Assembly (NCBI GenBank): GCA_021815445.1
Contig: JAKAGM010000001.1
Span: 3,447-67,446, forward strand
Length of the DNA: 64,000 nucleotides
From: a bacterium
GTDB lineage: Bacteria; Patescibacteriota; Patescibacteriia; UBA10025
Reading direction: 5' to 3'
The notes below the pieces were generated by a model. It saw only the letters and a list, made by a program, of their open reading frames with translations, searched no databases and was not told where the DNA came from. Numbering within the stretch: position 1 is the first letter of the stretch; the number at the start of each line of letters is the position of its first letter. Made by a program: the position numbers and the translations under genes. Of this stretch, positions 1 to 64,000 are shown one piece after another.

Positions 1-52
1 AAGACATGCAGACTCAGATTTTGTTCAGTTAGCGGATAAGAATCATGCCCGT

Positions 53-718
53 ATGACAAAAAAAGAAAAAATCATACTTCTCATCCTGGTAGGCGTTACG
101 ATTGTCGCGGCAGCTGTGTTCGTAGGAATCTACAAATATAACCTCGGCGGACTCATACATACCGCTCCCGGAAATAGCAACCGGAACACAGCGAGGATGC
201 CACTGCCTGAATCGAGAACAATCACCCCGCAAGACCGCAAGGATCTCGGCTTGGCGGAAGGTATTGACGGGGTGATCAAGTATGCGTATAAACCGGATGG
301 CAGTGTGATGTCGTACGTGGAGATTACCAAAGATACGCGGCCGGCTGATGACGACGGCGACGGTCTCTCCAACGATCTGGAAGCTAAGCTGGGCACCGAC
401 CCGAAGAACCCGGATACTGATCGCGATGGACTGCTTGATGGCGATGAAGTCAGGATCGGTACCAACCCGAAGAAAGTGGATACCGACGGAGATAAAGTGA
501 ACGACGGAACGGAAGTAAAATATTGTCTCGACCCGCTGAAGCTCGATACTCTGGGAAACGGGAAAGGGGATGCGGCGAACCTGAAGGCTCACCCGGAAGG
601 GTTTTGCAGTACGGCCGCGTCGCCTACAAATTCTGCCACGAATAGTGACAGCAACGCCAGGGTATTTATTGAGAACGTCAATTCCACACCGAGCGTTCAA
701 ACTAACTCGGCGCAGTGA
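53..718 (+). CDS. membrane-anchored protein with thrombospondin type-3-like Ca-binding repeats
   Basis: ATG at 53. An N-terminal hydrophobic anchor (ILLILVGVTIVAAAVFVGI) is followed by repeated DxDxDG..D..E units (DDDGDGLSNDLE, DTDRDGLLDGDE, DTDGDKVNDGTE). Confidence 0.6.
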   Translation: MTKKEKIILLILVGVTIVAAAVFVGIYKYNLGGLIHTAPGNSNRNTARMPLPESRTITPQDRKDLGLAEGIDGVIKYAYKPDGSVMSYVEITKDTRPADDDGDGLSNDLEAKLGTDPKNPDTDRDGLLDGDEVRIGTNPKKVDTDGDKVNDGTEVKYCLDPLKLDTLGNGKGDAANLKAHPEGFCSTAASPTNSATNSDSNARVFIENVNSTPSVQTNSAQ

Positions 719-745
719 TGCATAAGTATGCTATACTGATTCATT

Positions 746-1351
746 ATGGCTGACAAAAACAATATCCACCCCGAAGATATATTTGGAGGGCAAGAAAAGC
801 CGGCGCCTCTGGGGGACGTCGTCCAAAGGAGCGCCCGAAGGACAGCAATCGGGACACAACCGCCTCAAAGAGCGCCGTTGTTGCCGCAGGCGGACAACGT
901 ACCGCCAAACAGGAAATTCATTTACCTCGGGGCCGGTGTCGGGATAATCGTGCTCGTCGCGCTTGCGGTATATTATGTTACGGCGAAACCGTTCGCAAAT
1001 AAAAATGCTCCGGCAAATACGAATTCCGCCACGCCGGCCGAGACGACGATCCTGCCCTCGAAAGTTACCCCTCCCGTCAATGTGGCGCAGGCAGATACCG
1101 ACAAGGACGGGCTTACAGACCAAGAGGAGGCTCAGTTGGGCACGGATCCCAAGAATCCTGACACCGATGGCGACGGATTGTCAGATCATGATGAAGTGAA
1201 AATTTATCACACCAACCCTCTGAAAAAAGACACCGACGGTGACGGCGTCAGCGACGGGGATGAGGTGAGGCAAGGCACAAATCCCAACGGCCCCGGACTC
1301 TTACGCGACCTCCAAAAAGGGATACAGGGAATTTCAAACATCGCCCAGTAA
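746..1351 (+). CDS. membrane-anchored protein with thrombospondin type-3-like repeats (paralog of 53..718)
   Basis: TM segment (IYLGAGVGIIVLVALAVYYV) followed by DTDKDGLTDQEE, DTDGDGLSDHDE and DTDGDGVSDGDE repeats. Confidence 0.6.
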   Translation: MADKNNIHPEDIFGGQEKPAPLGDVVQRSARRTAIGTQPPQRAPLLPQADNVPPNRKFIYLGAGVGIIVLVALAVYYVTAKPFANKNAPANTNSATPAETTILPSKVTPPVNVAQADTDKDGLTDQEEAQLGTDPKNPDTDGDGLSDHDEVKIYHTNPLKKDTDGDGVSDGDEVRQGTNPNGPGLLRDLQKGIQGISNIAQ

Positions 1352-1363
1352 CGCCAAACGAAT

Positions 1364-2494
1364 ATGCCGGATGACACCATGCCCCCGCAAAATAACCAAC
1401 CCGCGTTTCACGCGATGCCTGAGAAGTATTATCTCGGCAAACAGCCAAAGGCAAAATCAAAGCGGCTGCTGGTTACGGTAATCGTGCTGGTAGTCATTGC
1501 GCTCGGGTTAGGAGTCGCGTATTTCTTTACCCGAGGGATGAATAATGGTCGCACAACGAATATAACAGCCAACTCTCTCTCGCCCGTGAATCAGGCAACC
1601 CTTAATCGGAATGCGAATAGGAACATAAATGCTCTGGCGCCGGCAAACGCAAATCTCAATACAAACACTTTGACTTTCCTGAACACCAATAGTACTCAGC
1701 TCAACACCCAGCCGACCAACACCGCGGGGCCTGTTATCAATACTGTGACCAATTCATTGTTTTCCACAAATACGAACACCGCTACGATAACCAACGTCGC
1801 CCGCCTTGCGGATTCGGTAGACACCGACCATGACGGGCTGACTGATGTGGAGGAGCTTCTCTATGGGACAAACAAAAACCTTGCCGATACCGATGGTGAC
1901 GGTTACTCGGATGGTGTCGAAGTCGCCGGAGGCTACAATCCCCGCAGCGCCGGCCTTATCATCTCTACAAATCTGGTAAAAGAATACGTCCATCCCATGT
2001 TCGGTTATAAGATACTCTTCCCGTCGACCTGGATCCAGAATCCGAATCCGCAAACATCGAACGGGGTCATTTTTTCAACGTCTACAGGCGAGTTTGTGGG
2101 AATAGATGTCGAAAATAATACAGCAAAGCTTTCTGCACGAGACTGGTATCTCAAAGCTTCCCCCGGAATAGATTTGCGCTCGGTCACCACTATCCAAAAT
2201 ACTGCGAAAACGCTCGAAGGAGTCCTGAGCCTTGACGGGCAGACGGCATACTATACGGCAGGGGAACGCGCGTATATCATTTCGTACAATACCAATCTTT
2301 TGAGTACGATAAATTTTCGGACGACATTTGAGATGATGTATAAAAGCTTTTCCCTGACTCCCGTAGTCCTCACGAACACAAACTCCGGCGCGAACACGAA
2401 TGCTGGTACTGCAAATACAAACTCAAGCCTCAATTCAAACGCAAATACCAACAGCAGCACGCCGACAAACGTCTCGACCAACACGGGATATTAA
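1364..2494 (+). CDS. membrane-anchored protein with an Asn-rich linker, TSP3-like repeats and a C-terminal globular domain
   Basis: TM anchor (LLVTVIVLVVIALGLGVAYFF), N/T-rich low-complexity stretch, DTDHDGLTDVEE and DTDGDGYSDGVE repeats, and a second N-rich tail. Confidence 0.6.
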   Translation: MPDDTMPPQNNQPAFHAMPEKYYLGKQPKAKSKRLLVTVIVLVVIALGLGVAYFFTRGMNNGRTTNITANSLSPVNQATLNRNANRNINALAPANANLNTNTLTFLNTNSTQLNTQPTNTAGPVINTVTNSLFSTNTNTATITNVARLADSVDTDHDGLTDVEELLYGTNKNLADTDGDGYSDGVEVAGGYNPRSAGLIISTNLVKEYVHPMFGYKILFPSTWIQNPNPQTSNGVIFSTSTGEFVGIDVENNTAKLSARDWYLKASPGIDLRSVTTIQNTAKTLEGVLSLDGQTAYYTAGERAYIISYNTNLLSTINFRTTFEMMYKSFSLTPVVLTNTNSGANTNAGTANTNSSLNSNANTNSSTPTNVSTNTGY

Positions 2495-2507
2495 CGCGAA
2501 AGGCGGT

Positions 2508-2981
2508 ATGCTCGATATAGCGTTTCGCTCAGTACATGGTGTTCGCGGCCCGCGTGAGGCTGTTACCGGAGTGCTGGGATGCGCAGCGCGGGTACCTCTG
2601 GTCAGGAAAAAACTTACACAAAGAACTCAGAACAGTGTCACGGTTATTTTTTGCGGGATATCCACAATTCGCGCATTGAACTTCCGTTATCGCAACGTGC
2701 GGAAACCTACCGATGTTCTGTCATTCTCATACCCGTTTTCGCGCCGAGATTCCCAGCATGGAGATTCAGTATTCCTTGGCGAGATATTTATCTGTGTCCC
2801 GATTGCCCGTCGGCAGGCTCGTGAATACGGACATTCCATGCGCGCGGAGATTGAGTTGTTGGTTGTGCATGGTTTATTACACATTCTTGGCTTTGATCAT
2901 ACCACTCGATCCGGGGCCCGGAAGATGAGGATAATCGAGAATAAAATTCTCCGGCGGACTGTTTCGAGAACCGAACATTAG
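2508..2981 (+). CDS. ybeY: rRNA maturation endoribonuclease YbeY
   Basis: Metal-binding motif HGLLHILGFDH. The start is refined from the track ORF (2400) to the ATG at 2508, which follows aaaggcgg; the upstream part overlaps the previous gene. Confidence 0.85.
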   Translation: MLDIAFRSVHGVRGPREAVTGVLGCAARVPLVRKKLTQRTQNSVTVIFCGISTIRALNFRYRNVRKPTDVLSFSYPFSRRDSQHGDSVFLGEIFICVPIARRQAREYGHSMRAEIELLVVHGLLHILGFDHTTRSGARKMRIIENKILRRTVSRTEH

Positions 2982-3042
2982 GCCCAAGGGTTTGGGGAAA
3001 CGGTTTTCCTCGATGCTATGTACGTTTTGATATCATAATCGT

Positions 3043-3402
3043 ATGTTCCAATTCCAAAAACTGATCAAAAGTTTCCGCTACGCGTTTCGCGGTCTTTGGT
3101 ACGTGACAAAGCACGAACAGAGTTTCAGGCTGCACCTTATTGCCGCAGCTGTCGTTGTGTTTCTTATGCTGTATTTTCATATCACCATTAAAGAAGCCGT
3201 CATCCTGTCGCTCGTTATAGCTGCTGTCCTGGTTTTGGAGCTCATTAACACCATTTTTGAGAGCCTCGTTGATATGCTCCAGCCGAGGATTCATCATCTT
3301 GCCGAAGTAATAAAGAATATCATGGCGGCCACTGTCCTCATAGCCTCACTTGGAGCGCTCATTATAGGCATTCTCATCTTCGCTCCGTATGTTTTCCATT
3401 AG
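3043..3402 (+). CDS. dgkA: diacylglycerol/undecaprenol kinase family protein
   Basis: A 119-aa protein with three TM segments and a LELINTIFESLVD motif, in the classic position after ybeY. Confidence 0.8.
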   Translation: MFQFQKLIKSFRYAFRGLWYVTKHEQSFRLHLIAAAVVVFLMLYFHITIKEAVILSLVIAAVLVLELINTIFESLVDMLQPRIHHLAEVIKNIMAATVLIASLGALIIGILIFAPYVFH

Positions 3403-3533
3403 TATTCGATCACGAGTATGGCCACTCCGACGCTGAACACAAAATCTGGACACCCGTGCCGCCGTTGCGCGCTTTTGCATATTCATTTATACTGTTAGAT
3501 ATCAACATCTGTGCGTATTAAAGCATTCAGACT

Positions 3534-4784
3534 ATGCCACGAGACGAAATAATTACCGGTCTTGATATCGGTTCGATGACTATCCGGGTAGCAATGGGCC
3601 AGCTCGATCCCACGGGGCAGGGCATCCAGATTCTTGGGGCCTCAGAGGCCCAGGCTGACGGCCTGAGCAAAGGAGCAGTTACGAGCATCGAGGATGCGGT
3701 GTCATCTGTCTCAAAAGCTCTAGAGGATGTCGAGCGCATGACGGGCATCCCCGTCGAGAATGCGTTTGTCGGCATTGGCGGAACGCACATTTCAGCGCAG
3801 GAAAGTCATGGCGTTGTTGCGGTTTCCAAAGCCGACGGTGAGATCAAGGAGGAAGATGTTGAGCGTGTCGTCGAAGCGGCGCAAACCGTGGCGACTCCGC
3901 CGAATTACGAGATACTGCACGTGCTCCCGCGAAGCTTCATCGTCGATAACCAAAAGGGGATCAAGGATCCCATCGGTATGACCGGCATCCGACTTGAAGT
4001 CGATGCGCAGATCATTCAGGGGCTCTCGTCACAGATCAAAAATCTTACCAAGTGTGTTTACCGTACCGGCGTCGATATTAACGATGTAGTCGTCGGCGTA
4101 CTCGCGGCGTCGGAATCTGTACTGACCAAACGCCAAAAGGAGCTCGGTGTGGCGCTCGTAAACCTTGGGGGCTCCACGACGAGCGTTTTGGTTTTTGAGG
4201 AGGGCGACGTCATCCACGCGGCGATCCTGCCTGTCGGCGCGTCACATATCACCAATGACATTGCTATAGGACTGCGTACGTCCATAGATGTCGCTGAAAA
4301 AATAAAGCTCGAATACGGTACGGCAATTCCCGGAGATGTAGCCAAACGCGACGAGATCCGTCTCGAGGATATTAGCCAGCAGGAGACTGGTGTCGTCGAG
4401 CGCAAACACGTTGCCGAAATCATCGAGGCACGCTGTGAAGAGATTTTTAAGCTTATTGAAAAAGAACTTGTGAAGGTCGACAGGTCGGGTCTGCTGCCTG
4501 CAGGGGTGGTCCTCACGGGCGGCGGTGCGAAACTTCCCGGGCTTGTCGACATAGCCAAACGCGAATTCAGGCTCCCGGCTGTCGTCGGATTCCCCCAGAA
4601 CATCGCCCACACTCCTGTCGATAAGATCAATGACCCCGCGTGGTCGACTGCCGTAGGGCTTGTCGTCTGGGGAGCTTCGCTCTCCGCCAAGCACAGCGGA
4701 ACCGGATCGTCTCTTCCCCGGTTTTCTTCCGTTGCAGATGTCACCGGAAAGATGCGGAAGTGGTTCAAATCCCTTATCCCCTAA
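3534..4784 (+). CDS. ftsA: cell division protein FtsA
   Basis: Actin-like ATPase N-terminus ([16 protein letters not shown]) and GGGAKLPGL, immediately upstream of ftsZ. Confidence 0.93.
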
Positions 4785-4801
4785 AAATCCATACTGCACG
4801 T

Positions 4802-5977
4802 ATGAAAAGTCGTCTTAACGGAGGAACGAATGTGGAAATAAAACCTGACATAGAAACATTTGCCAAAATCAAGGTGATTGGCGTTGGCGGATCCGGTGGC
4901 GCGGCTATCGACCGCATGATTTCAGAAAAAATTCGCGGCGTTGATTTTATCGCCGTTAATACTGATGCGCAGGCGCTCCATCATTCCCGGGCCCCCCATC
5001 GCATCCACATTGGCAAGATGACGACAAAAGGCCTCGGTGCTGGTATGGATCCTGAGGTTGGGGCGAAGGCGGCCGAAGAGAGCAGGGACGAGATCCATGA
5101 GGCGTTAAAGGGCGCTGACATGGTATTTATCACCTGCGGTTTGGGCGGGGGCACGGGCACGGGCGCCGCTCCGGTGATTTCAGATATCGCCAAAGAGGTC
5201 GGCGCGCTGACAGTCGCCGTTGTCACCAAACCGTTCGCTTTCGAAGGCGCCCAGCGCAAGTCGATTGCGGAATCAGGCTATCATGAACTCTCAGACCGCG
5301 TGGACACGATCATCATGATACCCAACGACAGAATCCTCCAGATTGTGGACAAAAAGACATCCTTGCTCGAGGCGTTCGGGACAGTTGACGATGTGCTTCG
5401 CCAGGGTGTGCAGGGGATTTCCGAGCTTATCACTATCCCCGGCCTCATAAACGTTGACTTTGCAGATGTGAAATCAATCATGGAAGGGGCAGGTTCAGCG
5501 CTCATGGGCATCGGCCGCGGGACAGGGGAGAACAGGGCAGTGGAAGCTGCGAAGGCGGCAATTGACAGCCCGTTGCTCGAGCTCTCTATCGACGGCGCAA
5601 AAGGCATTCTCTTTACCGTTACCGGCGGGCCTAACTTGGGCATGTATGAGGTCAACGAAGCGGCCCGCGTTATTACCGGATCCGCAGATCCGAACGCGCG
5701 AGTTATCTTTGGCACGATTATCGACGAGGATATGAAGGATGAAATCAAGATAACAGTCATTGCGGCCGGTTTTGGCGAACGAAGTAAGACGAAACGCATC
5801 ACCCCTCAAGTATCAATGCAGGAACGAAGGCCGGAAATGCCCGCCCCGCAACCCCGACCGGTCCAGTCAACTCCTCGCGTCATGCCTCCTGTCCGGCCTA
5901 AGACTCCAGAGCAGCAAAAGACGGCCCAGGAAGAAGAGCTTGAGATCCCCGCGTTCATACGGAAGAAAATGATGTAA
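4802..5977 (+). CDS. ftsZ: cell division GTPase FtsZ
   Basis: [13 protein letters not shown] and the [12 protein letters not shown] tubulin signature, with a Pro-rich linker and a C-terminal IPAFIRKK peptide. The start is refined to the ATG at 4802; the track start at 4640 overlaps ftsA. Confidence 0.95.
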
Positions 5978-6472
5978 AACCGGAACATTCGACAGCTTTC
6001 ACACATGCACTCCCAACCCGAGAGTGCATTTTGGTAAGCCGACTTTTCCACAAGCAAAGGTGGCGCGATGCGTTTGCAGAGGATCTATCGACAGAGTATC
6101 CTTATTTTATGTAAATATTTTACAGAATATTTTTTTTACTTTACGATGTACATTGCTACCTCATCATCCGATATGCATGGGAGGTTGTCGGCACTCTTTG
6201 CTGTCTGCCTGGATGCTCGGACGACGGCGAAGTGCCTTGGCGGTTCATCTGTTTTCTTCATGTTTCTTGATATAGACCGCCGGAACTCTCCAGGCATCCG
6301 CCCGATAATCAGGAGGCAGGTTTTTATCTCTGCAAAATGCCTCTACAGGGTCCTTGAGCTCCCGAAATGCAGTTATCCACAGACTTTTTGTCTTCAGTAA
6401 AGCAGGAATCTTTTTTCCGACACTTATTTCTTCCAAGAGGTTAGCGCAAAAAGTTTAATAGACCCCAAAATG

Positions 6473-6500
6473 TTGACAAATCTATATATAGTAGTATAAT
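6473..6500 (+). promoter_or_regulatory. sigma70-type promoter of nrdR-nrdJ (TTGACA-16 nt-TATAAT)
   Basis: TTGACA at 6473-6478 and TATAAT at 6495-6500, about 40 nt upstream of the nrdR ATG. Confidence 0.7.
6479..6494. promoter_or_regulatory. NrdR box 1
   Basis: aatCTATATATAGtag. The core is a perfect palindrome that fits the published NrdR-box consensus acaCwAtATaTwGtgt, and it fills the promoter spacer exactly. Confidence 0.7.
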
Positions 6501-6510
6501 GACAGTTAGG

Positions 6511-6526
6511 GTACTAGATATTGTAC
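6511..6526. promoter_or_regulatory. NrdR box 2
   Basis: gtaCTAGATATTGtac, with one core mismatch to the consensus. Its centre lies 32 bp from the centre of box 1, about three helical turns, as is typical of tandem NrdR boxes. Confidence 0.65.
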
Positions 6527-6538
6527 TAAAATCCGATT

Positions 6539-6988
6539 ATGAATTGCTTATCCTGCGGCAAAGAAGACACGAAGGTCACTGATTCACGGGTAGTAAACGA
6601 TGGAATGGCGATTCGGAGACGTCGAGAATGCCAAAAATGCGGTTTCCGGTTCTCTACCTACGAAGAAGTTGAAATTTTAAATCTTTCAGTGGTCAAAAGG
6701 GACGGGGTCCATGAGCCCTATTCACGCGAGAAGGTTGAGCGCGGACTCAAAAAAGCTCTCGAGAAACGGCCGATAACGCAAGAGAAGTTCCGCATGCTCA
6801 TTGCAAACATTGAGCGGGATATTCAGACCGAGGCGAAATCCGACGAGGTGACCAGCAGCCAGATCGGCGAGATTATCATGCGCCATCTCAAAAAAGCCGA
6901 TAAGGTCGCATATATCAGGTTCGCGTCAGTGTATAAATCTTTTGAGGATATCGATTCTTTTAAACAAGAAATTAAAAAAATCACTTAA
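6539..6988 (+). CDS. nrdR: transcriptional repressor NrdR
   Basis: N-terminal zinc ribbon (CLSCG...CQKCGFRF) followed by an ATP-cone, directly upstream of the ribonucleotide reductase gene. Confidence 0.93.
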   Translation: MNCLSCGKEDTKVTDSRVVNDGMAIRRRRECQKCGFRFSTYEEVEILNLSVVKRDGVHEPYSREKVERGLKKALEKRPITQEKFRMLIANIERDIQTEAKSDEVTSSQIGEIIMRHLKKADKVAYIRFASVYKSFEDIDSFKQEIKKIT

Positions 6989-6999
6989 AAACCATCTTT

Positions 7000-9777
7000 A
7001 TGTCCTCTTCCGACGTATCTCCTACCCAAACAAAGGTTAAGGAGTCGGTGAGTGTGCTGACTCAAGAGCAGACTGCGGGGGCCGCGCACGCACGCGAAGG
7101 ACTCCATATGGATTATTTTTTTTCCCGCAAGGGTGTGCACCCCTATGATGAGATCGAATGGGAACTGCGCGAAGCCAAGATTGTCGGAAGCGACGGGAAA
7201 GTCGTTTTTGAGCAAAAAGATGTTGAATTGCCTAAGACGTGGTCGCAGCTTGCGACGAATGTTGTCGTATCCAAATATTTTCGCGGCAGGCTCGGGAGTC
7301 CCGAGCGCGAAACAAGCGTCAAGCAGATGGTATCGAGGGTAGCCGATACGATTGCCGCATGGGGGAAAGCAGGAGGCTATTTCGCCAGCGACGAGGACGC
7401 GGAGACTTTCCGCATGGAGCTTACGCATCTTCTCGTCTATCAAAAAGCGGCGTTTAACAGTCCCGTGTGGTTTAATGTCGGGGTCAAGGAACATCCGCAA
7501 TGTTCGGCCTGCTTTATCCTCTCCGTCCAGGATTCCATGGAGTCTATTTTAGATTGGATCAGGAAAGAAGGACTCATCTTTAAGGGCGGGTCCGGATCAG
7601 GCGTCAACCTCTCGACGCTCCGGTCATCGCGGGAACAGCTGTCCGGCGGCGGGTACGCGTCCGGTCCGGTCTCGTTCATGCGCGGCGCCGATGCTTCGGC
7701 CGGTTCCATAAAATCCGGCGGCACGACGCGCAGGGCGGCCAAGATGGTTATCCTCAATGTCGACCACCCCGATATCATTGAATTCATACATTGCAAAGAG
7801 GTCGAGGAAAAGAAGGCGTGGGCGCTCGGCGAACAGGGATACGATATGTCGATGAACGGTGAGGCGTGGAAGTCCATCCAATTCCAGAATGCCAACAATT
7901 CAGTGCGCGCGACGGATGAATTCATGCAGGCTGTTGAGAATGACGGTCTCTTTTCTACCCGCTCGGTAGGCAGCCACAACCCCGTAGACCAATACCGTGC
8001 CCGCGACATCCTGCGGCAGATATCCGAGGCGACCTGGGTATGCGGCGATCCCGGTTTGCAGTACGACACTACGATCAATGCGTGGCACACCTGTCCCAAT
8101 ACGGGCAGGATTAACGCCTCGAATCCGTGTTCAGAGTACATGCACCTCGATAATTCAGCGTGCAACCTCTCCTCAATCAACCTGATGAAATTCCTCAAGG
8201 ACGATGATTCTTTCGATGTCGGGGGGTACAAACGGGCGATAGATATCATGATTCTCGCGCAGGAAATACTCGTAGGATTTTCGAGCTATCCGACGGAGGA
8301 AATCTCGCGGAATGCCCATGATTACCGGGAGCTCGGTCTGGGATACGCGAACCTCGGCGCTCTTCTAATGTCATGGGGCCTGCCGTATGATTCAGACGCG
8401 GGCCGCGCGGTGTCTGCGGCTCTCACGGCGTTTCTTACCGGTGAAGCGTATGCGGAATCGGCGCGAGTAGCCGCTGTCGTCGGGCCTTTTGCCGGATACG
8501 AGAAAAATCGCGAGCCCATGCTCAATGTTATCGCAAAACACAAATTTCACCTGGATGATATCAACCGGCACTACGTCCCGGCTGAACTTTTTGCCGCCGC
8601 TGAAACCTCATGGACAGACGCACTGGAGCTTGGCAAGCACAACGGATTCAGAAACTCACAGACGACTGTCCTTGCCCCCACCGGAACGATCAGCTTCCTG
8701 ATGGATTGTGATACGACAGGCATCGAGCCCGACATAGCCCTGGTCAAATACAAGAATCTTGTCGGCGGCGGCGTCATGAAGATTGTCAACCACTCGGTGC
8801 CTCGCGCCCTGCACAGGCTCGGGTACAGCCAGGACCAGGTCGACGCTATCATAAGGTACGTCGACGACAAGGGGACTATCGAAGGAGCTCCGGAACTGAA
8901 AGAGGAACATCTCTCAGTTTTCGACTGCGCGTTCAAACCGGCGAATGGCGTCCGCTTCATCCACTACATGGGCCATATCAGGATGATGGGAGCCGCGCAA
9001 CCGTTTATCTCCGGGGCCATCTCAAAGACGGTAAACCTGCCGAAAGAAGCGACTGTCGATGATATTTCCACTGCGTATACCGAAGGGTGGAAGCAAGGCC
9101 TCAAAGCGCTCGCCATTTATCGCGACGGTTCCAAGCGCACGCAACCGCTCTCGACGGCCGATGATGATACGACCCAAAAGACGCGTGAGACAAAGCAAAA
9201 GTCATTGCGCAGACGGCTGCCGGACGAGCGCAAATCCATCACCCACAAATTCTCCGTCGGCGGCCATGAGGGGTACATCACCGCCGGGCTCTATGACGAC
9301 GGTACGCCCGGAGAAGTGTTCATTACCATGGCGAAAGAAGGCTCGACAATATCGGGGCTCATGGATGCCTTTGCTACCTCAATCTCCATCGGCCTCCAGT
9401 ACGGCGTCCCGCTCAAGACGATGGTCAATAAGTTTTCCCACATGAGGTTCGAGCCCTCAGGATTTACCGGTAACGCTGATATTCCGATAGCAAAGTCGAT
9501 TGTCGATTACATCTTCCGCTGGATGGGCAGGAAATTCCTCCCCCAGGAGGAGCAGGCGGAGGCGACAAAAGAAGCTGTCAAACCGATTGTCGAGAATGGC
9601 AATCATGACAGTGTAAAAGCAGAGACAGCGCCATCTGTTCCGTCCGCGTTCCAGCAAAAGATAACGTTCACCAACCAGGAGGACGCGCCTGCATGCCAGA
9701 CCTGCGGATCAATCATGGTCCGCAACGCGGCCTGCTACAAATGCACCAACTGCGGCGCTACAAGCGGGTGCAGCTAA
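7000..9777 (+). CDS. nrdJ: adenosylcobalamin-dependent (class II) ribonucleotide reductase
   Basis: A 925-aa protein with the NPCSEYMHLDNSACNLSSINL active-site region and a C-terminal Cys cluster (CQTCGS...CYKCTNCG). No separate beta subunit is present. Confidence 0.9.
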   Translation: MSSSDVSPTQTKVKESVSVLTQEQTAGAAHAREGLHMDYFFSRKGVHPYDEIEWELREAKIVGSDGKVVFEQKDVELPKTWSQLATNVVVSKYFRGRLGSPERETSVKQMVSRVADTIAAWGKAGGYFASDEDAETFRMELTHLLVYQKAAFNSPVWFNVGVKEHPQCSACFILSVQDSMESILDWIRKEGLIFKGGSGSGVNLSTLRSSREQLSGGGYASGPVSFMRGADASAGSIKSGGTTRRAAKMVILNVDHPDIIEFIHCKEVEEKKAWALGEQGYDMSMNGEAWKSIQFQNANNSVRATDEFMQAVENDGLFSTRSVGSHNPVDQYRARDILRQISEATWVCGDPGLQYDTTINAWHTCPNTGRINASNPCSEYMHLDNSACNLSSINLMKFLKDDDSFDVGGYKRAIDIMILAQEILVGFSSYPTEEISRNAHDYRELGLGYANLGALLMSWGLPYDSDAGRAVSAALTAFLTGEAYAESARVAAVVGPFAGYEKNREPMLNVIAKHKFHLDDINRHYVPAELFAAAETSWTDALELGKHNGFRNSQTTVLAPTGTISFLMDCDTTGIEPDIALVKYKNLVGGGVMKIVNHSVPRALHRLGYSQDQVDAIIRYVDDKGTIEGAPELKEEHLSVFDCAFKPANGVRFIHYMGHIRMMGAAQPFISGAISKTVNLPKEATVDDISTAYTEGWKQGLKALAIYRDGSKRTQPLSTADDDTTQKTRETKQKSLRRRLPDERKSITHKFSVGGHEGYITAGLYDDGTPGEVFITMAKEGSTISGLMDAFATSISIGLQYGVPLKTMVNKFSHMRFEPSGFTGNADIPIAKSIVDYIFRWMGRKFLPQEEQAEATKEAVKPIVENGNHDSVKAETAPSVPSAFQQKITFTNQEDAPACQTCGSIMVRNAACYKCTNCGATSGCS

Positions 9778-10208
9778 AAGCCGGATTAAAGGCGTAGTGG
9801 CAGACCTGCCCGCCGTATGAGACTACGGCAAGCGGGGCTTGCTCTGCGGCATGATTTTAAGAAACAATCCCAAAAAGCCCCGGAAGCAGTCACGCATCGG
9901 GACTTTTTGAATCATCCGGCGAAATATTATACTTCTTCCGCTGGAGCCGCTTTATCCGACCTGAGTTTATTGAGTTCGCTGCGCATTTTTGCGAGCGATT
10001 CCATCAGTCCCTCGAGGCCGAGATCAACATCTGCGGCTCTGAGGTTTGACAGATGATCCTTGAGTTCTTCCATATTTTTCGGTGTTTTTTACCTGTGAAT
10101 TAAACAGGCCAGTGTAGCAGAAATTGAAGTATTGTCAAGGGCCGCCTTTGCATTTACCGCCCGGGTGCAGTATCCTGAATCTTACCGGGCATTAAACGCA
10201 CGATACCT

Positions 10209-10808
10209 ATGACTTTCAACCAGCGCGACATAGAATTTCTCTACGAAATCGGCTCCCTGCGCAATGTGCAGAGGGGCTGGCGCCAGCATTTGGCAAAAGA
10301 CTGCGCCAACGACCTCGAGCATACGTACCGCGTCATATGGATAGCCCTCATGCTCGCGAGGAAAGAAGGGGTGACGGACGAGAACAAAGTTATTAAGATG
10401 GCGCTGGTGCATGACCTGGCCGAGGCGCGGACCTCTGACTTGAGCTATGTGCAGAAAGTGTACGTGAAAGCCGACGAAGACAAGGCGGCGCACGACACGT
10501 TCGACGGGACGAGCGTAAATGATTTTTACTCCGAGATACTGAGTGAGTTTGAAAAACGAGACTCATTAGAAGCAAAAATAGTCAAAGATGCCGACAATCT
10601 TGATGCGCAGATTGAGCTGAAAGAGCTTGAGGAAACCGGCTCGAAGATTGCCACGAAATGGATGGCCACTTTTCGCAAACTAGTCAGAAAGGAAAAACTC
10701 TACACCCGGGCGGCCAAAGACCTCTGGGATGCTCTCGACGAAGCTGATGTCGCTGACTGGCACATGAAGGCCAATAAATGGCTCAAGATCCCCGGCGCTG
10801 GCAAGTAA
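10209..10808 (+). CDS. HD-domain phosphohydrolase (YfbR-like 5'-deoxynucleotidase family)
   Basis: LEHTYRV...ALVHDLAEARTSD, an H...HD...D metal-ligand pattern. Confidence 0.7.
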   Translation: MTFNQRDIEFLYEIGSLRNVQRGWRQHLAKDCANDLEHTYRVIWIALMLARKEGVTDENKVIKMALVHDLAEARTSDLSYVQKVYVKADEDKAAHDTFDGTSVNDFYSEILSEFEKRDSLEAKIVKDADNLDAQIELKELEETGSKIATKWMATFRKLVRKEKLYTRAAKDLWDALDEADVADWHMKANKWLKIPGAGK

Positions 10809-10818
10809 GAGGCAAGTT

Positions 10819-11250
10819 ATGACAGTTGTCGATAAAAAGAAACGCGTTCTCGATTTCATCAAACGCCAACATGTAGCCGTGTTGGCGACGGTTGACGGCG
10901 TGCGGCGCGTACCCGAGTGCGCTGTCGTTGAATTCTCAGAGACGGATAACCTTGAGATTATTTTTGACACATTTTCCTCGTACCGCAAGTACGGAAATTT
11001 GCAGACGAACCAGCGCGTTGCGCTCGTGATCGGCTGCGAGGACGACGTCACTGTCCAGTACGAGGGCGTCGCCCGCGAGGTGACCGGTGACGAACTGAAA
11101 CGGTGCCAGAAAATTCATACGGCCAAGCTTCCCGGTGCGAAAAAGTTCACGACGATGGAAGACATCAGATTTTTTCGTATTACCCCGGTGTGGATCCGCT
11201 ACGTGAATGTGTCGCTCGATCCGTGGGAAGTCTTCGAGCTTTCATTATGA
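10819..11250 (+). CDS. pyridoxamine 5'-phosphate oxidase-like FMN-binding split-barrel protein
   Basis: A 143-aa protein whose VLDFIKRQHVAVLATVDG N-terminus is typical of the PNPOx-like family. Its stop overlaps the next start (ATGA). Confidence 0.65.
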   Translation: MTVVDKKKRVLDFIKRQHVAVLATVDGVRRVPECAVVEFSETDNLEIIFDTFSSYRKYGNLQTNQRVALVIGCEDDVTVQYEGVAREVTGDELKRCQKIHTAKLPGAKKFTTMEDIRFFRITPVWIRYVNVSLDPWEVFELSL

Positions 11251-11822
11251 AGAGTACTCCCAAAAAGAAGTTTAAAGTCCTGAATCGCGGACTGACCATT
11301 GCCTATATCGGAAACGGGAAAGGGAAGACAACCGCGGCTGTCGGCGCGGCAGTCAGAGCGCGCGGCTGCGGGATGCGAGTGCTTTTTTTGCAGTTCTATA
11401 AAAGTCCCGAATGGCCCTCGGGAGAACGGCAGGCTCTCGTGAAGCTGGGCGTCAAGGTTCACGTTGTCGGCGAGGGGTTTGTCGGCATCCTCGGAGACAG
11501 AAAAAAACTTGCCGTACACAAAAAGGCCGCGGAGCGGGCGCTGAGAGAGAGCCGTAGAGCCCTTGTTTCAGGCGCATACGACCTTATTATCCTCGACGAA
11601 GCTATTTCGTGCCTCGAGCAGAAGCTGTTTACGCCTGCCCGGCTGGCGACACTCCTGAAGCTCAAACAAAAATCCACAAAAGCATCTCATGTCCACTTGA
11701 TTTTGACCGGCCACAAAAGATTTCCGCAGATACTCAAGCTCTGCGACCTGGTCACTGAGATGAAGATGGTGAAGCACCCATATTACCAAGGGTTTTTGGC
11801 GGTAAGGGGAGTGGATTATTAA
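11247..11822 (+). CDS. cobA: ATP:cob(I)alamin adenosyltransferase (CobA/BtuR type)
   Basis: P-loop GNGKGKTTAAVGAAVRA, plus LDE and VTEMKMVKHPY motifs. The start is refined to the ATG at 11247 (ATGA overlap with the previous stop). Confidence 0.85.
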   Translation: MKSTPKKKFKVLNRGLTIAYIGNGKGKTTAAVGAAVRARGCGMRVLFLQFYKSPEWPSGERQALVKLGVKVHVVGEGFVGILGDRKKLAVHKKAAERALRESRRALVSGAYDLIILDEAISCLEQKLFTPARLATLLKLKQKSTKASHVHLILTGHKRFPQILKLCDLVTEMKMVKHPYYQGFLAVRGVDY

Positions 11823-11954
11823 CCACAAAGTACTATGGACACCCCAACACCTCAGCCCACCCCACAATCCTCATCAAGCACAATGATGCGAGTCATTTTG
11901 GTAATCATTCTCATTATCGTCGGCGCGGGCGCTTACTTCTGGTGGCAGAAAGGG
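11815..11954 (+). repeat. 140-bp direct repeat, copy 1 (leader plus first 40 codons)
   Basis: Read base by base, it is identical to 13371..13510. It begins in the last 8 nt of cobA. Confidence 0.95.
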
Positions 11955-13304
11955 CAAGCAAATACGAACAGTGCGAACCTCGTCCTCAATGCCATGAACC
12001 AGAGTACCAATGCGCCCTCCAACATCAATTCGGTTGCCAACGCGAACACCACCTTGAATACCAATATCGCCGTAAATGCCAATACTCCCGCTAATCTCAA
12101 CACGGCAGTAAACACCAATACTGCGGTAAACTCAAATACCAATACCGCAGTGGATACGAGCGGGTGGCTGGCCGAGACGGCGCGATGCAGTCATGAGCCC
12201 GTATCTCAGCAAAAGGAAAGTATCTTAACTGATAACTCTGACTGGCAAGTCATACGGGTATACAGGGGTGAGCTAAAATTCTCGTACGAAGTACCTTCTA
12301 GTGCAACTTTTAATACCGGTCTGGACAGATATACGAAAACTGGGTCAGAAGAGAGGGAAGTAATATCCGAAGTAAATCTAGAAGGTATGGCTATTGATGT
12401 TAGATGGTATAAAAACAACTCTTCGTTTGAGCTGTGGACTAGGGATCATGAGAATGAGATTTATACTTCCTATATTGCCAGCTCACGTGGCGCGGCAATA
12501 TCGGAACCAGAGCAGATAGTTGTTGATGGACGCAAAACAAAAACATATGAAGTTACGAGTCCTTTTGGGTTTAAGGTAATGCTGGTTTTTGTTGAGGATG
12601 GGGATAAAATATATCAAATAGAGGTTCGGGGGCCAGCGGAGAATATGGAAAACTTCAAAGGGGATATCAATAAAGTATTAATGAGTTTTCACTTTGAAAT
12701 CCCTGATCCAGGTGAATTGATATTTACCTATCGCGAAATTGATCTGTCCTTCAGGTATCCTTCATCCGTCGGCACTCCTCAGCTTGCATGGGGTACCCCA
12801 GTGAATAATAAAAATTGGGAGAAAGCTATGATTGAAGTAGGTCAGAAAGGCCAAAGTGCTTTTTCAATAACACGGGAAGCGGATTATTATAGCTCACATG
12901 AAAATGAGTGGCTGTATACTTTTTACGGGAAAGCGGTCGATGCTAAGCAGCCTCTTTCAGATTTAATCCTTTTTATAAGTAGAGATTTCAAAAATATTCT
13001 CGGTATTTCAAATAAATGTGGTTTCGTTGAGATAGTTGAACTAGACCAATATAATACTCAAACAGCGTTAATTTATCGAGCATTTGTTCCTCATCCTGAT
13101 TATAAGGTTGTATTAGCAACTTTCGTGATAAGTACATCTTTTCCTAATCTTGAAAATAGTAATATTGATCCTAATCTTGTGATAGCCAATGATATGCTCA
13201 ATGACATTAAAATGGGTACATTTCAACAAGATATTATTCAGAATTTAGACACATTTCGTGCGATCTTACCAACAATAAAAACTGCAACACCCCTACCCCG
13301 CTGA
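11835..13304 (+). CDS. TM-anchored surface protein with an Asn-rich linker and an AT-rich unique C-terminal domain
   Basis: The N-terminus MDTPTPQPTPQSSSSTMMRVILVIILIIVGAGAYFWWQKG is identical to that of 13391..14113, followed by an N-rich linker that ends in AVDTSGW. Confidence 0.7.
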   Translation: MDTPTPQPTPQSSSSTMMRVILVIILIIVGAGAYFWWQKGQANTNSANLVLNAMNQSTNAPSNINSVANANTTLNTNIAVNANTPANLNTAVNTNTAVNSNTNTAVDTSGWLAETARCSHEPVSQQKESILTDNSDWQVIRVYRGELKFSYEVPSSATFNTGLDRYTKTGSEEREVISEVNLEGMAIDVRWYKNNSSFELWTRDHENEIYTSYIASSRGAAISEPEQIVVDGRKTKTYEVTSPFGFKVMLVFVEDGDKIYQIEVRGPAENMENFKGDINKVLMSFHFEIPDPGELIFTYREIDLSFRYPSSVGTPQLAWGTPVNNKNWEKAMIEVGQKGQSAFSITREADYYSSHENEWLYTFYGKAVDAKQPLSDLILFISRDFKNILGISNKCGFVEIVELDQYNTQTALIYRAFVPHPDYKVVLATFVISTSFPNLENSNIDPNLVIANDMLNDIKMGTFQQDIIQNLDTFRAILPTIKTATPLPR

Positions 13305-13370
13305 CTTCGATGGCGACGGCCTTTCTTAATACTTGCTGCTAGGTTACAATGGATATGTAATCTGACAGTA

Positions 13371-13510
13371 ATTATTAACCACAAAGTACTATGGACACCC
13401 CAACACCTCAGCCCACCCCACAATCCTCATCAAGCACAATGATGCGAGTCATTTTGGTAATCATTCTCATTATCGTCGGCGCGGGCGCTTACTTCTGGTG
13501 GCAGAAAGGG
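13371..13510 (+). repeat. 140-bp direct repeat, copy 2
   Basis: Identical to 11815..11954. Confidence 0.95.
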
Positions 13511-14113
13511 GATACAAAAATAAACACCGCAAACATTGCCATTAATACTACCAATAGGAACACAAATACCGTCTCCAATGCCAATTCGGCTGTGAATACC
13601 AATGTTGCCTCAAATGTCAACACTGCCGCTAATCTCAACACAGCGGTGAATGTGAATGCGGGGGCAAACTTAAACACCAACGCGGCAGTGGATACGAGCG
13701 GGTGGAAGACGTATGAGAATAGCACGTATGGGTACAACATCAAATATCCAACAGACTGGAAGGTAGTTGAGGCCACGGGGATGCTTACAGAATTCTCGCC
13801 CACGAGCAAGGATTATACCGTCGAGGGCTCGATTGCCTACCCCGTGGGGATAACAGGCTATACAGGCGCTGCATCTGATTTCTTAAGTCAGGTGTCGTCA
13901 GATAAGAAGAGTTCAGTAACCATTAATAATCAGGCTGCCACAAAGGTCATAGGATATTCGAATTCAATCTCTTATGTCTTTTCTAATCAGGCGCGAGTGC
14001 AATATCTGGTAATTGGTCCAAATAGCGCGCTGTTAAATAACGTAGATGTTTCAGATCGATCAACAATAGAATCGATGTTTGAGGCAATGCTTCGGACGTT
14101 CACAATTCAATAG
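13391..14113 (+). CDS. TM-anchored surface protein sharing its N-terminal module with 11835..13304
   Basis: Same 40-aa N-terminus and an N-rich linker ending in AVDTSGW, followed by an unrelated C-terminal domain (YENSTYGYNIKYPTDWKV...). Confidence 0.7.
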   Translation: MDTPTPQPTPQSSSSTMMRVILVIILIIVGAGAYFWWQKGDTKINTANIAINTTNRNTNTVSNANSAVNTNVASNVNTAANLNTAVNVNAGANLNTNAAVDTSGWKTYENSTYGYNIKYPTDWKVVEATGMLTEFSPTSKDYTVEGSIAYPVGITGYTGAASDFLSQVSSDKKSSVTINNQAATKVIGYSNSISYVFSNQARVQYLVIGPNSALLNNVDVSDRSTIESMFEAMLRTFTIQ

Positions 14114-14197
14114 GAGGTAAGAATGCACTTTAACAACTGGTCTACCTGAAGGTCAGATAGAAACCACTATCCAACTCCCAAACTAAAGAGGTGTTAC

Positions 14198-16189
14198 ATG
14201 AGAACTGTAATGGTCGCTCTTGTTGCGCTGGTGCTGTCAGCTACCAGCGCTGTAGCAGTCGATCTAACGGAAACTGGATTTTACTACCCAACTGGCAGCC
14301 ACACATTAGGCAGCTATGCCGGATGGTTAGCAGTTCCGCCAGCTTACTTTGACGGCTACTACCATATCGGCAAAGATATTGACACCGGTGAAGTTGCGCC
14401 TGTGTACGCAATTTCGAATGGCATCGTGATCTACATCAGTTCTGGTGGATGGGGGACGAACAACAAGGGGGTGTTTGTGAGGCACACCCTTGTAGATGGG
14501 TCTCAGTTCGTTGCGCTTTACGGACACGTGAGAACAAGCAAGGTGGTGAATGACGCGGTACAAGCTGGTGTTCAATTTGCGACGATTGGGCCGTGGGATC
14601 CGACACATTTGCATTTTGGCATTCATCCTGGAGGGACTATACCCTCCGATCCATACGGTATGCTACCCTTGCCGGTGACATCGCCGTACAATGGCTGGCA
14701 GGATCCAATCGATTGGATTGCAACGCACAGTCCCGCTGGTGCTTACTCCTGCTCCTTCGTCTCCAAGTCTATCTCGCCTGCCGGTCCGTATGTTCCAGGG
14801 CAGACAGTTACCTGCCAGGTGAAGTTCAAGAACGAGGGTACGGCAACGTGGAGTAAGACAGGCGGCCAGTCGAATTACGTCGAATTGGGATCGTGCGACG
14901 GAAACGGAGGCATCGGCTACAGTTTCTTCAACTATCCCTGCACACTCCCCAATGACGGCCAAGTTCCATCATGGCTGAATTGCAAAGTGCCATGCACCTT
15001 CGTAGAATCCAATGTGCCGCATGGCAGTAATGCGACCTTCAACTTCACGGGTAAGATTAGGGACACGTTACCCAGTACATACAGCGTGTATTTCGGACCT
15101 GTCTGGAATAGCGCAATCATGTCTGGCTGGGTCGGGACGCATTACGCCGTCCAAGTCACCATCCCTGAGTCGTTCTCTACCATGACCCTTACCCCCATCG
15201 CAGGTGATTGGAACGGAGATGGAGTCTCCGAGGTCGGGGTCTATGCCGACGAGACGCAAACCTTCTATCTGGACACCAACAATGACGGGTATACGGAGTT
15301 GGAGCTTCATTACAGCTCAGCCGTAGACAAACCTTTGGCCGGCAACTGGGCTGGCGGCGGGTACTACGGCGTTGGTTTTTACCGTCCCGCCTATCGCACC
15401 TTCTGGCTGGATTATGACAACAACGGCCAGATGGACAATGGCATTGTGTTTGGTGACGGTGGAGACACGCCTTTGGCAGGTGACTGGCTTGGGAACGGCT
15501 ATTCCCGAATTGGCCTATACCGCCCTTCAACCAGGACATTCTGGCTGGACTACGACAACAACGGCACTGCAGACTTTAGCCGTGTCTTTGGAGATGCCAC
15601 GGACATTCCTATCACGGGAGACTGGGACTGTGACTTGGACTGGAACATCGGCGTTTACCGCCCGTCTACCAGGACGTTCTGGTTAGACTACAATAATGAC
15701 GGCTCGGCCGATTTCTCCCGAACCTTCGGAGACGCCGGTGATCTTCCCGTTGTCGGAGACTGGACCGGCAACTGCGGCACCAACATCGGCGTATTCCGCC
15801 CCTCCACCCAGGAATTCTGGCTCGATTACAACAACGACGGAACGGCTGACCGAGGGTTCCAGATCCAACGGATTATTCCCGGTTCGCCTAAGATCACGGC
15901 ACATGGAGAAGACAATACTCTGCCTCGGACATTCTCCCTGTCCCAGAATTACCCGAACCCGTTCAACCCGGGCACGACGATCAGGTACACCTTGCCGAGG
16001 AGTACCCACGTCGTTCTTTCCATCTACAATGTTCTGGGGCAGAAGCTGGAGACTCTGATTGATGAGCACCAGTTCGCCGGAGAGTATATCGCTTTCTGGG
16101 ACGGATCGCGCTTCGCATCGGGCATGTACTTCTACCGCCTCGTCACCGATCAGGCGGTGGAGACAAAAAAGATGATTCTTTTGAAGTAA
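14198..16189 (+). CDS. secreted M23 (LytM-type) peptidase-domain protein with tandem repeats and a T9SS C-terminal sorting domain
   Basis: Signal peptide MRTVMVALVALVLSATSAVA. M23 motifs HIGKD (HxxxD) and HLHFGIH (HxH). About five ~47-aa repeats (GDW.G.G...YRPSTRTFWLDY.N.G.AD). C-terminus QNYPNPFNPGTTIRYTLP...GMYFYRLV...ETKKMILLK. Confidence 0.8.
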   Translation: MRTVMVALVALVLSATSAVAVDLTETGFYYPTGSHTLGSYAGWLAVPPAYFDGYYHIGKDIDTGEVAPVYAISNGIVIYISSGGWGTNNKGVFVRHTLVDGSQFVALYGHVRTSKVVNDAVQAGVQFATIGPWDPTHLHFGIHPGGTIPSDPYGMLPLPVTSPYNGWQDPIDWIATHSPAGAYSCSFVSKSISPAGPYVPGQTVTCQVKFKNEGTATWSKTGGQSNYVELGSCDGNGGIGYSFFNYPCTLPNDGQVPSWLNCKVPCTFVESNVPHGSNATFNFTGKIRDTLPSTYSVYFGPVWNSAIMSGWVGTHYAVQVTIPESFSTMTLTPIAGDWNGDGVSEVGVYADETQTFYLDTNNDGYTELELHYSSAVDKPLAGNWAGGGYYGVGFYRPAYRTFWLDYDNNGQMDNGIVFGDGGDTPLAGDWLGNGYSRIGLYRPSTRTFWLDYDNNGTADFSRVFGDATDIPITGDWDCDLDWNIGVYRPSTRTFWLDYNNDGSADFSRTFGDAGDLPVVGDWTGNCGTNIGVFRPSTQEFWLDYNNDGTADRGFQIQRIIPGSPKITAHGEDNTLPRTFSLSQNYPNPFNPGTTIRYTLPRSTHVVLSIYNVLGQKLETLIDEHQFAGEYIAFWDGSRFASGMYFYRLVTDQAVETKKMILLK

Positions 16190-16224
16190 TTCCTTTGTGG
16201 GGGAAAGGATTAACTAGCCATCAA

Positions 16225-16258
16225 CCCTTGCGACAACGGTGCTGCAGGGGATTTTTTT
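16225..16258 (+). terminator. intrinsic terminator
   Basis: cccttgc...gcagggg stem (one mismatch) followed by a T7 run. Confidence 0.6.
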
Positions 16259-16339
16259 ATTTAACCTTCGCGATTCTGCGTTCTGTCTACCTCGGTTTGA
16301 GTTATGCACCATTGACTGGTTGAGCGAAACCCTGGTACA

Positions 16340-16525
16340 CTTCATCCACATTAACAACTCATAACAGGTAAGCCGGTGAGATTCCGGCACGGTCCCGCCA
16401 CGGTAATAAATAGTCCGACACCTTTTCGCCCCCTTACGTAGTAAGGAGCGGATAAAGCCAAATCATTCGAGCTTGAGCTCGAGTCCTTCGGGGAAAGGTC
16501 GGACGATACTTGCCTTAGTTTACAC
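16340..16525 (+). promoter_or_regulatory. cobalamin (B12) riboswitch aptamer
   Basis: aagccGGTGagATTCCggcaCGGTCCCGCCACgGTAA matches the conserved cobalamin-riboswitch core. gtccgac pairs with gtcggac, and a B12-box-like gtcggacgatacttGCC is present. The boundaries are approximate. Confidence 0.8.
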
Positions 16526-16535
16526 TGCAGCGCGG

Positions 16536-16561
16536 CCTTAGAAGGGAACTAAGGTTTTTTT
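16536..16561 (+). terminator. riboswitch expression-platform terminator
   Basis: ccttag-aagggaa-ctaagg hairpin followed by a T7 run. An upstream duplicate gccttag (16512-16518) can pair with ctaagg as an antiterminator. Confidence 0.7.
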
Positions 16562-16583
16562 AATTTAGTAACATCACTTTCAT

Positions 16584-17054
16584 ATGGATAAACCTCCAAT
16601 GGTAGTAGTCAAACAAAAAGCAAAAACGAATTATGCGGCACTCGGAATCATCGCCGTCGTGGCGGCCGGCGTATTATTTTTCGGGAATGCCTATAACAAA
16701 GGAGTAACCAATGACGCCCAGAAAGCGGGCGCAGGCGTTGTTGCCGGAGTAGAGTCAGTCCAGCAGGAAGCGACGCTCACCATCAACAACGGCAAAACCA
16801 CCCGCAGTATGGTCATGACCCTCAATCCGGGCGTCTCTGCGCTTGATCTCGTCATCCGGGCGGGAATGAGGGAAAACTTTACAGTCGAAACGAAGAAATA
16901 TGACTTCGGGACCATCGTCGAATCTATCGACGGCGTGCGCGGCGGCGACCAGAAGAAATACTGGCTGTACTATGTGAACGGCAAACAGGCGACAGTCGGC
17001 GCGGATGCGTACAAAGTGCAATCCGGGGATACCATAGACTTCAGATTCGAATAA
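16584..17054 (+). CDS. DUF4430 (transcobalamin beta-domain-like) putative extracellular cobalamin-binding protein
   Basis: TM anchor followed by ...DGVRGGDQKKYWLYYVNGKQATVGADAYKVQSGDTIDFRFE, typical of DUF4430. It is the first gene after the B12 riboswitch. Confidence 0.7.
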   Translation: MDKPPMVVVKQKAKTNYAALGIIAVVAAGVLFFGNAYNKGVTNDAQKAGAGVVAGVESVQQEATLTINNGKTTRSMVMTLNPGVSALDLVIRAGMRENFTVETKKYDFGTIVESIDGVRGGDQKKYWLYYVNGKQATVGADAYKVQSGDTIDFRFE

Positions 17055-17059
17055 TTTCC

Positions 17060-17584
17060 ATGAAAAAAAAGTACTCCATTGCCGTAGCTCTCGCATTGAT
17101 TCTGGTCGGGATGGCCGTCCGTCTCCTTCCGCATCCGGCCAATTTTACCCCCCTTGCCGCAATAGCGCTTTTTTCCGGCGTGTATCTTCCCCGCAGGTTT
17201 GCTCTCGTTGTGCCTCTCGCCGTGATGGTGGCTTCTGATGCGTTGATTGGCTTTCACAACCTCGTACTCTTTACCTGGGGATCCTTCGCGCTGATCGGAG
17301 TGATCGGCTGGTGGGTACAAAAGCATAAGCACGTCACTACGGTCATCGGCGGGGCGCTTGCCGGGTCTCTGCTCTTTTACCTCGTGACTAACTGGGCCGT
17401 GATGCAATTCGGGACTATGTACCCGCACACCATCTCGGGATTACTTGGCTCGTATGCTGCGGGGATACCTTTTTTCCGCAACATGCTTCTCGGAGACCTT
17501 TTTTACACGTCGACCTTTTTCGGGGCCTATGAATTGGCTGAGCGGCTGGGCGTGCGGATAGGAGCCCGCGCAGAAATTCGGTAA
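17060..17584 (+). CDS. small polytopic membrane protein, putative corrinoid transporter component (ECF-S-like)
   Basis: A 174-aa protein with about 5-6 TM segments and the motif RLLPHPANFTPLAAIALFSG. It starts 5 nt after the DUF4430 gene in the same riboswitch-controlled unit. The function is inferred from context only. Confidence 0.5.
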   Translation: MKKKYSIAVALALILVGMAVRLLPHPANFTPLAAIALFSGVYLPRRFALVVPLAVMVASDALIGFHNLVLFTWGSFALIGVIGWWVQKHKHVTTVIGGALAGSLLFYLVTNWAVMQFGTMYPHTISGLLGSYAAGIPFFRNMLLGDLFYTSTFFGAYELAERLGVRIGARAEIR

Positions 17585-17690
17585 CTCTAGGTCCCTTTCT
17601 AGGGTCCAAAACCCGGATTGAATTCCTGGCATAACTGTTGTTTTTCTTGAGAAATCTTGATATACTTGGGGGGTTCACACATATTGTCGT

Positions 17691-18620
17691 ATGGCTAATT
17701 ATCAAAACTATCGCAGGTACCGCAACCAAGGAGGGGACGGACGCCAGCGGGTGGGAAAGGCGGTACTTCTTTTGGCGGCCTTTCTTTTTATTTACCTGAT
17801 CGCGCGGGCAATCTTTGGCAGCGATAAAAACACCTCGATACTCAATACGCTGAATGAACCGCTTGCCAATGTCGGGTCTGCAAACACGGCAAATAACATA
17901 AATGGCATCGTCAATGGCGCTATCAACGGTAATAACAACAGCAATACCAACACAAACGTCAATGCAAGCCCTTCGGCTTCATCATCGACGTTTTCGGTTG
18001 CAAGCAATTGCGCCGCAGTAAAGTCGCGCGGGAGCGAAACGAAAAAAGCAGTAGCCCTCACCTTTAATGTCGGTACGATCAAAGAGGGAAGCATCGACGC
18101 TGTTTTGACCGGACTGAAAAACGGATCGGTGCCGGCGGCTTTCTTTGCGACAGGTGATGTCGCGTCGGGCAACGCGGCGCTTGTCAAGAAAATAGCCGAT
18201 GCGAATTTCCCGGTCTATAATTTCGGCAACAGCCTCGTGAAGTTTACCGACCTGCAAGAGGCGGGCATTACCGAACAGTTGACGAAAGCCGAAGCAAGCA
18301 TTTCAGCTGTTACCGGCGTGAGCACCAAACCGTTTTTCCGCCCCCCGTACAATGCCGTCGACGATACCGTGCTTGCCACTGTCAAGAAAGACGGGTACTG
18401 TCCCGTGGTCTCGACTTTTGATGCTCTCGACTGGAGCGCTGACAGCACGGCGGCTTCCTCGAAGGAGCGCGTGCTTTCAAAGGCCTCGAACGGGTCTATC
18501 ATCCTGATGCAAGCGTCGAACAGCATTACAGCCGAGATTCTTCCCGATGTGATCAGCGGCCTGAAGGCAAAAGGGTTTACTTTTGTAAGTCTTGATGCGC
18601 TTTTAGCGAGCTCATCATAA
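17691..18620 (+). CDS. polysaccharide deacetylase (CE4) family protein, TM-anchored
   Basis: TM anchor, N-rich linker, ALTFNVGT...FFRPPYNAVDD...ALDWS motifs. Confidence 0.75.
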   Translation: MANYQNYRRYRNQGGDGRQRVGKAVLLLAAFLFIYLIARAIFGSDKNTSILNTLNEPLANVGSANTANNINGIVNGAINGNNNSNTNTNVNASPSASSSTFSVASNCAAVKSRGSETKKAVALTFNVGTIKEGSIDAVLTGLKNGSVPAAFFATGDVASGNAALVKKIADANFPVYNFGNSLVKFTDLQEAGITEQLTKAEASISAVTGVSTKPFFRPPYNAVDDTVLATVKKDGYCPVVSTFDALDWSADSTAASSKERVLSKASNGSIILMQASNSITAEILPDVISGLKAKGFTFVSLDALLASSS

Positions 18621-18648
18621 TGTAACATAAGGAGGTCCTTTTGAGCCT

Positions 18649-19068
18649 ATGGCCGGAGAAGAAAAACAACAGTCTTCCACAGCTTTAAATGCCGGTCTCA
18701 TAGCCCTTGCCGCGCTTGTGATTGCGGGAAGCATCTTTTTTGCATTCCGACACAAGGTTGCGCCTGCGATGAACGCTCCATCAGCGGGGACAAACACCCC
18801 GGCGGCTGCGCAAAATGCCAACACGGGAAAATTTGAAGGCGATTCCATCACCGTGGGATGCTCCAGTAATGACGACTGTGTCGTCTGGGGGTGTTCAAGC
18901 CAGCTCTGCGGGAGAAAGGTGAAAGTGCAAGACTTAACAACGACGTGTGAATATAAGGACGTTTACTCGTGCACAAAGCTGACAACATGCGGATGCTTCG
19001 AAGGGGAATGCCAATGGCAGCAGACGCCCGATTATACTTCCTGCGTGGAGAAAAAGAAGTCTTCATGA
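18649..19068 (+). CDS. TM-anchored small Cys-rich (eight-cysteine-cluster-like) protein
   Basis: An AAGGAGG sequence lies upstream. TM anchor followed by CSSNDDCVVWGCSSQLCG...CEYKDVYSCTKLTTCGCFEGECQW. Confidence 0.55.
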   Translation: MAGEEKQQSSTALNAGLIALAALVIAGSIFFAFRHKVAPAMNAPSAGTNTPAAAQNANTGKFEGDSITVGCSSNDDCVVWGCSSQLCGRKVKVQDLTTTCEYKDVYSCTKLTTCGCFEGECQWQQTPDYTSCVEKKKSS

Positions 19069-19108
19069 AATTTTCAGGAAGCGATTTTATCCTGTATCTA
19101 TTGAGAAG

Positions 19109-19138
19109 TTGACAGTCTTTTTATCGCGAAGGTATACT
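19109..19138 (+). promoter_or_regulatory. sigma70-type promoter (TTGACA-18 nt-TATACT)
   Basis: TTGACA at 19109-19114 and TATACT at 19133-19138, upstream of htrA. Confidence 0.55.
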
Positions 19139-19176
19139 TTTTACCACATCGCGTAATAACGAAATACGAACGTTGT

Positions 19177-20442
19177 ATGGACACAAAACCTCAAGTGCAT
19201 TCAAAACCCCCGGAAATGTCTCTCAGCAAGAATCTGTTTGTAGTGGCGATAATCACCAGTCTCGTTATCGGCGGACTTTCAGGAGGTATTTTTGGCGTTG
19301 TGGCAACACAAAATCCCCAGTTTACCTCATGGATCCAAAAAAATGTCTTAAACTCTTCCCGGGCCTCTTCGACAGCAAATCTCACGGGCACCGGCAGCAC
19401 GCTCCAAGTCCAAGAGGATTCGGCCACTGTCGACGTGGTCAAACAGGCGACGCCGGCTGTCGTGAGCATCGTTGTCAAGCAGGACTTGAGCAAGCTCAAT
19501 AATAACAATACGTTCCCTTTTTTCAATTCGCCTTTCCAATTTAACGTTCCCCAAGGAGAACAGCAGATCGGCGCGGGAACCGGCTTTATCATCACCTCCG
19601 ACGGGCTTATCCTTACCAATAAGCACGTCGTTTCAGCCGGGCAAGACACCACGGGCAGCGCGACGCAATACACGGTCATCATGAATGACGGCAAGCAGTA
19701 TGACGCGACAGTCGTCGATACCGACCCGGTGAACGATTTTGCGCTGATTCGAATCAAGGCCACGGGGCTCCCCAAGCTTGACCTGGGAGATTCCGATACC
19801 GTCCGGGTAGGGCAGACGGTCATAGCCATCGGCAATGCCCTGGGACAATTCAGCAACACGGTGACGAAAGGGGTGATCTCGGGACTGTCCCGGACTATCA
19901 CGGCAGGAGACAGCCAAAACACGTCCGAAAGGCTGGAAAATATCTTTCAGACTGACGCGGCAATAAACTTCGGCAATTCGGGCGGACCGCTTCTCAACCT
20001 GGCCGGCCAGGTCGTCGGTCTCAACACGGCCATCAGCCAGCAAGGCCAGCTCATCGGATTCGCTATCCCTATTAACCAGGCAAAGACCGTTATCGCGAGC
20101 GTGCAAAAGTACGGCAAAATCGTGCGTCCGTACATGGGCGTCAGGTATGTGCAGGTGGATGATGCCGTAGCCGCTGAAAACAAATTAAGTGTCAACTACG
20201 GGGCGCTCCTGCTCAAGGGAAGCTCGGCAAATGAACCAGCGGTGATAGCAGGCAGCCCGGCGGACAAAGCCGGACTCGTGGAGAATGACATTATTCTCGA
20301 GTTTAACGGGAAGAAAATTACCGCTGATAACTCACTTGCGAGCGCCATCCAGAAGCTCAATCCAGGGGATACCGTCCAGCTCAAAGTTCTGCGCCAGGGA
20401 AAAGAAAAAAATATTTCGGTGACTCTCGAGGAGTTTAAATAA
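19177..20442 (+). CDS. htrA: HtrA/DegP-family serine protease with PDZ domain
   Basis: GTGFIITSDGLILTNKHVV (His region), D...ALIRI, and GNSGGPLLN (catalytic Ser), followed by a C-terminal PDZ-like region. Confidence 0.9.
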   Translation: MDTKPQVHSKPPEMSLSKNLFVVAIITSLVIGGLSGGIFGVVATQNPQFTSWIQKNVLNSSRASSTANLTGTGSTLQVQEDSATVDVVKQATPAVVSIVVKQDLSKLNNNNTFPFFNSPFQFNVPQGEQQIGAGTGFIITSDGLILTNKHVVSAGQDTTGSATQYTVIMNDGKQYDATVVDTDPVNDFALIRIKATGLPKLDLGDSDTVRVGQTVIAIGNALGQFSNTVTKGVISGLSRTITAGDSQNTSERLENIFQTDAAINFGNSGGPLLNLAGQVVGLNTAISQQGQLIGFAIPINQAKTVIASVQKYGKIVRPYMGVRYVQVDDAVAAENKLSVNYGALLLKGSSANEPAVIAGSPADKAGLVENDIILEFNGKKITADNSLASAIQKLNPGDTVQLKVLRQGKEKNISVTLEEFK

Positions 20443-20455
20443 TAACAAGAACGTT

Positions 20456-20938
20456 ATGAATATACGGGCAGAGGAAGAACTCGGAAAAACGCATTCCATG
20501 CACGAAGGGCAGGGAGATCAGGGTGCTGATACAGAGCACCAGGATTCCGAGGACGGGCATGAGGAAGAAACGAAACTTTCATGGGGTGAGCTTCATGATG
20601 CGCTCGAGGAGACATGGAAGATCGCGCAGGGCCTTACGGAGGACGAAGCTACCGGTTCAAAAGCGGCTGCAAAGCTCGGACAGCGTCTCCGGATGAAAAG
20701 CCAGGCGCTTTTTGATGTGTTAGAGGGGACATTGGAACTCGCAGGTCTCGACCATACGCGTGTGAGAGAAGCTATGGAGGATCTCGTATCGTTGGCTCGA
20801 AATCACCAAAAGGAATTCTTTGTCCATGGTCTCACGGACTCATCTGCGGCAAGCGGAGAACTGTTAAAAATCCACAACCAGTTCAAAAAAGGGCTTGGCA
20901 GCAAGGCAGAATTGGAAGAGCACCGGAAGGCCGCATAA
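20456..20938 (+). CDS. hypothetical acidic helical protein
   Basis: A 160-aa ORF with no recognisable motif. It is tightly spaced after htrA. Confidence 0.4.
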   Translation: MNIRAEEELGKTHSMHEGQGDQGADTEHQDSEDGHEEETKLSWGELHDALEETWKIAQGLTEDEATGSKAAAKLGQRLRMKSQALFDVLEGTLELAGLDHTRVREAMEDLVSLARNHQKEFFVHGLTDSSAASGELLKIHNQFKKGLGSKAELEEHRKAA

Positions 20939-21007
20939 GAGAACAACTATTTAGGAATAAAAAAACGGGGGCACAACTGTGTGTCCCCGGGGTATTTCGG
21001 TGCTTCT

Positions 21008-22357
21008 TTAGAGCAACGACAGGCACTGGTCGAGCTCATAATTCGTCACCGCTGTGCGGTAGCCGTCCCACTCGTGGCGTTTATTGTCAACCAGCGAGCC
21101 ATGAATGTGCGGGCCAAGCGTCTCCTGCATCAACGTGCTTGCCTCGAAGAGATCCGTTGCTTCGGCCAGACTGCCCGGAAGCGATCCGATGCCATGCTCT
21201 TTCAGCTCCGCTGTAGTCATTTCGAAGATGTTCTGTTCGATGGGCTCCGGCAGCTTATAACCTTTGTCGATTCCATCAAGTCCAGCGGCGAGCATGCAGG
21301 CGAAGGCGAGGTACGGGTTGCACGCCGGGTCGGCTGAACGAAGCTCGATGCGCGTGGCTTTTTCTTTCCCGACACGGTACATCGGCACGCGGACGAGCGA
21401 CGAACGATTTCTGCGTCCCCACGAGATGTAGACGGGCGCCTCATATCCTGCCACAAGGCGCTTATACGAATTCACCCACTGGTTGAGCACAAGCGTCATT
21501 TCGCGGACATGGGTGAGAATCCCGGCCATGAAAGAGCGCGCCAGTGCGGAGAGATTGTAGGGATCATCGGGATCGAAGAAGGCATTCTTGTCGCCTTTGA
21601 AGAGCGACATATGCGTGTGCATCCCGGAGCCGTTCTGGCCGAAGATCGGTTTGGGGATGAAGCTTGCATACGCACCTGCTTCAAGCGCGAGCTCTTTCAC
21701 CACAAACCTGTAGAGCATCGCGAAGTCAGCCATTGTTGATGCCTCCTGATATCGGAGGTCGATCTCGTGCTGGGAAGGGGCGACTTCATGATGAGAACAC
21801 TCGACCGGAATGCCGATTGCCTCCAGAGAAACCACGGCTTTTTTGCGCAGTCTGGTGCCCTCGTCCACTGTCGAGTAATCGAAGTACCCGCCACTGTCGA
21901 GGGGCGTGGTCCCGTGAGCGTCGCGAAAATAGAAGTACTCGATTTCCGGACCGCAATTGAATTTGTAGCCGCGGTCCGAGGCCTTCTTCAGGACACGCCT
22001 CAGAACCTGGCGAGGATCGCCATGGTAAGGAGTGCCGTCGGGATTGCAGATATCGCAGAACATCAAGGCGATCTTTTCCCCGCCGATTTCCCAGGGGATA
22101 ATCCGAAACGAGTGGAGGTCGGGCATTGCCATCAAGTCAGATTCTTCGATGCGGACAAACCCCTCGACGGAAGAGCCGTCAAAACCCTGTCCCTCTTCCA
22201 GAACTGTCTCCATTTCACTGCGAGTGATCGACATTCCCTTCATCTGGCCGAGAATGTCAGTGAACAGAAGGCGCACGTACCTAATCTTGTTCGTGTCGAG
22301 CGCATCGCGCGCCTGCTGCGAGTTGGTCACTTCGCGTTGTTGTGTACCCTGTTCCAT
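21008..22357 (-). CDS. glnA: glutamine synthetase type I
   Basis: A 449-aa protein with IRYVRLLFTDILGQMKGMSI, FDGSSVEGF, GSGMHTHMSLF and NPYLAFA motifs. Confidence 0.93.
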   Translation of the reverse strand: MEQGTQQREVTNSQQARDALDTNKIRYVRLLFTDILGQMKGMSITRSEMETVLEEGQGFDGSSVEGFVRIEESDLMAMPDLHSFRIIPWEIGGEKIALMFCDICNPDGTPYHGDPRQVLRRVLKKASDRGYKFNCGPEIEYFYFRDAHGTTPLDSGGYFDYSTVDEGTRLRKKAVVSLEAIGIPVECSHHEVAPSQHEIDLRYQEASTMADFAMLYRFVVKELALEAGAYASFIPKPIFGQNGSGMHTHMSLFKGDKNAFFDPDDPYNLSALARSFMAGILTHVREMTLVLNQWVNSYKRLVAGYEAPVYISWGRRNRSSLVRVPMYRVGKEKATRIELRSADPACNPYLAFACMLAAGLDGIDKGYKLPEPIEQNIFEMTTAELKEHGIGSLPGSLAEATDLFEASTLMQETLGPHIHGSLVDNKRHEWDGYRTAVTNYELDQCLSLL

Positions 22358-22625
22358 ACGAGCTCCTTTGGGTTAGCGGTTGGTTGCCTATATTGACAAT
22401 GATCCATTTTTCCTCGGAAAACGCGAAAACTCTCCGGTTTGAGCTTCCTTTTTTTACCCCTCCGACTCCGGGAAAAAAGGAAAAAACTCCGTTTGGAGAG
22501 TTTTTTTTATTCTACTTTGAATTGTAGATATAGAGAGTGTAGCAAGATTTTACCAGAGGGTAAAAGAGGGTTATCCACAGGCTCTTATTGCGTAGACAGG
22601 GAAAGCTCATGCCTCCGGCAGGGCT

Positions 22626-22727
22626 TACTTTTTGTGACCAAAAAGTAGGCAAAAAGTCTCGGGGTTTTCGATTCGCGAGAAAGTCAGATCCTTTTTCTAT
22701 CTCGGATTGGCTCAGCGAAAACCCCGA
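22626..22727 (+). repeat. intergenic repeat A with a long hairpin (upstream of prfB)
   Basis: cttttTGTGACc..AAAAAgTCTCGGGGTTTtCGATtcGCGAGA is shared with 23972..24018. tcggggttttcg (22659-22670) pairs perfectly with cgaaaaccccga (22716-22727). Confidence 0.6.
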
Positions 22728-22810
22728 ACCCCATATGTAGGAGTAGTATGGCGGGGTTTACCCCAAGGGCAGCGCTTGTTTGTTCGTCTTTTTTACTATA
22801 CACTTCCCCC

Positions 22811-23909
22811 ATGAACGAGATTATTGGGCAACTCAAAGAGCTTCAAAACAAAATCGCCCAGACCTGGGGGTTTCTTTGACCTGGACCAGACGCGGCAAAA
22901 AATCGGCGAACTGGAAAGTGAAGTAAGCGAACCGGATTTTTGGAAGGACACGAAGCACGCCAAGGCGAAAAGCCAGGAGCTCGACGAGCTCAAGGAAGAA
23001 GTTTCGCGTTGGGAGGCAATCAAAAAAGACGTTGATGACCTTGTCGACCTATCTTCGCTGGCCCACAAAGAGCACGATGAGTCCATACGCGGCGATGTCG
23101 AGAAAAAGTTCGCCGAAGTGACTAAACGCTTCAGGGAGCTTGAGTTTTACATCATGTTTTCCCAGAAGTACGATAAACGGAACGCGATTCTCGCTATCCA
23201 CGCCGGCGCAGGCGGGACGGATTCTCAAGACTGGGTCGCTATGCTTCTTCGGATGTATCTGCGTTTCTGCGAACGCAAGGGGTGGGTGGTAAAAATAGTC
23301 GATGAATCGTTCGGACAGGAAGCGGGCATCAAGAGCGTCACCATGGAAATCCACGGCCGATGGGCGTACGGACATCTGCGTTCTGAAGCGGGTGTACACA
23401 GGCTGGTGCGCATTTCACCGTTCGACGCTGAGAAGATGCGCCACACCTCGTTCGCGCTCGTTGAAATCCTGCCGGAGCTTGAAGAGCTTGAGGAGGTCAA
23501 GATTGACGACAAAGATCTCCGCATAGACACTTTTATGTCGTCGGGGAAGGGCGGACAAAGTGTCAATACGACGTACTCGGCGGTGCGCATCGTCCATATC
23601 CCGACCGGCATCATGGTTTCGTGCCAGAATGAGCGCTCTCAGCTCCAAAACAAAGCAACAGCGATGAAAATCCTCAAAAGCAAGCTGTATAAAATTACTC
23701 TTGAGAAACAGCAGGAAGAAAAACAGCAGTTGCGCGGCGAGTACCAATCGGCCGAGTGGGGGAGCCAGATACGTTCGTACGTGCTCCAGCCCTACCAGAT
23801 GGTGAAAGACCACCGGACAAAATACGAGGAGAATAATCCGGACGAGGTATTGAACGGGAAGCTGGAAGGGTTCATCGAAAGCTACTTGCGCTGGAAGGTG
23901 AAGAAATAG
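22811..23909 (+). CDS. prfB: peptide chain release factor 2, programmed +1 frameshift (join 22811..22876, 22878..23909)
   Basis: Frame-0 ORF MNEIIGQLKELQNKIAQTWGFL ends at an in-frame TGA. The +1 frame continues as DLDQTRQ... and carries the SPF and GGQ motifs. Confidence 0.93.
22866..22880 (+). promoter_or_regulatory. RF2 autoregulatory frameshift site
   Basis: GGGGG-TTT-CTT-TGA-C, an SD-like element 3 nt before CTT TGA C, with the same architecture as E. coli prfB. Confidence 0.9.
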
Positions 23910-23971
23910 CGGCAACACAAAAGCATCGGTTATTCAAAAAAACAACGACATTGCTTTGTCTTCGGCGGAGC

Positions 23972-24018
23972 GCTTTTTTGTGACTGAAAAAATCTCGGGG
24001 TTTGCGATGTGCGAGACG
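23972..24018 (+). repeat. intergenic repeat B (partial copy of 22626..22683)
   Basis: cttttttGTGACtgAAAAAaTCTCGGGGTTTgCGATgtGCGAGAc. It lacks the 3' arm of the hairpin. Confidence 0.55.
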
Positions 24019-24044
24019 GATCGAGGTTTGGGAATTAGAGTAGT

Positions 24045-24070
24045 GTATCAGTGTGTTAACACATTGATAC
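24045..24070. repeat. 26-bp GTTAAC-centred palindrome, copy 1
   Basis: GTATCAGTGTGTTAACACATTGATAC. The right arm overlaps a TTGATA-18 nt-TATAAT promoter (24064-24093). Confidence 0.85.
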
Positions 24071-24239
24071 ATACATAAAACTGTTTTTATAATGCATTGA
24101 CACTTGTGTGGGCGACTGCTACCATTGTCTAACCCTTTCGTACATTCGACATTCAAAAACATAACTACCAATAACAGTGCAGCCCTTTATATGTAGGCAA
24201 CACAAATTCTTAGTCCACGTTCTGAAGAAGGAGGATCAC

Positions 24240-24611
24240 ATGTCTAGAAAAGCGAAGTTCTGGATAACCTTAGTGCTTGGTCTCATCTACACCCTGTTTG
24301 GGTGGATGATGACCCATCATTTGCTGGCGGTCATCCTGACCTACGGCGCGCAGTCGGTGATTGCTGCGATCATCGCCGCGTCGTGCAACGAGCGCAATCA
24401 GCGTATCGGCGGCTGGTGGACGTTTGCCCAGGGTATGGCTTTCTGTGTCGTCGGCGGTTTCATCACTGGATTGCTCTACGTCTGGATCGCCTGCGGTCTC
24501 GCGGCAGTTGTCTACGGCGCTGGGATCGGAGGGATCAAGCTGGAAGAAGAGTTTCAGGAGAATCCTTCGATTCCAAAAGCACAACTGGGCATATGTTCAG
24601 TGTGGTGCTGA
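24240..24611 (+). CDS. small four-TM membrane protein, unknown function
   Basis: ATG at 24240 is preceded by GAAGGAGGA. The protein is hydrophobic and 123 aa long. The track start at 24177 has no RBS. Confidence 0.55.
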   Translation: MSRKAKFWITLVLGLIYTLFGWMMTHHLLAVILTYGAQSVIAAIIAASCNERNQRIGGWWTFAQGMAFCVVGGFITGLLYVWIACGLAAVVYGAGIGGIKLEEEFQENPSIPKAQLGICSVWC

Positions 24612-24733
24612 TGTGACCATCAGTATGTTTCTTTCGACCCGCTTATGAGTGGGTCTTTTTTTATGTGCTTGCCCAGATGAACGTTTTGTGATAGAATACT
24701 CCTGTTAGCAACTTTATTCATCTTACCGCACTT

Positions 24734-26230
24734 ATGGGTCCGGCAAGAGCTTTTTTGTATATTCTCATCAGTTTTATCCTCGGGGTGGGGACTCGTTCTT
24801 TACTGCCTATCCCAACGGTTTTCGCTTTGACTGTCAGTGTGGTGGCGTTTTTGGGCATGATAATTGCGTTTCGTCACGCGACGGCGCGGTTCATATTTCT
24901 CTGCGCGCTTTTGTTTGCTCTCGGCATATTGCGCTTTAACATTTCAGAACCGCGCAATGATTCTACTGCCATTCGGTCGCTGAATAATAAGGGAACTGTG
25001 ACATTTATGGGTGTTGTTGTGCAGGAGCCTGATGTTAGGCAAGACAGCGTTAAGTTGACGGTCTCGGTGCGAAAGGTCCAACTCAAAAAACGTGATGCCG
25101 CCTACCGTGGCAAAGTTCTTGTAACAGCTCCGCTATATCCTGAGATTGCATATGGAGAGGCGCTTCTCATAACCTGTACGTTCAAATCTCCGGAGCCTGT
25201 CCAGGACTTTGCCTATGACCAGTACCTGAGCCGATTCGGCGTGTATTCTCTGTGTTCTTTCCCCCGCATCAAACGTGTCTCATCAGGGCAGGGGAATCCG
25301 ATCATGAACAGTATTCTCAACGTTAAGCGTTTATTCACCAACCGCATCCAAATGGCCGTACCTGAGCCGGAAGCGTCGTTTCTCGGGGGACTTGTGCTTG
25401 GTGCAAAACGCTCAATACCTCAAAAACTTATGGATGCATTCGCTCGGACAGGGACGACGCACGTCGTGGCGTTGTCAGGGTACAATATTACCATCATCGC
25501 AGTATGTATCCAGAATCTCTGCCGAGCTCTGCGAATTCCAAAGCGTAAAGGGTTCTGGGTGGCGCTTGGAGTGATTGCCATATTCATCCTTATGACCGGA
25601 GCTCAGGCATCAGTCGTGCGGGCGGGGATTATGGGTGGTCTTACTTTGCTTGCCAACCGCCTCGGCCGGCTTTCACGGATTACCAACGCGCTCGTACTTG
25701 CCGCATTTTGCATGTTGGCCATCAACCCGCGCATCCTTGCTTTTGACGCCGGCTTCCAGTTATCTTTTTTGTCCACTCTCGGGCTCGTGTACTGTTCGCC
25801 GCTCATAGAGAAATGGTTCGTTAAAGTTCCCGATGTCCTCGGGATGAGGTCGAGCCTTGTTGCCACTCTTTCGGCAATGATGTTCACGCTACCGCTGATT
25901 GTCGCGACTTTCGGGAGGATTTCGCTTATTGCGCCGCTTGTGAACGCGCTCATACTTCCGTTTGTCCCTCTTGCCATGGGTGTCGGATTTGCTACGGGTA
26001 TTGCGGCGTTTGTCTGGCTGCCGCTCGGGAAACTGTGCGGCTGGCTCGCCTGGCTGGTACTACGTTCAATACTTTTGGTTATCGAAACAGGATCATCACT
26101 GCCTTTCACATCATATTCGCTGTCACATATTCACTGGGCGTTGATTATTGCATGCTATGCCGGTATTATTTTTGTCCTTTGGAAAAATAAAAAAAGACCG
26201 CGGGGCGATATCGTGCGCCCTGCGGTATGA
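24734..26230 (+). CDS. comEC: ComEC/Rec2 competence channel protein (DUF4131 plus Competence domains, no MBL domain)
   Basis: A polytopic 498-aa protein with GGLVLGAKRSIPQKLMDAFARTGTTHVVALSGYNITII and QASVVRAGIMGG, typical of ComEC. Confidence 0.85.
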   Translation: MGPARAFLYILISFILGVGTRSLLPIPTVFALTVSVVAFLGMIIAFRHATARFIFLCALLFALGILRFNISEPRNDSTAIRSLNNKGTVTFMGVVVQEPDVRQDSVKLTVSVRKVQLKKRDAAYRGKVLVTAPLYPEIAYGEALLITCTFKSPEPVQDFAYDQYLSRFGVYSLCSFPRIKRVSSGQGNPIMNSILNVKRLFTNRIQMAVPEPEASFLGGLVLGAKRSIPQKLMDAFARTGTTHVVALSGYNITIIAVCIQNLCRALRIPKRKGFWVALGVIAIFILMTGAQASVVRAGIMGGLTLLANRLGRLSRITNALVLAAFCMLAINPRILAFDAGFQLSFLSTLGLVYCSPLIEKWFVKVPDVLGMRSSLVATLSAMMFTLPLIVATFGRISLIAPLVNALILPFVPLAMGVGFATGIAAFVWLPLGKLCGWLAWLVLRSILLVIETGSSLPFTSYSLSHIHWALIIACYAGIIFVLWKNKKRPRGDIVRPAV

Positions 26231-26260
26231 ATTCCTTGATAAAACATTGACACTTGACTG

Positions 26261-27190
26261 TCAGGTTTTCTCGGCCCAGATGGCCTCGGCTTCCTCAAGA
26301 AGTTGGATTCCTTCATTCTCGGGGCGCTGGAAGATATTGCGTCCAATGATGCTTCCAAACCCTCCGCCATCTCTGATGGCACGGATTTCCGAGAGAACCG
26401 CGGCCTTGTCTTTTGCTTCGCCCCCCGAGAAGAGGACGATCCTCCGGCCGCCGAAAGCGGACTGTATAACGTGTTTGATACTGTCGACGAGCGCAGTATG
26501 AGGGATGTCCAGATCTTCGTAGAGTTTCGATCCCTCTTGCTTACCGGCGAAGTACAGACTTCCTCGCGGCGGCTTCACCTTGACGATGTGCGCCCCAAGC
26601 TGGCAGGCGATGTGCGCGGCGTAGGCGATCACATCCGTAGCCTCCTGTTTCGCCTTGGTGTCGAGGTTGCCGCCTCGCGGATACGACCATACGACGACGA
26701 CCAGCCCGGCTGCCTTGGCCTCTGCGGCGATCTCGCGAAGCTGCTCATACATTTCACGCGAACGCGGAGATCCGGGGTAGATCGTAAATCCCACGGCGCG
26801 ACAGCCCAGGCGCAGCGCATCTTGGACTGAAGCCGTTACGGCAGGGCACGGATCGCCGGTGGAGAGCAGGTCGCTGTTGTTGAGTTTGAGTATCAAGGGG
26901 ATTCCCCCTTTGAATTCTTCGAATCCGGCTTCCAGAGCACCGAGAGGAGCAGCGTGGGCGTTACACCCCGCCTCGATGGCAAGATGGAAATGGTATCTGG
27001 GGTCGTATCCTGCCGGGTTCTTTGCGAAACTGGCTCCCGGACCATGCTCAAAACCCTGGTCAACGGGCAGGATGACCAATTTGCCGGTGCCCGCCAGCCT
27101 GCCGTGGTTGAGAATCTGTGCAAGATTCGCCAGCACTTGCTTATTTTCTCCCCGGTACCACGAGAGAATTTTATCAACTGGTTCTGACAT
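26261..27190 (-). CDS. fbaB: class I fructose-bisphosphate aldolase (FbaB/DhnA type)
   Basis: GRLAGTGKLVILPVDQGFEHGPGASFAKNP...AIEAGCNA...VKVKPP is collinear with E. coli FbaB. The start is refined to the ATG at 27190, 6 nt after AGGAGG. Confidence 0.85.
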   Translation of the reverse strand: MSEPVDKILSWYRGENKQVLANLAQILNHGRLAGTGKLVILPVDQGFEHGPGASFAKNPAGYDPRYHFHLAIEAGCNAHAAPLGALEAGFEEFKGGIPLILKLNNSDLLSTGDPCPAVTASVQDALRLGCRAVGFTIYPGSPRSREMYEQLREIAAEAKAAGLVVVVWSYPRGGNLDTKAKQEATDVIAYAAHIACQLGAHIVKVKPPRGSLYFAGKQEGSKLYEDLDIPHTALVDSIKHVIQSAFGGRRIVLFSGGEAKDKAAVLSEIRAIRDGGGFGSIIGRNIFQRPENEGIQLLEEAEAIWAEKT

Positions 27191-27339
27191 ACTCTTCCTC
27201 CTGTTACGTGGTGGTTTTGGTGAGCGATGTTGTTTCATGTTATTGCGAGATCACTCTATCATGTACCGTCTTGAGCGTCAATATAAGAAAAACGACCGCG
27301 GATTAATGCGGTCGTGACGTATTCAGAGTGTGCCGAGGG

Positions 27340-28293
27340 TCAGCAGTTGTTCCTTCCAAACTGATGTTTGGTTTCCATGAAGCGGATAGTGCCTGAAGCC
27401 GAGCGTCCCATGATTGAGTAGGTCACGTCTCCGTGAGGAGTGGTGCGTACACCGCGGAGCAGATCGCCGTCAGTGACCCCGGTGGCAGCAAAGATCACAT
27501 CCTCACCGCTGGCCAATTCCTTTGCCGTGTAGATCCGATCGGGATCCGTGATGCCCATTTCACGCGCTCGTTCTTTCTGGGCATCATCTTTCCACTGGAG
27601 CTGGCCGAGTATCTCGCCGCCCATGCAGCGAAGCGCCGCGGCGGCAAGCACCCCTTCAGGCGCGGCACCGATACCCATGAGCACATCAACGGGACTGTCA
27701 GGGAGCGCTGTCGCTATAGCCCCTGCGACGTCGCCGTCCTGGATGAAGTGGATGCGGGCGCCCGTAGAGCGGATCTCAGCCACCAGATCGTTATGTCGAT
27801 CGCGCTTCAAGACGACCACTACCAGGTCGCGCATCGGTTTACCAAGGGCCTTGGAAATCCTCTGAAGGTTCCAGGTGGGGGACTCTCGCAGATTGATGAC
27901 TCCGCATGCTTTGGGCCCGACAGCAAGTTTCCGCATGTAGCCGTCGGGAGCATGGAGCAGAGTGCCGGGATTGCCTGCGGCTATCACGGACATTGCGTTC
28001 TCGCCGCCCTCGGCAGTCCGGTCCGTACACTCGAGAGGATCGACAGCGATGTCGAGCTCGAGGCCATGTCCGGATCCAACCTTCTCGTCGATGAAGAGCA
28101 TGGGAGCTTCATCACGCTCTCCCTCGCCGATGACGATAGTGCCTCGGATGTCGATGAAGTTAAATTCACTCCGCATGGCTTCGACAGCGGCACTATCAGC
28201 GGCATGTTTATCGCCCCGACCAATCCAACCCGCGGCGGCTCGTGCAGCCGCCTCGGTGACTCTGACAAATTCAAGTGCAATGTTTTTATCCAT
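27340..28293 (-). CDS. glpX: class II fructose-1,6-bisphosphatase GlpX
   Basis: LEFVRVTEAAARAAAGWIGRGDKHAADSAAVEAMR and GEGERDEAPML motifs. The start is refined to the ATG at 28293, after AGGAGG. Confidence 0.88.
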   Translation of the reverse strand: MDKNIALEFVRVTEAAARAAAGWIGRGDKHAADSAAVEAMRSEFNFIDIRGTIVIGEGERDEAPMLFIDEKVGSGHGLELDIAVDPLECTDRTAEGGENAMSVIAAGNPGTLLHAPDGYMRKLAVGPKACGVINLRESPTWNLQRISKALGKPMRDLVVVVLKRDRHNDLVAEIRSTGARIHFIQDGDVAGAIATALPDSPVDVLMGIGAAPEGVLAAAALRCMGGEILGQLQWKDDAQKERAREMGITDPDRIYTAKELASGEDVIFAATGVTDGDLLRGVRTTPHGDVTYSIMGRSASGTIRFMETKHQFGRNNC

Positions 28294-28394
28294 TCCTTTG
28301 CCTCCTGTTCTCGTGTTTGTAGGTTTGTTTTCCATAGTTCAGTCGTATTAAAATCATCTCATTTTTCGAAAGGTTTTGTCAACATCTGTAATGT

Positions 28395-29243
28395 ATGCGC
28401 TATATAAAAAAATACATTTACCTTGTGCCTATCGTCATACTGTTAATGCTCGCAGTAGGTTTTTTCGTATTTCGAGGCGACGGAATGCTCGTCGTCACCT
28501 TCCTCGATGTCGACCAAGGAGACAGTATCCTTATCCAAAGCCCTTCAAGCGCCACTGTCCTTATCGATTGCGGGCCGGACAGATCAGTGCTCTCGGAGCT
28601 CGGCCGCAGTGTGCCGTTTTATGACCGGACAATTGATCTTCTCGTCATCACGCATCCCGATGCCGACCATATCACCGGATGCATTGATGTCGTCGAGCGG
28701 TATCGCATTTCACGGGTGCTGATCACAGGCATTGCCTCAACAAGCAACCTGTGGTCAATTTTGGACGATGCCATAGAACGAAAACACATTCCCGCCACTG
28801 TAGCGCGGGCTGGTGAATCATTTATGTTTGATAGGGCTGTGCTGCGCGTCCTGTTTCCTCTTGAGGACGTTTCCGGCCAAACGTTTAAAAACACGAACGA
28901 CAGCTCGATAGTTGCGATGCTTGAGTATGGCGATGAAAGATTCCTTTTCACGGGCGATGCGAATGTCAGTGTTGAGCAGAAACTTCTCCAAGTGGGAACC
29001 AACGTGTCCGCCCAAGTGCTCAAAGTCGGGCATCACGGGAGCAGGACATCGTCATCACGGGAGTTTCTCGAAAAGGTGCATCCGGCTTATGCCGTCATCC
29101 AAGTAGGTGAGAAAAATAAATACGGACATCCGACTCAGGATGTTCTCGAAAGGTTGCGGCACATTGGAGCCAAAGTGTTGAGAACGGACAGAGACGGACG
29201 GTTAGAGATGAAGAGTGATGGAAGACAGGTGCGGGTTAAGTAG
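28395..29243 (+). CDS. MBL-fold hydrolase, ComEC C-terminal-domain-like, TM-anchored
   Basis: FLDVDQGDSILI...LVITHPDADHITG...KVGHHGS, as found in the beta-lactamase domain of full-length ComEC. Confidence 0.8.
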   Translation: MRYIKKYIYLVPIVILLMLAVGFFVFRGDGMLVVTFLDVDQGDSILIQSPSSATVLIDCGPDRSVLSELGRSVPFYDRTIDLLVITHPDADHITGCIDVVERYRISRVLITGIASTSNLWSILDDAIERKHIPATVARAGESFMFDRAVLRVLFPLEDVSGQTFKNTNDSSIVAMLEYGDERFLFTGDANVSVEQKLLQVGTNVSAQVLKVGHHGSRTSSSREFLEKVHPAYAVIQVGEKNKYGHPTQDVLERLRHIGAKVLRTDRDGRLEMKSDGRQVRVK

Positions 29244-29253
29244 ACTCTGAACT

Positions 29254-29784
29254 ATGTCGCGGCCCTTTCACTTACACGTAGAAGAAGGATATTATTTTCT
29301 TACTGCTCGGACTCAGCAAGGATACCCGTTTTTACATAGCCAAAATGCCAAAAGAATTCTCTTAGGATCAATTGAACAATCGGTTCAACAATGCACGATT
29401 AAACTTTTTGCGTGGGTAATAATGGATAATCATTACCACATTCTTATCGGTACCGATAGGGGGCAAAGAATACAACAGCTTATGCAGCTGATTCATGGAA
29501 GAAGCTCAAGACGTCTACGAAAGTTTAATCAAACGGAGGGCAGACTGATCAGTCTGCCCTCCACGGGGTGGAAAGTCTGGCAAAATTACTGGGACATATG
29601 TATCCGTGATGAGGCAGATTTCTTTACCCACCTGAACTATATCCACCACAACCCGGTCAAGCACGGATTAGTGAGAAGGATGGAGGACTACCCATTTTCA
29701 AGCTATAGACAATACGTTCAAACAGAGGGTTCTCAGTGGCTCGACAGCTCCTTTGAGACTTATCCCGTCATTGACTTTACATAG
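29254..29784 (+). CDS. IS200-like Y1 HUH transposase / REP-associated tyrosine transposase (RAYT)-like
   Basis: HUH motif NHYHILI, downstream YIHHNPVKHGLV with the catalytic-Tyr region, 176 aa. I saw no flanking terminal hairpins. Confidence 0.75.
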   Translation: MSRPFHLHVEEGYYFLTARTQQGYPFLHSQNAKRILLGSIEQSVQQCTIKLFAWVIMDNHYHILIGTDRGQRIQQLMQLIHGRSSRRLRKFNQTEGRLISLPSTGWKVWQNYWDICIRDEADFFTHLNYIHHNPVKHGLVRRMEDYPFSSYRQYVQTEGSQWLDSSFETYPVIDFT

Positions 29785-29820
29785 TAGTAACCTTTCAGCT
29801 GCCTGACCATTACGTCCGCC

Positions 29821-29849
29821 TTGACAAAAGTTTACAGTTCATGTACGGT
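29821..29849 (+). promoter_or_regulatory. sigma70-type promoter (TTGACA-17 nt-TACGGT)
   Basis: TTGACA at 29821-29826, followed by a 57-nt leader to the SPFH gene (RBS aaagagagg). Confidence 0.5.
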
Positions 29850-29906
29850 ATGGGGAATTTCTAAATCACAAACTGTTCATCACATTCAACAGAAAGAGAG
29901 GTTTGT

Positions 29907-30974
29907 ATGGCCGCGGATCCAAGCGCTGAAAACACAGGATCCCGCCCGGGGCGACTCAGTGCGCTTCGAGATTTTACTTCGCGTTTTAAACCCACATTCA
30001 AAGCCGATGATAAGGCAATGCTCTTACTTCGGCTGGTCCTCTTCGTCGCGTGGGTCGGAGCCACCCTGGCTCTAGCTTTCACGCACCCGTTTCTGGCCGT
30101 CACCTTGTTTGGCACGGTTATGTTCTTCTTCGGCACCGTCAAGGTGGACGAAGGCAACCGTGGACTTCCATCTCTGCTTGGCGGGCGCAAACCCGTAAGT
30201 TTGCCTGAGGGCCTGAAGCCAGTCCTACCATTTTTGATCACGGTGCGCAGTATTGATATCCGTGATCATCTGACGATGGTAACTGTCAGGCATCAATCCG
30301 CGGACGGTTTCTTTCATGATGTGCAGGTTGCCGTGCAGTGGCATGCCCCTCGACGAAATGATGAGTCTGGTCGATGGTTCGACGGTCGTCAGCTTCTGGC
30401 GTTCGACAACCTTGAACCAGGGGTTGCTGAGCGGCAAGTGATCGCGCTGACCGAACAGGCTACAGAGCCCACCATAGCTTCCTATGCCCACGATCAGCTG
30501 TCCGGCATTAATGTCTACCAGTTGGTGGACAAGCTCAAGGATGCTCTGGAAAATGGGGTCAGCCTTGACCTGGGCGCAATCTTCTCCCGGGACTCGGCAA
30601 TCGCCCTGAAAACCCGGGCGGACATGGCTCGCCAAATCCGCGATGTCATTTCCGTCCAGCTGAAGTCTGTCGGGATTGTTGTCTCGATGGTCGCTATGGC
30701 CGTCGTGAATCCCGACAAGACCATTGTTGACCTCCTGGAGGAAATCCAAAGGCAGTTTGTCGAGAAGTCCTCCCAGGCGCTCGATACCGCGGGTGACATT
30801 CAGAAAGCGCTTCAGTTTGTCGAGGCGGCTAAGAGGCGCGGCCAGGAAGTTACGCTGCTTGACGCGTATCGAACGATTCGCGACCTCGATAACCGGGAAG
30901 TTGCAGCGAAGCAGGGCCTCTCAAGTGCCCTCATTGAAAGTCTTGCGAGGGCGGTCAGCAGTCAGGCAGCATGA
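29907..30974 (+). CDS. divergent SPFH/Band-7 domain membrane protein
   Basis: Two N-terminal TM helices, then VKVDEGNRGLPSLLGG..PEGLKPVLPFLITVRSIDIRDH (the SPFH core pattern) and a long helical C-terminus. Confidence 0.6.
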   Translation: MAADPSAENTGSRPGRLSALRDFTSRFKPTFKADDKAMLLLRLVLFVAWVGATLALAFTHPFLAVTLFGTVMFFFGTVKVDEGNRGLPSLLGGRKPVSLPEGLKPVLPFLITVRSIDIRDHLTMVTVRHQSADGFFHDVQVAVQWHAPRRNDESGRWFDGRQLLAFDNLEPGVAERQVIALTEQATEPTIASYAHDQLSGINVYQLVDKLKDALENGVSLDLGAIFSRDSAIALKTRADMARQIRDVISVQLKSVGIVVSMVAMAVVNPDKTIVDLLEEIQRQFVEKSSQALDTAGDIQKALQFVEAAKRRGQEVTLLDAYRTIRDLDNREVAAKQGLSSALIESLARAVSSQAA

Positions 30975-31023
30975 TCTTTCAACTTCTTCGGGTGTGAGCG
31001 GCCCAAGGGTGTTCACCTCCCAC

Positions 31024-31053
31024 GGACTCGTGTATTTTGCGGGTCCTTTTTTT
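31024..31053 (+). terminator. intrinsic terminator after the SPFH gene
   Basis: ggactcg...cgggtcc stem (one mismatch) followed by a T7 run. Confidence 0.55.
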
Positions 31054-31095
31054 GTTCAAGTGGGATTACGAATCCCACCTACACGTGAGGCGGTC

Positions 31096-31125
31096 TTGAC
31101 AAGATCATGGTAAATGTGGTAAGGT
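31096..31125 (+). promoter_or_regulatory. promoter with extended -10 (TTGACA-...-TGgTAAGGT)
   Basis: TTGACA at 31096-31101 and TGgTAAGGT at 31117-31125. Confidence 0.5.
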
Positions 31126-31275
31126 GGGGTGCTTTTTATGATGCACAAAGTGTGTCTTAGGAAGCTTGTCAGGAGGGTAGTATTTGAATGCTCTTTGACA
31201 ATTGAATGAACAATCAACTTAAGTTCTCATAACTCATAGCTCACCCCAGATGCGGGTGGAAAGGAGTAATTCCTT

Positions 31276-31380
31276 ATGAACGCGCATGCGTTCAAAGTGT
31301 CTTTTGGCACTTGGTGCGCCAGGGCACCCGCAAATTCCTGGACGTTTCCACTTCCAACGCGGGAGGTGAGCGATGGTTGA
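31276..31380 (+). CDS. candidate small ORF (34 aa) in the operon leader
   Basis: GAAAGGAG lies 9 nt upstream of the ATG. The peptide is MNAHAFKVSFGTWCARAPANSWTFPLPTREVSDG. It is absent from the ORF track because it is shorter than 60 aa. There is no homology evidence. Confidence 0.3.
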   Translation: MNAHAFKVSFGTWCARAPANSWTFPLPTREVSDG

Positions 31381-31431
31381 GCAGTATCTTGGAATGGCGC
31401 AAGTTGTTGAAGCGGGAGGAGGTGATCCTTC

Positions 31432-32355
31432 GTGAGGGAAAATCCAGCTTTACCCTTCGGCACATTAATTCGATGGGGAATTTCTGCTGCCAGACGGCAC
31501 AGCGAAGGTGAATTTAAGGATGGCATCCACTTCCTACATGAAGCCGACCACATGCTCTTTGCTTTTTTGCGAGAGCTAACCGACCGCACACAAAGTCCAG
31601 AACTTCGAGCACTTTTGAATTCCGTCGTCGAAGAACTGGGCCATTCCATTGGAGACAGCGAAATGGTACAGCAGCGGAGAGACAGAGGCAGGGGACAGCC
31701 CCAAGGAGCCTCTGTACAGAAAGATCGTCAACAGAATGTTAAAGTTGGCGATTCAGCACGAGGCAGAGTAAAGGTGAACGATCTTTCGGGCGCCGGCGGA
31801 GACCGTCTCAGACATATTCTGCAAGTAATTGATACCAAGGATGCGGAGCGAGCTTCATTGGTTTGCGAGAAGCTTGATGAGCACAGTCAATCGGGGCTGC
31901 TGCATCTTGGTCAAAGTCTGATCGCAGCGGGTGGTACGGATAATGAACAAAAGGACCTGCTGCTGAGACTCCTCGGCATCGGTGTTGGTGAAGAAAAACA
32001 AGCACACTCGAACACCGAAGTGATTACGAGAGCCGCGGAAGTTCTTTCGTGGCTTTCACCCGAGACTAAGCTGAAACTTCACGCAGCTAAGGCAAGCAAT
32101 GAAGCGCTCGCTGCTTTGCATCCTCTGGGAGAAGATCGCGTGCGCAAGTTGCTTGACGAAATGGCGCAAGATCTGGAGTTTCTCGAACAGCTCGTTGCGG
32201 CTAAACACGGGAGAATCCAGAAGGGTTTTTCTTGGATAGGCCGCATGTTTCAAAACTTGCGCGGAACACCGGCAAGCACAGATCAAGTGGAGGCCGCGCG
32301 CGCAAGCAACCTTGCAGCATGGGCAGCGGTCGAAGCACAACGCAATGCGAGTTAA
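31432..32355 (+). CDS. hypothetical all-helical protein (307 aa)
   Basis: GTG start preceded by GGAGGAGGTGAT, an almost full anti-SD complement. No recognisable motif. Confidence 0.55.
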   Translation: MRENPALPFGTLIRWGISAARRHSEGEFKDGIHFLHEADHMLFAFLRELTDRTQSPELRALLNSVVEELGHSIGDSEMVQQRRDRGRGQPQGASVQKDRQQNVKVGDSARGRVKVNDLSGAGGDRLRHILQVIDTKDAERASLVCEKLDEHSQSGLLHLGQSLIAAGGTDNEQKDLLLRLLGIGVGEEKQAHSNTEVITRAAEVLSWLSPETKLKLHAAKASNEALAALHPLGEDRVRKLLDEMAQDLEFLEQLVAAKHGRIQKGFSWIGRMFQNLRGTPASTDQVEAARASNLAAWAAVEAQRNAS

Positions 32356-32408
32356 CTGCAACCAATCCCCGGTGACGACAATTGTCCCGGTGCAAACTGG
32401 AGAAATAC

Positions 32409-33023
32409 ATGGCTGATAAAAGTGATGAAAGGGAAAAGCGTCCCGACAAGGACGAAAGGCCGAAATCAACCGCCGAAAAGGTGGCTGAGATAGCGGCTGA
32501 TCCTGTCACAGGGATGCTCGAAGGATTCGCCCAGGCGTTCCGCGAAATCGTGATGGACAGATCCGTCGCGGAGCTTGTGGTTCTGTGGCTGATGGGACTC
32601 GTGACTACGAAGATTGTAGTTAACGGGATCTCAAACTTCATTCGCAATGATGCAAACCTCGTGGACATGAAACACCAGCACAAGATGGAGCTTCTTGGCC
32701 GCCTCACCGGGAACACTGAATGGTTCCTGAAGCAGTGCAAGAAGACTCTGATTGAATGCAAGGACTTCGTGTTCGACAGAGCGAGTAAGTATTACCAGTT
32801 CCTCAAGACCAAGGACACCGAAAGTGCGGCATGGATCACGACCCACGCAGATCGTTTTGCAGCGGATGCGGAACGGATCCGTTTGGGGAGGAAGCAGGTA
32901 AGCTTTCTTCACCCACTCAGTGTGTTCAACCGGAGATTGGTATGGCGTCGTCGCTTGTGGCCAATCTCAATCCAGACGATCACCGTACCAACAACAGCAG
33001 TCAATGCTCAGGAGGTAAACTAG
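32409..33023 (+). CDS. hypothetical single-TM protein (204 aa)
   Basis: ATG at 32409 lies 7 nt after GGAG. Acidic N-terminus and a TM segment (VVLWLMGLVTTKIVV). The R/W-rich C-terminal tail could reflect a frame problem, because ORF 32831..33283 overlaps it in another frame. Confidence 0.45.
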   Translation: MADKSDEREKRPDKDERPKSTAEKVAEIAADPVTGMLEGFAQAFREIVMDRSVAELVVLWLMGLVTTKIVVNGISNFIRNDANLVDMKHQHKMELLGRLTGNTEWFLKQCKKTLIECKDFVFDRASKYYQFLKTKDTESAAWITTHADRFAADAERIRLGRKQVSFLHPLSVFNRRLVWRRRLWPISIQTITVPTTAVNAQEVN

Positions 33024-33024
33024 C

Positions 33025-34995
33025 ATGTCGGATGCAAATTCGACTTCAACTGGCCCGGAAGACGGCGCTGATACCATTTCTAAAAAGCGCGGTCTCTTCA
33101 AGTGGCTGTTACACTTGTTTGACAAGGAAAAGATGGATCCGGCAGCTCGTGGCCTCCTCAACGAGATTGACACTGAGGAAGGCACCAAACCGGTATGGCT
33201 CCTATGGGGTGCGTTGGCGGGAATGTTCTTCGCCTTCACTCAAACCGGCCGGTCTGGCGTCGACGCTGGCTACCAGTTCGTGAATCGCGAGCTGCAGCGT
33301 TTTCTGGATTTCACAAAACGCATCGCAGTGTTTACGGTATGGTGCGTGCTTCCAGGAGCGTTCTCGTACGTATTCTGGCTCTTGATGGCGACATGGCTGC
33401 AATTCGATCCGTCGTTTTGGCTGTTCTGGTCGGGGATCCTGGTTGCTCTCGGATGGACTGTGTTCTTCACCTATTTGGTGGTCATCCAGAGCATCATTCG
33501 GCTTCTCAAAGTTCAGGAAGACCTGTCGACAATCGACACCAAAACTCCGGAAGGAAAGAGGCTGAAGGAAGAGCGACGTGCGGCACGTTTTGCTCTCGCT
33601 GGCGCGTTCTCGAAATCGATCCTGTGGTGTTGCCTCTATATCCTGTTCGGTATGCTGTTGCGGCCGTGGGAACATCTCCTCACGTTCGTTATCTTCAACC
33701 TTTCCCTCTTTGTGACGCTCTTGACGAAAGACTCGTCACAGCGGGGGCGTGAAGGTAAGTGGACGATCGGACATCTCATGGAAGCTGTGCAAATCGGCAG
33801 CATAGCCGCGGTATGCATTTTCCTGACGATTCACTACTGGAATGTTGGTCTTCGGCGCGCGGGTGGTCCCCAGGTTGCAAAAGTCCTCGATGCCCTTGCT
33901 GACGTGGGTATTGTCACTTCGGACCAAGTTCTCGGTTGGGCACCGGTGAAGAGACAGGTCGACTCACTGAAAGTCGTCCGTTCAAAAGCAGAAGATCGGA
34001 ACAAGGACGGTTTTGTCGATGCTCTCGATACCGCATTTGCCGTCATGGATATCGACGGTCGCGGCGGGATGCCAAATCTCGCCGATCTGAGAGCTTTCCC
34101 GCTGTATTTCAGGTCAACCGCTGACACCACCATCAGTGAGCTCGGTGACGGTACGATGGATACCACAATTGTACGTGGCCCGCGCGAGTGGACTCTTCAT
34201 GCCACTGTCGGACCCTACAAGCAGCCGGTCGGCGACTTCAACGGCGATTTCCATGTCAACATGGAGGACTCCCTAGATTTCGCAAATTATCTGCTTATGG
34301 GTGGACACCCGCCAATCTACCAGACCGATCCGGATATGATCCCCGCCGGCGACAGACCTCTCACATCCGAGCCTCCAAAGAAGGACACTCTCGTGCTTTA
34401 CGGATCCTTGGAGAAACCTGAGGCTCGCTATCCGTCAGCCGATGTGAGGGATCGCGCTGACAGAATCCGCCAGCTCGCGGAACGCCAAGTAGAGGGAGAA
34501 CAGCAGCGTGCGGTGGTCGTACCGTCGGTATCTGAAGTGCCGATGGCATACTCACCGCAAACGGTGAATTACAACGTGGATGCGAAGAATCCCGAGCCCC
34601 TCTCCATAGGGCGATTCCCCAGCGGTTCTGTGATTCACATCCTGGCCACGGGCAAGATCAGGTACGATAATTTACTCGCCCAAAGGTTCACGATCGGTCC
34701 CATCGGAGATCCCGAGCAGGGGCCGGTATGGAAGGCCAATGTTGCCGGCGAAGACTTACCGATCTGGCATGGAGCACTATGCATCGTGGTCCCGCCAGAT
34801 AAGTCCATCAAAGGATTCGTACCCCCGTCGCAACACATGCCCTTGAATTGGATAAGGGATGGTGGCGGCGTATGGATTGCCGACTTCCCTGTCTCAATCG
34901 ACGGGGAGTATGAGCTTGTCGTCGCAGACGGAGGATACGGCGACAATGACGGGTATTACGTGGCTACGGTCAAGTGGTCACGTCAGTCAAGTTAG
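33025..34995 (+). CDS. polytopic membrane protein with dockerin/EF-hand-like loops and a C-terminal PA-IL (LecA)-like beta-sandwich domain
   Basis: AGGAGG RBS. About 7 TM segments. DRNKDGFVDALD and GDFNGDFHVNMEDSLDFANYLL Ca-loop motifs. The C-terminal pattern ILATGKIRY...HGALCIVVP...YELVVADGGYGDNDGYYVATVKW resembles LecA. Confidence 0.6.
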   Translation: MSDANSTSTGPEDGADTISKKRGLFKWLLHLFDKEKMDPAARGLLNEIDTEEGTKPVWLLWGALAGMFFAFTQTGRSGVDAGYQFVNRELQRFLDFTKRIAVFTVWCVLPGAFSYVFWLLMATWLQFDPSFWLFWSGILVALGWTVFFTYLVVIQSIIRLLKVQEDLSTIDTKTPEGKRLKEERRAARFALAGAFSKSILWCCLYILFGMLLRPWEHLLTFVIFNLSLFVTLLTKDSSQRGREGKWTIGHLMEAVQIGSIAAVCIFLTIHYWNVGLRRAGGPQVAKVLDALADVGIVTSDQVLGWAPVKRQVDSLKVVRSKAEDRNKDGFVDALDTAFAVMDIDGRGGMPNLADLRAFPLYFRSTADTTISELGDGTMDTTIVRGPREWTLHATVGPYKQPVGDFNGDFHVNMEDSLDFANYLLMGGHPPIYQTDPDMIPAGDRPLTSEPPKKDTLVLYGSLEKPEARYPSADVRDRADRIRQLAERQVEGEQQRAVVVPSVSEVPMAYSPQTVNYNVDAKNPEPLSIGRFPSGSVIHILATGKIRYDNLLAQRFTIGPIGDPEQGPVWKANVAGEDLPIWHGALCIVVPPDKSIKGFVPPSQHMPLNWIRDGGGVWIADFPVSIDGEYELVVADGGYGDNDGYYVATVKWSRQSS

Positions 34996-35022
34996 TTGAT
35001 TGTGTCATTTCAATTGTTCAAC

Positions 35023-35055
35023 GGGGGACGAGTCTTTACGATTCGCCCCCTTTTT
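35023..35055 (+). terminator. intrinsic terminator
   Basis: GGGGG...CCCCC stem followed by a T5 run. Confidence 0.6.
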
Positions 35056-35224
35056 ATTTAGCGGCATCAGATGTTTGCATAATGGGTCATGCAGACATTT
35101 TTTAAGTTGAAATAAATTTTCGAGCGGCGATAGCATGTAAAAAACTTGGAAGAATTCTCACTTGAAATAATATGCGTTCCATGGTATACTGAGTCAGGAA
35201 ATAAAAAACCAAAACCATTATCCC

Positions 35225-38200
35225 ATGCTACGACGGTATCTCTTTTTTACCGCAGTGTTTGGCGCGATAGCCATCGCGATAAGCATTTTTGCTGTGCCTG
35301 TCGGCCATGCTGCTTACGGTGATACGTCAACATTTATAGGTCAAATCTATGCCGGGGATGGCGGTCAGGTGCTGGACGCGTACTTTGATTTTCCTGATGA
35401 CATGATCCTTGATGCATCCGGAAATTTTCTCATCGCCGATACGTATAACAATGTCGTTCGGAAAGTGGACGGCTCGGGTATCGTGAGCACGATGGCCGGC
35501 ACGGGGTCGACGGGATTCATTAACGGTGCGAGCGGGTCAGCCGAATTTTATCAGCCGCGGGCGCTTGTCGCCGCTGCGAACGGCGATATCTACGTTGCTG
35601 ATTCCGCGAACAACGCCGTGCGAAAAATAAGCGGAGGAATTGTTTCCACCGTAGTTTCATCGGGGCTGAATTCGCCTCTGGGGCTCGCACTTGCCGGTAC
35701 GGCACTCTATATCTCTGATTCAGGAAACAATGCAATCAAGTACGTGAGCACGAGCGGAGGCGCCGTCACTACGTTGGCGACTGGCGTGAATGATCCCCGT
35801 AAACTTATCGTCAGCGCCGACGGTTCAAAACTTTATGTTGCTGATAACGGGAATCACCGTGTTGTTTCCATTGCACTGCCCGGAGGAGCCGTCACGGTTG
35901 TCGCCGGGTCGGGAACGTCAGGGTATGTCGAAGGAACCGGCACGGCTGCCCAATTCCAAAATGTCTGGGGGCTTGTCCAGGATGGAACGACACTCTACGT
36001 CACCGATCATGACGGGCTGGTGACTGACAGGATTCGCACTATTAATTTAAATACCGGGACGACCGGCCTTTTTGCCTTTGACCAGTACCAGCGCACAATG
36101 CTCTACCCCGGGGCCCTTGTCATAAAAGATGGTTACCTCTACGCGATGATGACCGGTAGAGGCACCATTCAACGATTTCTCCTTACTGATTCCGCTACGA
36201 CAGACCACTTCGGAGGTGTGGAGGCCTTCAGCGACACGATAGGCACCAACGCATTGGTGGGCAGGCCGCTTGATTTGACGTTGTCTCCCGACGGGAAGTA
36301 CGTGTACTTTTCCGAGAACAACAAGGTACGGAAGTTTGATGCGACCACGGGCGAGGTGCTCACCGTGCTTGGCTCCATTACTGACGGGTACCGTGAAGGC
36401 ACGGATGCGTACCCGAGTCCCATGAGATTCAGCGGGCCTTTTGGCATCACCGTGAACTCCACAGGCACGCGGCTGTATGTCGCCGACAGGAACAATAACA
36501 GGATCCGGGGAGTGCTTCTTGACGCGACTCCAATTTCTTCGTTCCTGGTGAGCGGAGCCGGGTTGACGAATACGACCGGCACGCAGGACAACGGCTACCA
36601 GGAGGGCGTGAAGTGCGAAGGAGAACTTGCCCAAGGGGTGTCAGGATGCGCGTATTTCAAAAATCCTGCGGGTATAGTCATTGACCCGACAAACACGTAT
36701 CTCTATGTCACCGATACGGGGAATAACCGCGTGAGGAGAGTCCGCATCTCCGACGGCCAAACTTCACTCATAGCCGGATCCGGGACAGCGGGATTTGCCG
36801 ACGGCGCCGGTTCCGCGGCAAAATTCAACCGGCCATTCGGGATAGCGATTGATTCGGCGGGCAAATTCCTCTATATCGCCGATTCAAACAATCATCGCAT
36901 TCGCAAGATTGACCTTGCTACCAATACAGTCTCGACATTGATCGGAACCGGGGCCCTCGGCTACGCCAATGCAACCCCGTTGAATTCAGTGCTCTCGTAT
37001 CCCGAATATGTCGATGTCACCAGTAATGGCAATGTGTATTTTACCGAAGCGGGCTCCCAGCGCATCCGTGTGTTTGATATTGCCGCAAACGCAGTCAAGC
37101 TTGTCGCCGGCTCCGGCACCCGCGGCTTCCTCAATGGCGCCGCGTCGGTGGCGAAGTTTAACAATCTCAAGGGGCTCGCAGTAGATACTCAAAAGAACAA
37201 GATTTTTGTCGCAGATTCCTGGAACGACCTCATTCGCGCCGTCAATATTACCGGAGATATTCCGTATACTGACCCGGCTCCCGAGGTTGCGGCTGTATCA
37301 CCGAAAAACGTCAATCCCGCGTGGAACACCGGGTCGGGCCTTAAAGTCCAAATCACGGGAAAAAACTTTCGGTATAACGCGACTGTATTGTTTGGAAACT
37401 TCACTGCTGAGAAGACATGGGTAGTGTCGGGGACTGCGATAGTTGCGCAGCTCCCGCTTTCAAAGATGTCCCCTGGAATCTATGACGTCACCGTTCGTGA
37501 AGCTGACGGGCAGGAAGCGACGCTGGAAAAAGGGTTCAATCTTACGCAGACAAATAATGCTCTCTCAACCACCTACTTTGCCTATGCGGGAAAGAAGCAG
37601 GCGAACATTGCCGTGGCGCCGGGAAGTTCTTTCTTTGCTTTCTCCTCAACGTTGAGAGGAGGTTTCAATGTTACCTCGGGAAATGTGGCCGGGGACAGCA
37701 AAAGCGAAATCATTGTCGGGACGGGAAACGGTATGAATCCCGAAATCCGTGTTTTCACGAATGGAGGAAAACTTCTCAGCGCGTTTGCACCGTATAGCCC
37801 CTCCATTAAGTCGGGCGTGCGCCTCTATGTCTGCGATGTGAATGGCGACGGGGCGAAGGATATAGTCACAGTCCCCGGGCCGGGCGCTGCACCGCTCGTC
37901 AAAGTATTTTCGGGCGAGGGAAAATTGGAGTCAAGTTTTTCCGCGCTCGACGGAAAGTTTAAAGGCGGCGCGTTCTTGGCCTGCGGAGATGTGAATGGCG
38001 ACGGTGTCAGCGATATAGTCGTATCCGCGGGAAAAGGCGGGGGGCCACATGTCACCGCGCATTCGTCCTCCGGCAAAATCATAGCGAACTTTTTCGCTTA
38101 TGATAAAAATTTCCGAGGAGGCATCAGGGTCGCTACGGCAGATATTGACGGTGACGGCAAGGAAGAAATCATTACCGGGCCCGACAACGGCGCGCCGCAC

Positions 38201-38551
38201 ATACAGACATTCCAGTTCCGTTCAGGGATCGTCAAGCGCCTCAATCCCGGGTGGTTCGTATTTTCCCGTGATTATCGCGGAGGGGTTTCAGTCGCGGGAG
38301 CCGATGTCGACGGAGACGGGTCAAAAGAAATCATCGTCGGGGTAGGGGACAATGCGACGCCCCTGGTGAAAGTGCTCAACAAGAGCGGTACGCTTGTGAA
38401 ACAATTCTATGCTTTTGCCACGACCTTCTTGGGCGGTGTCAATATAGGCGGTGGCGATGTCGACGGTGACGGGCTGGACGAAGTTCTTGTGCTTCCTAGA
38501 AGCGGGGGAGGGCCGAATCTCCGGATTATCAATGTCGAACAGTTGAAGTAA
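35225..38551 (+). CDS. large secreted NHL-repeat / IPT-TIG / FG-GAP(VCBS)-repeat protein
   Basis: Signal/anchor sequence. At least 8 NHL units (YVADSANNAVRKI, YVTDTGNNRVRRV...). An IPT-like segment (VSPKNV...ITGKNF). Five or more FG-GAP units (GDVNGDGVSDIVV, ADIDGDGKEEIIT...). Confidence 0.8.
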   Translation: MLRRYLFFTAVFGAIAIAISIFAVPVGHAAYGDTSTFIGQIYAGDGGQVLDAYFDFPDDMILDASGNFLIADTYNNVVRKVDGSGIVSTMAGTGSTGFINGASGSAEFYQPRALVAAANGDIYVADSANNAVRKISGGIVSTVVSSGLNSPLGLALAGTALYISDSGNNAIKYVSTSGGAVTTLATGVNDPRKLIVSADGSKLYVADNGNHRVVSIALPGGAVTVVAGSGTSGYVEGTGTAAQFQNVWGLVQDGTTLYVTDHDGLVTDRIRTINLNTGTTGLFAFDQYQRTMLYPGALVIKDGYLYAMMTGRGTIQRFLLTDSATTDHFGGVEAFSDTIGTNALVGRPLDLTLSPDGKYVYFSENNKVRKFDATTGEVLTVLGSITDGYREGTDAYPSPMRFSGPFGITVNSTGTRLYVADRNNNRIRGVLLDATPISSFLVSGAGLTNTTGTQDNGYQEGVKCEGELAQGVSGCAYFKNPAGIVIDPTNTYLYVTDTGNNRVRRVRISDGQTSLIAGSGTAGFADGAGSAAKFNRPFGIAIDSAGKFLYIADSNNHRIRKIDLATNTVSTLIGTGALGYANATPLNSVLSYPEYVDVTSNGNVYFTEAGSQRIRVFDIAANAVKLVAGSGTRGFLNGAASVAKFNNLKGLAVDTQKNKIFVADSWNDLIRAVNITGDIPYTDPAPEVAAVSPKNVNPAWNTGSGLKVQITGKNFRYNATVLFGNFTAEKTWVVSGTAIVAQLPLSKMSPGIYDVTVREADGQEATLEKGFNLTQTNNALSTTYFAYAGKKQANIAVAPGSSFFAFSSTLRGGFNVTSGNVAGDSKSEIIVGTGNGMNPEIRVFTNGGKLLSAFAPYSPSIKSGVRLYVCDVNGDGAKDIVTVPGPGAAPLVKVFSGEGKLESSFSALDGKFKGGAFLACGDVNGDGVSDIVVSAGKGGGPHVTAHSSSGKIIANFFAYDKNFRGGIRVATADIDGDGKEEIITGPDNGAPHIQTFQFRSGIVKRLNPGWFVFSRDYRGGVSVAGADVDGDGSKEIIVGVGDNATPLVKVLNKSGTLVKQFYAFATTFLGGVNIGGGDVDGDGLDEVLVLPRSGGGPNLRIINVEQLK

Positions 38552-38579
38552 AAAGCGTTGAAAAAGGAATAGCGTGGGT

Positions 38580-38605
38580 ATATCAACGTGTTAACACATT
38601 AATAC
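38580..38605. repeat. 26-bp GTTAAC-centred palindrome, copy 2
   Basis: ATATCAACGTGTTAACACATTAATAC followed by ATTTCG, 24 nt upstream of the 38630 ATG. Confidence 0.8.
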
Positions 38606-38629
38606 ATTTCGAAAGACAAGAACAGATCC

Positions 38630-39280
38630 ATGAAAGCAAAAATACCGCTCACAAACACCACGGTTGCGGTCGTATGGTCGTTTGTTGCTGTCTTTTACGC
38701 CATAATCTTCACTACATCAAAGTATTTATTCTGGCAGAAACTTGGTGAAACAAGCATTTTGTTTGCTTTTATCATTATACTTTTACCATACTTTGTCGTA
38801 CTCTTTTTTATTGTTCGTTTTGTGAGAGAAGGGGTAGAAATAACGCGCAGAATTCGGGCAGACCTAGGGGAAGCGGCAGAATACGCCTCAGGTGACACGA
38901 TTACTTCACGGATGTATTTTATTATTCCTGCGCTCCAGGGCAAGTATGCAATCCCTGAGGAAAACGTGCTGACGTATTATCAAACCCATATCCAGGATAT
39001 CAAAACGCAAGCCGCAGGGTTTATGCATTTTGCTATTCTTCTGACCGTTTCAGGTGTGGCGATATCTCTTCGGGTAAATTCAGTTTCAGGAACTCTATTC
39101 GCGATTCTTATCGCTGTCATTGCTCTAGGTATGTGGGGGTGGGCCTTTGATTATCGCAGTATCGAGGCATTGCGTACAAGGCGATTCACGGGATTTTTGA
39201 GAAAGAATCCTAAACTCTTTGCTGTTGGGTTTCTGAGTTTAGTATGCGCGATGGTTTTACTGGCTGTAGTCGGGTATTAG
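38630..39280 (+). CDS. hypothetical membrane protein (216 aa)
   Basis: Four to five hydrophobic segments and no recognisable motif. Palindrome copies 2 and 3 flank the gene. Confidence 0.5.
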   Translation: MKAKIPLTNTTVAVVWSFVAVFYAIIFTTSKYLFWQKLGETSILFAFIIILLPYFVVLFFIVRFVREGVEITRRIRADLGEAAEYASGDTITSRMYFIIPALQGKYAIPEENVLTYYQTHIQDIKTQAAGFMHFAILLTVSGVAISLRVNSVSGTLFAILIAVIALGMWGWAFDYRSIEALRTRRFTGFLRKNPKLFAVGFLSLVCAMVLLAVVGY

Positions 39281-39320
39281 TGTACTTTGAGGGCCATGAT
39301 GTAGCGTCGCATATGTTAGT

Positions 39321-39346
39321 GTTCCGATGTGTTAACACACTAGTAC
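39321..39346. repeat. 26-bp GTTAAC-centred palindrome, copy 3
   Basis: GTTCCGATGTGTTAACACACTAGTAC followed by ATTTCG. The left arm is degenerate. Confidence 0.75.
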
Positions 39347-39508
39347 ATTTCGTAAATAAAAAATTCCAGCCAGCCTTTTATGTGCAAACAGGGGTTGTTT
39401 TTGTTTCAGTAAGCGTATAAACTACCGGCGGTAGAGATGGTATCGCGATGTAGTGTTTTGAGAATACATCAAGGGGTCATGAGCAATGTTTTATGCTAAC
39501 ATGATAAT

Positions 39509-40990
39509 ATGAAAACACGCCGATCAGGCATTCTCCTCCACCCGACTTCGCTCCCCAGTCCGTACGGCATTGGGGACTTTGGGCCGGAGGCGTACAGTTT
39601 CGTGGATTTTCTGAGAAAAGCCGGGCAAAAGTTCTGGCAGGTTTTGCCGCTCAGAATACCCGATGAAACCGGCTCCCCGTACGCGTCGTCGTCTGCGTTT
39701 GCCGGTAACTGGCTCTTGGTCAGTCCGGATCTTTTGGTCGCGCAAGGGCTGTTGCCTGAATCAGAACTCCCGCGCGAACGAAAGGTCGGTTTTGTGAATT
39801 ATGACAACCTGATTCACGACAGGAAAAATATGCTTGACCGTTCTCTGCGGTATTTCGACGATTCGGTATCCGAACGGCTTAAAAAAGCCTTCTGGGAATT
39901 TAAAAAGCGCGAGTCGTGGTGGCTGAGGGATTTTTCCCTTTTTATGGCCATAAAGGATTTTTTTGGAGGCAGATCGTGGCATCGATGGTCCGACGGTTTG
40001 GCGCGAAGAAATCCAGATACGCTCCGGTTATGGGCAAAAACTCTTGGAAATGGAATGAGAATATACGAGTACGGGCAGTGGCTTTTTTTCAGGCAGTGGG
40101 AGAGTTTGCGGGCGTATGCAAATCGTCGCGGAATCCAGATCATCGGTGACGTGCCGTTTTTTGTGCGTCACGACAGCGTGGATGTGTGGAGCCATCGCAG
40201 GTTGTTCATGCTTGATAAGAGGAATCTCCCGCGGGTCGTTTCCGGCGTCCCGCCCGACTATTTCAGTTCCCGAGGACAGATATGGCGCGACCCCCAGTAT
40301 GACTGGAAGGCGATGGAACAGGGGCAATTCACATGGTGGGTACAGCGTCTCGGGATGGTGCTGCGGCTGTATGATAAAGTCAGGCTTGACCATTTCCGCG
40401 GGTATGAAGCAGTCTGGCACATCAGACGGGGGAGTCTGACAGCGCGAAACGGGCACTGGTCTCCCGTGCCTGGCGATAAACTCTTTACTCGCATGTGCAA
40501 ATTTTCGAAACATATGCCGTTTATTGCGGAAGATCTCGGATTGATAACTGACGACGTAACCGCATTGCGGAAAAAATTCGGCTTTCCTTCAATGCGCGTC
40601 CTCCAGTTCGGTTTCTCGCTCAATGCCGGAAATCCGCACGCCATCAAAAACCTGCCTCTGAACGCGGTGGTCTACACAGGGACGCATGATAACAATACCG
40701 CGCAAGGGTGGATTCTCGATGATGCGCCCGCAAATATTCGACGGCACGCTCTCGCCGTGCTTAAAGCCGACAAGCGCACTTTCGCATGGAAGCTTATCCA
40801 AGCAGGGATGAAGTCCCGGGCTGATACGTTCATTGCGCCGCTCCAAGATGTGCTCGGTCTGGGCTCGGAGGCACGCATGAATACCCCATCGACAAAACGA
40901 AAAAATTGGCGGTGGAGACTCAAGCCCGCAGTCCTGACGGACCAGATTGCAAAGAAATTAAGGAAACTCAGCACAGATTCGGGCAGGTAA
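39509..40990 (+). CDS. malQ: 4-alpha-glucanotransferase (amylomaltase, GH77)
   Basis: RRSGILLHPTSLPSPYGIGDFG N-terminus, plus DHFRG, AEDLG and YTGTHDN catalytic-region motifs. Confidence 0.92.
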   Translation: MKTRRSGILLHPTSLPSPYGIGDFGPEAYSFVDFLRKAGQKFWQVLPLRIPDETGSPYASSSAFAGNWLLVSPDLLVAQGLLPESELPRERKVGFVNYDNLIHDRKNMLDRSLRYFDDSVSERLKKAFWEFKKRESWWLRDFSLFMAIKDFFGGRSWHRWSDGLARRNPDTLRLWAKTLGNGMRIYEYGQWLFFRQWESLRAYANRRGIQIIGDVPFFVRHDSVDVWSHRRLFMLDKRNLPRVVSGVPPDYFSSRGQIWRDPQYDWKAMEQGQFTWWVQRLGMVLRLYDKVRLDHFRGYEAVWHIRRGSLTARNGHWSPVPGDKLFTRMCKFSKHMPFIAEDLGLITDDVTALRKKFGFPSMRVLQFGFSLNAGNPHAIKNLPLNAVVYTGTHDNNTAQGWILDDAPANIRRHALAVLKADKRTFAWKLIQAGMKSRADTFIAPLQDVLGLGSEARMNTPSTKRKNWRWRLKPAVLTDQIAKKLRKLSTDSGR

Positions 40991-41305
40991 ATAAAAAAAG
41001 CCCCTCGCCTCAATGGTGGGTCTCATCGAGTACTCAAAGGGGCTTCTCGGGCAGCCGCGCAGGGTACGGAGTTTCATACCCACTAACGTCGCCAACGTTC
41101 TTCGCGACACCCGGTCGTTTCCAGGGAAAACCTGGTTCTGCTTGTTCTTGTCGGATAAAATAAATGTACCAATTACAAGCCTACCTTCGGTTGCCATTAA
41201 GGTCAAGTGGAATTTTTGAAATTAGTCGGACTTCTTTGTGGATCCACGTCAAACTCGCTAAGCACGACGGTACGGGCAGGCGGGGAGACTGTTTTCAGAA
41301 GTAAG

Positions 41306-41432
41306 CGGACCCAACCCCGTCATTCGCGAATGACGGGGTGGTCTTCTCCGTGATCCCGCACCATGTCGCTTCGCTCCAGATGCGGGACTTCGCAGGGAGG
41401 CATTTTCCTCAAACCGGACCCAAGGGGATTTG
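41306..41432 (-). pseudogene. degenerate partial tRNA-Asp copies
   Basis: 41410-41432 repeats 23 nt of the T-loop/acceptor/trailer segment (identical to 41568-41590). 41306-41399 carries TTGGGTCCG plus TCACGGAGAAGACCA and CTCCCTG, with a 39-nt hairpin inserted in the anticodon loop and the T-arm replaced by a 9-bp hairpin. Confidence 0.6.
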
Positions 41433-41572
41433 GTTCCGGGGTCTCGCTGTTCCTTCGGAACATCGCTCGACCCGTCTCGTCCCGCGCGAAGCAAAACTAT
41501 TTGCTTCGCTTGTTGACTCAACCCCCTGATCTTCTCGGGGATCTGTGCAAGTTAGGCGCATTGTTTCCAAAC

Positions 41573-41647
41573 CGGACCCAAGGGGATTTGAACCCCTGGT
41601 CTTCTCCGTGACAGGGAGACGTGTTAACCGGGCTACACCATGGGTCC
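41573..41647 (-). tRNA. tRNA-Asp (GTC)
   Basis: Manual cloverleaf: GGACCCA/TGGGTCC acceptor, GTGT/ACAC D-stem, TCTCC-CTGTCAC-GGAGA anticodon arm, AGGGG-TTCAAAT-CCCCT T-arm, discriminator G. No CCA is encoded. Confidence 0.9.
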
Positions 41648-41757
41648 GGTTTGGAAACAATATGTTAATGTGACGTTCACTACTTTACCAAGCGAAATGG
41701 GAAATGTACAGGGATAGCACAAAGAACTGTCACTGTCCGCCGGAGGGGCGGTTTTTC

Positions 41758-42105
41758 CTATTTTTTTGCGGCTTTCTCAACCACTGCGGCAAAGATTTGA
41801 GGATGGAATTCAGCAAGGTCAGCCAATATTTTTCTATTGAGCTCAATCTTGGCAATCTTCAGGAGATGAATTAATTTAGAATAACTCATCTTGTTCTGGC
41901 GAGCAGCGGCGTTGACTTGCATCGTCCATTGAGAGCGAAAGTCGCCTTTTTTCATCTTGCGATGCTTGTACGCGAAGGATCCCGCTTTTAGGTGAGCGAC
42001 TTTGGCAAGCCGGGGTATATTTTTCCTGCCCCACCTGTAGCCTTTTACTTTGCGCAGGAGGCGTTTTCTTTTTTTTGCCCTAATTGTTCCACGTTTGACG
42101 CGCAT
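41758..42105 (-). CDS. rplT: 50S ribosomal protein L20
   Basis: MRVKRGTIRAKKRKRLLRKVKGYRWGR... Confidence 0.95.
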   Translation of the reverse strand: MRVKRGTIRAKKRKRLLRKVKGYRWGRKNIPRLAKVAHLKAGSFAYKHRKMKKGDFRSQWTMQVNAAARQNKMSYSKLIHLLKIAKIELNRKILADLAEFHPQIFAAVVEKAAKK

Positions 42106-42110
42106 AGATA

Positions 42111-42308
42111 TTATCGGTAGGGGGTTACACGGCGAACAATCTTTTCGAATGAATGGTCAACATTTTTATCACGACGTTTCCGGCGTGTAACAATGCTCGA
42201 CTCTCGGGCGTTGAAATGGTCTTGGCCCGCTTTTCGCCTGATGAGCTTTCCGCGTTTGGTGACCCTGAAGCGTTTCGCAGTTGCTTTATGTGTTCTGAGC
42301 TTTGCCAT
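42111..42308 (-). CDS. rpmI: 50S ribosomal protein L35
   Basis: MAKLRTHKATAKRFRVTKRGKLIRRKAGQDH... Confidence 0.93.
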   Translation of the reverse strand: MAKLRTHKATAKRFRVTKRGKLIRRKAGQDHFNARESSIVTRRKRRDKNVDHSFEKIVRRVTPYR

Positions 42309-42313
42309 AGAAA

Positions 42314-42829
42314 TTATTTCTTTTTCATGAGAAGCATAGTCAGCCTGCCGCCCATTTTTGATACGTCCTGTTCTATCTGTACCGTGTCGCCGAATGAACG
42401 GGCAAACTCATGCATTTGGTCGATTGCCCGGCGCACATGTGCGCGTTCCCGTCCCCGTAAAATCATTTCCACCTGAACCTTATCTCCCTTTTCAAAAAAT
42501 TTCTCCGACTGGGCATGTCTCATCTCAAGATCGTGCTTGCCGATATTGATAGAGATACGGATGCCCTTTATCTCAACCCGTTTCTGTCTGGCCTTGTTTT
42601 TCCGTTCCAACTTCTCCTGCCGAAATTGGTAGGCGCCATAGTCCATAATACGGACCACCGGCGGATTCGCCAGGGGGGAAACCTCGATAAGGTCAAGCCC
42701 ACGCTCTTGTGCCATCTGGAGAGCGTCGCGAATAGAAACGACACCTATTTGGGCATCTTTTTCGTCGATCAACCTTACTTCCGGTACTCGAATCTGATGG
42801 TTCAGCCGATAGCGCTTAGTAGTACTAAT
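42314..42829 (-). CDS. infC: translation initiation factor IF-3 (probable ATT start)
   Basis: LDLIEVSPLANPPVVRIMDYG and other IF-3 motifs. The reading frame is open upstream of the track's TTG start and encodes ISTTKRYRLNHQIRVPEVRLIDEKD. ATT at 42829-42827 is the likely initiator, as in other infC genes. Confidence 0.85.
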   Translation of the reverse strand: MSTTKRYRLNHQIRVPEVRLIDEKDAQIGVVSIRDALQMAQERGLDLIEVSPLANPPVVRIMDYGAYQFRQEKLERKNKARQKRVEIKGIRISINIGKHDLEMRHAQSEKFFEKGDKVQVEMILRGRERAHVRRAIDQMHEFARSFGDTVQIEQDVSKMGGRLTMLLMKKK

Positions 42830-42840
42830 TGTTCTATGAA

Positions 42841-43110
42841 TTAATGATTAACTTTCTTGTAGGGGTGACCAAATTCGATCAAATTGAGTTTTTTGTCTCG
42901 CCGCCAGCCTTTAATCTGTCTTTCTCGGTTTCTTGCTTCTCGAAGAGTATCAAATTGTTCTTGATATACCAACTTTACTGGAAGCCTTTTTCTCGTATGT
43001 TCGGGACCCAACCCGAGATTGTGTATCTTAACTCTTACTTTAAGGTGGCTACTAGTTCCTGTATACAGCGAGTTATCAGAGCAAAGAAGGATGTAAAGAT
43101 AGTACTTCAT
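42841..43110 (-). CDS. GIY-YIG nuclease family protein (UPF0213-like, 89 aa)
   Basis: YYLYILLCSDNSLYTGTS...REARNRERQIKGWRRDKK. The start is refined to the ATG at 43110, because the longer track ORF runs into the tmRNA gene. Confidence 0.8.
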   Translation of the reverse strand: MKYYLYILLCSDNSLYTGTSSHLKVRVKIHNLGLGPEHTRKRLPVKLVYQEQFDTLREARNRERQIKGWRRDKKLNLIEFGHPYKKVNH

Positions 43111-43231
43111 ACTCTTGGTGCCCTTCGGTATGCTCAGGGCACCATTCGATTCAAGGCTGCCTTGACTTAAGGGGTTGTCGATCCTCCTATTGGTCGAAGA
43201 CCATGAGTGAGGAGCGTAGCGACGAATCGAA

Positions 43232-43631
43232 TGGTGGAGATGAGGGGAATTGCACCCCTGTCCAATATACGAACCAGTCAACGTCTCCAAGCTATCCTAT
43301 TTTAGCGTGGTCGATGGCAGAAGTCAAAATAGGAAAAAGGTCCTGCCATCCGAGTCTCGTGGTACGGCCGGGAGCAAGAGACACGCTCGTCGGTCGTCCT
43401 CCGTTTGTGACACCTCCGACCTTCTCAGGAGGAATCAGAAGGGGAGATGGTTATCGGTTTTTACGCGACAACAGGCGCAAAGGAAGGCGCAAATACGCTT
43501 GCAAGTGCGGTCTTCGCTTTGCTTACAAATGATTTGGCATTTGTCTAATTGGAGCCAGTTTAACGTCATGAACTGCCGTGGACGGCTTGCAGTTGAGATG
43601 GCAATGTACACTGTCGATTATAAGCATCCCC
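43232..43631 (-). ncRNA. ssrA: tmRNA (SsrA)
   Basis: 5' GGGGATGCTTATAATCGACAG... and 3' ...GGACAGGGGTGCAATTCCCCTCATCTCCACCA. The acceptor GGGGAUG/CAUCUCC includes a G3:U pair (alanine identity). It lies directly downstream of smpB. A candidate tag frame ends ...FAPVVA-UAA. Confidence 0.88.
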
Positions 43632-43665
43632 ATGATGCGCCTGATTGCGGAAAGGTTGAAAATGA

Positions 43666-44109
43666 TCAGTAGTCCAGCGCTTGCCTGATCCGCCGGTCAA
43701 CCTCGCGTTTCTTAATGGTTTCGCGCTTATCCTGTTTCTTCTTCCCGCGCGCCAAACCCAGCTCAACCTTGATCAAGCTACCCTTAGTATAGACAGAAAG
43801 CGGAATAAGTGTCAAGCCTGCCGAAGCCATCTTCCCGATCAATGATTTGATGTCCTCACGCTTCACAAGCAGCTTCTTTTCTCGGTCAGGATCCTCGTGG
43901 GATTCTTTCGAAGCACGCTGGTATCTCGCTATATGGCAGCCGATCAGCCAGAGTTCATTGCCGCGCATGCTCACATAACTTCCCATCAGAGTACAGTTGC
44001 CCAGCTTGACCGACTTTACCTCTGCGCCTCTCAATACAATACCGGCCTCAATTTTTTCGAGGATTGTGTAGTTGAAATAGCCTTTTTTGTTCTTAGCGAG
44101 GGTAGGCAT
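43666..44109 (-). CDS. smpB: SsrA-binding protein SmpB
   Basis: KNKKGYFNYTILEKIEAGIVLRGAEVKS...GLARGKKKQDKRE. Confidence 0.93.
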   Translation of the reverse strand: MPTLAKNKKGYFNYTILEKIEAGIVLRGAEVKSVKLGNCTLMGSYVSMRGNELWLIGCHIARYQRASKESHEDPDREKKLLVKREDIKSLIGKMASAGLTLIPLSVYTKGSLIKVELGLARGKKKQDKRETIKKREVDRRIRQALDY

Positions 44110-44184
44110 AGGAATATGAGTAGTATACAGGATTTTTGAACTGTGGATAATCGGGGTTGACGTCCGAAGTTGTTTGGGTGTAGT

Positions 44185-44210
44185 GTATCAATGTGTTAAC
44201 ACACTAATAC
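44185..44210. repeat. 26-bp GTTAAC-centred palindrome, copy 4
   Basis: GTATCAATGTGTTAACACACTAATAC, preceded by GTAGT as in copy 1, 22 nt upstream of the yerC-like ATG. Confidence 0.85.
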
Positions 44211-44232
44211 ACCTCAGCATGTACCCCATTTT

Positions 44233-44586
44233 ATGCCAAAGCGTTCGATAGACTGGAACAAAAGAAAAACAAGCGATCTCTTTGAAGCGGTTCTCGCGCT
44301 TAAAACGCAGGATGAGTGCAGGCGTTTTTTCCGTGACCTGTGCACGCTTGAGGAAATTGCCGCACTTGCCGACAGGTGGCAGATGGTCAAAATGATGGTC
44401 CAAGGATATTCATACCGCGATATATCGGCGAAACTCAAAGTGAGCACAACGACTGTTGCCCGTGTCGCGCAGTGGTTCACACGAGGCGAAGAGGGTTATC
44501 GGCTCGTGGTTAAGAGACTGGGGCTCACCAGACTGCCTGAAGCAAAAATTTCTTCAAATCATTATCACCACGCTTCTCTTCACTGA
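44233..44586 (+). CDS. TrpR-related YerC/YecD-family DNA-binding protein
   Basis: ECRRFFRDLCTLEEIAALADRWQMVKMMVQGYSYRDISAKLKVSTTTVARV, a Trp-repressor-like HTH. Confidence 0.8.
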   Translation: MPKRSIDWNKRKTSDLFEAVLALKTQDECRRFFRDLCTLEEIAALADRWQMVKMMVQGYSYRDISAKLKVSTTTVARVAQWFTRGEEGYRLVVKRLGLTRLPEAKISSNHYHHASLH

Positions 44587-44628
44587 AGAGGTGTCGTGAT
44601 GTGGTAGACATTTCACCGCATCCGGAGA

Positions 44629-44656
44629 AACCCCTTCAGTGCAAGAGGTTTTTTTT
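44629..44656 (+). terminator. intrinsic terminator after the yerC-like gene
   Basis: aacccctt-cagtgc-aagaggtt stem (7 of 8 bp) followed by a T8 run. Confidence 0.65.
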
Positions 44657-44874
44657 GATACATGCGTACCTTGAGAAAATCTTGAGACACGATGGGACGT
44701 GATGACAACCGTTCGCACCGAGAGAGGTGTATGTTGATGCGACAACATAAACATACCCCCTTCTCGTCATTGAGAAGAGCTTGTCGGACTGCTCCTGCAA
44801 TCCGAGACTGTCACCGTCCGGTGGCCGCCCTCACTCTCGAGCTTGCTCATGTTCATTTCATTTGGAGGTGTACC

Positions 44875-45972
44875 GTGTCAAAGCACGAAGCCAGCACGCA
44901 AACAGTGTTCGATCCAATCGGCCAGCGCTATGAAGGCCTCGCCAGGCCGTCAGGACTTCGATACGGCATTATTGAGGTAACAACCCGGTGCCAACTCGCT
45001 TGCCCAGGATGCTACATGGTTCGACGTGGCGCGCTCAATCACGGCAGTTTGTCTTTTGACCAGGCGGTCGGCGTACTTGACCGGTGCTGCGAATATACTG
45101 GCCGAGAGCTCGAAACAATGGACATCCTCGGCGGCGAGCCGCTCCTGTGGCCGCCGCTCAAAGAATACATCGTCGAGCTACTCAATCGCGGCATCAAACC
45201 TTGGCTTTTTACCAACATGCTGACGATCACGCCGTCACTGGCCCGGTGGCTCTTTGAGCGGAAGGTGCATATCACCGGCAAGCTGAACGTGGATCCGTCT
45301 GATCCTGCTCAGCTCTCTGTCCAAGCGGCGATGATTGGCCGGAACGAGCGCGTAGCCCGCCGAATGGCCGCGGCAATTTCTGTTTGGCTTGGAGTCGGAT
45401 ATCGCAACCCATTATTCCGGCTCCAAAATCTGGTTCGTCAGGCAAACATCGGATTTGTGCCCGATTACTACCGCTGGTGCCTCGAACAAGGGATTGGGAC
45501 GGATCTTGAACTCATGGGTTCCGGCGAAACGGTAGGCGCGGAGTACTATGCGGTGGCGCCGACTCCGAAACAAGTCGCCCGCATGATAGAAGCGATCCAT
45601 GCGGTTCGGCGCGAGTACGGTTTGCCGGAAGCTGAAGTGCTGATGCCCCACGTCTTTGGATCCTGCCCTTTTTATGACAAGGGGCTCTACTTCGCCGCCG
45701 ACTGTTCAATCCGTGCCTGTTCCAACTCCACGGTCACGCTTGCACACTTAAGCGACCAGGATCCGATCCGGAAAGCCTATGAGTCGCCGCTCATCTGCCG
45801 CCGGCTCAGCCTGTGCCGTGAGGTGGTAGGAGAGCCATGCCGTTCGTGCGATCGGTGGGAACGGTGCCGCGGTGGCTGCCGGGCAACCGTGGAAGGGATG
45901 GGCGACCCGTACGGCGGATATACGCTTTGTCCGCTTCCTTACCTCGGCAATGGTAAGCCCAAAGTCGGCTAG
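44875..45972 (+). CDS. radical SAM enzyme with C-terminal SPASM domain
   Basis: CQLACPGC (CX3CX2C) and the C-terminal CRSCDRWERCRGGC (CX2CX5CX3C) plus additional Cys residues. GTG at 44875 follows GGAGGTG. Alternative in-frame ATG starts exist at 44731 and 44737. Confidence 0.8.
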   Translation: MSKHEASTQTVFDPIGQRYEGLARPSGLRYGIIEVTTRCQLACPGCYMVRRGALNHGSLSFDQAVGVLDRCCEYTGRELETMDILGGEPLLWPPLKEYIVELLNRGIKPWLFTNMLTITPSLARWLFERKVHITGKLNVDPSDPAQLSVQAAMIGRNERVARRMAAAISVWLGVGYRNPLFRLQNLVRQANIGFVPDYYRWCLEQGIGTDLELMGSGETVGAEYYAVAPTPKQVARMIEAIHAVRREYGLPEAEVLMPHVFGSCPFYDKGLYFAADCSIRACSNSTVTLAHLSDQDPIRKAYESPLICRRLSLCREVVGEPCRSCDRWERCRGGCRATVEGMGDPYGGYTLCPLPYLGNGKPKVG

Positions 45973-46045
45973 GCAGCACGCAATAGTAGCGGGGGGCTGG
46001 AATAATGAACTTCTAAAGTTCCGGCCCCCCTATTTTCTCTCGACT

Positions 46046-46588
46046 ATGCGTCAAAAAATTATTACAACAGCTCAAAAGAAATTACTAGAGCTTAACCGCC
46101 GATACAACGGGTTCATGGCAGTCATCCTTGATAACTGGCGCGGTTATCGTTTTATTTACGACACTGTCGATGTTCGACGATGCCAGAATAATTGCACGCA
46201 GTGTCCGCTTTTCCGATTGTTAGCAAATGAAAAAGACGGCGCTTTTACAGCTCGCCTTCTCCGGGCGTCGCCTGCCGACCGCAGACTGTTCGGTCCCCAA
46301 AAGTATCTCAATTGTAAAACAATTTCGCAGTACCGAATGTGTTATAAGAATTTTATTGCTCAAAAAATAGCAACGCAAAAAGAATTGACGGCCGAATTAC
46401 GGCTTGTTCAAGGACTCAGGGTGCTCTACGCCAAAGAGCGAGATCCCTTGCTTGTCGAACAAGAGATAAAAAGGAATATTATCAACTTTTCTGCTCGATG
46501 GTCGCCACTCTCAGCAGCAGCCGGCAAGAGCCGGCGCAAATCATTTGACAGCTTGTTGAAAAAGGATTACACTTTATCCACATTATGA
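46046..46588 (+). CDS. hypothetical protein (180 aa), unknown family
   Basis: ORF refined to the ATG at 46046. It follows a GGGGGGCTGG...CCGGCCCCCC hairpin (45991-46030). CQNNCTQC motif. Confidence 0.5.
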   Translation: MRQKIITTAQKKLLELNRRYNGFMAVILDNWRGYRFIYDTVDVRRCQNNCTQCPLFRLLANEKDGAFTARLLRASPADRRLFGPQKYLNCKTISQYRMCYKNFIAQKIATQKELTAELRLVQGLRVLYAKERDPLLVEQEIKRNIINFSARWSPLSAAAGKSRRKSFDSLLKKDYTLSTL

Positions 46589-46689
46589 ATCTAACTTCAC
46601 TCCAACAGAAAAACCTGAAGATGTTCCGCTGGAACTTTCGTCACTATGGCGGCAGGGTTTCTTTACTGTTTGGAGTAGATATGGCGTAA
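46585..46689 (+). CDS. candidate small ORF (34 aa), possible modified-peptide precursor
   Basis: Its ATG overlaps the upstream stop (ATGA). The peptide is MNLTSLQQKNLKMFRWNFRHYGGRVSLLFGVDMA. An intrinsic terminator lies 30 nt downstream. It is absent from the ORF track because it is shorter than 60 aa. Confidence 0.35.
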   Translation: MNLTSLQQKNLKMFRWNFRHYGGRVSLLFGVDMA

Positions 46690-46719
46690 TAACGAATTCC
46701 AAAATATTCCACAGAAAGA

Positions 46720-46747
46720 AACCTCAAGCTGCCGCTCGAGGTTTTTT
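46720..46747 (+). terminator. intrinsic terminator closing the radical-SAM operon
   Basis: aacctcaag-ctgccg-ctcgaggtt stem followed by a T6 run. Confidence 0.65.
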
Positions 46748-46772
46748 GGTAAATAATTAATTTTAAGAAAGT

Positions 46773-47663
46773 ATGAACACACGCACGATTTTCATCGGAA
46801 CTATCGGCACATTCCGCGTCGAGATCCCGGTTATAGAAATAGGCTCAGGAGAGCCGAAAGGTTTGATTGTGGCCGTTCAACACGGGGGTGAGCTAAGCCC
46901 GTTATGGATTATCAAAGAACTTATCAACGCTCCCCCACGTTCGGGCGCCATGACGCTAATTCCCGTAGCAAATCCATTCGGATTCGTGTTTGGGGAGCGA
47001 AATGAGGTCATCGAACAGAAAGATCCGAACCGCCAATATCCGGGGAGGGCAAGCGGTGATTTCTCAGCCAGGATCGCGGATAAAATTTTTTCCCTGGCAA
47101 AGGAGGCTGACTTCGTTGTCGACCTGCACACGTTTACGCGCCAAGCTCCATTCCTTGTCGGCTATGAACGGGGCGGGATATCAGACGGTAACGATGTGGA
47201 AAAACTCATCCAACTGCTAGGGCCGGATGTCGTATGGACGGTTGATGAAAAGCAAGGAGAGGATAGGCGGTTTGCCGGAAGTTTTGACGGCGCTCTGGGG
47301 CGGGAGGGCGTCCCGTCGGTATTCATTGAAATGCCGAACTACCAGATGATTTCACAGGATCTCATTGTCCGTATCGCTTCCGGTATCAGAAACGTATTCG
47401 AAGGGTACTCGTCGCCTTTTCAAAAAGGGAAGGAGATCAAAAGGTTCTCGGCAAAGTATCTGTACGCGGATGATGCTGGGATCTTTGATCCGACGGTGAA
47501 ACCGCTTGAAACAGTTGTTGCGGGACAGGAGATTGGCACGCTTTATCTTCTGCCAAATTTCAAAAAGCAAAAGGTGATCACGCCCATCGGAGGGACGGTA
47601 CTCACGGTAAAAGGAAAGGATGTGATAAGGACAGGGACAAAACTTGCCAGTATCGGAGTGTAA
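46773..47663 (+). CDS. succinylglutamate desuccinylase/aspartoacylase (AstE/AspA) family Zn-hydrolase
   Basis: VQHGGE (H..E metal site), NRQYPG, VVDLHT, and a C-terminal hybrid-barrel-like tail. Confidence 0.7.
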   Translation: MNTRTIFIGTIGTFRVEIPVIEIGSGEPKGLIVAVQHGGELSPLWIIKELINAPPRSGAMTLIPVANPFGFVFGERNEVIEQKDPNRQYPGRASGDFSARIADKIFSLAKEADFVVDLHTFTRQAPFLVGYERGGISDGNDVEKLIQLLGPDVVWTVDEKQGEDRRFAGSFDGALGREGVPSVFIEMPNYQMISQDLIVRIASGIRNVFEGYSSPFQKGKEIKRFSAKYLYADDAGIFDPTVKPLETVVAGQEIGTLYLLPNFKKQKVITPIGGTVLTVKGKDVIRTGTKLASIGV

Positions 47664-47720
47664 ACCGCACGAAACAGAAAACAACAGAGAACGTTCACAA
47701 TTCACGAAAGGGGAGTGGTC

Positions 47721-49097
47721 ATGAGACCAACTCAAGAGCTGTTCAGCGATTTGCTGGCACAGGGATGCTCGTTTCGGTATCAGCCCGAGCGTTTCTGCGA
47801 ACTCGAAGGCGGAGGGCATCCGTATCCTTCACTCACACGTACAGTTTCCACACCTTCCGGCGACATGATCGAGGAGCTTATCCAGCCGGTGCTGCAACCG
47901 ATTGTCCTCGACCAACGTCTTGTCGCCAATGTACGGAAAGCTTCGGCGGCGTGGCCAACGTTTCTCGGGGTCCAACTCGAGCTTTTCCGCGCGGCGCAAA
48001 AAGGCGAGCTCAGCGGATCGGACGTCGCACTCATTAGGGGTATGTGCACCGAGCGGGAATGGAAGTGCGGACTCGTAGAGCCCGGCTACCGGACGATTCA
48101 CCCGTTTATCCGCCTGGACGCCGTGTTGACCGATGACGGTTTTAAAGTCATCGATATCAATTCGACGCGTCCGGCCGGCGTAGGGGACCTGCTCGGTTTC
48201 CACGTGGCGATGAACGGCAGTGATGGTTCGGGCATCAAACCGTTTCCCATCGGGTGCTCATTCAGCCGCATCGTGTCTTCGTGCGTGGGCGACTGGGCCT
48301 CGGCAAAACATCTGCCGGGCGAGTCGATTCCCGTTGATATTGTCGTGCGGCACACGGACGGTGACTGGAACAATTTCCGGAACCTGAGCCGCCAGCTGGC
48401 ACGTTCAGGCCTGAATACCCGGCTCATCGAACCAGATGAACTGAGGAGCGGAGAGCCAAGCGCCATTGTGCGGGGTCGCATCAAGGAAGGCGACCCGGCG
48501 TATGCCATCTTGCAGCAGGGTTACCCGAATGAGCGCTGCGTGATGTCTCCGCTCTATCGCCGTTTCCTCGGAAACAAAGTGTGGATGTATCTTTTCCGGA
48601 TTCCGCCGTTCTCCGAGCATTTCAAGCGGGTAATGGGCGAGGCATACCAGCTTTTTGACCGTCTGTTCCCGCCCATAGGGCTCTTTTCCGGCACCTCCGT
48701 TCGTTTCCCGGAAGGCTTCCTGGATATCGCGAAACTCGATCGGCAAGAATGGGTCCTCAAAGATCCGGCGAGCTCGTCAGGGCGCAGGATGTATCTCGGG
48801 TACCTGATGGGAAAGAAAAAATGGGCCGATGCGCTTGCGCAGATGCAGGACGGCTGGATCGTGCAGCGTTTCTACCGCGCGACCGAAAAACTTGCAGTTG
48901 CCGGTCCGTGTGGCGAGCCGATTGAAGAATCGCTCTTCACGAAGTACGGCATCTACATTTTCGGTTCGGAGCTTGCCGGACTGGAATTCAACGCCCGGAA
49001 AATGCCCGTTGTCCATGGTGCGCGGAATACATACTGCAACGCCGTGTACGAAACCGCAGGCCCCTCATCGTGCGCAGGAGAATTGGGGGCTCAATGA
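47721..49097 (+). CDS. glutathionylspermidine-synthase-like ATP-grasp amidoligase
   Basis: ATG lies 6 nt after GGGGAG. FKVIDINSTRPAGVGD, LGNKVWMYLF (compare LSNKAILPLLW in the GSP-synthase family), and EWVLKDPASSSGRRMYLG. Confidence 0.6.
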   Translation: MRPTQELFSDLLAQGCSFRYQPERFCELEGGGHPYPSLTRTVSTPSGDMIEELIQPVLQPIVLDQRLVANVRKASAAWPTFLGVQLELFRAAQKGELSGSDVALIRGMCTEREWKCGLVEPGYRTIHPFIRLDAVLTDDGFKVIDINSTRPAGVGDLLGFHVAMNGSDGSGIKPFPIGCSFSRIVSSCVGDWASAKHLPGESIPVDIVVRHTDGDWNNFRNLSRQLARSGLNTRLIEPDELRSGEPSAIVRGRIKEGDPAYAILQQGYPNERCVMSPLYRRFLGNKVWMYLFRIPPFSEHFKRVMGEAYQLFDRLFPPIGLFSGTSVRFPEGFLDIAKLDRQEWVLKDPASSSGRRMYLGYLMGKKKWADALAQMQDGWIVQRFYRATEKLAVAGPCGEPIEESLFTKYGIYIFGSELAGLEFNARKMPVVHGARNTYCNAVYETAGPSSCAGELGAQ

Positions 49098-49483
49098 TCC
49101 CCATGGTCAGCAAGTATTGGCTTGTCCGCGTTTGGGATATTAAAGATGTCCTGAGCGACTACGGGTTGACACCTGAGCAGACTGCGACTGTATGCGGTAC
49201 TATCGTGAACAACACGTGCATCCGCTTTACAATACAGTCGCAGTATCAGTGCGGAGTTGGCGAACCTCACGTAGTACCTTTTACCGGCGAGTACGTGGGT
49301 GTGTTTCCCGCCTTGATCCGATCGTCGCTCCTCGAGCACCATGTCATCCTCCGGCGATACAGGAGAATGATATTCCGACTCTGGAATCGGAAAGTCGCTA
49401 CTATGTATCTCGGGACGCTGGTGTGCGCGGAGCACTTTACGTACGTTAAGTCTATTCCCCTGGACTATTGGGGACCATGGTAA
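49094..49483 (+). CDS. hypothetical protein (129 aa) translationally coupled to the ATP-grasp gene
   Basis: ATGA overlap with the upstream stop. No recognisable motif. Confidence 0.45.
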   Translation: MIPMVSKYWLVRVWDIKDVLSDYGLTPEQTATVCGTIVNNTCIRFTIQSQYQCGVGEPHVVPFTGEYVGVFPALIRSSLLEHHVILRRYRRMIFRLWNRKVATMYLGTLVCAEHFTYVKSIPLDYWGPW

Positions 49484-49600
49484 CGCAAAGCAGAGTGGCA
49501 GTGGAACCTGATCGAAAGATTTGGGTCTGTAAGATCAGTAGGTTCCTCTGCACACTCTGCAGAATGCAGGCTAGGCGATCCGTCTCGGATTGTCAAGCCG

Positions 49601-49637
49601 ACAGGCAGAGCTTTTTTGAGCTATCTGCCTGTTTTTC
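49601..49637 (+). terminator. intrinsic terminator
   Basis: acaggcaga...tctgcctgt perfect 9-bp stem followed by a T5 run. Confidence 0.6.
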
Positions 49638-49666
49638 TTGACAACTTTTTACACGCAGTATACAGT
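49638..49666 (+). promoter_or_regulatory. sigma70-type promoter of the argS leader (TTGACA-17 nt-TACAGT)
   Basis: TTGACA at 49638-49643 and TACAGT at 49661-49666. Confidence 0.55.
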
Positions 49667-49683
49667 GCTCACAAACGCAGATT

Positions 49684-49740
49684 CCCCCCGTAGTGCAGTC
49701 TGGTAGCACGCTCGGTTCGGGACCGAGAAGTCGCTAGTTC
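49684..49740 (+). pseudogene. tRNA-Pro(CGG)-like 5' fragment inside the argS leader
   Basis: CCCCCCG-TA-GTGC-AGTCTGGTA-GCAC-G-CTCGG-TTCGGGA-CCGAG-AAGTC-GCTAG-TTC has canonical D and anticodon arms, but the sequence diverges inside the T-loop. I found no 3' acceptor strand. Confidence 0.55.
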
Positions 49741-49883
49741 TCCGCCACCTAAATATCCAAAGAGGCGGATCCGCCTCTGGCGGAAAATCCGGCTGGTGGC
49801 CCTCACTTTTTTCCCAATGATCGTTGCAGGACGGTCTTTTTTTCTTACCTCTTTCTCGATTCCTTGATATACTGTACACATCT

Positions 49884-51536
49884 ATGACGCTCAAAGGATT
49901 GATAGCGAGACAACTCACCAAAGATATTCTGGCGCTCTGGCCGGATGCTCGAGAAGCCCTCGAACAGGGTTCCTTTGTTGTTGATATCAGCTATCCGCCC
50001 GATTCGAAGTTCGGCCACTATACCACGAACATTGCCCTCCGGCTTAGCGCTGTTGCTAAAATGGCTCCCCAGGAGACTGCAAAAAAGATTGCTGATCGCT
50101 TCTCGCTTCCCGCTGTGCAAAAAACCGAGGTGGCGGGCCCCGGCTTCGTGAACTTTTTCCTCAAAGAATCCTGGCTTTCACGCCAGCCGGAAAAGATTAT
50201 CAAGGAAAAGAAAGCATTCGGTAAAAGCGTGCTCGGCAAAGGCCAGCGCGTTGACGTCGAGTTCATCTCAGCCAACCCCACGGGTCCGCTGACGCTCGGC
50301 AATGGCAGGGGAGCATTCATGGGCGATACATTGGCAAACGTTCTCTCGGCCGCAGGATATGTCGTGAAGCGGGATTATTATGTCAACGACATGGGCAACC
50401 AGGTCAATATCCTCGCAGAATCAGTCCTGCGCAGGTATTGGATTTCTCAGGGCATCCGCATGGAATATCCCGCATACTGTTATCAGGGGGAGTACATCGA
50501 CGATATAGCAAAAAGCCTCTACCTCCCAAATTACAATCTGGGGAAAACGTCGCTTTCCGACATTCGGGACAAGATCAAGGGGAGAATCCTCAAGCGAATG
50601 CTTGGCGGTATCCAACGTTTTGTCACGAAGCGGCTCGGGATCAAGTTCGATATGTGGTTTTCTGAACGGAGCCTCTATGTCTCGGGAAAAATGGACAAGA
50701 TGCTCGACACGCTCCGCTCGCTCGACCTCATTTTTGAGAAGGAAGATGCGATCTGGTTCCGTACGACTCAGTTCGGCGACGACAAAGACCGCGTATTGAT
50801 CCGCGCTAACAGCGAACCGACATATTTTCTCCCAGACATTGCCTACCATCACGATAAGTTCACCCGGAGGAAATTCAACAGAGTGATTAACTTCCTCGGC
50901 GCCGACCACGCGGGGTACGCGCCGAGACTGCAGGCGGCTATGAAGGCGCTCGGGCACGGCGGCAAGCTGGATATTATCGTATTCCAGCTCGTGAAGCTTA
51001 TCTCCGGCGGCAAGGAGGTCCGCATGTCGAAACGCAAAGGCATGTTTGTCACTTTCGAGGAGCTTATCGACGATGTGGGGCCTGATGCGGCGCGATACTT
51101 TTTCCTCATGCACGCGCCGAACACGCACATGGACTTCGATCTTGATTTAGCCAAGAAAAAAACGCAGGATAATCCCGTGTATTACGTCCAGTATGCTCAC
51201 GCGCGTATTTGTAGTATACTCAGGAATGCGAAAGGACTGCCGGTACTTCAAAAAGCAACGGTGGAAAGCAGCGTCCACCCAAGCCAGTTCAATCTGATGG
51301 TCAAACTTGCCCAGTGGCCTGAGATAGTCGAAGATATCGCCCAGACCTATGCGATGCACCAGCTGCCCACGTACGCGTATGAGCTTGCAACCCTTTTCCA
51401 TGAGTTTTATACTCATGTACGCGTGATTGACCAGGGTGCTGTAGCGAAAATGCCTTTTGAGCTTATCCAAGCAGCAAAAATCGTGCTCGCCAACGTGCTT
51501 ACCATGATGGGCATTTCAGCGCCTGAAAAAATGTAA
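49884..51536 (+). CDS. argS: arginine--tRNA ligase
   Basis: Start refined to the ATG at 49884. SANPTGPLTLGNGRG (HIGH region) and MSKRKG (KMSK). Confidence 0.93.
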   Translation: MTLKGLIARQLTKDILALWPDAREALEQGSFVVDISYPPDSKFGHYTTNIALRLSAVAKMAPQETAKKIADRFSLPAVQKTEVAGPGFVNFFLKESWLSRQPEKIIKEKKAFGKSVLGKGQRVDVEFISANPTGPLTLGNGRGAFMGDTLANVLSAAGYVVKRDYYVNDMGNQVNILAESVLRRYWISQGIRMEYPAYCYQGEYIDDIAKSLYLPNYNLGKTSLSDIRDKIKGRILKRMLGGIQRFVTKRLGIKFDMWFSERSLYVSGKMDKMLDTLRSLDLIFEKEDAIWFRTTQFGDDKDRVLIRANSEPTYFLPDIAYHHDKFTRRKFNRVINFLGADHAGYAPRLQAAMKALGHGGKLDIIVFQLVKLISGGKEVRMSKRKGMFVTFEELIDDVGPDAARYFFLMHAPNTHMDFDLDLAKKKTQDNPVYYVQYAHARICSILRNAKGLPVLQKATVESSVHPSQFNLMVKLAQWPEIVEDIAQTYAMHQLPTYAYELATLFHEFYTHVRVIDQGAVAKMPFELIQAAKIVLANVLTMMGISAPEKM

Positions 51537-51611
51537 ATAATCTGTAGGTGCAGAGCTTGCTCTGCGAGATGGCATTCAGGCGAGCAAGCTCGCCACCTAC
51601 GCGCCTATACT

Positions 51612-52751
51612 ATGAAAATAGGTATCGACAGCCGAACAATTCTGAATCCCGCATCCGGCGAGCGCGCCGGGGTGGGGCATTATACCTATTATTTAGTTAA
51701 AAACCTCCTCAAGATAGACACAAAGAACCAGTACGTGTTGTTTTTTGACTATCGCACGCAAAACACGAATGAGTTTCGCCAGAAGAACGTAATCATCCGC
51801 CACTTCCCGTTTTCGCAATACAAGTCATTCCTGCCTTTTGCGTATTCACACATGCTCATCTCAGCGTATCTGGTGAAATTCGGACTCGACGTGTACCATT
51901 CGCCGATCACCGCCTTGCCGCTGACCTATCCCCGGAAATCAGTCGTCACTGTCCACGACCTCGCTATTTACAAGAACCCGGGCTGGTTTCCTTCGCAGAT
52001 TTTTTCCACGAGACTCCTTGTCCCGCAGGCTTTGCGTAGCGCCGATAAGATTATCGCCGTGTCGGAGAGCACAAAAAAAGATCTCAAAGAACTCTTTAAC
52101 GTTTCAGACAAGAAAATCAGCGTGATATACGAGGGCGTCCGCGTCGAAAAGATACGCTTAAAGAAGCAGAAAGAAAACATTGCCAGGTTTAAGCTGGGCC
52201 CCAAGTTTATCCTTTTTATCGGCACGCTCGAACCGCGAAAAAATCTCGTGACACTTGTGCGTGCGTATAAGAAGCTCCTCACTTGGCACAAAGAATTTGT
52301 CAGGTACCCGCTGGTCATCGCCGGTCATCCCGCGTATAAATCGGAAGAGGTGTACGACGAAGTGAAGGAACTAAAGCTCGGCAAGCTCGTCAAGTTCATT
52401 GGATATATTACGCACAATGAGAAAGTAGACCTCCTCAAAGCGTGTTCCTGTTTCATTAATCCCTCAAGTTATGAGGGATTCGGACTGACGCTGGTCGAGG
52501 CAATGGCGCTGGGAGCTCCCGTCATCACGAGCGGCATTTCCTCAATGCCCGAGATTGTCGGCAAGGCCGGCGTGCTAATTGACCCTGAAAAAGAATACGA
52601 GATTGCCGCGGCGATGAAAGAAGTTCTTTCGAACACCCGTCTGCGGAGCAAGCTCAAAAAGCTCGGCATCGAGCAGGCGGCAAAGTTCTCTTGGGAAAAA
52701 TGCGCACGCCAGACACTCGCCGTCTACAAGGACGCGGGGAAGAAAAAGTAA
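51612..52751 (+). CDS. glycosyltransferase family 4 (GT-B, group 1)
   Basis: EGFGLTLVEAMALGAPVITS motif in a 379-aa protein. Confidence 0.85.
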   Translation: MKIGIDSRTILNPASGERAGVGHYTYYLVKNLLKIDTKNQYVLFFDYRTQNTNEFRQKNVIIRHFPFSQYKSFLPFAYSHMLISAYLVKFGLDVYHSPITALPLTYPRKSVVTVHDLAIYKNPGWFPSQIFSTRLLVPQALRSADKIIAVSESTKKDLKELFNVSDKKISVIYEGVRVEKIRLKKQKENIARFKLGPKFILFIGTLEPRKNLVTLVRAYKKLLTWHKEFVRYPLVIAGHPAYKSEEVYDEVKELKLGKLVKFIGYITHNEKVDLLKACSCFINPSSYEGFGLTLVEAMALGAPVITSGISSMPEIVGKAGVLIDPEKEYEIAAAMKEVLSNTRLRSKLKKLGIEQAAKFSWEKCARQTLAVYKDAGKKK

Positions 52752-52847
52752 CTGGAATTGCGCAGGCGTGATGTTTAGTCCATTGTTCAAAAACTATGGG
52801 GTTAGTTTGGTATGGTATACTAGAAATAAGAGGATAAAAAACTTCCT

Positions 52848-53468
52848 ATGAGCGCCGACCAACTCAGGTCAACGTACAACACCATCGCAGCCGACTACCA
52901 CAAGGAACACATCACAGATGCCTGGAACAATGATTACATCGTGCTTTTTTGCTCGTTATTACCCGCAGGTGCGCATGTCCTTGACCTAGGGTGCGGGCCG
53001 GGCACTGACACGAGTACATTGGTGAATGCAGGGTTCAAGCTGGACGGATTTGACCTTTCAGATGAACTCTTAGCTATTGCGAGAACAAAAAATCCCTCCG
53101 TGGCATTTACACAGGGAGACATGCGCAAACTACCCTATACGCCAGGTATGTTTGATGGTGTTTTTGCTAAAGCATCGCTCCTCCATATCCCAAAGAAAGA
53201 ACTTCCTGCAGTCCTCCAAGAAATTTGGAGAGTCCTGAAGCCAGGTGGAATAGTGCAGATCTCGGTAAAGAAAGGAGAAGGGGAAAGCGAGCTCACCGAA
53301 GACGACTACGGGTATTCCTACACACGTTTTTTTGCCTACTGGACGAGTGAAGAAATGCGGTCAGCATTGAATCTTGCGGGGTTCAGCGTCGAACATGGCA
53401 CGGAGACTCCGATACCAGGCAAAAAGACTGTCTGGATCAAGCTGGTTGCTAGGAAAAAAGCGGGATAA
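52848..53468 (+). CDS. class I SAM-dependent methyltransferase
   Basis: VLDLGCGPGTDT (motif I) and LKPGGIV. Confidence 0.8.
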   Translation: MSADQLRSTYNTIAADYHKEHITDAWNNDYIVLFCSLLPAGAHVLDLGCGPGTDTSTLVNAGFKLDGFDLSDELLAIARTKNPSVAFTQGDMRKLPYTPGMFDGVFAKASLLHIPKKELPAVLQEIWRVLKPGGIVQISVKKGEGESELTEDDYGYSYTRFFAYWTSEEMRSALNLAGFSVEHGTETPIPGKKTVWIKLVARKKAG

Positions 53469-53469
53469 C

Positions 53470-54009
53470 ATGCTCACCATCATTTTCGAATCTCACGGTA
53501 CGACGTTAGACAATGAGGCCGGCCTTTCCTCGGGTATTTTTGACGTACAATTGTCTGAGCTTGGCAAACGCCAGGCGCGGGAGTTGGGCGACCGGTACCG
53601 CACCACCGACCTCGCCGCTGTCTATTGTTCAGATTTACAACGCTCGTATAAGACTGCCGAAATAGCGTTCAAAGGAAAGAGCATCCCTATCATCCATGAT
53701 GCGCGGCTCCGCGAGTGCGATTACGGAACGTTCACACGGCGTTCGGTCAAAGAGGTTGAAGCACTCAGGGGCGCTCATGTCCATAACCCGTTTCCCAATG
53801 GAGAAAGCTATGAACAGACGACGGCTCGAATGAAAGATTTCTTACGCGACGCGTTGCGCGCCTATGACGGCAAGACAGTCATGATTATCGGTCACCGGGC
53901 GACCCAGTACGGACTTGAACATTGGATTCGCCAAGTTCCTCTGGAAGAAGCTGTCATCGCGTCATGGAAGTGGCAACCTGGGTGGACGTATCAGCTTGAA
54001 GAAATTTAG
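53470..54009 (+). CDS. histidine phosphatase (phosphoglycerate-mutase-like) family protein
   Basis: Start refined to the ATG at 53470. ESHGTTLDNE N-terminal motif and IIGHRAT. Confidence 0.7.
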   Translation: MLTIIFESHGTTLDNEAGLSSGIFDVQLSELGKRQARELGDRYRTTDLAAVYCSDLQRSYKTAEIAFKGKSIPIIHDARLRECDYGTFTRRSVKEVEALRGAHVHNPFPNGESYEQTTARMKDFLRDALRAYDGKTVMIIGHRATQYGLEHWIRQVPLEEAVIASWKWQPGWTYQLEEI

Positions 54010-54122
54010 CGCAGGCCCGCTTCGCCGGATTTCAGCGAGGCGAGCAGAGCCGCCTGCGCTACGTGGTTAAAATAACCGAGCGCGCCCGGCCCTGGGTGCG
54101 CGAGAAAAAATAAGGACAAGAC

Positions 54123-55112
54123 CTAGGAAATAGTTTTTACCAATAAATAGACAGCACCTCCGACGAGCGCGGCGCCGGGGATAGTAAGAAGCCAGGCCCA
54201 GACAATCCTCACCGTAATATCCCATCTCACCGCGGAGATCCGTTTTGCCGCGCCCACTCCGGAAATGGCGCCGGTGATGACGTGCGTCGTGCTGACCGGC
54301 GCGCCGAGAGCAGTGGCGACAAAAATGCTTATCGCGCTCGCGGTCTCGGCGCAGAATCCGTCTAGCGGCCGCAGCTTGGTAATTTTCTGTCCCATCGTTT
54401 TCACGATGCGCCAGCCTCCCGAGAGTGTACCGAGTGCGATAGCCGTGTGAGCACTGAGAACAACCCATAGCGGGACGTGGAAACTTTTGAGAAATCCAGC
54501 TGTGACAAGAAGGCTCGTGATGATACCCATGGTTTTTTGCGCATCATTCCCGCCGTGGCCTAAACTGTAGAGCGCGGCGGAAACCAGCTGGAATCGCCGG
54601 GACCATTTCGTGATGACCGCGGGACGCCTGTTCCGCACCATCCACATCGTGATAACCATAAAGAGGAGGCCCAGAACGAGGCCAATGCCCGGCGCCAGGA
54701 CAAGGAAAACCAGCGTTTTTATCCACCCGCTGGCAATAATAACGCCGAATCCGCCTTTTACGATAGCCGCTCCCGCGTATCCTCCTATCAACGCGTGGGA
54801 TGAGCTTGTCGGGAGCCCGAGATACCAGGTGAAAAGGTTCCAACTGATCGCGCCAAGGAGCCCGCCGAAGATGACCTTAGGCGTGACGAGGGAGATATCA
54901 ATAAGTCCCTTGCCTATTGTCGCCGCGACGGCAGTGCCGAAGATAAGAAAAGCGACGAAATTGAAAAATGCCGCCCACGCGACAGCCTGCCGGGGGGTGA
55001 GGACGCGCGTGGAGACAATTGTAGCTATCGAGTTCGCCGCATCGTGGAGGCCGTTTGTGTAATCAAACGCTAGCGCGATCAGGATGATGATGACCACGAA
55101 GATGAGGTTCAT
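54123..55112 (-). CDS. pitA: inorganic phosphate transporter, PiT family
   Basis: FDYTNGLHDAANSIAT and GHGGNDAQKTMG repeats in a polytopic protein. Confidence 0.9.
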   Translation of the reverse strand: MNLIFVVIIILIALAFDYTNGLHDAANSIATIVSTRVLTPRQAVAWAAFFNFVAFLIFGTAVAATIGKGLIDISLVTPKVIFGGLLGAISWNLFTWYLGLPTSSSHALIGGYAGAAIVKGGFGVIIASGWIKTLVFLVLAPGIGLVLGLLFMVITMWMVRNRRPAVITKWSRRFQLVSAALYSLGHGGNDAQKTMGIITSLLVTAGFLKSFHVPLWVVLSAHTAIALGTLSGGWRIVKTMGQKITKLRPLDGFCAETASAISIFVATALGAPVSTTHVITGAISGVGAAKRISAVRWDITVRIVWAWLLTIPGAALVGGAVYLLVKTIS

Positions 55113-55128
55113 GCTCGTTGTCGCTCCG

Positions 55129-55755
55129 CTACGCTGTCTTAATTACGATGCCCTCAATAACGTTCGCCACATCCTCGCAGCGGTCTGACGCAATCTCGAG
55201 CCGACCGTAGATTTCTTTGAGCCTGATCAGGTCTTTCAACTGCTCTACCGTTTCCGCATGTTCAAAAAGGGAAGCTGTTGCAGACTGACAGATGAGGTCG
55301 GCCCGGTTTTCAAGCGTGTTGATCTCCTCGCAAAACGAGTGGACGTGTTCAAGCGTTTTGAGCCGGGCAATCGCCTCGTAAATCTGGCATACCGCCTTGT
55401 TGATTATCGTTACGAGTTCTACCAGCTGGGGTGTCGGCTCTTTGATGCCAAAAAAATTCAGTCTGCTCGCCACTCCCTCAATGCAGTCGAGCACATCGTC
55501 GAGTCCGCTGGCAAGCTCGTGGATATCTTCCCGGTCAAACGGGGTGATAAACGTTTCGCGCAGACGGGTAAAAATATCATGGGTGATGGCGTCCCCCTCG
55601 TGCTCGATGTGTTCGATTTTCCTATATTTTTTCTCGATGTCGACATAGTTGTTCACCATCTCGTCGAGCGCTTCAATCCCTTCTTTGACTTTATTCGCTT
55701 GCAATTTAAAAAGCTCAAAGAATTTTTCCTCCTTTGGCAAAAGATTAAATTTCAT
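55129..55755 (-). CDS. DUF47/PhoU-like phosphate transport regulator
   Basis: A 208-aa helical protein in the usual pairing upstream of pit. DREDIHELASGLDDVLD motif. Confidence 0.8.
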   Translation of the reverse strand: MKFNLLPKEEKFFELFKLQANKVKEGIEALDEMVNNYVDIEKKYRKIEHIEHEGDAITHDIFTRLRETFITPFDREDIHELASGLDDVLDCIEGVASRLNFFGIKEPTPQLVELVTIINKAVCQIYEAIARLKTLEHVHSFCEEINTLENRADLICQSATASLFEHAETVEQLKDLIRLKEIYGRLEIASDRCEDVANVIEGIVIKTA

Positions 55756-55845
55756 AGGTGCCCGAGAATATTGAATAATTCTACATTCTTTATATCATAC
55801 TTTTTGACCTCAGGTCAAAGCAAAAAAAGAACCTCACCAGGAGGT

Positions 55846-56343
55846 TCATGGCCAAGGTTCGATGTGTTCGGGAAGCTCAGTAACTTCTTCGAGATGATAC
55901 CAGAGAATTGTTTTCTCGCTGGTATTGTCGAGATGAAAATGTCCGACGAATCGCTCACCGAGCAGGAGCATAGGCAGGAAGTAGCTGTCGTTCGACCACA
56001 TGTCCGGGTAAGGGATTCCGTCGAGGGAAAACCAGCCAGGAATCATCTCGTCGGTCTCGCGGGGTTCACCGGAGAATTCCCGGCTCGAGAACACGTGGAG
56101 CTCGACTTCGAGCGGACTCTCGGCGTAGGTGATGAGTACCACGCCGTGCTTTGTGAGATTCCGGGGGCGTATTCCGCTTTCGTCGAATGTCTCACGCACT
56201 GCTGTCTGTTCGATAGTCTCGCCGCTTTCATTGTGGCCTCCGTACCCCGTCCAGAGACCGGCTCCAAGGCGGACTTTCTTATGTCCCAGCAAAATGTGCG
56301 TCTCCGTGAGGAGGAAGCACAGTGTCATTGCAGTTGGCGGCAT
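55846..56343 (-). CDS. NUDIX hydrolase (MutT-like)
   Basis: Nudix box GGHNESGETIEQTAVRETFDESGI. GGAGG lies 4 nt upstream of the ATG. Confidence 0.85.
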   Translation of the reverse strand: MPPTAMTLCFLLTETHILLGHKKVRLGAGLWTGYGGHNESGETIEQTAVRETFDESGIRPRNLTKHGVVLITYAESPLEVELHVFSSREFSGEPRETDEMIPGWFSLDGIPYPDMWSNDSYFLPMLLLGERFVGHFHLDNTSEKTILWYHLEEVTELPEHIEPWP

Positions 56344-56553
56344 GCACCCTCCTTTTCAGAGAATTGTGTGATGGATCTTTATAAAGATCAAATCGTACAG
56401 GTTCTTTTAACCACGGGCTGGAGAATGTGTCAATATCTTCCTTTTTCGTAGCAAGGACCTTTAGGTCCGACGCCCCAACTACATTGTTGCTGTGGGTCTA
56501 AAGACCCTTGCTACACAGTCGATGTTCCGCTACACTGAGTGTACTTCCCTGAT

Positions 56554-59553
56554 ATGGAAGCACCACAAAAGCCCGTAAAAACCCGCGCGTCTGTTCCAAA
56601 CTTCCCCAAACTTGAGGAAGGCGTTTTAGATTTTTGGGATAAAGAGCGGATTTTCCAAAAGACGCTCGAAAAGACGGCCGGCGGAAAACGGTTTGTTTTC
56701 TTTGAAGGCCCGCCGACAGCGAACGGATTGCCCGGCATCCACCATGTGATTGCGCGTGCGTTTAAAGATATTATCGTCCGGTACAAAGCGCTCCGCGGTT
56801 TTTTTGTCGAGCGCAAAGCCGGCTGGGACACGCACGGCCTGCCTGTGGAAATCCAAGTCGAGAAAGCGCTGAAACTTTCCGGGAAAAAACAGATCGAGGA
56901 CTACGGGATAGAAAAGTTTAACGCGAAATGCAAAGAGAGCGTTCTGGAATACAAAAAAGAGTGGGAAACGCTCACCAAGCGCATCGGATTTTGGCTCGAT
57001 ATGGAGCATCCATACATGACCTATACGAATGATTACATCGAATCGCTCTGGTGGCTTATCAGGCAGATTTGGAGCAAAGGGCTGCTCTATAAAGGACACA
57101 AGGTAGTCCCGCACTGTCCGCGTTGCGGTACGGCGTTATCGAGCCACGAAGTGGCGCAGGGATATAAGGATGTGACTGAAGATTCTGTCTTTGTGAAATT
57201 CGAGGTAAAAAATCCAGAAAGGGTTGGGATGAAGGGCCCATTATTTATTCTTTCATGGACGACTACACCGTGGACACTGCCGGGGAATGTTGCGCTTGCG
57301 GTGGGAGCGGATATTAAATATGTTGCAGTCACGATTGGTAGTGAAACATATATTCTTGCTGAGGACAGGGTTAGTTCGGTAATTGAATTTCCACTTGGGA
57401 AAAAACTTGAGTCAGAAAAACCCTTAGACCCGAGCACAAAAATACAAAAGGGCTTAAAAGGAAAAGATCTCGTCGGACTGGAGTATGAACCCCTCTATCC
57501 AGTAATCCCCCTCGAAGGAAAAAAAGCCTATTACGTCGCTCCGGCAGACTTTGTAACCACTGATGAGGGAACGGGCGTGGTGCATACCGCTGTCATGTAC
57601 GGCGAAGATGACTACACTCTCGGAGAAAAGCTTGATTTGCCTAAGCATCATACAGTTCACCGCGACGGTACATTCACCGACGAATTGCCAAAATGGAAAG
57701 GCATGTTTGTCAAAGATGCCGAGAAAGATATTATTGAGGATCTCCGTTCACGAGGCCTACTTTATAATGCGGTTTCGCATACACATTCATACCCCTTTTG
57801 CTGGCGATGCGGCACGCCGCTTCTCTATTACGCGAAAGACAGCTGGTTTATCGCGATGTCAAAGCTTCGTGAACAACTGGTGGCGAATAACCAGCAGATC
57901 AACTGGGTTCCGTCACATATTAAAGATGGCCGGTTCGGAGAATGGCTCAAAGAGGTGAAAGATTGGGCATTCTCGCGCGAACGGTATTGGGGGACACCAT
58001 TACCTATTTGGGAGTCAGCTAACGGCGAAAAAATCTGTGTCGGTTCATACGAGGAACTCCGTTCCTTAGCGAAAGACAAATCATTGGTGGGGGAGACATT
58101 TGACCCTCATAGGCCGTTTGTCGATAACATAACTCTCGTCAAAAATGGTAAAGAATATACACGCGTGAACGAAGTCATCGACGTGTGGTTTGATTCGGGA
58201 TCGATGCCGTTTGCCCAGTGGCACTACCCGTTCGAAAACGCTGAGCGGGTTGACGGCGGACTCAGTTTTCCCGCCGACTATATTTCAGAAGCGATTGACC
58301 AGACGCGGGGATGGTTTTATACCCTTCTCGCAATTTCCACATTACTCGGCAAGGGCGCTCCGTATAAAAACGTCATCTGCCTCGGGCATATTTTAGATGA
58401 AAAAGGCCAGAAGATGTCGAAGTCAAAAGGAAACATCTTGAAACCGTACGACGTGATTGATACATACGGGGCTGACCCGCTCCGCATGTATCTCGCCACG
58501 ATGAACCCGCCGGGCGAACCGAAGCGGTTCGATACCAAAGGACTTGATGAAGTGGTCAAAAAATATTTCTTTACGCTCTGGAATGTCACTGAGTTCTATT
58601 TGCTGTATGCTAGCCATGGTCCGGCAGCCGAGATTAAGCCGGTGGACGTTCTCGACAGGTATATCCTTGCGCGGCTGGCACAGCTCGTGGAGCAGGCGAC
58701 ACGGGCATTTGACGCGTTCGATGTCTATACAGTCGGCCGGAAACTGATGGAGTTCGCCACGGAGCTGTCCACGTGGTACGTGAGACGGTCGCGGGAACGG
58801 TTCAAACATGGCGGCGAGGAAGCCCAGCAGGCTGTCAGCACATTGGGGAAGGTGCTCAAAACCCTCGCGCAACTTATGGCCCCATTAACGCCGATGTACG
58901 CCGATATTATCTGGAAAAAACTCGATCCACAGGCAGTTTCCGTGCACTTGAGTTCGTGGCCGGAAAGCGGGGGAGACGCAGATGAGGATTTACTCGATGC
59001 CATGGAAACAGTGCGCCTCGTCAGCGAGCTTGGGCATGCCCTGAGAGCCGAACACGCTTTGCGCGTACGCCAGCCATTGCCGCAGTGCGTGCTCATCGGC
59101 AAACGGATTCCCGACGCATTTATCCGCCTCGTGGCAGAAGAGCTTAATGTAAAAGAGGTTAACTTTGGCACCAAGGCTCCTACAGGCACAGAGTTCGCCA
59201 AAAAAGAATCTGGCGGACTCACCGTGGTTCTCGATACCACCATCACTGACGAACTGCTCCAGGAAGGGATGCTGCGAGACATCATTCGCCATATCAATGC
59301 CCAACGCAAAGCACTCGGTTTTACACTTGCAGACACCGCGTGTATCACGTACGTTACGGAAGATGAAGATATTGTGAAACTCCTCGAACACTTTACCGAT
59401 GTATTACTCAAAGACACGCTGTCGTCTACGCTGCAGCATGCCGAGTCCGAGGAAAAGCTCGCCGGCGCCGGTGAGCCGCTCAAGGTGAAATACGGCACTG
59501 TGCGTTTTGGGTTGGAGAAAATTGCCGAAGCTTCATCCCGCTCAAACAGCTGA
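56554..59553 (+). CDS. ileS: isoleucine--tRNA ligase
   Basis: PPTANGLPGIHH (HIGH-type) and KMSKSKGN. ATG at 56554 is preferred over the track's GTG at 56539, but the start is uncertain. Confidence 0.92.
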   Translation: MEAPQKPVKTRASVPNFPKLEEGVLDFWDKERIFQKTLEKTAGGKRFVFFEGPPTANGLPGIHHVIARAFKDIIVRYKALRGFFVERKAGWDTHGLPVEIQVEKALKLSGKKQIEDYGIEKFNAKCKESVLEYKKEWETLTKRIGFWLDMEHPYMTYTNDYIESLWWLIRQIWSKGLLYKGHKVVPHCPRCGTALSSHEVAQGYKDVTEDSVFVKFEVKNPERVGMKGPLFILSWTTTPWTLPGNVALAVGADIKYVAVTIGSETYILAEDRVSSVIEFPLGKKLESEKPLDPSTKIQKGLKGKDLVGLEYEPLYPVIPLEGKKAYYVAPADFVTTDEGTGVVHTAVMYGEDDYTLGEKLDLPKHHTVHRDGTFTDELPKWKGMFVKDAEKDIIEDLRSRGLLYNAVSHTHSYPFCWRCGTPLLYYAKDSWFIAMSKLREQLVANNQQINWVPSHIKDGRFGEWLKEVKDWAFSRERYWGTPLPIWESANGEKICVGSYEELRSLAKDKSLVGETFDPHRPFVDNITLVKNGKEYTRVNEVIDVWFDSGSMPFAQWHYPFENAERVDGGLSFPADYISEAIDQTRGWFYTLLAISTLLGKGAPYKNVICLGHILDEKGQKMSKSKGNILKPYDVIDTYGADPLRMYLATMNPPGEPKRFDTKGLDEVVKKYFFTLWNVTEFYLLYASHGPAAEIKPVDVLDRYILARLAQLVEQATRAFDAFDVYTVGRKLMEFATELSTWYVRRSRERFKHGGEEAQQAVSTLGKVLKTLAQLMAPLTPMYADIIWKKLDPQAVSVHLSSWPESGGDADEDLLDAMETVRLVSELGHALRAEHALRVRQPLPQCVLIGKRIPDAFIRLVAEELNVKEVNFGTKAPTGTEFAKKESGGLTVVLDTTITDELLQEGMLRDIIRHINAQRKALGFTLADTACITYVTEDEDIVKLLEHFTDVLLKDTLSSTLQHAESEEKLAGAGEPLKVKYGTVRFGLEKIAEASSRSNS

Positions 59554-59558
59554 ACGCC

Positions 59559-60314
59559 ATGGCAACTTTTTCTACTGAAGGCGTCGTGCTCTCCCATTCG
59601 TCGCCTACCGATTCAGGAAGGCTAGTGACGCTGTATACCTGGGGGCACGGCAAGCTCCAAGCGCGCCTCCGTGGAAGCCATAAGACACTCAGTAAGCTCG
59701 CAGGGAACATGGAGCCGTTTTGCGACGGGCTTTTTTTCCTTGCCCACGGGCCGGGCGGGTACACTGTTATCGGCGTCGATGCCGCCTCGCCGCGGAGCGC
59801 GCTCAAGCGAAAGCTCCAGACGACGGCCGCTGCAAGCATCGTTGCGGAAGCTGTCATACGCCTTACGCATGACCAGCAGCCTGACCGCAGGCTTTTTGCC
59901 GTCGTACAGTCCGTCTTTTCTTTTCTTGACCAGAAAGCGCTTCGGACAGGATCTCTCTTGCTCCTCATCACATGGTTTTTCCTCCGTTTCTTTTCTTTGC
60001 AGGGAAGCGGACTCGAGTTTTCACAATGCGTGCGCTGCAGGAAAAAGCTCACCCCCGGGACGCTCAGCATTAGTTTCTCGCTTGGCGGCGCTCTCTGCGG
60101 AGAATGCGGGAGACTGACTTCCGATGCGCAAGCTTTGCGGGCTGATACGCTCAAGCTTTTTCGCCTCCTCAACGAGGCTCCGCTCGCTGACGTCCTTCGT
60201 GTAAAGACTTCGACAGCCAGCCTTGTCCAGGCGCTCAACGTCGTTTCACGGCTGTATCGCTATCACCTCGAGGATAGCTCGCCGGCGCAACAATTCTTTC
60301 AGGCGCTCTCCTGA
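59559..60314 (+). CDS. recO: DNA repair protein RecO
   Basis: OB-fold N-terminus (EGVVLSHSSPTDSGRLVTLYT) and a CVRC...CGEC zinc motif. Confidence 0.85.
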   Translation: MATFSTEGVVLSHSSPTDSGRLVTLYTWGHGKLQARLRGSHKTLSKLAGNMEPFCDGLFFLAHGPGGYTVIGVDAASPRSALKRKLQTTAAASIVAEAVIRLTHDQQPDRRLFAVVQSVFSFLDQKALRTGSLLLLITWFFLRFFSLQGSGLEFSQCVRCRKKLTPGTLSISFSLGGALCGECGRLTSDAQALRADTLKLFRLLNEAPLADVLRVKTSTASLVQALNVVSRLYRYHLEDSSPAQQFFQALS

Positions 60315-60349
60315 GCAGTTGTTTATGGCACCGCTCCCTGCTATACTTT

Positions 60350-62335
60350 ATGCGTACCGAGCGTATGAAAAAAAACTATAAACCATTCACTCCCCCCAAG
60401 CGCCAGGCTTCGGAGGAGGAAGATGCAGACAAGGAACAACATATCCCGATACGCGATGTCCGCACTGATGACGTTCCCCGATCCGGCGTGAGGAAATTTT
60501 CAGTCAAGCGCATCGCTGAGATTTACCAGGACGACGGCAAGCTTCCTGACATGTCAAAAATAGTCCGCAAGGATCCGCACAGAAAGCGGACAGTATTCAC
60601 TTTGATCATCGTCGCGCTTGTGGTACTTCTCGGAGCTTCACTCGGGGGTTTTTATCTTTTTAACCAGAGTCGCAATACGTTCTCGGGAAACAACATTAAT
60701 GTGACCGTCAAGGGGCCGCAACTGGCGACATCAGGTGATGACATGACGCTCACTGTTACCATCCACAATGGCGAGAAGATCTCCCTCACGCATGGGGAGC
60801 TCACTGTGCTGTATCCTACGAATTTCCAGTTTGGCTCCGCCCAGCCGTCTCCTCTGGCTGACCGCCAGAATATCTGGGAGGTCGGGGATGTCGGTGCAGG
60901 GAAAGATATACAAATTGTGTTGCGCGGATCTCTTGTCGGGGAAGTGGGGGACAAGAAGCTTTTCTCTCTCACATTCGCCTATGTCCCGCAGAATTTCAAT
61001 TCCGAGTTTCAGGAATCCGTTAATTTTACCGTTACGCTCGGCTCATCAATCATCAGCTTGAAGCTTGATGCCCCTTTGCGGGTCGGTGTAGGGAAAGACA
61101 GCGAATTTAAAATTACTTACCGCAACGAGTCAGATAAAGATATTGATCGTGTCCGCATCCAGGCGACCTATCCTGACGGGTTTTCTGTCATCAGCAGCGC
61201 ACCGCAAGCCAAAGAGGGGACAAACGTCTGGGATATCGACAAGCTGAAAAGCGGGGAGAGCGGCACCATCTCCATCCACGGCACGTTGGCGGGCAACGGA
61301 GGGGAAAATAAGGAGTTTAAAGTACAGGCAGGTCTACTCGCCCAGGACAATACCTTCCGCCTCCAAGTGGAAAAATCCGCGCTTATTCTCCTGCTCAAGC
61401 CGGAGCTTTCGCTCACCCTTACGGCGGGCGGCAGTGAAAAAGGCGGTATCGCCGCACTTGGGGATCTCATTTCATATTCCCTCGCGTACACTAATAACGG
61501 CGATGTCGAGGTGAAAAATGTCGAAATCACCGTCACGCTCGCGTCTCCTATTGTCGACTGGGATCATATCATCGACCCGCAGAAAGGCAAAATGGATGCT
61601 ACGACGATTACCTGGACATCCGACCAAATTGCCGCGCTGGCTTCAGTGAAACCGAACGAAGGCAGTACAATTACTTTTTCGGTGCCAGTCATGTCCGCGC
61701 TGACCGCCAAGACGCTTGCGAAAAACCTTTCACTTATCGCGAGCGCCAAGGCAAAGTCGCAGAAGGTCACTGACCTCGAGGGGCAGGCATTTGAGACCGA
61801 GAGCAACACGACGGTGACGAAGATAGCCAGTACCTTCACGTTCAAGGCCGAGGCGCGGTATTACAATGACGAATTTCTCCAGGTGGGTTACGGTCCGCTC
61901 CCGCCCACTGTCGGTCAAAAAACCACCTACAGGATTTTTTGGAACCTTGCGAATACGAGCAACGAAGTGACTGACGTTGTGGTAAAGACGACGTTGCCGG
62001 ATAATGTCATCTGGACGGGGACGACATCGGTGTCTGCGGGCGAGAAGCTTGTCTATGACGATGCCGCGCGCACAGTAACGTGGAAAATCAACAGAATCCC
62101 TGTCGGCGTAGGGATTACTCTCCCCGAGCTTGAGGCGTACTTCGATCTGACGGTGACGCCCACCTCAGCGGATGTCGGCAAAATACTCGTCTTGAGCGAA
62201 AAGTCCGAGGCGACGGGCGTCGATTCATATACCGAGCAGAAGCTCGATATCACGAAGGAGCTTCTCACCACTGACTTAAGCTCAGACCCCAACGCCAAGG
62301 GAAAGGGGATAGTCGCCGAGGCAAAGACGCCGTAG
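60350..62335 (+). CDS. TM-anchored large surface protein with DUF11/CARDB-like beta-sandwich repeats
   Basis: TM segment (VFTLIIVALVVLLGASLGGFYLF) followed by repeated units of the form ...ITYRNESDKDIDRVRIQATYPDGF... and ...YTNNGDVEVKNVEITVTL... Confidence 0.6.
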   Translation: MRTERMKKNYKPFTPPKRQASEEEDADKEQHIPIRDVRTDDVPRSGVRKFSVKRIAEIYQDDGKLPDMSKIVRKDPHRKRTVFTLIIVALVVLLGASLGGFYLFNQSRNTFSGNNINVTVKGPQLATSGDDMTLTVTIHNGEKISLTHGELTVLYPTNFQFGSAQPSPLADRQNIWEVGDVGAGKDIQIVLRGSLVGEVGDKKLFSLTFAYVPQNFNSEFQESVNFTVTLGSSIISLKLDAPLRVGVGKDSEFKITYRNESDKDIDRVRIQATYPDGFSVISSAPQAKEGTNVWDIDKLKSGESGTISIHGTLAGNGGENKEFKVQAGLLAQDNTFRLQVEKSALILLLKPELSLTLTAGGSEKGGIAALGDLISYSLAYTNNGDVEVKNVEITVTLASPIVDWDHIIDPQKGKMDATTITWTSDQIAALASVKPNEGSTITFSVPVMSALTAKTLAKNLSLIASAKAKSQKVTDLEGQAFETESNTTVTKIASTFTFKAEARYYNDEFLQVGYGPLPPTVGQKTTYRIFWNLANTSNEVTDVVVKTTLPDNVIWTGTTSVSAGEKLVYDDAARTVTWKINRIPVGVGITLPELEAYFDLTVTPTSADVGKILVLSEKSEATGVDSYTEQKLDITKELLTTDLSSDPNAKGKGIVAEAKTP

Positions 62336-62532
62336 GAACATTGAGCGTAGAAGTATTTATTTATCCCACCACTCCGAGCTTGCCTGCCCGCCCCTGGAGG
62401 GACCCGGAGTCCCGTTGTCGTACTTCGGAATGCTGAGCCCAATAGACAGTCTTTGCTGCGGGAAAAAAGTGTGTGTAACAAGGACCTTTAGGTTCGTAAG
62501 CCAGCGGCCATTTTCGCCAGCTCTTGGCAGTC

Positions 62533-62561
62533 TTGACAAAAACCCCAGGATATGATAGTAT
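62533..62561 (+). promoter_or_regulatory. promoter with extended -10 (TTGACA-...-TGaTAGTAT)
   Basis: TTGACA at 62533-62538 and TGaTAGTAT at 62553-62561, followed by a leader of about 140 nt. Confidence 0.55.
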
Positions 62562-62708
62562 ACGCGGTTACGCTAGTACTTCTTTATGTTCTTTGATAAC
62601 TCGCTTACGCAGTTAGTTCGCAGTTAACGCACAGCAGTAATTGGACATAACGTCCATCGTCTCCAACAAACGGTCTTCACCGCATGGTGCAAGGCTAAGG
62701 GAGGTCCC

Positions 62709-63731
62709 GTGGAAAGCAAGAGTCACGTAGTTGTGGTCCCCAACGAGCTGACCATTGACAAGATGTTTTCACTCTTTGTGTACACGAGGGAGGTTCTTGG
62801 GTTTACCCTCGAACAAATGGACATCCACTTCGAGGATGAATATCTCGGGAAGGGTATTCCTGAAGGCATCCCTGACATTGACGTCAGGCAAAAGTACAAC
62901 AAGCGCGGGTTCGGATCCGCGCTGGAGTGCCTCGCCAGGGTATTTCCGAAACTCCACCGGGTACTCGGCATGGATCACCTCATTGATATCCTGAACAGGA
63001 ACAACAAGACAGGATATCTCAAATCTGACTCGTTGAGCCTCGTATGGCTTATTCGCCAAATGCCCCGCCTGGCTCACAACTGCTCACCACGGCAGCACCG
63101 GCTGTACATCATCGGACTATTCTGGTCGGTGTGCGAGATCTACTTCGCTGCCGCACAGAACGACGAAAACTGTGGTCTTGATACCGTAACCTCGCTTCAA
63201 AACCCTTTCACGATGGAGGGGTACATGAAGATGTGGGACACCATCGAGTCGGCGTATGAGGGCGATCCGCGCTTCAGTGAGTTCGACGAACTGTTCACTC
63301 GGGCTGACGCACGCGAGGAGCAGGCCCAGGAGCGAGCGATCGCAATCCAGCCGACGCACACCTTCGAGGTGAGATCCATCAACGGCGGCAAGGTTGTCGG
63401 TCACTACATCGAGAGCGATGACGATCGCGTCCCGCGCCGGTATTTTCACCTACATCCTGAAGTTCTGGTGCTGTTGGCGCGGAAACCGGAAAAGCGGAAC
63501 TACGCCGTGTTTACTCGCGGCAGTCAGAACCTCAATCCGTTGTTCCAGGCTCTCTCGAACCAGGAGCCGGATCGCTGGGATCTGGTTCCCGGAGGAGGCA
63601 GTGCAATGCTGCTCAACGGATCCAGCACTCGTGCGCGCCAGGCTTCGGACTTGAAGCCATTGGAGCTGATTGAGCTCGTCACCACTCATCTCCGGTATCG
63701 GTCGCGCAGTGAGGCAAGGCGGCGCAAGTAG
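62709..63731 (+). CDS. hypothetical soluble protein (340 aa), no recognisable family
   Basis: GTG start 4 nt after AAGGGAGG. The gene has its own promoter and terminator. Confidence 0.55.
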   Translation: MESKSHVVVVPNELTIDKMFSLFVYTREVLGFTLEQMDIHFEDEYLGKGIPEGIPDIDVRQKYNKRGFGSALECLARVFPKLHRVLGMDHLIDILNRNNKTGYLKSDSLSLVWLIRQMPRLAHNCSPRQHRLYIIGLFWSVCEIYFAAAQNDENCGLDTVTSLQNPFTMEGYMKMWDTIESAYEGDPRFSEFDELFTRADAREEQAQERAIAIQPTHTFEVRSINGGKVVGHYIESDDDRVPRRYFHLHPEVLVLLARKPEKRNYAVFTRGSQNLNPLFQALSNQEPDRWDLVPGGGSAMLLNGSSTRARQASDLKPLELIELVTTHLRYRSRSEARRRK

Positions 63732-63757
63732 CGTCGCGCGTAAGCAAGTTGGACATG

Positions 63758-63804
63758 GCCCGGGGTCACGAGACATTTCGTCTTTGTGACCGCCGGGCTT
63801 TTTT
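63758..63804 (+). terminator. intrinsic terminator
   Basis: gcccggggtcac...gtgaccgccgggc stem followed by a T6 run. Confidence 0.65.
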
Positions 63805-64000
63805 CTTATTTATTAAGTCCACCAGTTTGAGCTGGTGAATTAGTTTTTATAGTATTAGACTGTGAGCGTCGCTGTGACTTGGAAGAAAGAAAATAACTGC
63901 CCCTCCGGGGCGGGCTCCACTTTTCTTTGCTCGTCCAAAAAAAAGTGGAGAGAAAAGAAAAGACGTCGCGGCGCAAACTCGGCCGTTTGGTCTATATCAT

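Follow-up and report, generated by a model that had tools for sequence, protein, structure and literature searches.

One working tRNA-Asp gene stands on a conserved 13-bp stalk in this bacterial genome, amid broken older copies of the gene that carry hairpin inserts and a conserved RNA-like module. The window that we analyzed is the whole stretch of 64,000 nucleotides (positions below count from its first letter), and all coordinates within the tRNA-Asp array refer to the minus strand. The genome belongs to the Patescibacteria/Parcubacteria and has the gene order smpB, tmRNA, GIY-YIG, infC, rpmI, rplT, tRNA-Asp. Because the array sequence is identical in an independent 877-kb contig, an assembly artefact is ruled out. 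The arrangement is typical of a Parcubacteria-type clade; its layout is common to related genomes, so it is not random debris. The related tRNA-Asp loci that we compared with the window are referred to by L-numbers (e.g., L192). The four features that the initial annotation had read from the sequence (a tRNA-Asp in a long helix, an exact repeat of its 3' end, a third piece and a chain of hairpins) are all present.

A protein-coding reading of the array was rejected: within 40958-41660, the four ORFs of 63-87 amino acids that run across the array and the 82 amino acid ORF that adjoins it have no Pfam match. Searches of Rfam 15, both at the gathering threshold and at E ≤ 10, return nothing besides tRNA and tmRNA in the array region and 15 related loci. 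No other tRNA gene of this genome is found in the window extended past both ends. Two further relatives are represented by long contigs, one with a stalked array (L202) and one with an unstalked gene (L203), and neither has a second tRNA near tRNA-Asp. Between rplT and the array lies a box, GTGACAGTTCTTTGTGCTAT (41714-41733), which is conserved in the window, L192 and L193 and which, to judge from its promoter-like sequence, is a putative promoter; GTGACAG also occurs 3' of rplT in L001-L005.

The stalked tRNA-Asp gene

The intact gene (41573-41647) specifies a 75-nt tRNA-Asp(GUC). It scores 67.7 bits against Rfam RF00005 (threshold 29), folds into a cloverleaf, and has the anticodon gtc according to ARAGORN. 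Its trailer begins gtttgg, i.e., CCA is not encoded. The leader ttgtttccaaacc (41660-41648) pairs with the discriminator G73 and the trailer gtttggaaacaa (41561-41572), c41648 being opposite G73, so that the paired 3' side spans 41573-41561. The resulting 13-bp leader-trailer stalk continues into the 7-bp acceptor stem as a perfect 20-bp helix, just as had been noted for this CCA-less tRNA. An inverted-repeat search finds arms of 24 nt with 96% complementarity, and RNAfold gives the stalked tRNA -55 kcal/mol (z = -5.5). The tmRNA was ruled out as a second stalked gene: its CCA is encoded, it stands on no stalk and its end is not duplicated.

How common is such a stalk? We scored the leader-trailer extension of the acceptor stem in 113 metagenome tRNA-Asp loci. 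The extension is at most 2 bp in 101 of them, 5 bp in one, and at least 7 contiguous bp in the other 11, ten of which have 10-15 contiguous bp. CCA is encoded in none of the 11 clearest stalked genes, as against 65 of the 101 unstalked tRNA-Asp genes in this sample. Beyond the survey, stalks were found in L192, L202, L093, L141 and L128. At least 14 related loci carry a stalk of equal length built from unrelated, compensating sequences. In an alignment of 14 sequences (A2), the 13 stalk pairs are 94% paired, a percentage that is partly circular since stalked loci were selected for pairing. Every pair except the invariant C(-1):G73 shows changes in both partners. All 14 sequences are paired at position -13 but only eight at -14, which indicates that the length of the stalk is fixed while its sequence is free. 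G.U pairs outnumber A.C pairs six to two, a weak excess.

Complementary flanks, a long helix around the mature RNA and covariation are the features of a leader-trailer processing stem, and all of them are found here. The stalk is most likely an RNA element with a role at the RNA level, although it could instead belong to the DNA level, as the arms of a fold-back cassette or the product of a template switch. The primary transcript would hold two further identical copies of the acceptor 3' strand, and the stalk would keep the 5' acceptor strand paired with its proper 3' partner. The approximately 20-bp duplex would then be cut or unwound first, after which RNase P, 3' trimming and CCA addition would finish the tRNA. 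By analogy with the processing stems of rRNA, RNase III probably cuts the duplex. Two or more pairs between leader and 3' end suffice to inhibit bacterial RNase P (PMC9433436), and leader-trailer helices are a general device of rRNA processing in bacteria (PMC11404451). Genes for RNase III (rnc), the RNase P protein (RnpA) and RNase Z are absent from the approximately 72 kb searched, which has no bearing either way. If the stalk is a processing stem, maturation of this tRNA would start with a double-strand cut or unwinding and not with RNase P. This would account for the loss of the encoded CCA and would bear on how RNA is processed with few RNases in the ultra-reduced CPR bacteria.

Older copies and the conserved module

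The remaining parts of the array are remnants of tRNA-Asp. "Pseudo-tRNA array," one of the three explanations offered initially, is descriptively right; neither of the two larger pieces downstream of the gene (pieces 2 and 3) is matched as a tRNA by Rfam even at E ≤ 10. Arrays of this kind are a source of annotation errors, among them pseudo-tRNAs and missed genes.

Piece 3 (41306-41400; fold z = -4.3) preserves the order of a tRNA. It begins with the 5' strand of the anticodon stem and C32, U33 and G34 (CCTCCCTG, 41393-41400); the same CTC(C/A)CTG start is seen in L088, L133, L162, L175, L187, L202 and L093. A 39-nt palindromic insert follows between G34 and U35 (41354-41392), consisting of the spacer cgaag and a hairpin TCCCGCA...TGCGGGA (41354-41387) with a GCGAAGC loop motif. 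Next are positions 35-49 (TCACGGAGAAGACCA, 41339-41353), 15/15 identical to the gene. In place of the T arm there is a 24-nt perfect palindrome (CCCCGTCATTCGCGAATGACGGGG, 41315-41338), identified by inverted repeats and folding. The acceptor 3' strand and G73 (TTGGGTCCG, 41306-41314), again identical to the gene, close the piece. The insertion between anticodon positions and the loss of the T arm had both been recognized at the outset; the palindrome, however, has a 10-bp stem and not one of 9 bp.

Piece 3 is followed by a trailer, cttacttctgaaaacagtctcccc (41282-41305), which aligns with L192 and is the former 3' stalk strand of an old gene. Together with the end of piece 3, this trailer matches L192 at 34 of 36 positions, over the corresponding end and trailer of the intact, stalked tRNA-Asp there. 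The leader that would pair with it, ttcagaaatRagc, is present in L192 and L193 and gone in the window. Since the trailer of piece 3 is orthologous to that of the intact gene in the nearest relative, we conclude that piece 3 is the remnant of the ancestral tRNA-Asp gene.

Piece 2 (41415-41541), delimited by direct repeats, is a 3' part of tRNA-Asp. It comprises TCcCcGAGAAGATCA (positions 35-49, 80% identical to the gene), the T stem GGGGG, TT, the module described below, AAATCCCC and TTGGGTCCG. The 23-nt sequence CAAATCCCCTTGGGTCCGGTTTG at 41410-41432 recurs exactly at 41568-41590, so that the 3' 23 nt of piece 2 reproduce exactly the end of the gene along with 5 nt from its trailer. This recurrence had been reported before, and the repeat search bears it out; the window holds two occurrences of an 18-mer taken from it, against a chance expectation of 0.01 matches. 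A direct-repeat comparison also reveals a decayed copy of the trailer 3' of piece 2 (gtttgaggaaaatg, 41401-41414, compared with gtttggaaacaa after the gene). This decayed copy has lost the complementarity to the leader that the intact gene's trailer retains. On the other side of the gene, directly upstream of the stalk, lies a degenerate 5' remnant of an older copy (tggtaaagtagtgaACGTCACATTAACATA, 41661-41690), which aligns with the end of the 5' fragment in L162 (CACGTCTCACATTAACATA) and with remnants in L192 and L193.

Inside piece 2, a structured module of approximately 105 nt (41422-41526), delimited by nhmmer, occupies the T loop. The module consists of hairpin 1 (GCGAAGCAAA/TTTGCTTCGC, 41486-41509), a GCGGGACGAGACGGG box, and a GAGCGATG box with hairpin 2. 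The inter-copy stretch folds into stable hairpins (z = -3.35), in keeping with the chain of hairpins originally described for the 137 nt between the copies. Besides the window, nhmmer finds the module at six other tRNA-Asp loci (L175, L193, L129, L107, L093 and L185), with E-values from 7e-18 to 5e-29 for full copies and 2e-10 for the L185 copy, which is cut at a contig end. The copies are always on the same strand as a tRNA-Asp and within about 400 nt of it. Hairpin 1 shows compensatory changes between loci; in a consensus folding it is the only secured part, and structure elsewhere is weak. The module has no match in Rfam 15. The hairpin chain was also considered, by eye, as an RNase P RNA, an SRP RNA, a Y-RNA-like RNA or a ribozyme; with no Rfam signal for any of these, they were dropped. 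A phage origin of the module was also rejected; no exact match was found in viral contigs. Five minihelix-type elements in other relatives ("class A": L113, L158, L164, L100 and L161) are not joined to the module by nhmmer iteration, and their homology to it is a matter of shared architecture alone. The module is a candidate for a new structured RNA or mobile element, absent from Rfam and tied to tRNA-Asp across lineages.

Relics of the same kinds occur throughout the relatives. Well-preserved 5' fragments lie at the same place upstream in at least seven loci (L001, L175, L150, L162, L133, L088 and L187). Fragments of the 3' part with a 34/35 insert number at least eight copies; homologous inserts (cYtg + CCCCG..CGGGG) are found at 34/35 in eight copies besides piece 3, and their stems covary. 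Replacements of the T arm analogous to the palindrome in the window are seen in L133, L074, L080, L162 and L202, and in L202, units made of a 3' fragment and a trailer are repeated in tandem. The initial annotation had foreseen neutral debris as one possible outcome; since both the flanking helix and the hairpin region are conserved in relatives, we reject it.

Origin of the array

What could have produced such an arrangement? The explanation that we favor, and to which we give about an even chance of being right, is a functional stalked tRNA-Asp amid relics left by recurrent, probably nuclease-driven duplication and insertion, with the stalk serving RNA processing or folding. Piece 3 is the remainder of the ancestral gene in its original position, having lost positions 1-26, been split at G34/U35 and exchanged its T arm for a palindrome. 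Piece 2 is another 3' part, with the conserved module in its T loop. The relics would have arisen by tandem duplication, by nesting of a stalked copy in an older copy, and by the insertion of small palindromes facing either way. Repeated breaks in the DNA, made by small homing-endonuclease-like GIY-YIG nucleases whose genes cluster at tRNA and tmRNA genes, are the likely cause, analogous to the SegB-driven amplification of tRNA segments in T-even phages.

Small GIY-YIG genes do lie close to tRNA genes in these genomes, an association like that of SegB. One of them is in the window, outside the array (42841-43125, minus strand; Pfam PF01541, E = 1.6e-15); it lies downstream of the tmRNA at a distance of 107 nt, with tRNA-Asp 1.2 kb away. 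Across the loci, ARAGORN places a tRNA or tmRNA within 500 nt of 11 of the 14 GIY-YIG ORFs, whereas 11% of the sequence is that close. The L001 ORF is approximately 125 nt from a tmRNA called by Rfam, and in L123, L074 and L003 a GIY-YIG ORF lies between a tRNA fragment and the intact tRNA. The encoded proteins are approximately 85-115 amino acids long and contain the catalytic domain only. Within 40950-41760 of the window no GIY-YIG remnant is detectable, and the tmRNA beside the nearest GIY-YIG gene shows no duplication. By analogy, a GIY-YIG nuclease is a possible driver of the rearrangements. Taken together, the nested and fragmentary copies, the loop inserts and the wedged GIY-YIG genes would make an essential, single-copy tRNA gene a site of recurrent breakage and rebuilding, a chromosomal counterpart of the SegB-driven amplification of phage tRNAs.

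It is tempting to go further and picture a selfish system at the tRNA-Asp of Patescibacteria, in which a nuclease and/or a fold-back cassette breaks the gene and installs a stalked replacement, with the module as its non-coding component (a guide, a recognition RNA or a new tRNA-like small RNA), given that the module has an end like the 3' end of tRNA-Asp and an antisense T-arm box that follows the local tRNA. We regard this as somewhat unlikely. If true, it would be a previously undescribed mobile or RNA-guided element specific for a tRNA gene, as well as the first case among bacteria of a "tRNA within a tRNA" architecture.

A related idea, which we think unlikely, is that the stalked tRNA-Asp is itself a mobile DNA unit, a self-targeting fold-back cassette that inserts into the resident tRNA-Asp and supplies a replacement copy. 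The short palindromic inserts would be its empty derivatives and the module a non-coding recognition or RNA component. The nesting of one tRNA in another speaks for it: it has apparently arisen three times independently (in L093 at 34|35, in L128 at 50|51 and in the stalk clade at 26-28), the breakpoints are exactly complementary, and the inner copy is always stalked. The inner tRNA of L093 tips a rod, cctgCCCCACT...AGTGGGG, that in other copies is present at 34/35 as an empty hairpin. Inserts of both orientations are found, as told from the side of the spacer and the loop motif (GCGAAGCG versus CGCTTCGC), with reverse-oriented versions in D loops and variable loops of relatives; this argues for events at the DNA level. 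The stalks of inner and outer copies differ, and the module sequence is highly conserved between distant loci. However, the stalk sequence is different in every genome, so the arms are not conserved terminal repeats recognized by a protein. Moreover, the inner exons of a genome are almost the same as its outer exons, which fits local copying or gene conversion and not arrival from outside, and the relics in L175 and L202 share the leader and trailer of the intact gene, as plain tandem duplication would have it. No recombinase or transposase is associated. The hairpins also lack a genome-wide family, which was sought and rejected: in the 64 kb, YCCCG..CGGGR hairpins that lie in non-coding, tRNA-like sequence number two, both of them within the array. 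There is no viral-contig match either.

Alternatively, the relics and the module may be kept because they do work in the transcript, as a tRNA-Asp-like decoy or regulator, or as a new small-RNA family. The 3' end of such a small RNA would mimic an acceptor/T-arm minihelix, and an antisense T-arm box would pair with tRNA-Asp or with its own end. In L129, L107, L093, L100, L164 and L004, an internal box carries the T arm of the neighboring tRNA in reverse complement and changes with it. Elements at non-stalk loci finish with the 3' strands of T stem and acceptor, then G73 and CCA, and a terminator of their own follows. Also in favor are the conservation of the module, one hairpin of which covaries; the identity to the gene that relic segments, among them TCACGGAGAAGAYC and the acceptor 3' strand, have kept across a deep clade; and the placement of inserts in loops and junctions, which would be expected had the fold been of importance when they arose. 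It is hard to reconcile pure debris with the persistence of well-preserved relic segments across a deep clade of reduced genomes, or with the conserved module and an antisense box that tracks the neighboring tRNA; together these hint at some function and weigh against the explanation that we favor. Partial support exists for the "unrecognized structured RNA" of the initial annotation, in that the stalk covaries in 14 loci and the module accompanies tRNA-Asp at six others. As an account of the entire array, a functional composite RNA is nonetheless decidedly unlikely. The relics lack a T loop, a D arm or an acceptor 5' strand and therefore cannot be tRNAs, and their number varies greatly, from none (L002, L181, L140) to two or three (L175, L202). 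Palindromic inserts in both orientations are not predicted by RNA function, and gene conversion can maintain identity to the gene. The non-stalk elements have no evident promoter, and the consensus structure is weak outside hairpin 1.

Could the repeats be att scars, left by successive integrative elements that used the 3' half of tRNA-Asp as attB (T loop, anticodon loop) and were later deleted? The anticodon stem/loop and the T loop are reportedly the two classic sublocations of integrase crossover; piece 3 starts at the anticodon stem, and piece 2 breaks in the T loop. The exact 23-nt direct repeat runs from the T loop to 5 nt past the end of the tRNA, and non-stalk loci have terminators both after the gene and after the repeat. 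Fragments of tRNA genes left by integrative elements are common in prokaryotes (PMC9897764). Yet no integrase or recognizable ORF is in or next to the array, and no large element is present at this site in any of the approximately 125 loci examined. Integration at a 3' end yields neither 5' upstream fragments nor nested copies, both of which are found in relatives. Nor are the fragments continuous and confined to the 3' part: piece 3 is the ancestral gene in situ and not a displaced end, it is interrupted twice, and the sequence between the repeats is a conserved, covarying structure. An integrase origin is poorly supported and, in our view, very unlikely; of the three initial explanations, decayed att-site duplications fare worst.

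Finally, that the outer pieces are exons of a second, multi-intron or split tRNA-Asp from which the hairpin inserts and the stalked inner tRNA are spliced (CCTCCCTG would join TCACGGAG) is close to refuted for the window, despite the complete and ordered outer exons of L128 and L093 with inserts in loops, and despite the tRNA-Asp introns at 35/36 known in Patescibacteria (PMC13011429). The pieces in the window lack positions 1-26 and the T loop, so no tRNA can be assembled from them. A group I intron remnant is ruled out, the inserts being 30-40 nt long (39 nt in the window, with the junction G34|c...a|T35), the 5' exon ending in G34 and not U, and no match to Intron_gpI (RF00028) appearing at E ≤ 10. 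A bulge-helix-bulge intron is rejected as well; by inspection no motif with a 3-nt bulge, 4-bp helix and 3-nt bulge could be drawn at 34/35 or the stalk, the host is a bacterium with tmRNA and SmpB, and the inserts occur in both orientations.

Comparison with known systems

The palindromes of the array resemble REP/BIME elements: both are short and imperfect, are flanked by 4 nt on one side and come in either orientation. Those of the array, however, are not dispersed over the genome and are confined to tRNA-Asp-like copies. Archaea have tRNA genes that are split, permuted or interrupted by several introns. In these, as in the window, the tRNA sequence is broken up at several positions in loops, and the ends are joined by complementary flanks; here, by contrast, the genome is bacterial, there is no bulge-helix-bulge motif, an intact gene is present, and the broken copies cannot yield a tRNA. 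The group I introns of Patescibacteria at 35/36 of tRNA-Asp and tRNA-Asn (PMC13011429) are found in the same phylum and the same tRNA, one nucleotide away from the insert. That insert, however, is 39 nt long, lies between 34 and 35, lacks a group I core and the U at the 5' junction, and is hosted by a truncated relic.

The partial 3' copies downstream of the intact gene, including the exact 23-nt repeat, look like the tRNA fragments left by integrative elements (PMC9897764). They differ from att duplications in having no integrase or element, in the 5' fragments and nesting seen in relatives, in the interruptions by palindromes and a module, and in that one "fragment" is the old gene in place. 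Free-standing GIY-YIG homing endonucleases of the SegB type can drive the amplification of tRNA-containing segments (PMC2330249, PMC13096335), and, as in the phage tRNA clusters, GIY-YIG genes are co-located with tRNA genes in the genomes studied here. Compared with SegB, the putative nucleases here are chromosomal, approximately 85-115 amino acids long with the catalytic domain only, and encoded outside the array in the window.

A close parallel to the stalk is the RNase III stem of rRNA precursors, in which complementary flanks likewise enclose a mature RNA and covariation, not sequence, is kept (PMC11404451, PMC10250234). With RNase III cleavage putative here, the stalk differs from these stems in that it encloses a single 75-nt tRNA with 13 bp that run coaxially with the acceptor stem to -1:73, and in that the encoded CCA has been lost.

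The locus and the stalk of the intact tRNA-Asp

The host belongs to the Patescibacteria (CPR), of Parcubacteria type. The L20 encoded in the window is 64-67% identical to proteins of named Patescibacteria/Parcubacteria MAGs and 75% identical to that of its nearest relatives, the related loci L192 and L193. An independent 877-kb contig carries the whole locus without any difference. The order on the minus strand is smpB, tmRNA, a small GIY-YIG gene, infC, rpmI, rplT and the tRNA-Asp array, which is convergent with malQ; rplT is followed by tRNA-Asp in all five of the closest genome-collection relatives. No short ORF across the array region has a Pfam match.

As described in the initial annotation, the intact tRNA-Asp(GTC) (41573-41647) has no encoded CCA and lies in a perfect 20-bp helix, made up of the 7-bp acceptor stem, the pair C(-1):G73 and 12 leader-trailer pairs. 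We call the 13 pairs stacked on the acceptor stem the stalk. The related loci L001 and L002 have helices of the same design with unrelated sequences. Searching metagenomes with the tRNA-Asp body as query yielded 113 usable loci: the acceptor stem is extended by at most 2 bp in 101 of them, one has 5 stalk pairs, and 11 have at least 7 contiguous pairs (10-15 in ten of these). Stalked loci found later are L192 and L202, together with L093, L141 and L128, which contain small internal loops. Across 14 aligned stalked genes, which were selected because they pair, pairing over the 13 stalk positions reaches 94%, with both-sided changes at every pair except the invariant C(-1):G73. Because of these changes, and because pairing drops from 14/14 at -13 to 8/14 at -14, the alignment argues for a stalk whose sequence drifts and whose length is fixed, that is, for a conserved and not an accidental structure. 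Stalk mismatches are more often G.U (6) than A.C (2), an excess that speaks only weakly for the sense RNA strand. CCA is encoded in none of 11 stalked tRNA-Asp genes versus 65 of 101 unstalked ones; the window tmRNA, which has no stalk, encodes its CCA.

Several other features were observed in the window and in related loci. A GC-rich hairpin (41737-41751) separates rplT from the promoter-like box of the tRNA; its T run is on the plus strand, although the genes on both sides are on the minus strand. At 40991-41206 (minus strand), TTGACC (41206-41201) and TAGGCT (41183-41178), set 17 nt apart, look like a promoter; about 170 nt then follow, up to a long-loop terminator common to malQ. This stretch could encode a small RNA of its own, and its sole Rfam match, rnk_pseudo (E = 0.63), is weak and at chance level. 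Three copies of a roughly 28-nt palindrome (TGTATCAGTGTGTTAACACATTGATACA, with variants) occur at 24044-24071, 38581-38604 and 44183-44212, the third about 20 nt upstream of an ORF (44233-44586) for a Trp-repressor-like HTH protein (Pfam E = 5.5e-24); they are probably the operator and small regulon of this protein. About 50-150 nt past rplT, where relatives have tRNA-Asp, L194-L196 carry an opposite-strand tRNA-like sequence (gggatcgaaccgggg...) on which ARAGORN makes no call. tRNA-Asp belongs to the Q34 tRNAs, and L129 has queA-like and queH-like genes (queuosine pathway, by eye from translations; 4395-6387) about 0.8-2.8 kb upstream of its tRNA-Asp, beyond a sodA-like ORF.

Relic copies, hairpin inserts and a conserved module

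The features that the initial annotation reported downstream of the intact gene are all present. An exact 23-nt repeat runs from T loop to trailer (41410-41432), and stable hairpins lie between the tRNA-Asp copies. The third piece (41306-41400, minus strand) is split between G34 and T35 by 39 inserted nt, and a perfect palindrome of 24 nt stands in place of its T arm. This third piece is without positions 1-26 and without a leader. In L192, cttatttctgaaaccagtctcccc follows the intact stalked tRNA-Asp, and the end of the third piece plus 24 nt downstream matches that intact-gene end and trailer at 34 of 36 positions. By this match, the third piece is the ancestral gene, still in place, and the intact gene is a newer upstream copy with a different stalk; the DNA downstream of it is made up of the gene's older copies. 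At 41661-41690 there is a degenerate 5' remnant, which can be aligned with the end of the clear 5' fragments that relatives carry.

The pattern is clearer still in other stalked loci, which have 5' fragments upstream (acceptor 5' strand and a D arm with an inserted hairpin) and 3' fragments downstream. In the 3' fragments, CTC(C/A)CTG is followed by a spacer of 4-5 nt, one hairpin, TCACGGAG, a second hairpin where the T arm should be, and an acceptor 3' strand that does not differ from the one in the tRNA of the same genome; a trailer copy often comes next. Truly nested arrangements with complementary breakpoints number three: L093 (outer 1-34, rod, stalk and inner tRNA, outer 35-76), L128 (outer 1-50 with three hairpin inserts, stalked inner gene, outer 51-73; the outer copy has a stalk of its own) and the stalk clade (breakpoints at positions 26-28).

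Common to the insert hairpins are the base YCCCG...CGGGR, stems that covary, and a spacer of 4 nt to one side. In the 34/35 inserts the spacer comes first and the loops contain GCGA(A)GC; in the D-loop and variable-loop inserts it comes last and the loops contain the complement. From a dozen cases, we take these to be one kind of insert that occurs in either orientation; the events would then be DNA-level ones. A palindrome search of the window indicates that they are not a dispersed repeat family. The anticodon insert adjoins the 35/36 site known for Patescibacteria group I introns (PMC13011429); it is not itself a group I intron, and that reading was rejected.

The second 3' part (41415-41541, minus strand) is interrupted in its T loop by 41422-41526 (GGGGG TT, insertion, AAATCCCC TTGGGTCCG). 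Judged by sequence comparison, this "hairpin chain" is a conserved module: nhmmer finds it also in L175, L193, L129, L107, L093 and L185, every copy lies within about 400 nt of a same-strand tRNA-Asp, and compensatory changes are seen in the first of its hairpins. Several non-stalk lineages have an internal box that is complementary, in reverse, to the T arm of the tRNA next to it and changes along with that arm. Related elements start with an inverted tRNA 3'-end copy and end with a direct copy, CCA and a terminator. In L004, the tRNA-Asp terminator is directly followed by the tRNA's T arm and acceptor 3' strand copied as reverse complement (tggctggtgtggggattcgaacccg, 5895-5925); a direct copy lies about 170 nt further on, so that inverted tRNA 3'-end repeats bracket the downstream element. 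The module has no match in Rfam and no exact match in viral contigs. There is a real though minor chance that the finding as a whole is due to a mobile or RNA element of a new kind, specific to tRNA-Asp.

GIY-YIG genes beside tRNA genes

Small GIY-YIG ORFs occur commonly in the loci. Of 14 such ORFs, 11 lie at most 500 nt from an ARAGORN-called tRNA or tmRNA, a zone making up only 11% of total sequence; the ORF in L001 is about 125 nt from an Rfam-called tmRNA. The ORF separates the intact gene from a tRNA-Asp fragment in L123, L074 (with its stop codon inside the tRNA) and L003, which is 97% identical to L004 on both sides and differs from it in the presence of the ORF. In L075 (about 560-900 in locus coordinates), a GIY-YIG ORF lies between two copies of a 35-nt tRNA-fMet-like 5' half, one split by a TCCCG...CGGGA hairpin; the pattern of fragment, hairpin and nuclease thus extends beyond tRNA-Asp. 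In L102, L078 and L172, five tandem 27-nt repeats (ccagcgaacgaggtcgagttgcctctt) lie downstream of tRNA-Asp, between its terminator and a GIY-YIG ORF.

The sole GIY-YIG gene of the window (42841-43125, minus strand) follows the tmRNA at a distance of 107 nt, and L001 and L192 have it in synteny. The tmRNA 3' end shows no duplication around it, and no GIY-YIG remnant is detectable within the array. Since the only copy adjoins the tmRNA and the array has no remnant, the link of this possible driver to the array is circumstantial. The tmRNA (43232-43631, minus strand) has an unusually long predicted tag of 25 aa (AKSFVSKAKTALASVFAPSFAPVVA; 9-22 aa in relatives).

Proposed mechanism and known systems

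We propose that the array holds one functional tRNA-Asp gene, whose stalk would act in RNA by locking the right acceptor strands together despite competing 3'-strand copies in the same transcript. The duplex of about 20 bp would have to be cut before RNase P acts, most plausibly by RNase III, with 3' trimming and CCA addition to follow; as few as two extra pairs slow bacterial RNase P (PMC9433436). The relics would have arisen as the gene was duplicated, nested and invaded by palindromes time and again, at a site recurrently broken, plausibly by GIY-YIG nucleases. We give this mechanism as a whole about an even chance. That the array is a self-targeting fold-back cassette seems rather unlikely to us, and that its pieces form a functional composite RNA quite unlikely. 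Scars of integrase att sites are improbable; for all their likeness to att-derived tRNA fragments, the relics do not pass two of the tests that define these. A spliced multi-intron gene can practically be dismissed.

For the proposed breakage and relics, T-even phages offer a known system: there the GIY-YIG endonuclease SegB is encoded among tRNA genes, favours the inheritance of these genes and causes tRNA segments to undergo segmental amplification (PMC2330249, PMC13096335). The stalk itself would, by analogy, work like the leader-trailer stems of rRNA; in contrast to them, it encloses a single tRNA.

Follow-up and report, generated by a model that had tools for sequence, protein, structure and literature searches.

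Gene content and conservation of the locus

The locus belongs to a member of CPR/Patescibacteria, as the first-pass annotation had supposed. The window, which is the whole stretch of 64,000 nucleotides that was analysed, carries here the following genes and signals:

44157-44162, + strand: promoter-like -35 element TTGACG, 5' of yerC (putative promoter)
44184-44211, + strand: 28-bp palindromic operator TGTATCAATGTGTTAACACACTAATACA, 5' of yerC (palindrome search)
44233-44586, + strand: yerC/hisR-like gene encoding a 117-aa repressor of the TrpR family, tail ...SSNHYHHASLH before the stop (Pfam, NCBIfam)
44864-44868, + strand: Shine-Dalgarno sequence GGAGG, 6 nt 5' of the GTG of the radical SAM gene (sequence)
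44875-45972, + strand: radical SAM/SPASM gene, 365 aa, without RRE (Pfam/NCBIfam profiles, homologue alignment, AlphaFold, Foldseek)
45991-46030, + strand: G6...C6 hairpin with a 13-bp stem, then TATTTTCTC (-28.7 kcal/mol, z = -3.6)
46046-46588, + strand: gene for protein D, 180 aa, pI 10.2, zero His (ORF and conservation)
46585-46689, + strand: 34-codon ORF, probably not a gene (tblastn, family search)
46716-46747, + strand: terminator-like hairpin with T run, operon end (-15.3 kcal/mol, z = -3.2)

For comparison we used 88 distinct related loci from many CPR lineages, including Peribacteria, Gracilibacteria, Magasanikbacteria, Buchananbacteria, Doudnabacteria, Kerfeldbacteria, Gribaldobacteria and Microgenomates. 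A yerC/HisR-type gene is located directly 5' of the radical SAM gene on the same strand in 59 of 67 assessable loci, and the D gene lies 3' of it in 65 of 72. The neighbours of the enzyme, whose lack of conservation had been named in the first-pass annotation as grounds against its own proposal, are thus conserved. Besides yerC and D, no neighbour recurs in more than 8 of 86 loci, and the HisRS gene adjoins the cassette in 4 loci. The unit is yerC (hisR-like), a predicted His attenuator, the radical SAM/SPASM gene, a hairpin and D, in this order, and the operon is confined to CPR.

Originally, the operon had been drawn between two hairpins with T runs. Both hairpins are real, but the one at 44629-44656 is, judged from the sequence, the terminator of a ribosome-dependent attenuator inside the operon and not its left boundary; the limits were misplaced, and the upstream YerC/HisR-type gene is part of the unit. 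The G6/C6 hairpin described between the first two genes is present, and a strong GC hairpin occupies the gap between the radical SAM and D genes in 25 of 26 loci, with unconserved sequence and with a T run in about 60%. The 34-codon ORF, which had been taken for a third gene, also exists, but tblastn against the cassette regions of 30 loci from GTDB genomes (L002-L031) found no homologue (best E about 1) and no family matched it, so for lack of conservation we do not treat it as a gene. Nor is any other small ORF conserved in these cassette regions, and the idea of a RiPP precursor among the small ORFs was rejected, none being conserved as a peptide.

The radical SAM/SPASM enzyme

By its cysteine pattern, the enzyme is a stand-alone radical SAM protein with two predicted auxiliary SPASM clusters in an anSME-like layout. 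Its CX3CX2C motif is C39/C43/C46 (CQLACPGC, encoded at 44989-45012). We tested the SPASM pattern for two auxiliary clusters (CX9-15GX4C ... CX2CX5CX3C ... C), and all seven cysteines were found: C264-x17-C282, C322-x2-C325-x5-C331-x3-C335 and C352, encoded at 45664-45930. The CX3CX2C and all seven SPASM cysteines are invariant among 25 homologues, which confirms the radical SAM/SPASM assignment made earlier from CX3CX2C and CX2CX5CX3C. The family consensus is CPFYDKGLYFAVDGxIRAC, and the Gly of CX9-15GX4C is replaced by Cys in the window protein. The longest ORF covers 44692-45972; the best-supported start is the GTG at 44875 that had been proposed, given the GGAGG at 44864-44868 and the agreement with homologue N-termini.

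The two Pfam profiles suggested for checking gave a divided result: Radical_SAM (PF04055) passed marginally with 29.9 bits against a cut-off of 29.5, but PF13186 was not reported for the window protein and is present on one homologue (P0092). The SPASM HMM TIGR04085 reached 17.4 bits, under its cut-off of 27, for the window protein. All 29 matches to named radical SAM equivalogs in NCBIfam are far under their cut-offs, the best being PqqE (35.4 bits against 381) and MftC (35.1 against 265). In the AlphaFold model (pLDDT 83, pTM 0.83) about 30 residues precede strand 1, residues 1-25 are disordered and no RRE domain is seen, in line with the earlier suspicion that the enzyme might lack one. The top Foldseek matches to this model are CteB, anSME, ChlB, SuiB, SkfB and PqqE, with about 16% identity, TM 0.56-0.68 and E from 1e-12 to 1e-10 against solved radical SAM structures. 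A peptide or protein substrate is plausible, because no characterised non-RiPP subgroup, placement in which had been named as an argument against the RiPP proposal, fits the enzyme, and because the solved structures nearest to it in fold belong to enzymes that modify peptides or proteins. The enzyme has more than 250 homologues, the best 120 of which are 57-71% identical and span phylum-level CPR lineages, and all organism-named homologues are from Patescibacteria.

Among the best Foldseek matches is anSME/AtsB (PDB 4K36-4K39; E about 1e-12, TM 0.61-0.67), which shares with our enzyme a single chain of about 365 aa, the CX3CX2C, the seven-Cys SPASM pattern, two auxiliary clusters and the absence of an N-terminal RRE. 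They differ in that the identity is about 16%, TIGR03942 is unmatched at E <= 0.01, and the locus has no nearby sulfatase or C/SxPxR substrate but a four-Cys partner and predicted histidine regulation. As had been stated before, neither a sulfatase nor a quinohemoprotein gene was found nearby.

Protein D

Searches of Pfam, NCBIfam, PADLOC and PHROGs found no family for D, which agrees with the earlier description of a 180-aa protein without a recognisable one. D represents a new predicted four-cysteine family, which falls into about 100 clusters when grouped at 50% identity. Three of the cysteines form C46-x3-C50-x2-C53 (encoded at 46181-46204) and the fourth is C90 in LNCKT (codon 46313-46315). 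The fold of D is predicted with confidence, and this predicted fold has no match among solved structures. It contains no RRE/PqqD-like fold, against the proposal that the 180-aa protein supplies substrate recognition in this way. The four conserved cysteines of D probably coordinate zinc or an Fe-S cluster, and D may be an accessory partner of the enzyme (electron/cluster transfer or substrate delivery) rather than a precursor. The idea of an Fe-S partner is weakened by three D proteins without CX3CX2C that still adjoin the enzyme gene; C90 is kept in all three.

D proteins linked to the radical SAM gene have a median pI of 10 and a median His content of 0.28%, and 11 of 22 contain no His at all. 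Divergent homologues of D also occur alone, without a nearby radical SAM gene, and these mostly have 2-9 His each and are not basic.

Alternatively, D could be the substrate of the enzyme, which would modify it, for example at the invariant Cys90, by a thioether or other crosslink. There are precedents, for anSME modifies sulfatases and QhpD modifies QhpC. Strict adjacency of the two genes is consistent with such a pair, as are an enzyme without RRE whose fold is as near to anSME as to any other, the retention of C90 in the three proteins without CX3CX2C, and the prediction of D as a small, well-folded protein. However, a Shine-Dalgarno core precedes the radical SAM gene in 54 of 69 loci and the D gene in 1 of 66 (yerC, 2 of 62; about 8 of 51 genes of the window), and a hairpin, often with a T run, intervenes. 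This contrast suggests that more enzyme than D is made, the reverse of an enzyme-substrate ratio. Moreover, D homologues standing alone indicate that the fold works without the enzyme, and the anSME-type C/SxPxR motif is absent. The QhpD-QhpC pair also has a SPASM enzyme gene beside the gene of a small cysteine-containing protein, but here quinohemoprotein amine dehydrogenase genes are absent, D has no sequence or fold likeness to solved proteins, and D is probably, to judge from the expression signals, made in the smaller amount. We consider D as the substrate unlikely.

The YerC/HisR-type repressor and its operators

The window YerC matches Pfam Trp_repressor (5.5e-24) and NCBIfam TIGR02531 YerC/YecD (87.4 bits against a cut-off of 42.2). 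In Firmicutes, YerC/YecD is HisR, a histidine-responsive repressor with the operator cacTTTAnnnnnnTAAAgtg or TGTAnTA...TTACA, and histidine has been demonstrated as the co-repressor only for R. gnavus HisR (PMC9413887). For HisR/TrpR-family repressors, operators of the form TGTAnTA...TAnTACA have been published (PMC9413887), and the window operator has this form; the observed number of palindromes in the window was reached in 0 of 100 shuffles. Of 62 loci, 26 have one and 24 the other of the two published HisR operator types 5' of yerC (background 2-3%), and in the loci with a distant yerC (L016 and L021) the operator lies immediately 5' of the radical SAM leader. Since the operator overlaps the putative yerC promoter, the repressor appears to be self-regulating. 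The operator is also found 5' of unrelated window genes (two small membrane proteins and MalQ), so the repressor may be a global regulator with a non-histidine effector.

Known HisR regulons resemble this system in the YerC/YecD protein and the autoregulatory 20-bp palindromes of two consensus types, but they hold his biosynthesis and histidine transport genes (PMC9413887). Here, the linked genes are the radical SAM/SPASM gene and D, the repressor bears a His-codon tail as a predicted leader, and the window operator also precedes membrane-protein and malQ genes.

A probable histidine-codon attenuator between yerC and the radical SAM gene

The elements of the putative attenuator in the window are as follows:

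44560-44571, + strand: control codons CAT TAT CAC CAC (H-Y-H-H), followed by CAC at 44581-44583 and the stop TGA at 44584-44586 (sequence)
44576-44590, + strand: region 1/2 hairpin CTCTTC-ACT-GAAGAG (sequence)
44580-44596, + strand: region 2, TCACTGAAGAGGTGTCG, able to pair with the left arm of the terminator (RNAduplex, covariation)
44626-44656, + strand: regions 3/4, terminator AAACCCCTT-CAGTGC-AAGAGGTTT with a T8 run (folding, family conservation)
44737-44783, + strand: putative relic of a second free-standing leader, MRQHKHTPFSSLRRA..., with the hairpin CTTCTC-GTCATT-GAGAAG (44758-44779)

The coding part of the leader is the C-terminal tail of yerC or, in other lineages, a separate ORF of 15-25 codons, and it contains 2-4 His codons. 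Most YerC tails have HH or HHH at the equivalent site. In most tails, and without exception in the nine free-standing leaders, HH, HHH or HYHH is located 4-12 codons ahead of the stop. These leaders belong to nine loci where YerC has no tail or no yerC was detected upstream; there, the terminator follows the separate ORF. HH is the sole invariant peptide feature of these free-standing leaders, and a related short ORF with Y-H only exists in L021.

In the window, region 2 and 44626-44641 form a 2:3 duplex of -17.0 kcal/mol (RNAduplex; z = -3.8; 3 of 1,000 dinucleotide shuffles equal), against which the terminator is a weak stem of -8.5 kcal/mol (-10.9 for 44620-44665). Across the family, 89.3% of the cells of the 2:3 antiterminator are paired, compared with 43-64% in slid controls (0 of 500 shuffles equal), and compensatory changes are found at 8 of its 11 pairs. 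The terminator helix (3:4) is 88.3% paired, also with compensatory changes, and helix 1:2 is 75.2% paired against 39-58% in slid controls, with a less certain alignment of region 1. At alignment columns 37-39 the codon switches between Gly, Glu, Arg and Lys along with the terminator arm. Since the peptide 3' of HH varies with this arm, selection seems to act on RNA pairing, not on the peptide. The HH leader ORFs were rejected as peptide-conserved precursors; they covary with the RNA structure instead.

A terminator conserved in sequence, AACCCCTTCTC-loop-GAGAAGGGGTT-TTT, to which the window hairpin corresponds, follows the yerC stop at a distance of 25-60 nt in about 50 of 55 loci and is rare elsewhere; a scan for hairpins with T runs gave sites in 53 of the 55, a few of them doubtful and about 50 convincing. 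It lies 35-110 nt upstream of the radical SAM start. The covariance model R1 did not detect the window attenuator on the + strand at E <= 1, the window copy being divergent. No Rfam family, the His leader RF00514 included, matched 44100-46900 at E <= 1, and in eight loci no leader matched at the gathering score, only tmRNA and tRNAs. The element at 44737-44783 has no T run and is in frame with the radical SAM ORF. It resembles the leader of L006 (...RVHHDNFFSPEKGLC, then stop) and the tail of L009 (AHHHNFFSSEKRLF, then stop), and is probably a relic of a second free-standing leader.

It might be argued that there is no attenuation, that ordinary terminators separate independent genes and that the HH...KGL tail is kept for the sake of the protein, for instance so that the repressor can bind metal. 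Indeed, many window genes have a hairpin 3', the window terminator is weak and was missed by R1, and the His codons number just 2-4. Yet compensatory changes tie coding nucleotides to the left arm of the terminator, and in nine loci the tail is a separate mini-ORF with HH alone conserved. In addition, the 35-60 nt between the terminator and the Shine-Dalgarno sequence of the radical SAM gene in most loci are too short for a promoter, and the stem sequence is kept across lineages whose proteins are just 55-70% identical. We therefore regard this explanation as highly improbable; very probably, the locus is under the control of both an attenuator and a repressor.

The predicted attenuator shares with the his, trp, pheA and thr leaders the tandem control codons, the overlapping helices 2:3 and 3:4 with a possible third helix 1:2, and the U tract of the terminator, and its geometry would fit stalling versus running to the stop. 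It differs in having no Rfam match, 2-4 His codons and a leader that is mostly the C-terminal tail of a full-length regulator, an arrangement of which we know no prior description.

Comparison with RiPP clusters

The first-pass annotation had read the locus as RiPP-like. A small ORF, a hairpin and a radical SAM/SPASM gene in this order are the typical layout of RiPP operons, and the locus matches it. The HH ORFs or the YerC tail would then be precursors, and the hairpin a leaky terminator giving precursor excess; CteB, SuiB, SkfB, ChlB and PqqE are among the structural neighbours of the enzyme, and HH is the only invariant peptide feature. But the sequence past HH shifts radically with the terminator arm (KGL, KKRL, RGERMV, ITSP), RRE is absent from both the enzyme and D, and the supposed precursor is fused to a repressor of 100 aa in most loci. 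The HisR-type regulator and the His depletion of D also argue against it, as does the absence of a protease or exporter, no neighbour besides yerC and D being linked to the cassette in more than 8 of 86 loci.

The known RiPP maturases CteB, SuiB, SkfB, ChlB, PqqE and MftC share with the locus the superfamily, the auxiliary-cluster architecture and an upstream short ORF with hairpin; the locus differs from theirs by lacking an RRE, a PqqD-like partner, an amino-acid-conserved peptide, a protease and an exporter, and the enzyme scores about 35 bits against the PqqE and MftC cut-offs. In our judgement, 57-71% identity of the enzyme across CPR phyla is also unlike fast-evolving RiPP maturases. With no conserved precursor ORF, RRE, protease or transporter, and with His tails apparently selected as RNA, the RiPP-like reading is not upheld: the locus is probably not a classical RiPP cluster, and precursors hidden in the His tails are very unlikely. 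For genome mining, this means that a SPASM enzyme with a small ORF and a hairpin does not by itself make a RiPP cluster.

Proposed regulation and function

The explanation that we favour, by a modest degree, is a CPR operon in which a repressor and a His attenuator control the radical SAM/D pair for a histidine-related task. Transcription would begin at the yerC promoter, under its own repressor via the overlapping operator, and the last yerC codons would serve as the leader peptide. With ample His-tRNA, the ribosome would reach the stop and cover region 2, so that the terminator at 44626-44656 forms and transcription halts before the radical SAM gene. When His-tRNA is scarce, the ribosome would stall at H-Y-H-H and cover region 1, leaving region 2 free to pair with the left arm of the terminator as an antiterminator, with read-through into the radical SAM and D genes. 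Histidine would be the effector in this scheme, and the predicted direction of regulation is induction on histidine limitation.

With a histidine-type repressor gene and a His-codon attenuator upstream, the pair looks like a histidine-starvation function. CPR cells, as far as known, are unable to make histidine. Tentatively, the enzyme and D may serve histidine supply or a starvation function, the candidate tasks being salvage or supply of histidine or another starvation response. A more speculative proposal, which we hold to be rather doubtful, is a new route of histidine acquisition in CPR, switched by a histidine-sensing repressor and attenuator. The radical SAM step of such a route might produce histidine or an immediate precursor of it, recover either by salvage, or have tRNA-His or His-tRNA as its target.

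Histidine could also be only a sentinel of starvation, with the enzyme and basic D as RNA/ribosome adaptor modifying tRNA, rRNA or a ribosomal protein. The median pI of 10 of the linked D proteins is consistent with an effector on translation, and so are the recurrence of synteny with IF3-L35-L20, smpB, argS, EF-G and hisS in some lineages and the YerC operator at unrelated genes; the enzyme itself is very highly conserved, which points to a macromolecular substrate that is conserved too. But only genomes related to each other share this synteny, which never exceeds 8 of 86 loci, D homologues that stand alone lack the basic character, and no SPASM enzyme is, to our knowledge, known to modify RNA. 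An effector on translation is, in our view, quite unlikely.

In conclusion, many CPR classes share a two-protein module for which the regulation by itself already indicates a signal, histidine limitation, so that an "unknown radical SAM" becomes a hypothesis open to testing. The covariation provides sequence-level evidence for classical ribosome-coupled attenuation in CPR, in an unusual layout where the repressor acting on the same promoter carries the predicted leader at its C-terminus, with the unfused state in related lineages. D adds a new cysteine-motif family, whose confidently predicted fold has no solved relative. CPR/Patescibacteria are believed to obtain their amino acids from hosts, and hardly any of the protein families peculiar to their lineages have an assigned function. 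If the acquisition route were true, it would be the first amino-acid-supply function identified as peculiar to these "auxotrophic" ultra-small bacteria.

Conserved organization of the operon

In the window, the locus contains four ORFs, all co-directional on the + strand, and three hairpins. As their folding energies confirm, all three hairpins reported by the first-pass annotation are real.

44233-44586, + strand: 117-aa gene, yerC-like
44629-44656, + strand: hairpin followed by T8 (-10.9 kcal/mol)
44692-45972, + strand: radical SAM (rSAM) gene, maximal ORF
44864-44868, + strand: GGAGG Shine-Dalgarno (SD) of the rSAM gene, with a 6-nt spacer to GTG 44875
45991-46030, + strand: G6/C6 hairpin with a 13-bp stem (-28.7 kcal/mol, z = -3.6)
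46046-46588, + strand: 180-aa gene (D)
46585-46689, + strand: 34-codon ORF
46716-46747, + strand: hairpin followed by a T run (-15.3 kcal/mol)
46773-47663: AstE/AspA-family deacylase, downstream of the operon
47715-49097: 460-aa protein of no family, downstream of the operon
49070-49483: 137-aa ORF, downstream of the operon

GTG 44875 is most likely the start of the rSAM gene, because the GGAGG precedes it and the N-termini of homologues agree within about 10 residues.

Related loci were sampled from GTDB species genomes (31) and metagenomes (75), giving 88 distinct loci. The first-pass annotation had proposed to judge the locus by whether its neighbours are conserved, and it turned out that D lies directly 3' of the enzyme gene in 65 of 72 assessable loci. 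A YerC-like gene is located upstream on the same strand as the enzyme in 59 of 67 assessable loci. The hairpin at 44629-44656, first taken as the left boundary of the operon, appears instead to be part of an attenuator. Any other neighbour recurs in at most 8 of 86 loci, and those that do recur are housekeeping genes shared by related genomes (EF-G, RibD, IF3, ArgRS, PurB, HisRS and others). The 34-codon ORF, originally counted as a gene, has no counterpart in the 30 GTDB genome loci compared and, not being conserved, is ruled out as a precursor; nor is any small ORF conserved as a peptide in these 30 loci. The AstE/AspA-like and 460-aa genes were rejected as operon members since they do not accompany the cassette in other lineages, nor does the 137-aa ORF.

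PurB (adenylosuccinate lyase) lies directly 3' of D in 5 loci (L002, L040, L045 and relatives), and histidyl-tRNA synthetase (HisRS) adjoins the cassette in 4 loci (L010, L011 and L027 among them). As both adjacencies are confined to related genomes, they point only weakly to a link with purine or histidine.

The rSAM/SPASM enzyme

The CX3CX2C motif (C39/C43/C46) and the C-terminal SPASM cysteines noticed in the first reading are present and invariant in 25 diverse homologues, forming a complete seven-Cys SPASM pattern; C71 and C202 are likewise invariant. In the HMM classification suggested earlier, the profile evidence is weak, with Pfam Radical_SAM scoring 29.9 bits (cut-off 29.5) and the SPASM HMM staying under its threshold. 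The best named NCBIfam families, PqqE and MftC, reached about 35 bits, where the cut-offs are 381 and 265. A profile search of all PDB sequences found nothing better than E = 3e-4. In the AlphaFold model (pLDDT 83, pTM 0.83) the core begins at residue 30 and residues 1-25 are disordered, which leaves no room for an RRE, as the first-pass annotation suspected. Foldseek placed the model equally far (~16% identity, TM 0.56-0.68) from CteB, anSME, ChlB, SuiB, SkfB and PqqE, while the RRE-less layout of 365 aa is most like anSME. From the sequence, profile and fold results, the enzyme is therefore a member of the rSAM/SPASM class outside every characterised subgroup. The earlier reading of a RiPP-like locus, or a classical RiPP cluster, drew on the SPASM cysteines, which are indeed there; it is disfavoured by the lack of an RRE and of a conserved small ORF in the 30 GTDB genome loci.

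Clustered at 90%, the enzyme family exceeds 250 members; identity to the window protein is 57-71% for the best 120. Every homologue with an organism name belongs to Patescibacteria lineages, such as Peribacteria, Gracilibacteria, Magasanikbacteria, Buchananbacteria, Doudnabacteria and Gribaldobacteria, and no relative was found in the viral contigs searched. Neither PADLOC nor PHROGs links the locus to defence or phage: the former reported just a generic N-terminal rSAM match to pVip, the latter just a generic rSAM-domain match. A second, distantly related rSAM/SPASM paralogue lies immediately 5' of yerC in four related loci (L008, 2947-4071; L050, 1257-2486; L051; L063), with PF13186 and TIGR04085 above cut-off and no equivalog. 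In one protein (P0143), an N-terminal stretch of ~135 residues from a family-type rSAM enzyme runs directly into a full D protein, which is either a deletion or an assembly artefact.

Protein D

The first-pass annotation recognised no family in the 180-aa protein, and this was borne out: Pfam gave no family for D and 61 relatives (62 members), nor did NCBIfam, PADLOC or PHROGs for the window protein, and a PDB sequence search with the D profile returned only noise. An exhaustive profile search collected about 100 clusters at 50% identity. Among the 62 members, W31 is invariant, and D29, R35, C46, C50, C53, C90, K91 and E117 are at least 90% conserved. The CX3CX2C of D belongs to a four-Cys signature (C46-x3-C50-x2-C53 ... 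C90 in LNCKT), which may form a metal or Fe-S site. A mini radical-SAM enzyme, as this motif might suggest, was rejected since the predicted fold has three strands only and no barrel, and the first three Cys are lost in three rSAM-linked members. Divergent D members stand alone in other small genomes, where the rSAM neighbour and the His leader are both absent. P0214 is a fusion of a C_GCAxxG_C_C "redox protein" domain with a divergent D domain, a hint at a redox or metal-related role for D.

Proteins that are synthesised when an amino acid is scarce are known to contain little of it. In rSAM-linked D the median His content is 0.28%, and 11 of 22 proteins, window D among them, contain no His at all, while stand-alone homologues mostly have 2-9 His each and the enzyme has 1.4%. 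The His-poor D is a further sign of a histidine link. Within 44800-46600, the composition changes sharply from the rSAM gene (56-62% G+C) to D (41-47%); this step may come from the Lys/Asn/Ile-rich composition of D and does not require a separate origin.

HisR-type repressor and its operators

The upstream gene in the window matched the YerC/YecD family with 87 bits (cut-off 42). The yerC gene of B. subtilis encodes HisR, a TrpR-family repressor responsive to histidine; HisR often controls its own gene, and the operators are palindromic, 20 bp long and of consensus cacTTTAnnnnnnTAAAgtg or, in proteobacteria, TGTAnTArnnnnyTnTTACA (PMC9413887). Literature on YerC with radical SAM, SPASM in Patescibacteria, rSAM histidine biosynthesis in CPR, and queuine lyase offered nothing relevant beyond the HisR paper.

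For the CPR yerC genes, a TTGACA-type -35 followed by palindromes of the published HisR types was found on the 5' side, for example TACTTTAGTTAACTAAAGTA in locus L022. The two operator types occur upstream of yerC in 26 and 24 of 62 loci (background 2-3%), and in L016 and L021, where yerC is distant, an operator lies directly 5' of the rSAM leader. The operator palindromes in the window are as follows; the last three are copies of the yerC operator palindrome TGTATCAnTGTGTTAACACAnTnATACA, each overlapping a -10-like box.

44184-44211: TGTATCAATGTGTTAACACACTAATACA, HisR-type consensus, upstream of yerC
24044-24071: 5' of a 144-aa membrane protein (24177-24611), whose gene is followed by a ComEC-like gene
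38579-38606: 5' of a 216-aa membrane protein (38630-39280)
39320-39347: 5' of malQ (39509-40990; 4-alpha-glucanotransferase)

The same 28-bp palindrome before two membrane-protein genes and malQ suggests that the regulon of the YerC-like repressor in this genome, a small-genome CPR bacterium, is wider than the operon.

A putative histidine attenuator

In most loci, the region from the yerC stop to the rSAM start contains a sequence-conserved hairpin, AACCCCTTCTC-loop-GAGAAGGGGTT-TTT, at 35-110 nt 5' of the rSAM start; few copies occur elsewhere in the 450 kb of locus sequence. The palindrome CCCCTTCTC...GAGAAGGGG was rejected as a DNA operator, because a T run follows it in every case and its RNA covaries with coding sequence. 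In these loci YerC ends, outside its Pfam domain, in a tail, (N)HH(H)N-x-S-S-x-x-(K/R)G-L-x*. The RNA for (E/G)-K-G-L, xGAGAAAGGGTTGx, ends 2-5 nt before the stop codon and can base-pair with the terminator's left arm (median z = -2.5 vs shuffles), and tail and arm covary (AAAAAGAGATTG/CAATCCCTTTTT in L059, AAAAAGAGCTTG/CAAGCCCTTTTT in L077, GCTAGGATGGGATTG/AACCCCCTCCTAGT in L012 and GCGGGGAGAGGATG/ATCTCCTCCTCGC in Peribacteria).

Pairing was counted in 32 loci aligned with MAFFT (A4). The antiterminator (regions 2:3) is 89.3% paired vs 43-64% in slid controls, with compensatory changes in 8 of 11 pairs and 0 of 500 shuffles as good; it is equally good as the terminator (regions 3:4; 88.3%). 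A putative 1:2 helix, in which the N-S-S codons would pair with region 2, is 75% paired (vs 39-58%), on a less certain alignment of region 1. The codon at columns 37-39 switches between Gly, Glu, Arg and Lys together with the terminator arm, which argues that selection on the tail acts on the RNA, not the peptide. R1, the covariance model built from A4, has strong matches only in front of rSAM genes and also matches loci absent from its building set (L006/L047, 55 bits; L043, 52 bits). No Rfam family matches the leader of the window region or of 8 related loci. In nine loci where YerC has no tail or yerC was undetected upstream, there is a separate ORF of 15-25 codons with HH, followed by the terminator (e.g. 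MNIISQKLHHQITSP, MNNQLQKFNHHNKDLE and ...RVHHDNFFSPEKGLC); in L021 a short related ORF carries Y-H alone. The geometry is as in the classical his and trp attenuators, with the His codons next to region 1 and the stop codon past region 2.

The copy in the window, where the YerC tail is ...SSNHYHHASLH*, is divergent and was missed by R1 on the + strand.

44560-44571, + strand: His/Tyr control codons in the yerC tail
44576-44590, + strand: region 1:2 hairpin
44580-44596, + strand: region 2, pairing with 44626-44641

The region 2/44626-44641 duplex (-17.0 kcal/mol, z = -3.8; 3/1000 shuffles; 3% of genomic windows) contains a window-specific CACTGAAG/CTTCAGTG stretch, and the terminator hairpin alone has -8.5 kcal/mol plus T8. 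When the RNA was masked in folding as by a ribosome at the stop codon, the terminator would form; when masked as by a ribosome stalled at the His codons, the antiterminator would form. Regulation by a repressor and an attenuator has good support from the sequence; an unlikely alternative is that these hairpins are plain terminators and no attenuation takes place. It is only remotely conceivable that the tail codons (N, H, Y, D) sense NAY decoding that depends on queuosine and that the enzyme is a Q-salvage lyase; this candidate was rejected because only HH is invariant in free-standing leaders, one base change suffices to exchange H and Y, and the regulator belongs to the HisR type.

Leader and expression signals of the rSAM gene

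The 288-nt rSAM leader also holds, between attenuator and rSAM start, an apparent decayed second leader and attenuator.

44737-44790: apparent decayed second leader, MRQHKHTPFSSLRRA...
44758-44779: hairpin CTTCTC-GTCATT-GAGAAG in the second leader, without a T run
44850-44868: GTTCATTTCA, window version of a GTTCTTTACA-like motif

Lacking a stop codon, this second leader now reads in frame into the rSAM ORF, and this accounts for the 426-aa length of the database entry (P0001). The GTTCTTTACA-like motif is conserved 10-20 nt 5' of the rSAM SD in the leaders of L007, L015, L017, L020, L021, L023, L025 and L026. In Peribacteria and L023, the stretch from the terminator to this motif contains two more conserved hairpins, GAAGTCCGC...GCGGAT and CCC...GGGAGAAC. 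Neither motif nor hairpins of the rSAM leaders had an Rfam match.

An SD precedes the rSAM gene in 54 of 69 loci, yerC in 2 of 62 and D in 1 of 66. In the window only about 8 of 51 long ORFs have an SD at the first start codon, which makes the strong and conserved one of the rSAM gene an exception. Between the enzyme gene and D, 25 of 26 loci have a strong hairpin, followed by a T run in ~60% of cases. D is probably made in smaller amounts than the enzyme, because the SD is on the rSAM gene but rarely on D and the hairpin lies between them. That D is the protein substrate of the enzyme is a less likely alternative; the lower amount argues against a stoichiometric substrate.

Proposed function of the operon

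We propose a three-part operon under two control layers, a HisR-type repressor and a His-codon attenuator, in which histidine scarcity would switch on a stand-alone rSAM/SPASM enzyme and its four-Cys partner. The effector, the direction of control, the metal site of D and, above all, the substrate are what we infer here. A less likely alternative is that the operon acts on the translation apparatus and histidine serves merely as a sentinel. We see a real, though minority, chance that the operon hides a new histidine-related pathway.

In conclusion, the component classes, namely rSAM/SPASM enzymes, HisR repressors and leader-peptide attenuators, are already known, while the enzyme subgroup, the D family and their exclusive CPR distribution are new, as would be histidine control of an rSAM/SPASM enzyme and D pair and a leader peptide fused to the C-terminus of a repressor.

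What the first reader, a model, noticed from the sequence alone, without database searches (positions are those of the whole stretch)
46773..49483. Operon encoding an AstE/AspA-like deacylase, a GSP-synthase-like ATP-grasp ligase and a coupled 129-aa unknown protein
The operon pairs an amide-bond-forming enzyme with an amide-bond-cleaving enzyme. The ligase is an ATP-grasp of the glutathionylspermidine-synthase type (LGNKVWMYLF, VLKDPASSSGRR). The hydrolase is a Zn hydrolase of the succinylglutamate desuccinylase/aspartoacylase family (HGGE, NRQYPG, DLH). A small protein with an ATGA overlap follows. Comparative-genomics work on amidoligases has proposed that such ligase-plus-peptidase pairs synthesise or recycle peptide tags or small amide metabolites. 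Sitting directly after the radical-SAM operon, the two units may form one pathway. The substrate is unknown, and the 129-aa protein could be the target or carrier.
Basis: partly seen in the sequence, partly recalled or inferred. Interest (0 to 1): 0.55.

Follow-up and report, generated by a model that had tools for sequence, protein, structure and literature searches.

The report
Attenuator-controlled deacylase–ligase gene pair
A zinc deacylase and an ATP-dependent amide ligase form a conserved two-gene unit in Patescibacteria (CPR bacteria), switched by a leader-peptide transcription attenuator (the "34-aa peptide") that probably senses histidine supply; the 129-aa gene is not part of the unit.

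Summary

The 129-aa ORF has no homologue anywhere. It is an insertion between the ligase and a conserved ~120-nt structured RNA.

The 34-aa ORF is conserved in front of the pair, including in genomes that lack the radical-SAM genes. It has its own promoter and is followed by an intrinsic terminator. Its 3' part co-varies with the terminator's 5' arm. This makes it a leader peptide of a ribosome-dependent attenuator, not a substrate.

Histidine occurs in all 14 independent leaders. The neighbouring YerC/HisR-like repressor ends in a His-rich tail plus attenuator, and relatives carry tRNA-His genes there.

The radical-SAM genes are a separate module that follows the YerC-like gene across Patescibacteria. 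The signal is probably histidine. The substrate is unknown.

The parts
46545..46573 (+). Promoter of the leader: -35 TTGACA (46545-46550), 17-nt spacer, -10 TACACT (46568-46573). It lies inside the 3' end of the upstream 212-aa ORF. The ATG follows the -10 box by 11 nt, so the transcript is leaderless or nearly so (inference).
   Evidence: The consensus scan scored 10/12. TTGACA is invariant in the 5-lineage alignment A2. A TTGACA-type box precedes the small ORF in nearly all 15 loci.
46585..46689 (+). 34-aa leader-peptide ORF, MNLTSLQQKNLKMFRWNFRHYGGRVSLLFGVDMA. It contains an Arg/His/aromatic block at codons 14-21.
   Evidence: It is conserved at 62-79% identity before the AstE gene in L005 and L009, which lack the radical-SAM genes. 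Equivalent ORFs of 21-34 aa occur in 16 loci. The ORF staying open in 14 independent loci has a joint probability of about 1e-11. His is in 14/14 independent leaders, P~3e-7.
46606..46630 (+). Segment 1, a possible anti-antiterminator. It is complementary to segment 2.
   Evidence: Cognate duplex energy is -10.75 versus -8.88 kcal/mol for non-cognate pairs, permutation p=0.0011. This is the weaker of the pairings.
46649..46669 (+). Segment 2 (GCGGCAGGGTTTCTTTACTGT), inside the leader ORF. It forms the 5' strand of the antiterminator.
   Evidence: It pairs with 46711-46735. Across 15 loci the cognate pairing averages -15.1 versus -9.2 kcal/mol for non-cognate, with 0/20000 permutations as good. 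GGTnTCTTTAC is invariant at the nucleotide level.
46711..46735 (+). Segment 3 (ACAGAAAGAAACCTCAAGCTGCCGC). It is shared between the antiterminator and the terminator's 5' arm.
46719..46747 (+). Intrinsic terminator: AAACCTCAAGC...GCTCGAGGTTT followed by a T-run.
   Evidence: A terminator is present in 15/15 loci with different stem sequences. It ends 24-43 nt before the AstE start in 13 of them. Compensatory changes are visible in A2. The consensus scan also found the hairpin.
46773..47663 (+). AstE/AspA-family Zn amidohydrolase, 296 aa.
   Evidence: Pfam PF24827 E=8e-17. H37, E40, H119, R76, N86, R87, R123 and E186 are invariant in 18 orthologues. Nearest solved structures by sequence are 2qj8 (1e-14) and DoeB 6twl (1e-8).
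47721..49097 (+). Carboxylate-amine ligase, 458 aa. It is a new family of circularly permuted ATP-grasp enzymes of the GSH-synthetase/GSP-synthetase type.
49094..49483 (+). 129-aa ORFan with an ATGA overlap. It is a lineage-specific insertion between the ligase stop and the conserved 3' RNA, and is not part of the conserved unit.
   Evidence: Only itself was found in 5.8e9 proteins. There is no Pfam, NCBIfam, PADLOC, PHROGs or PDB hit. In relatives the RNA element starts within about 0-30 nt of the ligase stop. The AF2 model has pLDDT 37. Its codon-position GC resembles real genes, so it may still be expressed.
49482..49602 (+). Conserved structured RNA of about 120 nt at the 3' end of the operon. 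It has a long 23-bp interrupted hairpin plus a second hairpin. Function unknown.
   Evidence: Covariance model R1 finds it directly downstream of the ligase in 8 lineages at E<=2e-9 and in 4 more weakly. 86.9% of cells are paired, 17 pairs show compensatory changes, 0/500 shuffles reach this, and slid controls give 26-43%. No Rfam family matches.
49601..49636 (+). Intrinsic terminator closing the operon: ACAGGCAGAGC...GCTATCTGCCTG followed by TTTTT. The argS promoter (TTGACA at 49638) follows.
44183..44212 (.). Context: a 30-bp palindrome, GTGTATCAATGTGTT|AACACACTAATACAC, in front of the YerC/HisR-like gene. It is a likely operator.
   Evidence: The same palindrome lies in front of the TrpR-like gene in L003, L005, L009 and L036, and over the leader promoter before the radical-SAM gene in L040. 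The half-site gives 15 matches in the window against 3.2 expected from shuffles.
44233..44586 (+). Context: YerC/YecD (HisR-type, TrpR-family) regulator. Its C-terminal tail ...SSNHYHHASLH is read as a His-rich leader.
   Evidence: TIGR02531 scores 87.4 bits against a cut-off of 42.2. YerC is HisR, with histidine as co-repressor (PMC9413887). Tails or leaders with 2-3 tandem His occur in L003, L005, L009, L038, L039, L040, L042 and L043.
44576..44656 (+). Context: an attenuator-like element after the regulator. A hairpin CTCTTCAcTGAAGAG spans the stop codon, followed by AAACCCCTTCAGTGCAAGAGG and T8. In this genome the terminator stem carries a mismatch and is weak.
   Evidence: Across 9 loci the tail/terminator-arm complementarity is -12.6 versus -8.6 kcal/mol, p=7.5e-4. 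The window copy scores only -5.9.
44875..45972 (+). Context: radical-SAM/SPASM protein. The true start is probably GTG 44875, preceded by GGAGG. It is a separate conserved module.
   Evidence: 177 clusters show 57-71% identity over 81% of the long ORF. It follows a TrpR-like gene in 5/5 other lineages. The start codon was located.
46046..46588 (+). Context: partner of the radical-SAM protein, about 150 aa with a CX3CX2C motif. Its 3' extension runs over the ancestral leader promoter.
   Evidence: It is 44-46% identical to the proteins that follow the radical-SAM gene in L038 and L040, and a relative is visible in L039.

Best explanation
The conserved unit is: promoter, leader ORF plus attenuator, AstE-like Zn amidohydrolase, GSH/GSP-synthetase-type ligase, a structured 3' RNA, and a terminator.

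Shown. The two enzymes always travel together and keep their metal, ATP and catalytic residues. They are therefore an active amide-cleaving and amide-forming pair. The pairing is analogous to the opposed synthetase and amidase activities of E. coli Gss.

Shown by comparative RNA analysis. Part of the 34-aa ORF (segment 2) can pair with the 5' arm of the downstream intrinsic terminator.

Inferred mechanism. A ribosome that translates through segment 2 lets the terminator form and aborts transcription. A ribosome stalled in the Arg/His/aromatic block just upstream leaves segment 2 free, so the antiterminator forms and the two enzymes are made.

Inferred signal. The signal is most likely shortage of charged tRNA-His, possibly with Arg. 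The unit would belong to a YerC/HisR-linked regulon that also includes the radical-SAM module next door.

Inferred chemistry. The enzymes probably handle an N-acyl or peptidyl amino acid, perhaps a histidine conjugate, that these auxotrophic bacteria scavenge, buffer or process. The substrate is not known. The 129-aa ORF is a lineage-specific insertion and plays no conserved role.
For: Pair conservation: the AstE gene lies directly upstream of the ligase in 22 loci that have upstream sequence.

Enzymes are active-looking: invariant H37/E40/H119/E186/N86-R87 in the hydrolase. In the ligase, invariant R131xD133, D145xN147 and K286, plus nearly invariant K347, match the E. coli Gss motifs. The fold is confirmed.

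Attenuator: the TTGACA promoter is conserved. A terminator is present in 15/15 loci. Cognate ORF-to-terminator-arm pairing is -15.1 versus -9.2 kcal/mol with 0/20000 permutations as good, and the cognate arm ranks first in 9/15 loci. Segment 1:2 pairing has p=0.0011. The stall scan gives antitermination up to the conserved block and termination beyond it in most loci.

Not a mature peptide: the ORF is kept open (about 1e-11), yet non-synonymous changes outnumber synonymous ones among close relatives, and the C-termini are not conserved.

Histidine link: His is enriched 3.6-fold (p=8e-7) and present in 14/14 independent leaders. The YerC/HisR-type regulator is adjacent in at least 4 lineages, and in L003 it is fused to the leader. 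Tandem-His tails followed by terminators lie before the radical-SAM gene in several lineages. Two tRNA-His genes lie between the two attenuators in L005 and L009. HisR uses histidine as co-repressor (PMC9413887).
Against: Most AstE-type leaders carry only 1-2 His codons, not a tandem run. Asn, Arg, Trp, Tyr and Phe are also enriched, and the block looks like an ordered peptide motif (about N-x-Y-R-R-H-Y-W-R). That fits a nascent-peptide sensor as well as it fits codon starvation.

In this window His20 lies only 7-14 nt from segment 2. The footprint model gives partial or full termination for a ribosome stalled there, and a stall at Arg15/Trp16 works better.

In the window group, a ribosome resting at the stop codon no longer covers segment 2, so the model needs kinetic coupling. 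Two of 15 loci (L028 and L010) have weak antiterminator complementarity.

No operator palindrome was seen at the leader promoter in the window. Nothing links the enzymes chemically to histidine. Co-expressing a ligase and a hydrolase for the same bond would be futile unless they act on different bonds or are regulated post-translationally. All folding evidence is thermodynamic and in silico.
Confidence: 0.6

Rival explanations
1. This is a three-gene (or peptide-plus-enzymes) tagging or recycling system. The ligase attaches an amino acid or amine to the 129-aa protein or the 34-aa peptide, the AstE-like enzyme removes it, and the system works together with the radical-SAM maturase as a RiPP or carrier-peptide pathway.
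For: In the window the 34-aa ORF overlaps the stop of the radical-SAM partner gene (ATGA), and the radical-SAM protein is SPASM-type with weak PqqE/MftC similarity. Ligase, hydrolase and small carrier is a known logic in the LysW system (own knowledge). YgiC/YjfC-type relatives are structural matches.
Against: The 129-aa ORF is an ORFan insertion. The 34-aa ORF is conserved without any radical-SAM gene in L005, L009, L010 and others. Its C-terminus and most of its positions are not conserved, and non-synonymous changes exceed synonymous ones. The conserved 'G-V/L-S/F' part is explained by RNA pairing with the terminator. The ATGA overlap arises because the upstream ORF runs on over the ancestral promoter.
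Confidence: 0.08
2. The attenuator is real, but the leader is a ligand-sensing arrest peptide of the SpeFL/TnaC type. The Arg/His/aromatic motif in the exit tunnel would bind a small molecule, stall the ribosome and switch on the two enzymes. The ligand could be the pathway's substrate or product, such as a basic amino acid or a polyamine. This would be substrate induction rather than starvation sensing.
For: The block is an ordered motif conserved at the peptide level while the nucleotides diverge. Most leaders carry only 1-2 His. The block sits exactly at the last position from which a stalled ribosome still permits the antiterminator. SpeFL is also 34 aa, with an HIRRxxH sensor (own knowledge, not tested here). 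The ligase's relatives use polyamines.
Against: The sister elements at the YerC-like tail carry classical tandem His codons (HHH, HH). tRNA-His genes and a HisR-type regulator are linked. Motif spacing and composition vary considerably between lineages. Two leaders, L028 and L031, lack Trp.
Confidence: 0.2
3. The leader senses decoding by queuosine-family tRNAs (His, Asn, Tyr; NAY codons). The neighbouring radical-SAM module and the pair would then serve a tRNA-modification or salvage function.
For: His, Asn and Tyr are all enriched and present in all 14 independent leaders. Tails read N-H-Y-H-H and N-L-N-H-H-N. tRNA-His(GTG) and tRNA-Asp(GTC) genes are nearby.
Against: Asp is depleted (0.30-fold). 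There is no bias between NAU and NAC codons relative to neighbouring genes. Arg, Trp and Phe enrichment is left unexplained. No queuosine-pathway similarity was detected in any protein.
Confidence: 0.04
4. There is no regulation. The small ORF is an independent small-protein gene with an ordinary terminator, the enzymes have their own unseen promoter, and the ORF-terminator complementarity is incidental.
For: The naked RNA favours the 'antiterminator' in 12/15 loci, so the hairpin might rarely terminate. L016 and L023 have 106-219 nt between the terminator and the AstE gene, which is room for a promoter.
Against: The cognate-specific co-variation (0/20000 permutations) is not expected for a plain terminator. 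The terminator ends 24-43 nt before the AstE start in 13/15 loci, which leaves little room for a promoter. The leader always accompanies the pair.
Confidence: 0.05

Closest known systems
E. coli Gss (bifunctional glutathionylspermidine synthetase/amidase) and its paralogues YgiC/YjfC
   Different: Identity is only 11-14%, and there is no Pfam GSP_synth hit for the window protein. The hydrolase here is a separate Zn AstE/AspA-type protein, not a CHAP cysteine amidase domain. The substrates are unknown. Regulation is by a leader-peptide attenuator.
Eukaryotic-type glutathione synthetase (1m0t, 2hgs)
   Different: Identity is 10-13%. No sequence-level relationship is detectable with PDB chains. 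There is no reason to expect gamma-Glu-Cys as the substrate.
AstE / aspartoacylase / DoeB (N-acyl-amino-acid Zn amidohydrolases, PF24827)
   Same: The catalytic domain, the HxxE...H zinc site, the Asn-Arg carboxylate clamp and the catalytic Glu are shared.
   Different: Scores are far below every equivalog cut-off: DoeB 36 versus 403 bits, aspartoacylase 12.7 versus 180 bits. It is a distinct subfamily that always occurs with the ligase.
Ribosome-mediated transcription attenuators (E. coli hisL/trpL; the His-leader attenuators of Firmicutes in PMC9413887)
   Same: A short ORF, mutually exclusive terminator and antiterminator hairpins, and regulatory codons upstream of the antiterminator strand are shared. 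The sister element at the YerC-like tail has 2-3 tandem His codons.
   Different: It controls an amide ligase/hydrolase pair, not a biosynthetic operon, in organisms generally regarded as amino-acid auxotrophs (own knowledge). Most leaders have a mixed Arg/His/aromatic motif rather than a codon run. The leader mRNA is apparently leaderless. In several genomes the 'leader' is the C-terminal tail of the regulator gene itself.
HisR (YerC), the TrpR-family histidine repressor
   Same: The adjacent regulator passes the YerC/YecD model cut-off. It has a palindromic site in front of its own gene.
   Different: The palindrome sequence differs from the published HisR consensus. The effector is untested. 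No his biosynthesis or transport genes were seen among its neighbours.
LysW/LysX/LysK amino-group carrier system and PEARL scaffold-peptide pathways (own knowledge)
   Different: Here the small ORF lacks a conserved C-terminus, evolves mostly by non-synonymous change, and is explained by RNA switching.

Membership tests
AstE/AspA Zn amidohydrolase superfamily (PF24827) | Catalytic-domain profile match above the curated cut-off | tested here: met
   61.8 bits against a cut-off of 25, residues 29-209.
AstE/AspA Zn amidohydrolase superfamily (PF24827) | Zn ligands HxxE plus a distal His, a catalytic Glu, and an Asn-Arg clamp that binds the substrate carboxylate | tested here: met
   H37, E40, H119, E186, N86 and R87 are invariant in 18 orthologues. 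The mapping to ASPA residues is from own knowledge.
Characterised AstE, aspartoacylase or DoeB orthologue groups | Score above the NCBIfam equivalog cut-off | tested here: not met
   DoeB 36.4 versus 402.7 bits; aspartoacylase 12.7 versus 180 bits.
GSH-synthetase/GSP-synthetase-type (circularly permuted) ATP-grasp ligases | Three-dimensional fold | tested here: met
GSH-synthetase/GSP-synthetase-type (circularly permuted) ATP-grasp ligases | Mg/ATP-binding motifs (RxD, acidic-x-Asn, GNK, [VL]K) | tested here: met
   R131, D133, D145, N147 and K286 are invariant and K347 is at least 90% conserved. The motifs were lined up by eye with Gss R316/D318/E330/N332/K498/K533. hhalign against the single Gss sequence failed.
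Pfam GSP_synth / CP_ATPgrasp_1 / CP_ATPgrasp_2 | Profile match above the gathering score | tested here: not met
   The window protein has no hit. Only 3/32 relatives hit CP_ATPgrasp_2, with a best E of 5e-5. More distant relatives are borderline.
GSH-synthetase/GSP-synthetase-type ligases | ATP-dependent carboxylate-amine ligation | not testable with these tools
   This needs an enzyme assay.
Ribosome-dependent transcription attenuator | A short translated ORF with its own promoter directly upstream of the regulated genes | tested here: met
Ribosome-dependent transcription attenuator | An intrinsic terminator between the ORF and the first structural gene | tested here: met
   Present in 15/15 loci.
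Ribosome-dependent transcription attenuator | An alternative antiterminator that uses ORF sequence and excludes the terminator, maintained by co-variation | tested here: met
   -15.1 versus -9.2 kcal/mol, 0/20000 permutations. Confirmed by the stall scan.
Ribosome-dependent transcription attenuator | A run of codons for the regulatory amino acid | tested here: inconclusive
   His is in all leaders and enriched 3.6-fold, but usually with only 1-2 codons inside a mixed motif. Tandem His occurs only in the sister elements.
Ribosome-dependent transcription attenuator | Read-through responds to translation or amino-acid supply | not testable with these tools
   This needs in vitro or in vivo assays.
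RiPP precursor or carrier peptide | A conserved core or C-terminus and constant linkage to a maturase | tested here: not met
   The C-termini vary, non-synonymous changes exceed synonymous ones, and the radical-SAM gene is linked only in the window genome.
YerC/YecD (HisR-type) TrpR-family regulators (context gene 44233-44586) | Score above the TIGR02531 cut-off | tested here: met
   87.4 versus 42.2 bits. The TrpR equivalog scores 23.8 versus 67.25 bits and is not met.
YerC/YecD (HisR-type) TrpR-family regulators | Histidine as effector | not testable with these tools
   Shown only for a Firmicutes HisR (PMC9413887).
Any Rfam family (for the leader and the 3' RNA) | Covariance-model match | tested here: not met
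   Only a tRNA and the tmRNA were found with significant scores in 41000-50000 at E<=1.

The most novel reading that the evidence does not exclude
Patescibacteria, thought to be histidine auxotrophs, may possess a histidine-responsive regulon. It would consist of a YerC/HisR-like repressor with its operator, plus His-leader attenuators, some of them fused to the repressor gene. Its two enzyme modules are the radical-SAM/SPASM protein with a CX3CX2C partner, and the ATP-dependent ligase with the Zn deacylase. Together they would form a previously unknown route to obtain or spare histidine. One possibility is a protect-modify-deprotect conversion of a scavenged precursor; another is controlled release from a histidine conjugate.
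Probability: 0.12. Interest if true: 0.9.

Novelty: new variant of a known kind. Interest (0 to 1): 0.6.

Why it matters
Patescibacteria have tiny genomes and depend on scavenged building blocks, and very little is known about how they sense and regulate nutrient supply. This locus offers three concrete things to test.

- A conserved, uncharacterised ligase family, outside current Pfam models, locked to a Zn deacylase.
- A clear case of ribosome-coupled transcription attenuation in this group. It includes regulator genes whose own C-terminal tails act as the leader peptide.
- A new structured RNA at the operon's 3' end.

If the histidine link holds, it points to how these organisms cope with shortage of an amino acid they cannot make. 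It would also assign a physiological context to a radical-SAM protein conserved across the whole group.

The finding is also a caution for annotation. Small conserved ORFs next to ATP-grasp and radical-SAM genes are not necessarily RiPP precursors.

Tried and rejected
- Sequence searches of the ligase against PDB chains, as a single sequence and as a profile, gave nothing.
- hhalign of the family profile against the single E. coli Gss sequence gave no meaningful alignment. Motifs were compared by eye instead.
- The 129-aa ORF had no homologues, no family or PDB hits, no tblastx similarity to what follows the ligase in relatives, and an uninformative AF2 model with pLDDT 37.
- The AFDB Foldseek library was unavailable.
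- Rfam found nothing for the leader or the 3' RNA.
- PADLOC and PHROGs gave no defence or phage signal, apart from a generic radical-SAM/viperin hit.
- The queuosine/NAY-codon idea was tested by codon choice and found unsupported.
- The genes behind the other three palindrome copies gave no informative Pfam hits.
- The literature search found no description of this gene pair, and none of the papers listed for the attenuator query mentioned Patescibacteria.
- The first version of the stall-scan script had an indexing error and was corrected.
- The RiPP/carrier reading of the 34-aa ORF was considered and rejected, for the reasons given under rival explanations.

Full report
**1. Observation**

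The six-frame listing confirms the ORFs.
- An AstE-like gene lies at 46773-47663 (296 aa).
- A 460-aa ORF starts at GTG 47715. Homologues show the real start is ATG 47721, giving 458 aa.
- An ORF at 49094-49483 (129 aa) has a start that overlaps the ligase stop as ATGA.

Pfam places the first protein in AstE_AspA_cat (61.8 bits, cut-off 25). The second and third proteins hit nothing in Pfam or NCBIfam.

**2. The ligase**

A search of 5.8 billion proteins found only 32 clusters. All are unnamed or 'hypothetical', and every one that carries a name is from Patescibacteria/Kerfeldbacteria-type assemblies. An exhaustive profile search of 1.84 billion representatives found 34 family members with E<1e-30. 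Scores then drop sharply to other proteins, some of which are borderline to CP_ATPgrasp_2, CP_ATPgrasp_1 or GSP_synth.

An AlphaFold model built on the family alignment is confident (pLDDT 92.8).
- Foldseek agrees, with TM 0.61-0.67 to GSH synthetases.

Conserved residues of the family match motifs of E. coli Gss:

| This family | E. coli Gss |
|---|---|
| R131xD133 ... D145xN147 | R316xD318 ... E330xN332 |
| GNK286 | GNK498 |
| [VL]K347 (at least 90% conserved) | VK533 |

The family nevertheless lies outside current Pfam models.

**3. The hydrolase**

Eighteen orthologues taken from the related loci keep H37, E40 and H119 (the zinc site), N86-R87, R76, R123 and E186. The protein is far below the cut-offs for DoeB and aspartoacylase. 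Its nearest solved relatives by sequence are an uncharacterised Mlr6093 and DoeB. It is an active-looking member of the superfamily with unknown specificity.

**4. What is conserved around the pair**

I collected 37 related loci from look-ups of encoding contigs and from genome and metagenome scans. The AstE gene lies directly upstream of the ligase in all 22 loci that have upstream sequence. One locus, L024, has only a remnant of the AstE gene.

The downstream gene varies: nothing, argS, an M29 peptidase, DUF8173 or an unrelated 116-aa ORF. The 129-aa protein occurs nowhere else.

The radical-SAM genes are absent from the closest relatives (L009 at 65% and L005 at 56% ligase identity). These relatives are otherwise syntenic with the window: malQ, rplT, rpmI, infC, smpB, the TrpR-like gene, the pair, and argS.

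**5. The 34-aa ORF is a leader peptide**

tblastn showed the 34-aa ORF at 62-79% identity just before the AstE gene in L005 and L009, which lack the radical-SAM genes. A scan of upstream regions found an ATG-initiated ORF of 21-34 codons, ending 74-112 nt before the AstE gene in 13 of 16 loci that have such an ORF (L030).

A five-lineage DNA alignment shows three features:
- an invariant TTGACA with a -10 box 17 nt downstream, about 11 nt before the ATG;
- nucleotide-level invariance of GGTnTCTTTAC inside the ORF;
- a hairpin plus T-run with compensatory changes.

All 15 loci examined have an intrinsic terminator after the ORF. In each, the 3' part of the ORF is complementary to the 5' arm of its own terminator, although the stem sequences differ between loci.
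- Cognate duplexes average -15.1 kcal/mol against -9.2 for non-cognate combinations.
- None of 20,000 permutations reached the cognate mean.
- The cognate arm ranks first in 9 of 15 loci.

This pairing explains the apparently conserved 'R-G-V/L-S/F' end of the peptide as an RNA constraint. A weaker upstream complement (segment 1) is also cognate-specific (p=0.0011).

I also ran a simple footprint scan.
- A ribosome whose A site is anywhere up to the Arg/His/aromatic block leaves the antiterminator intact.
- A ribosome further on, covering segment 2, lets the terminator form.
- Naked RNA favours the antiterminator in 12 of 15 loci.

The ORF has been kept open in 14 independent lineages (joint probability about 1e-11). 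Yet close relatives differ mostly by non-synonymous changes, and the C-termini are not conserved. That is the behaviour of a leader peptide, not of a mature peptide or RiPP core.

In the window the upstream 212-aa ORF simply runs on across this ancestral promoter until the leader's ATG. This produces the ATGA overlap that made the peptide look like part of the radical-SAM operon.

**6. What might be sensed**

Aligned on segment 2, the leaders share a block resembling N-x-[YW]-R-R-H-[YF]-W-R, 4-10 codons upstream. His is the most enriched residue (3.6-fold, p=8e-7). It is present in all 14 independent leaders (P~3e-7). Asn, Arg, Trp, Tyr and Phe are also enriched.

The context points to histidine.
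- The gene at 44233-44586 passes the YerC/YecD model. YerC is HisR, a histidine-responsive repressor (PMC9413887).
- Its tail reads ...SSNHYHHASLH. A hairpin spans the stop codon and a terminator-like hairpin with eight Ts follows.
- In L005 the tail is ...SIHHHRASLH. In L009 it is a separate 17-aa ORF, MASIVNISLHHHYTSLH.
- In both of those genomes two tRNA-His genes follow, before the AstE leader.
- In L003 the YerC-like gene is fused to the AstE-type leader (...KANHHTILSRRER plus a terminator) directly in front of the pair. L030 has the same leader as a free ORF.

Caveats apply.
- Most AstE-type leaders have one or two His codons, not a run.
- In the window His20 is very close to segment 2, and the footprint model works better for a stall at Arg15/Trp16.
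- The ordered motif is equally compatible with a ligand-sensing arrest peptide.

I therefore rate 'attenuator' as well supported and 'histidine' as probable only.

**7. The radical-SAM module is separate but related in regulation**

The radical-SAM/SPASM protein probably starts at GTG 44875. It is 57-71% identical to 177 clusters across many Patescibacteria classes. In five further lineages examined it follows a TrpR-like gene directly. It is in turn followed by a 150-175-aa protein, shown for L038 and L040 (and visible in L039) to be homologous to the core of the window's 212-aa ORF, with a CX3CX2C motif.

The TrpR-like tails there read KGHHRNSSSPRKGLS, KHHHNSASVRKGLS, NNHHRINSPRSR and MHHHPKS. 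In L040 there is instead a free leader, MNYIFLNNLHHTKGLG. Each that was examined is followed by a terminator whose 5' arm complements the tail (-12.6 versus -8.6 kcal/mol, p=7.5e-4). The window's own copy is weak because of a stem mismatch.

A 30-bp palindrome lies in front of the TrpR-like gene in five lineages and over the leader promoter in L040. The window has three more copies.

The window therefore juxtaposes two conserved modules that share a regulator and a leader type. This is indirect support for a common regulon, not for a single operon.

**8. The real third element**

The 160 nt after the 129-aa ORF are similar to the sequence that follows the ligase stop directly in relatives. They fold into a long interrupted hairpin plus a second hairpin.

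A covariance model finds the element immediately after the ligase in eight lineages at E<=2e-9, and more weakly in four others.
- 86.9% of cells are paired.
- 17 pairs show compensatory changes.
- 0 of 500 shuffles reach this, and slid controls give 26-43% paired.

Rfam has no match. A terminator and the argS promoter follow. The 129-aa ORF is thus an insertion of about 385 nt between the ligase and this RNA. Its codon-position GC looks coding, so it may be a young gene, but it is not part of the conserved system.

**9. Mechanism and comparison**

What is shown:
- a strictly linked ligase-hydrolase pair that looks active;
- a promoter, leader ORF, antiterminator and terminator arrangement maintained by co-variation;
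- a structured 3' RNA;
- linkage to a YerC-type regulator.

What is inferred:
- translation-controlled termination;
- histidine (His-tRNA) as the signal;
- an N-acyl or peptidyl amino acid as the substrate.

The closest functional analogue is E. coli Gss, where a synthetase of this fold is coupled to an amidase for the same bond. The closest regulatory analogue is the his or trp leader. The system fails the membership tests for any characterised orthologue group and for the Pfam ligase families. I therefore file it as a new variant of known kinds, with unknown chemistry.

**10. Verdict**

The 129-aa protein is incidental, the 34-aa 'peptide' is a regulatory leader, and the radical-SAM genes are a neighbouring module.

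The finding remains moderately interesting (0.6). It covers a lineage-specific, uncharacterised ligase family, clear ribosome-mediated attenuation in Patescibacteria with regulator-leader fusions, and a new RNA motif. Together these may define a histidine-responsive regulon in organisms that are not expected to make histidine.

Noticed in passing
window 49482-49602 (+): A conserved structured RNA of about 120 nt lies directly after the ligase gene in at least 8 lineages. It is strongly supported by compensatory changes and has no Rfam family. In the window it is separated from the ligase by the inserted 129-aa ORF. Its function is unknown.
   Followed up: yes
window 44557-44656 (+); L005 5940-6060; L009 1352-1480; L038 4858-4955; L042, L043: The YerC/HisR-like regulator gene ends in a His-rich tail (NHYHH, HHH, HH) followed by attenuator-like hairpins, so the regulator's own translation appears to serve as the leader peptide. 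In L009 the same element is a free 17-aa ORF. The window's terminator stem has a mismatch and may be leaky.
   Followed up: partly
window 24043-24072, 38578-38607, 39319-39348, 44183-44212: There are four copies of a 30-bp palindrome, GTGTATCARTGTGTT|AACACAYTRATACAY. One lies in front of the YerC-like gene, a position conserved in five lineages. The others lie in front of two small membrane-protein genes and malQ. It is a candidate operator and hints at a wider regulon.
   Followed up: partly
window 44875-46588; L038, L039, L040, L042, L043: The order TrpR/YerC-like gene, radical-SAM/SPASM gene, then a 150-175-aa protein (shown to be a CX3CX2C homologue in L038-L040) is conserved across distant Patescibacteria classes. 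The radical-SAM protein is 57-71% identical across them. Its function is unknown.
   Followed up: partly
L005 6574-6752; L009 1647-1720 and 2095-2170: Two tRNA-His(GTG) genes, plus a conserved 93-aa ORF, occupy the position that the radical-SAM genes hold in the window, between the His-tail attenuator and the AstE leader. The window has no tRNA-His gene within its 64 kb.
   Followed up: partly
window 44692-44874: The long radical-SAM ORF called from ATG 44692 is probably over-extended by about 60 codons. Homologues cover only 81% of it, and GTG 44875 has a GGAGG box. The extension contains another His-containing stretch (MLMRQHKHTPFSS) and a hairpin at 44758-44779.
   Followed up: partly
window 46568-46587 and equivalent positions in 15 loci: The leader ATG lies only 6-15 nt after the -10 box in the loci examined. 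This implies leaderless or nearly leaderless leader transcripts.
   Followed up: no
L003 6860-7030; L030 160-330: In the clade with NHH-type leaders, a further spacer of 170-240 nt with a second conserved-looking hairpin separates the first terminator from the AstE gene.
   Followed up: no
L024 1-381: One lineage carries only fragments of the AstE gene (N- and C-terminal pieces with stop codons) in front of an intact ligase. This is either gene decay or an assembly artefact.
   Followed up: partly
window 43232-43631 (-), 41572-41648 (-): A tmRNA gene (tag AKSFVSKAKTALASVFAPSFAPVVA) lies next to smpB, and a tRNA-Asp(GTC) gene is nearby. Both are ordinary.
   Followed up: no
L014, L018, L019: Three related contigs are labelled 'uncultured Gammaproteobacteria' in their records. 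Their gene content and the family distribution suggest Patescibacteria, so the labels are probably binning or taxonomy errors.
   Followed up: no
L039: The Gracilibacteria locus reads TGA as a sense codon (code 25), so the gene calls there made with table 11 are truncated or merged.
   Followed up: no
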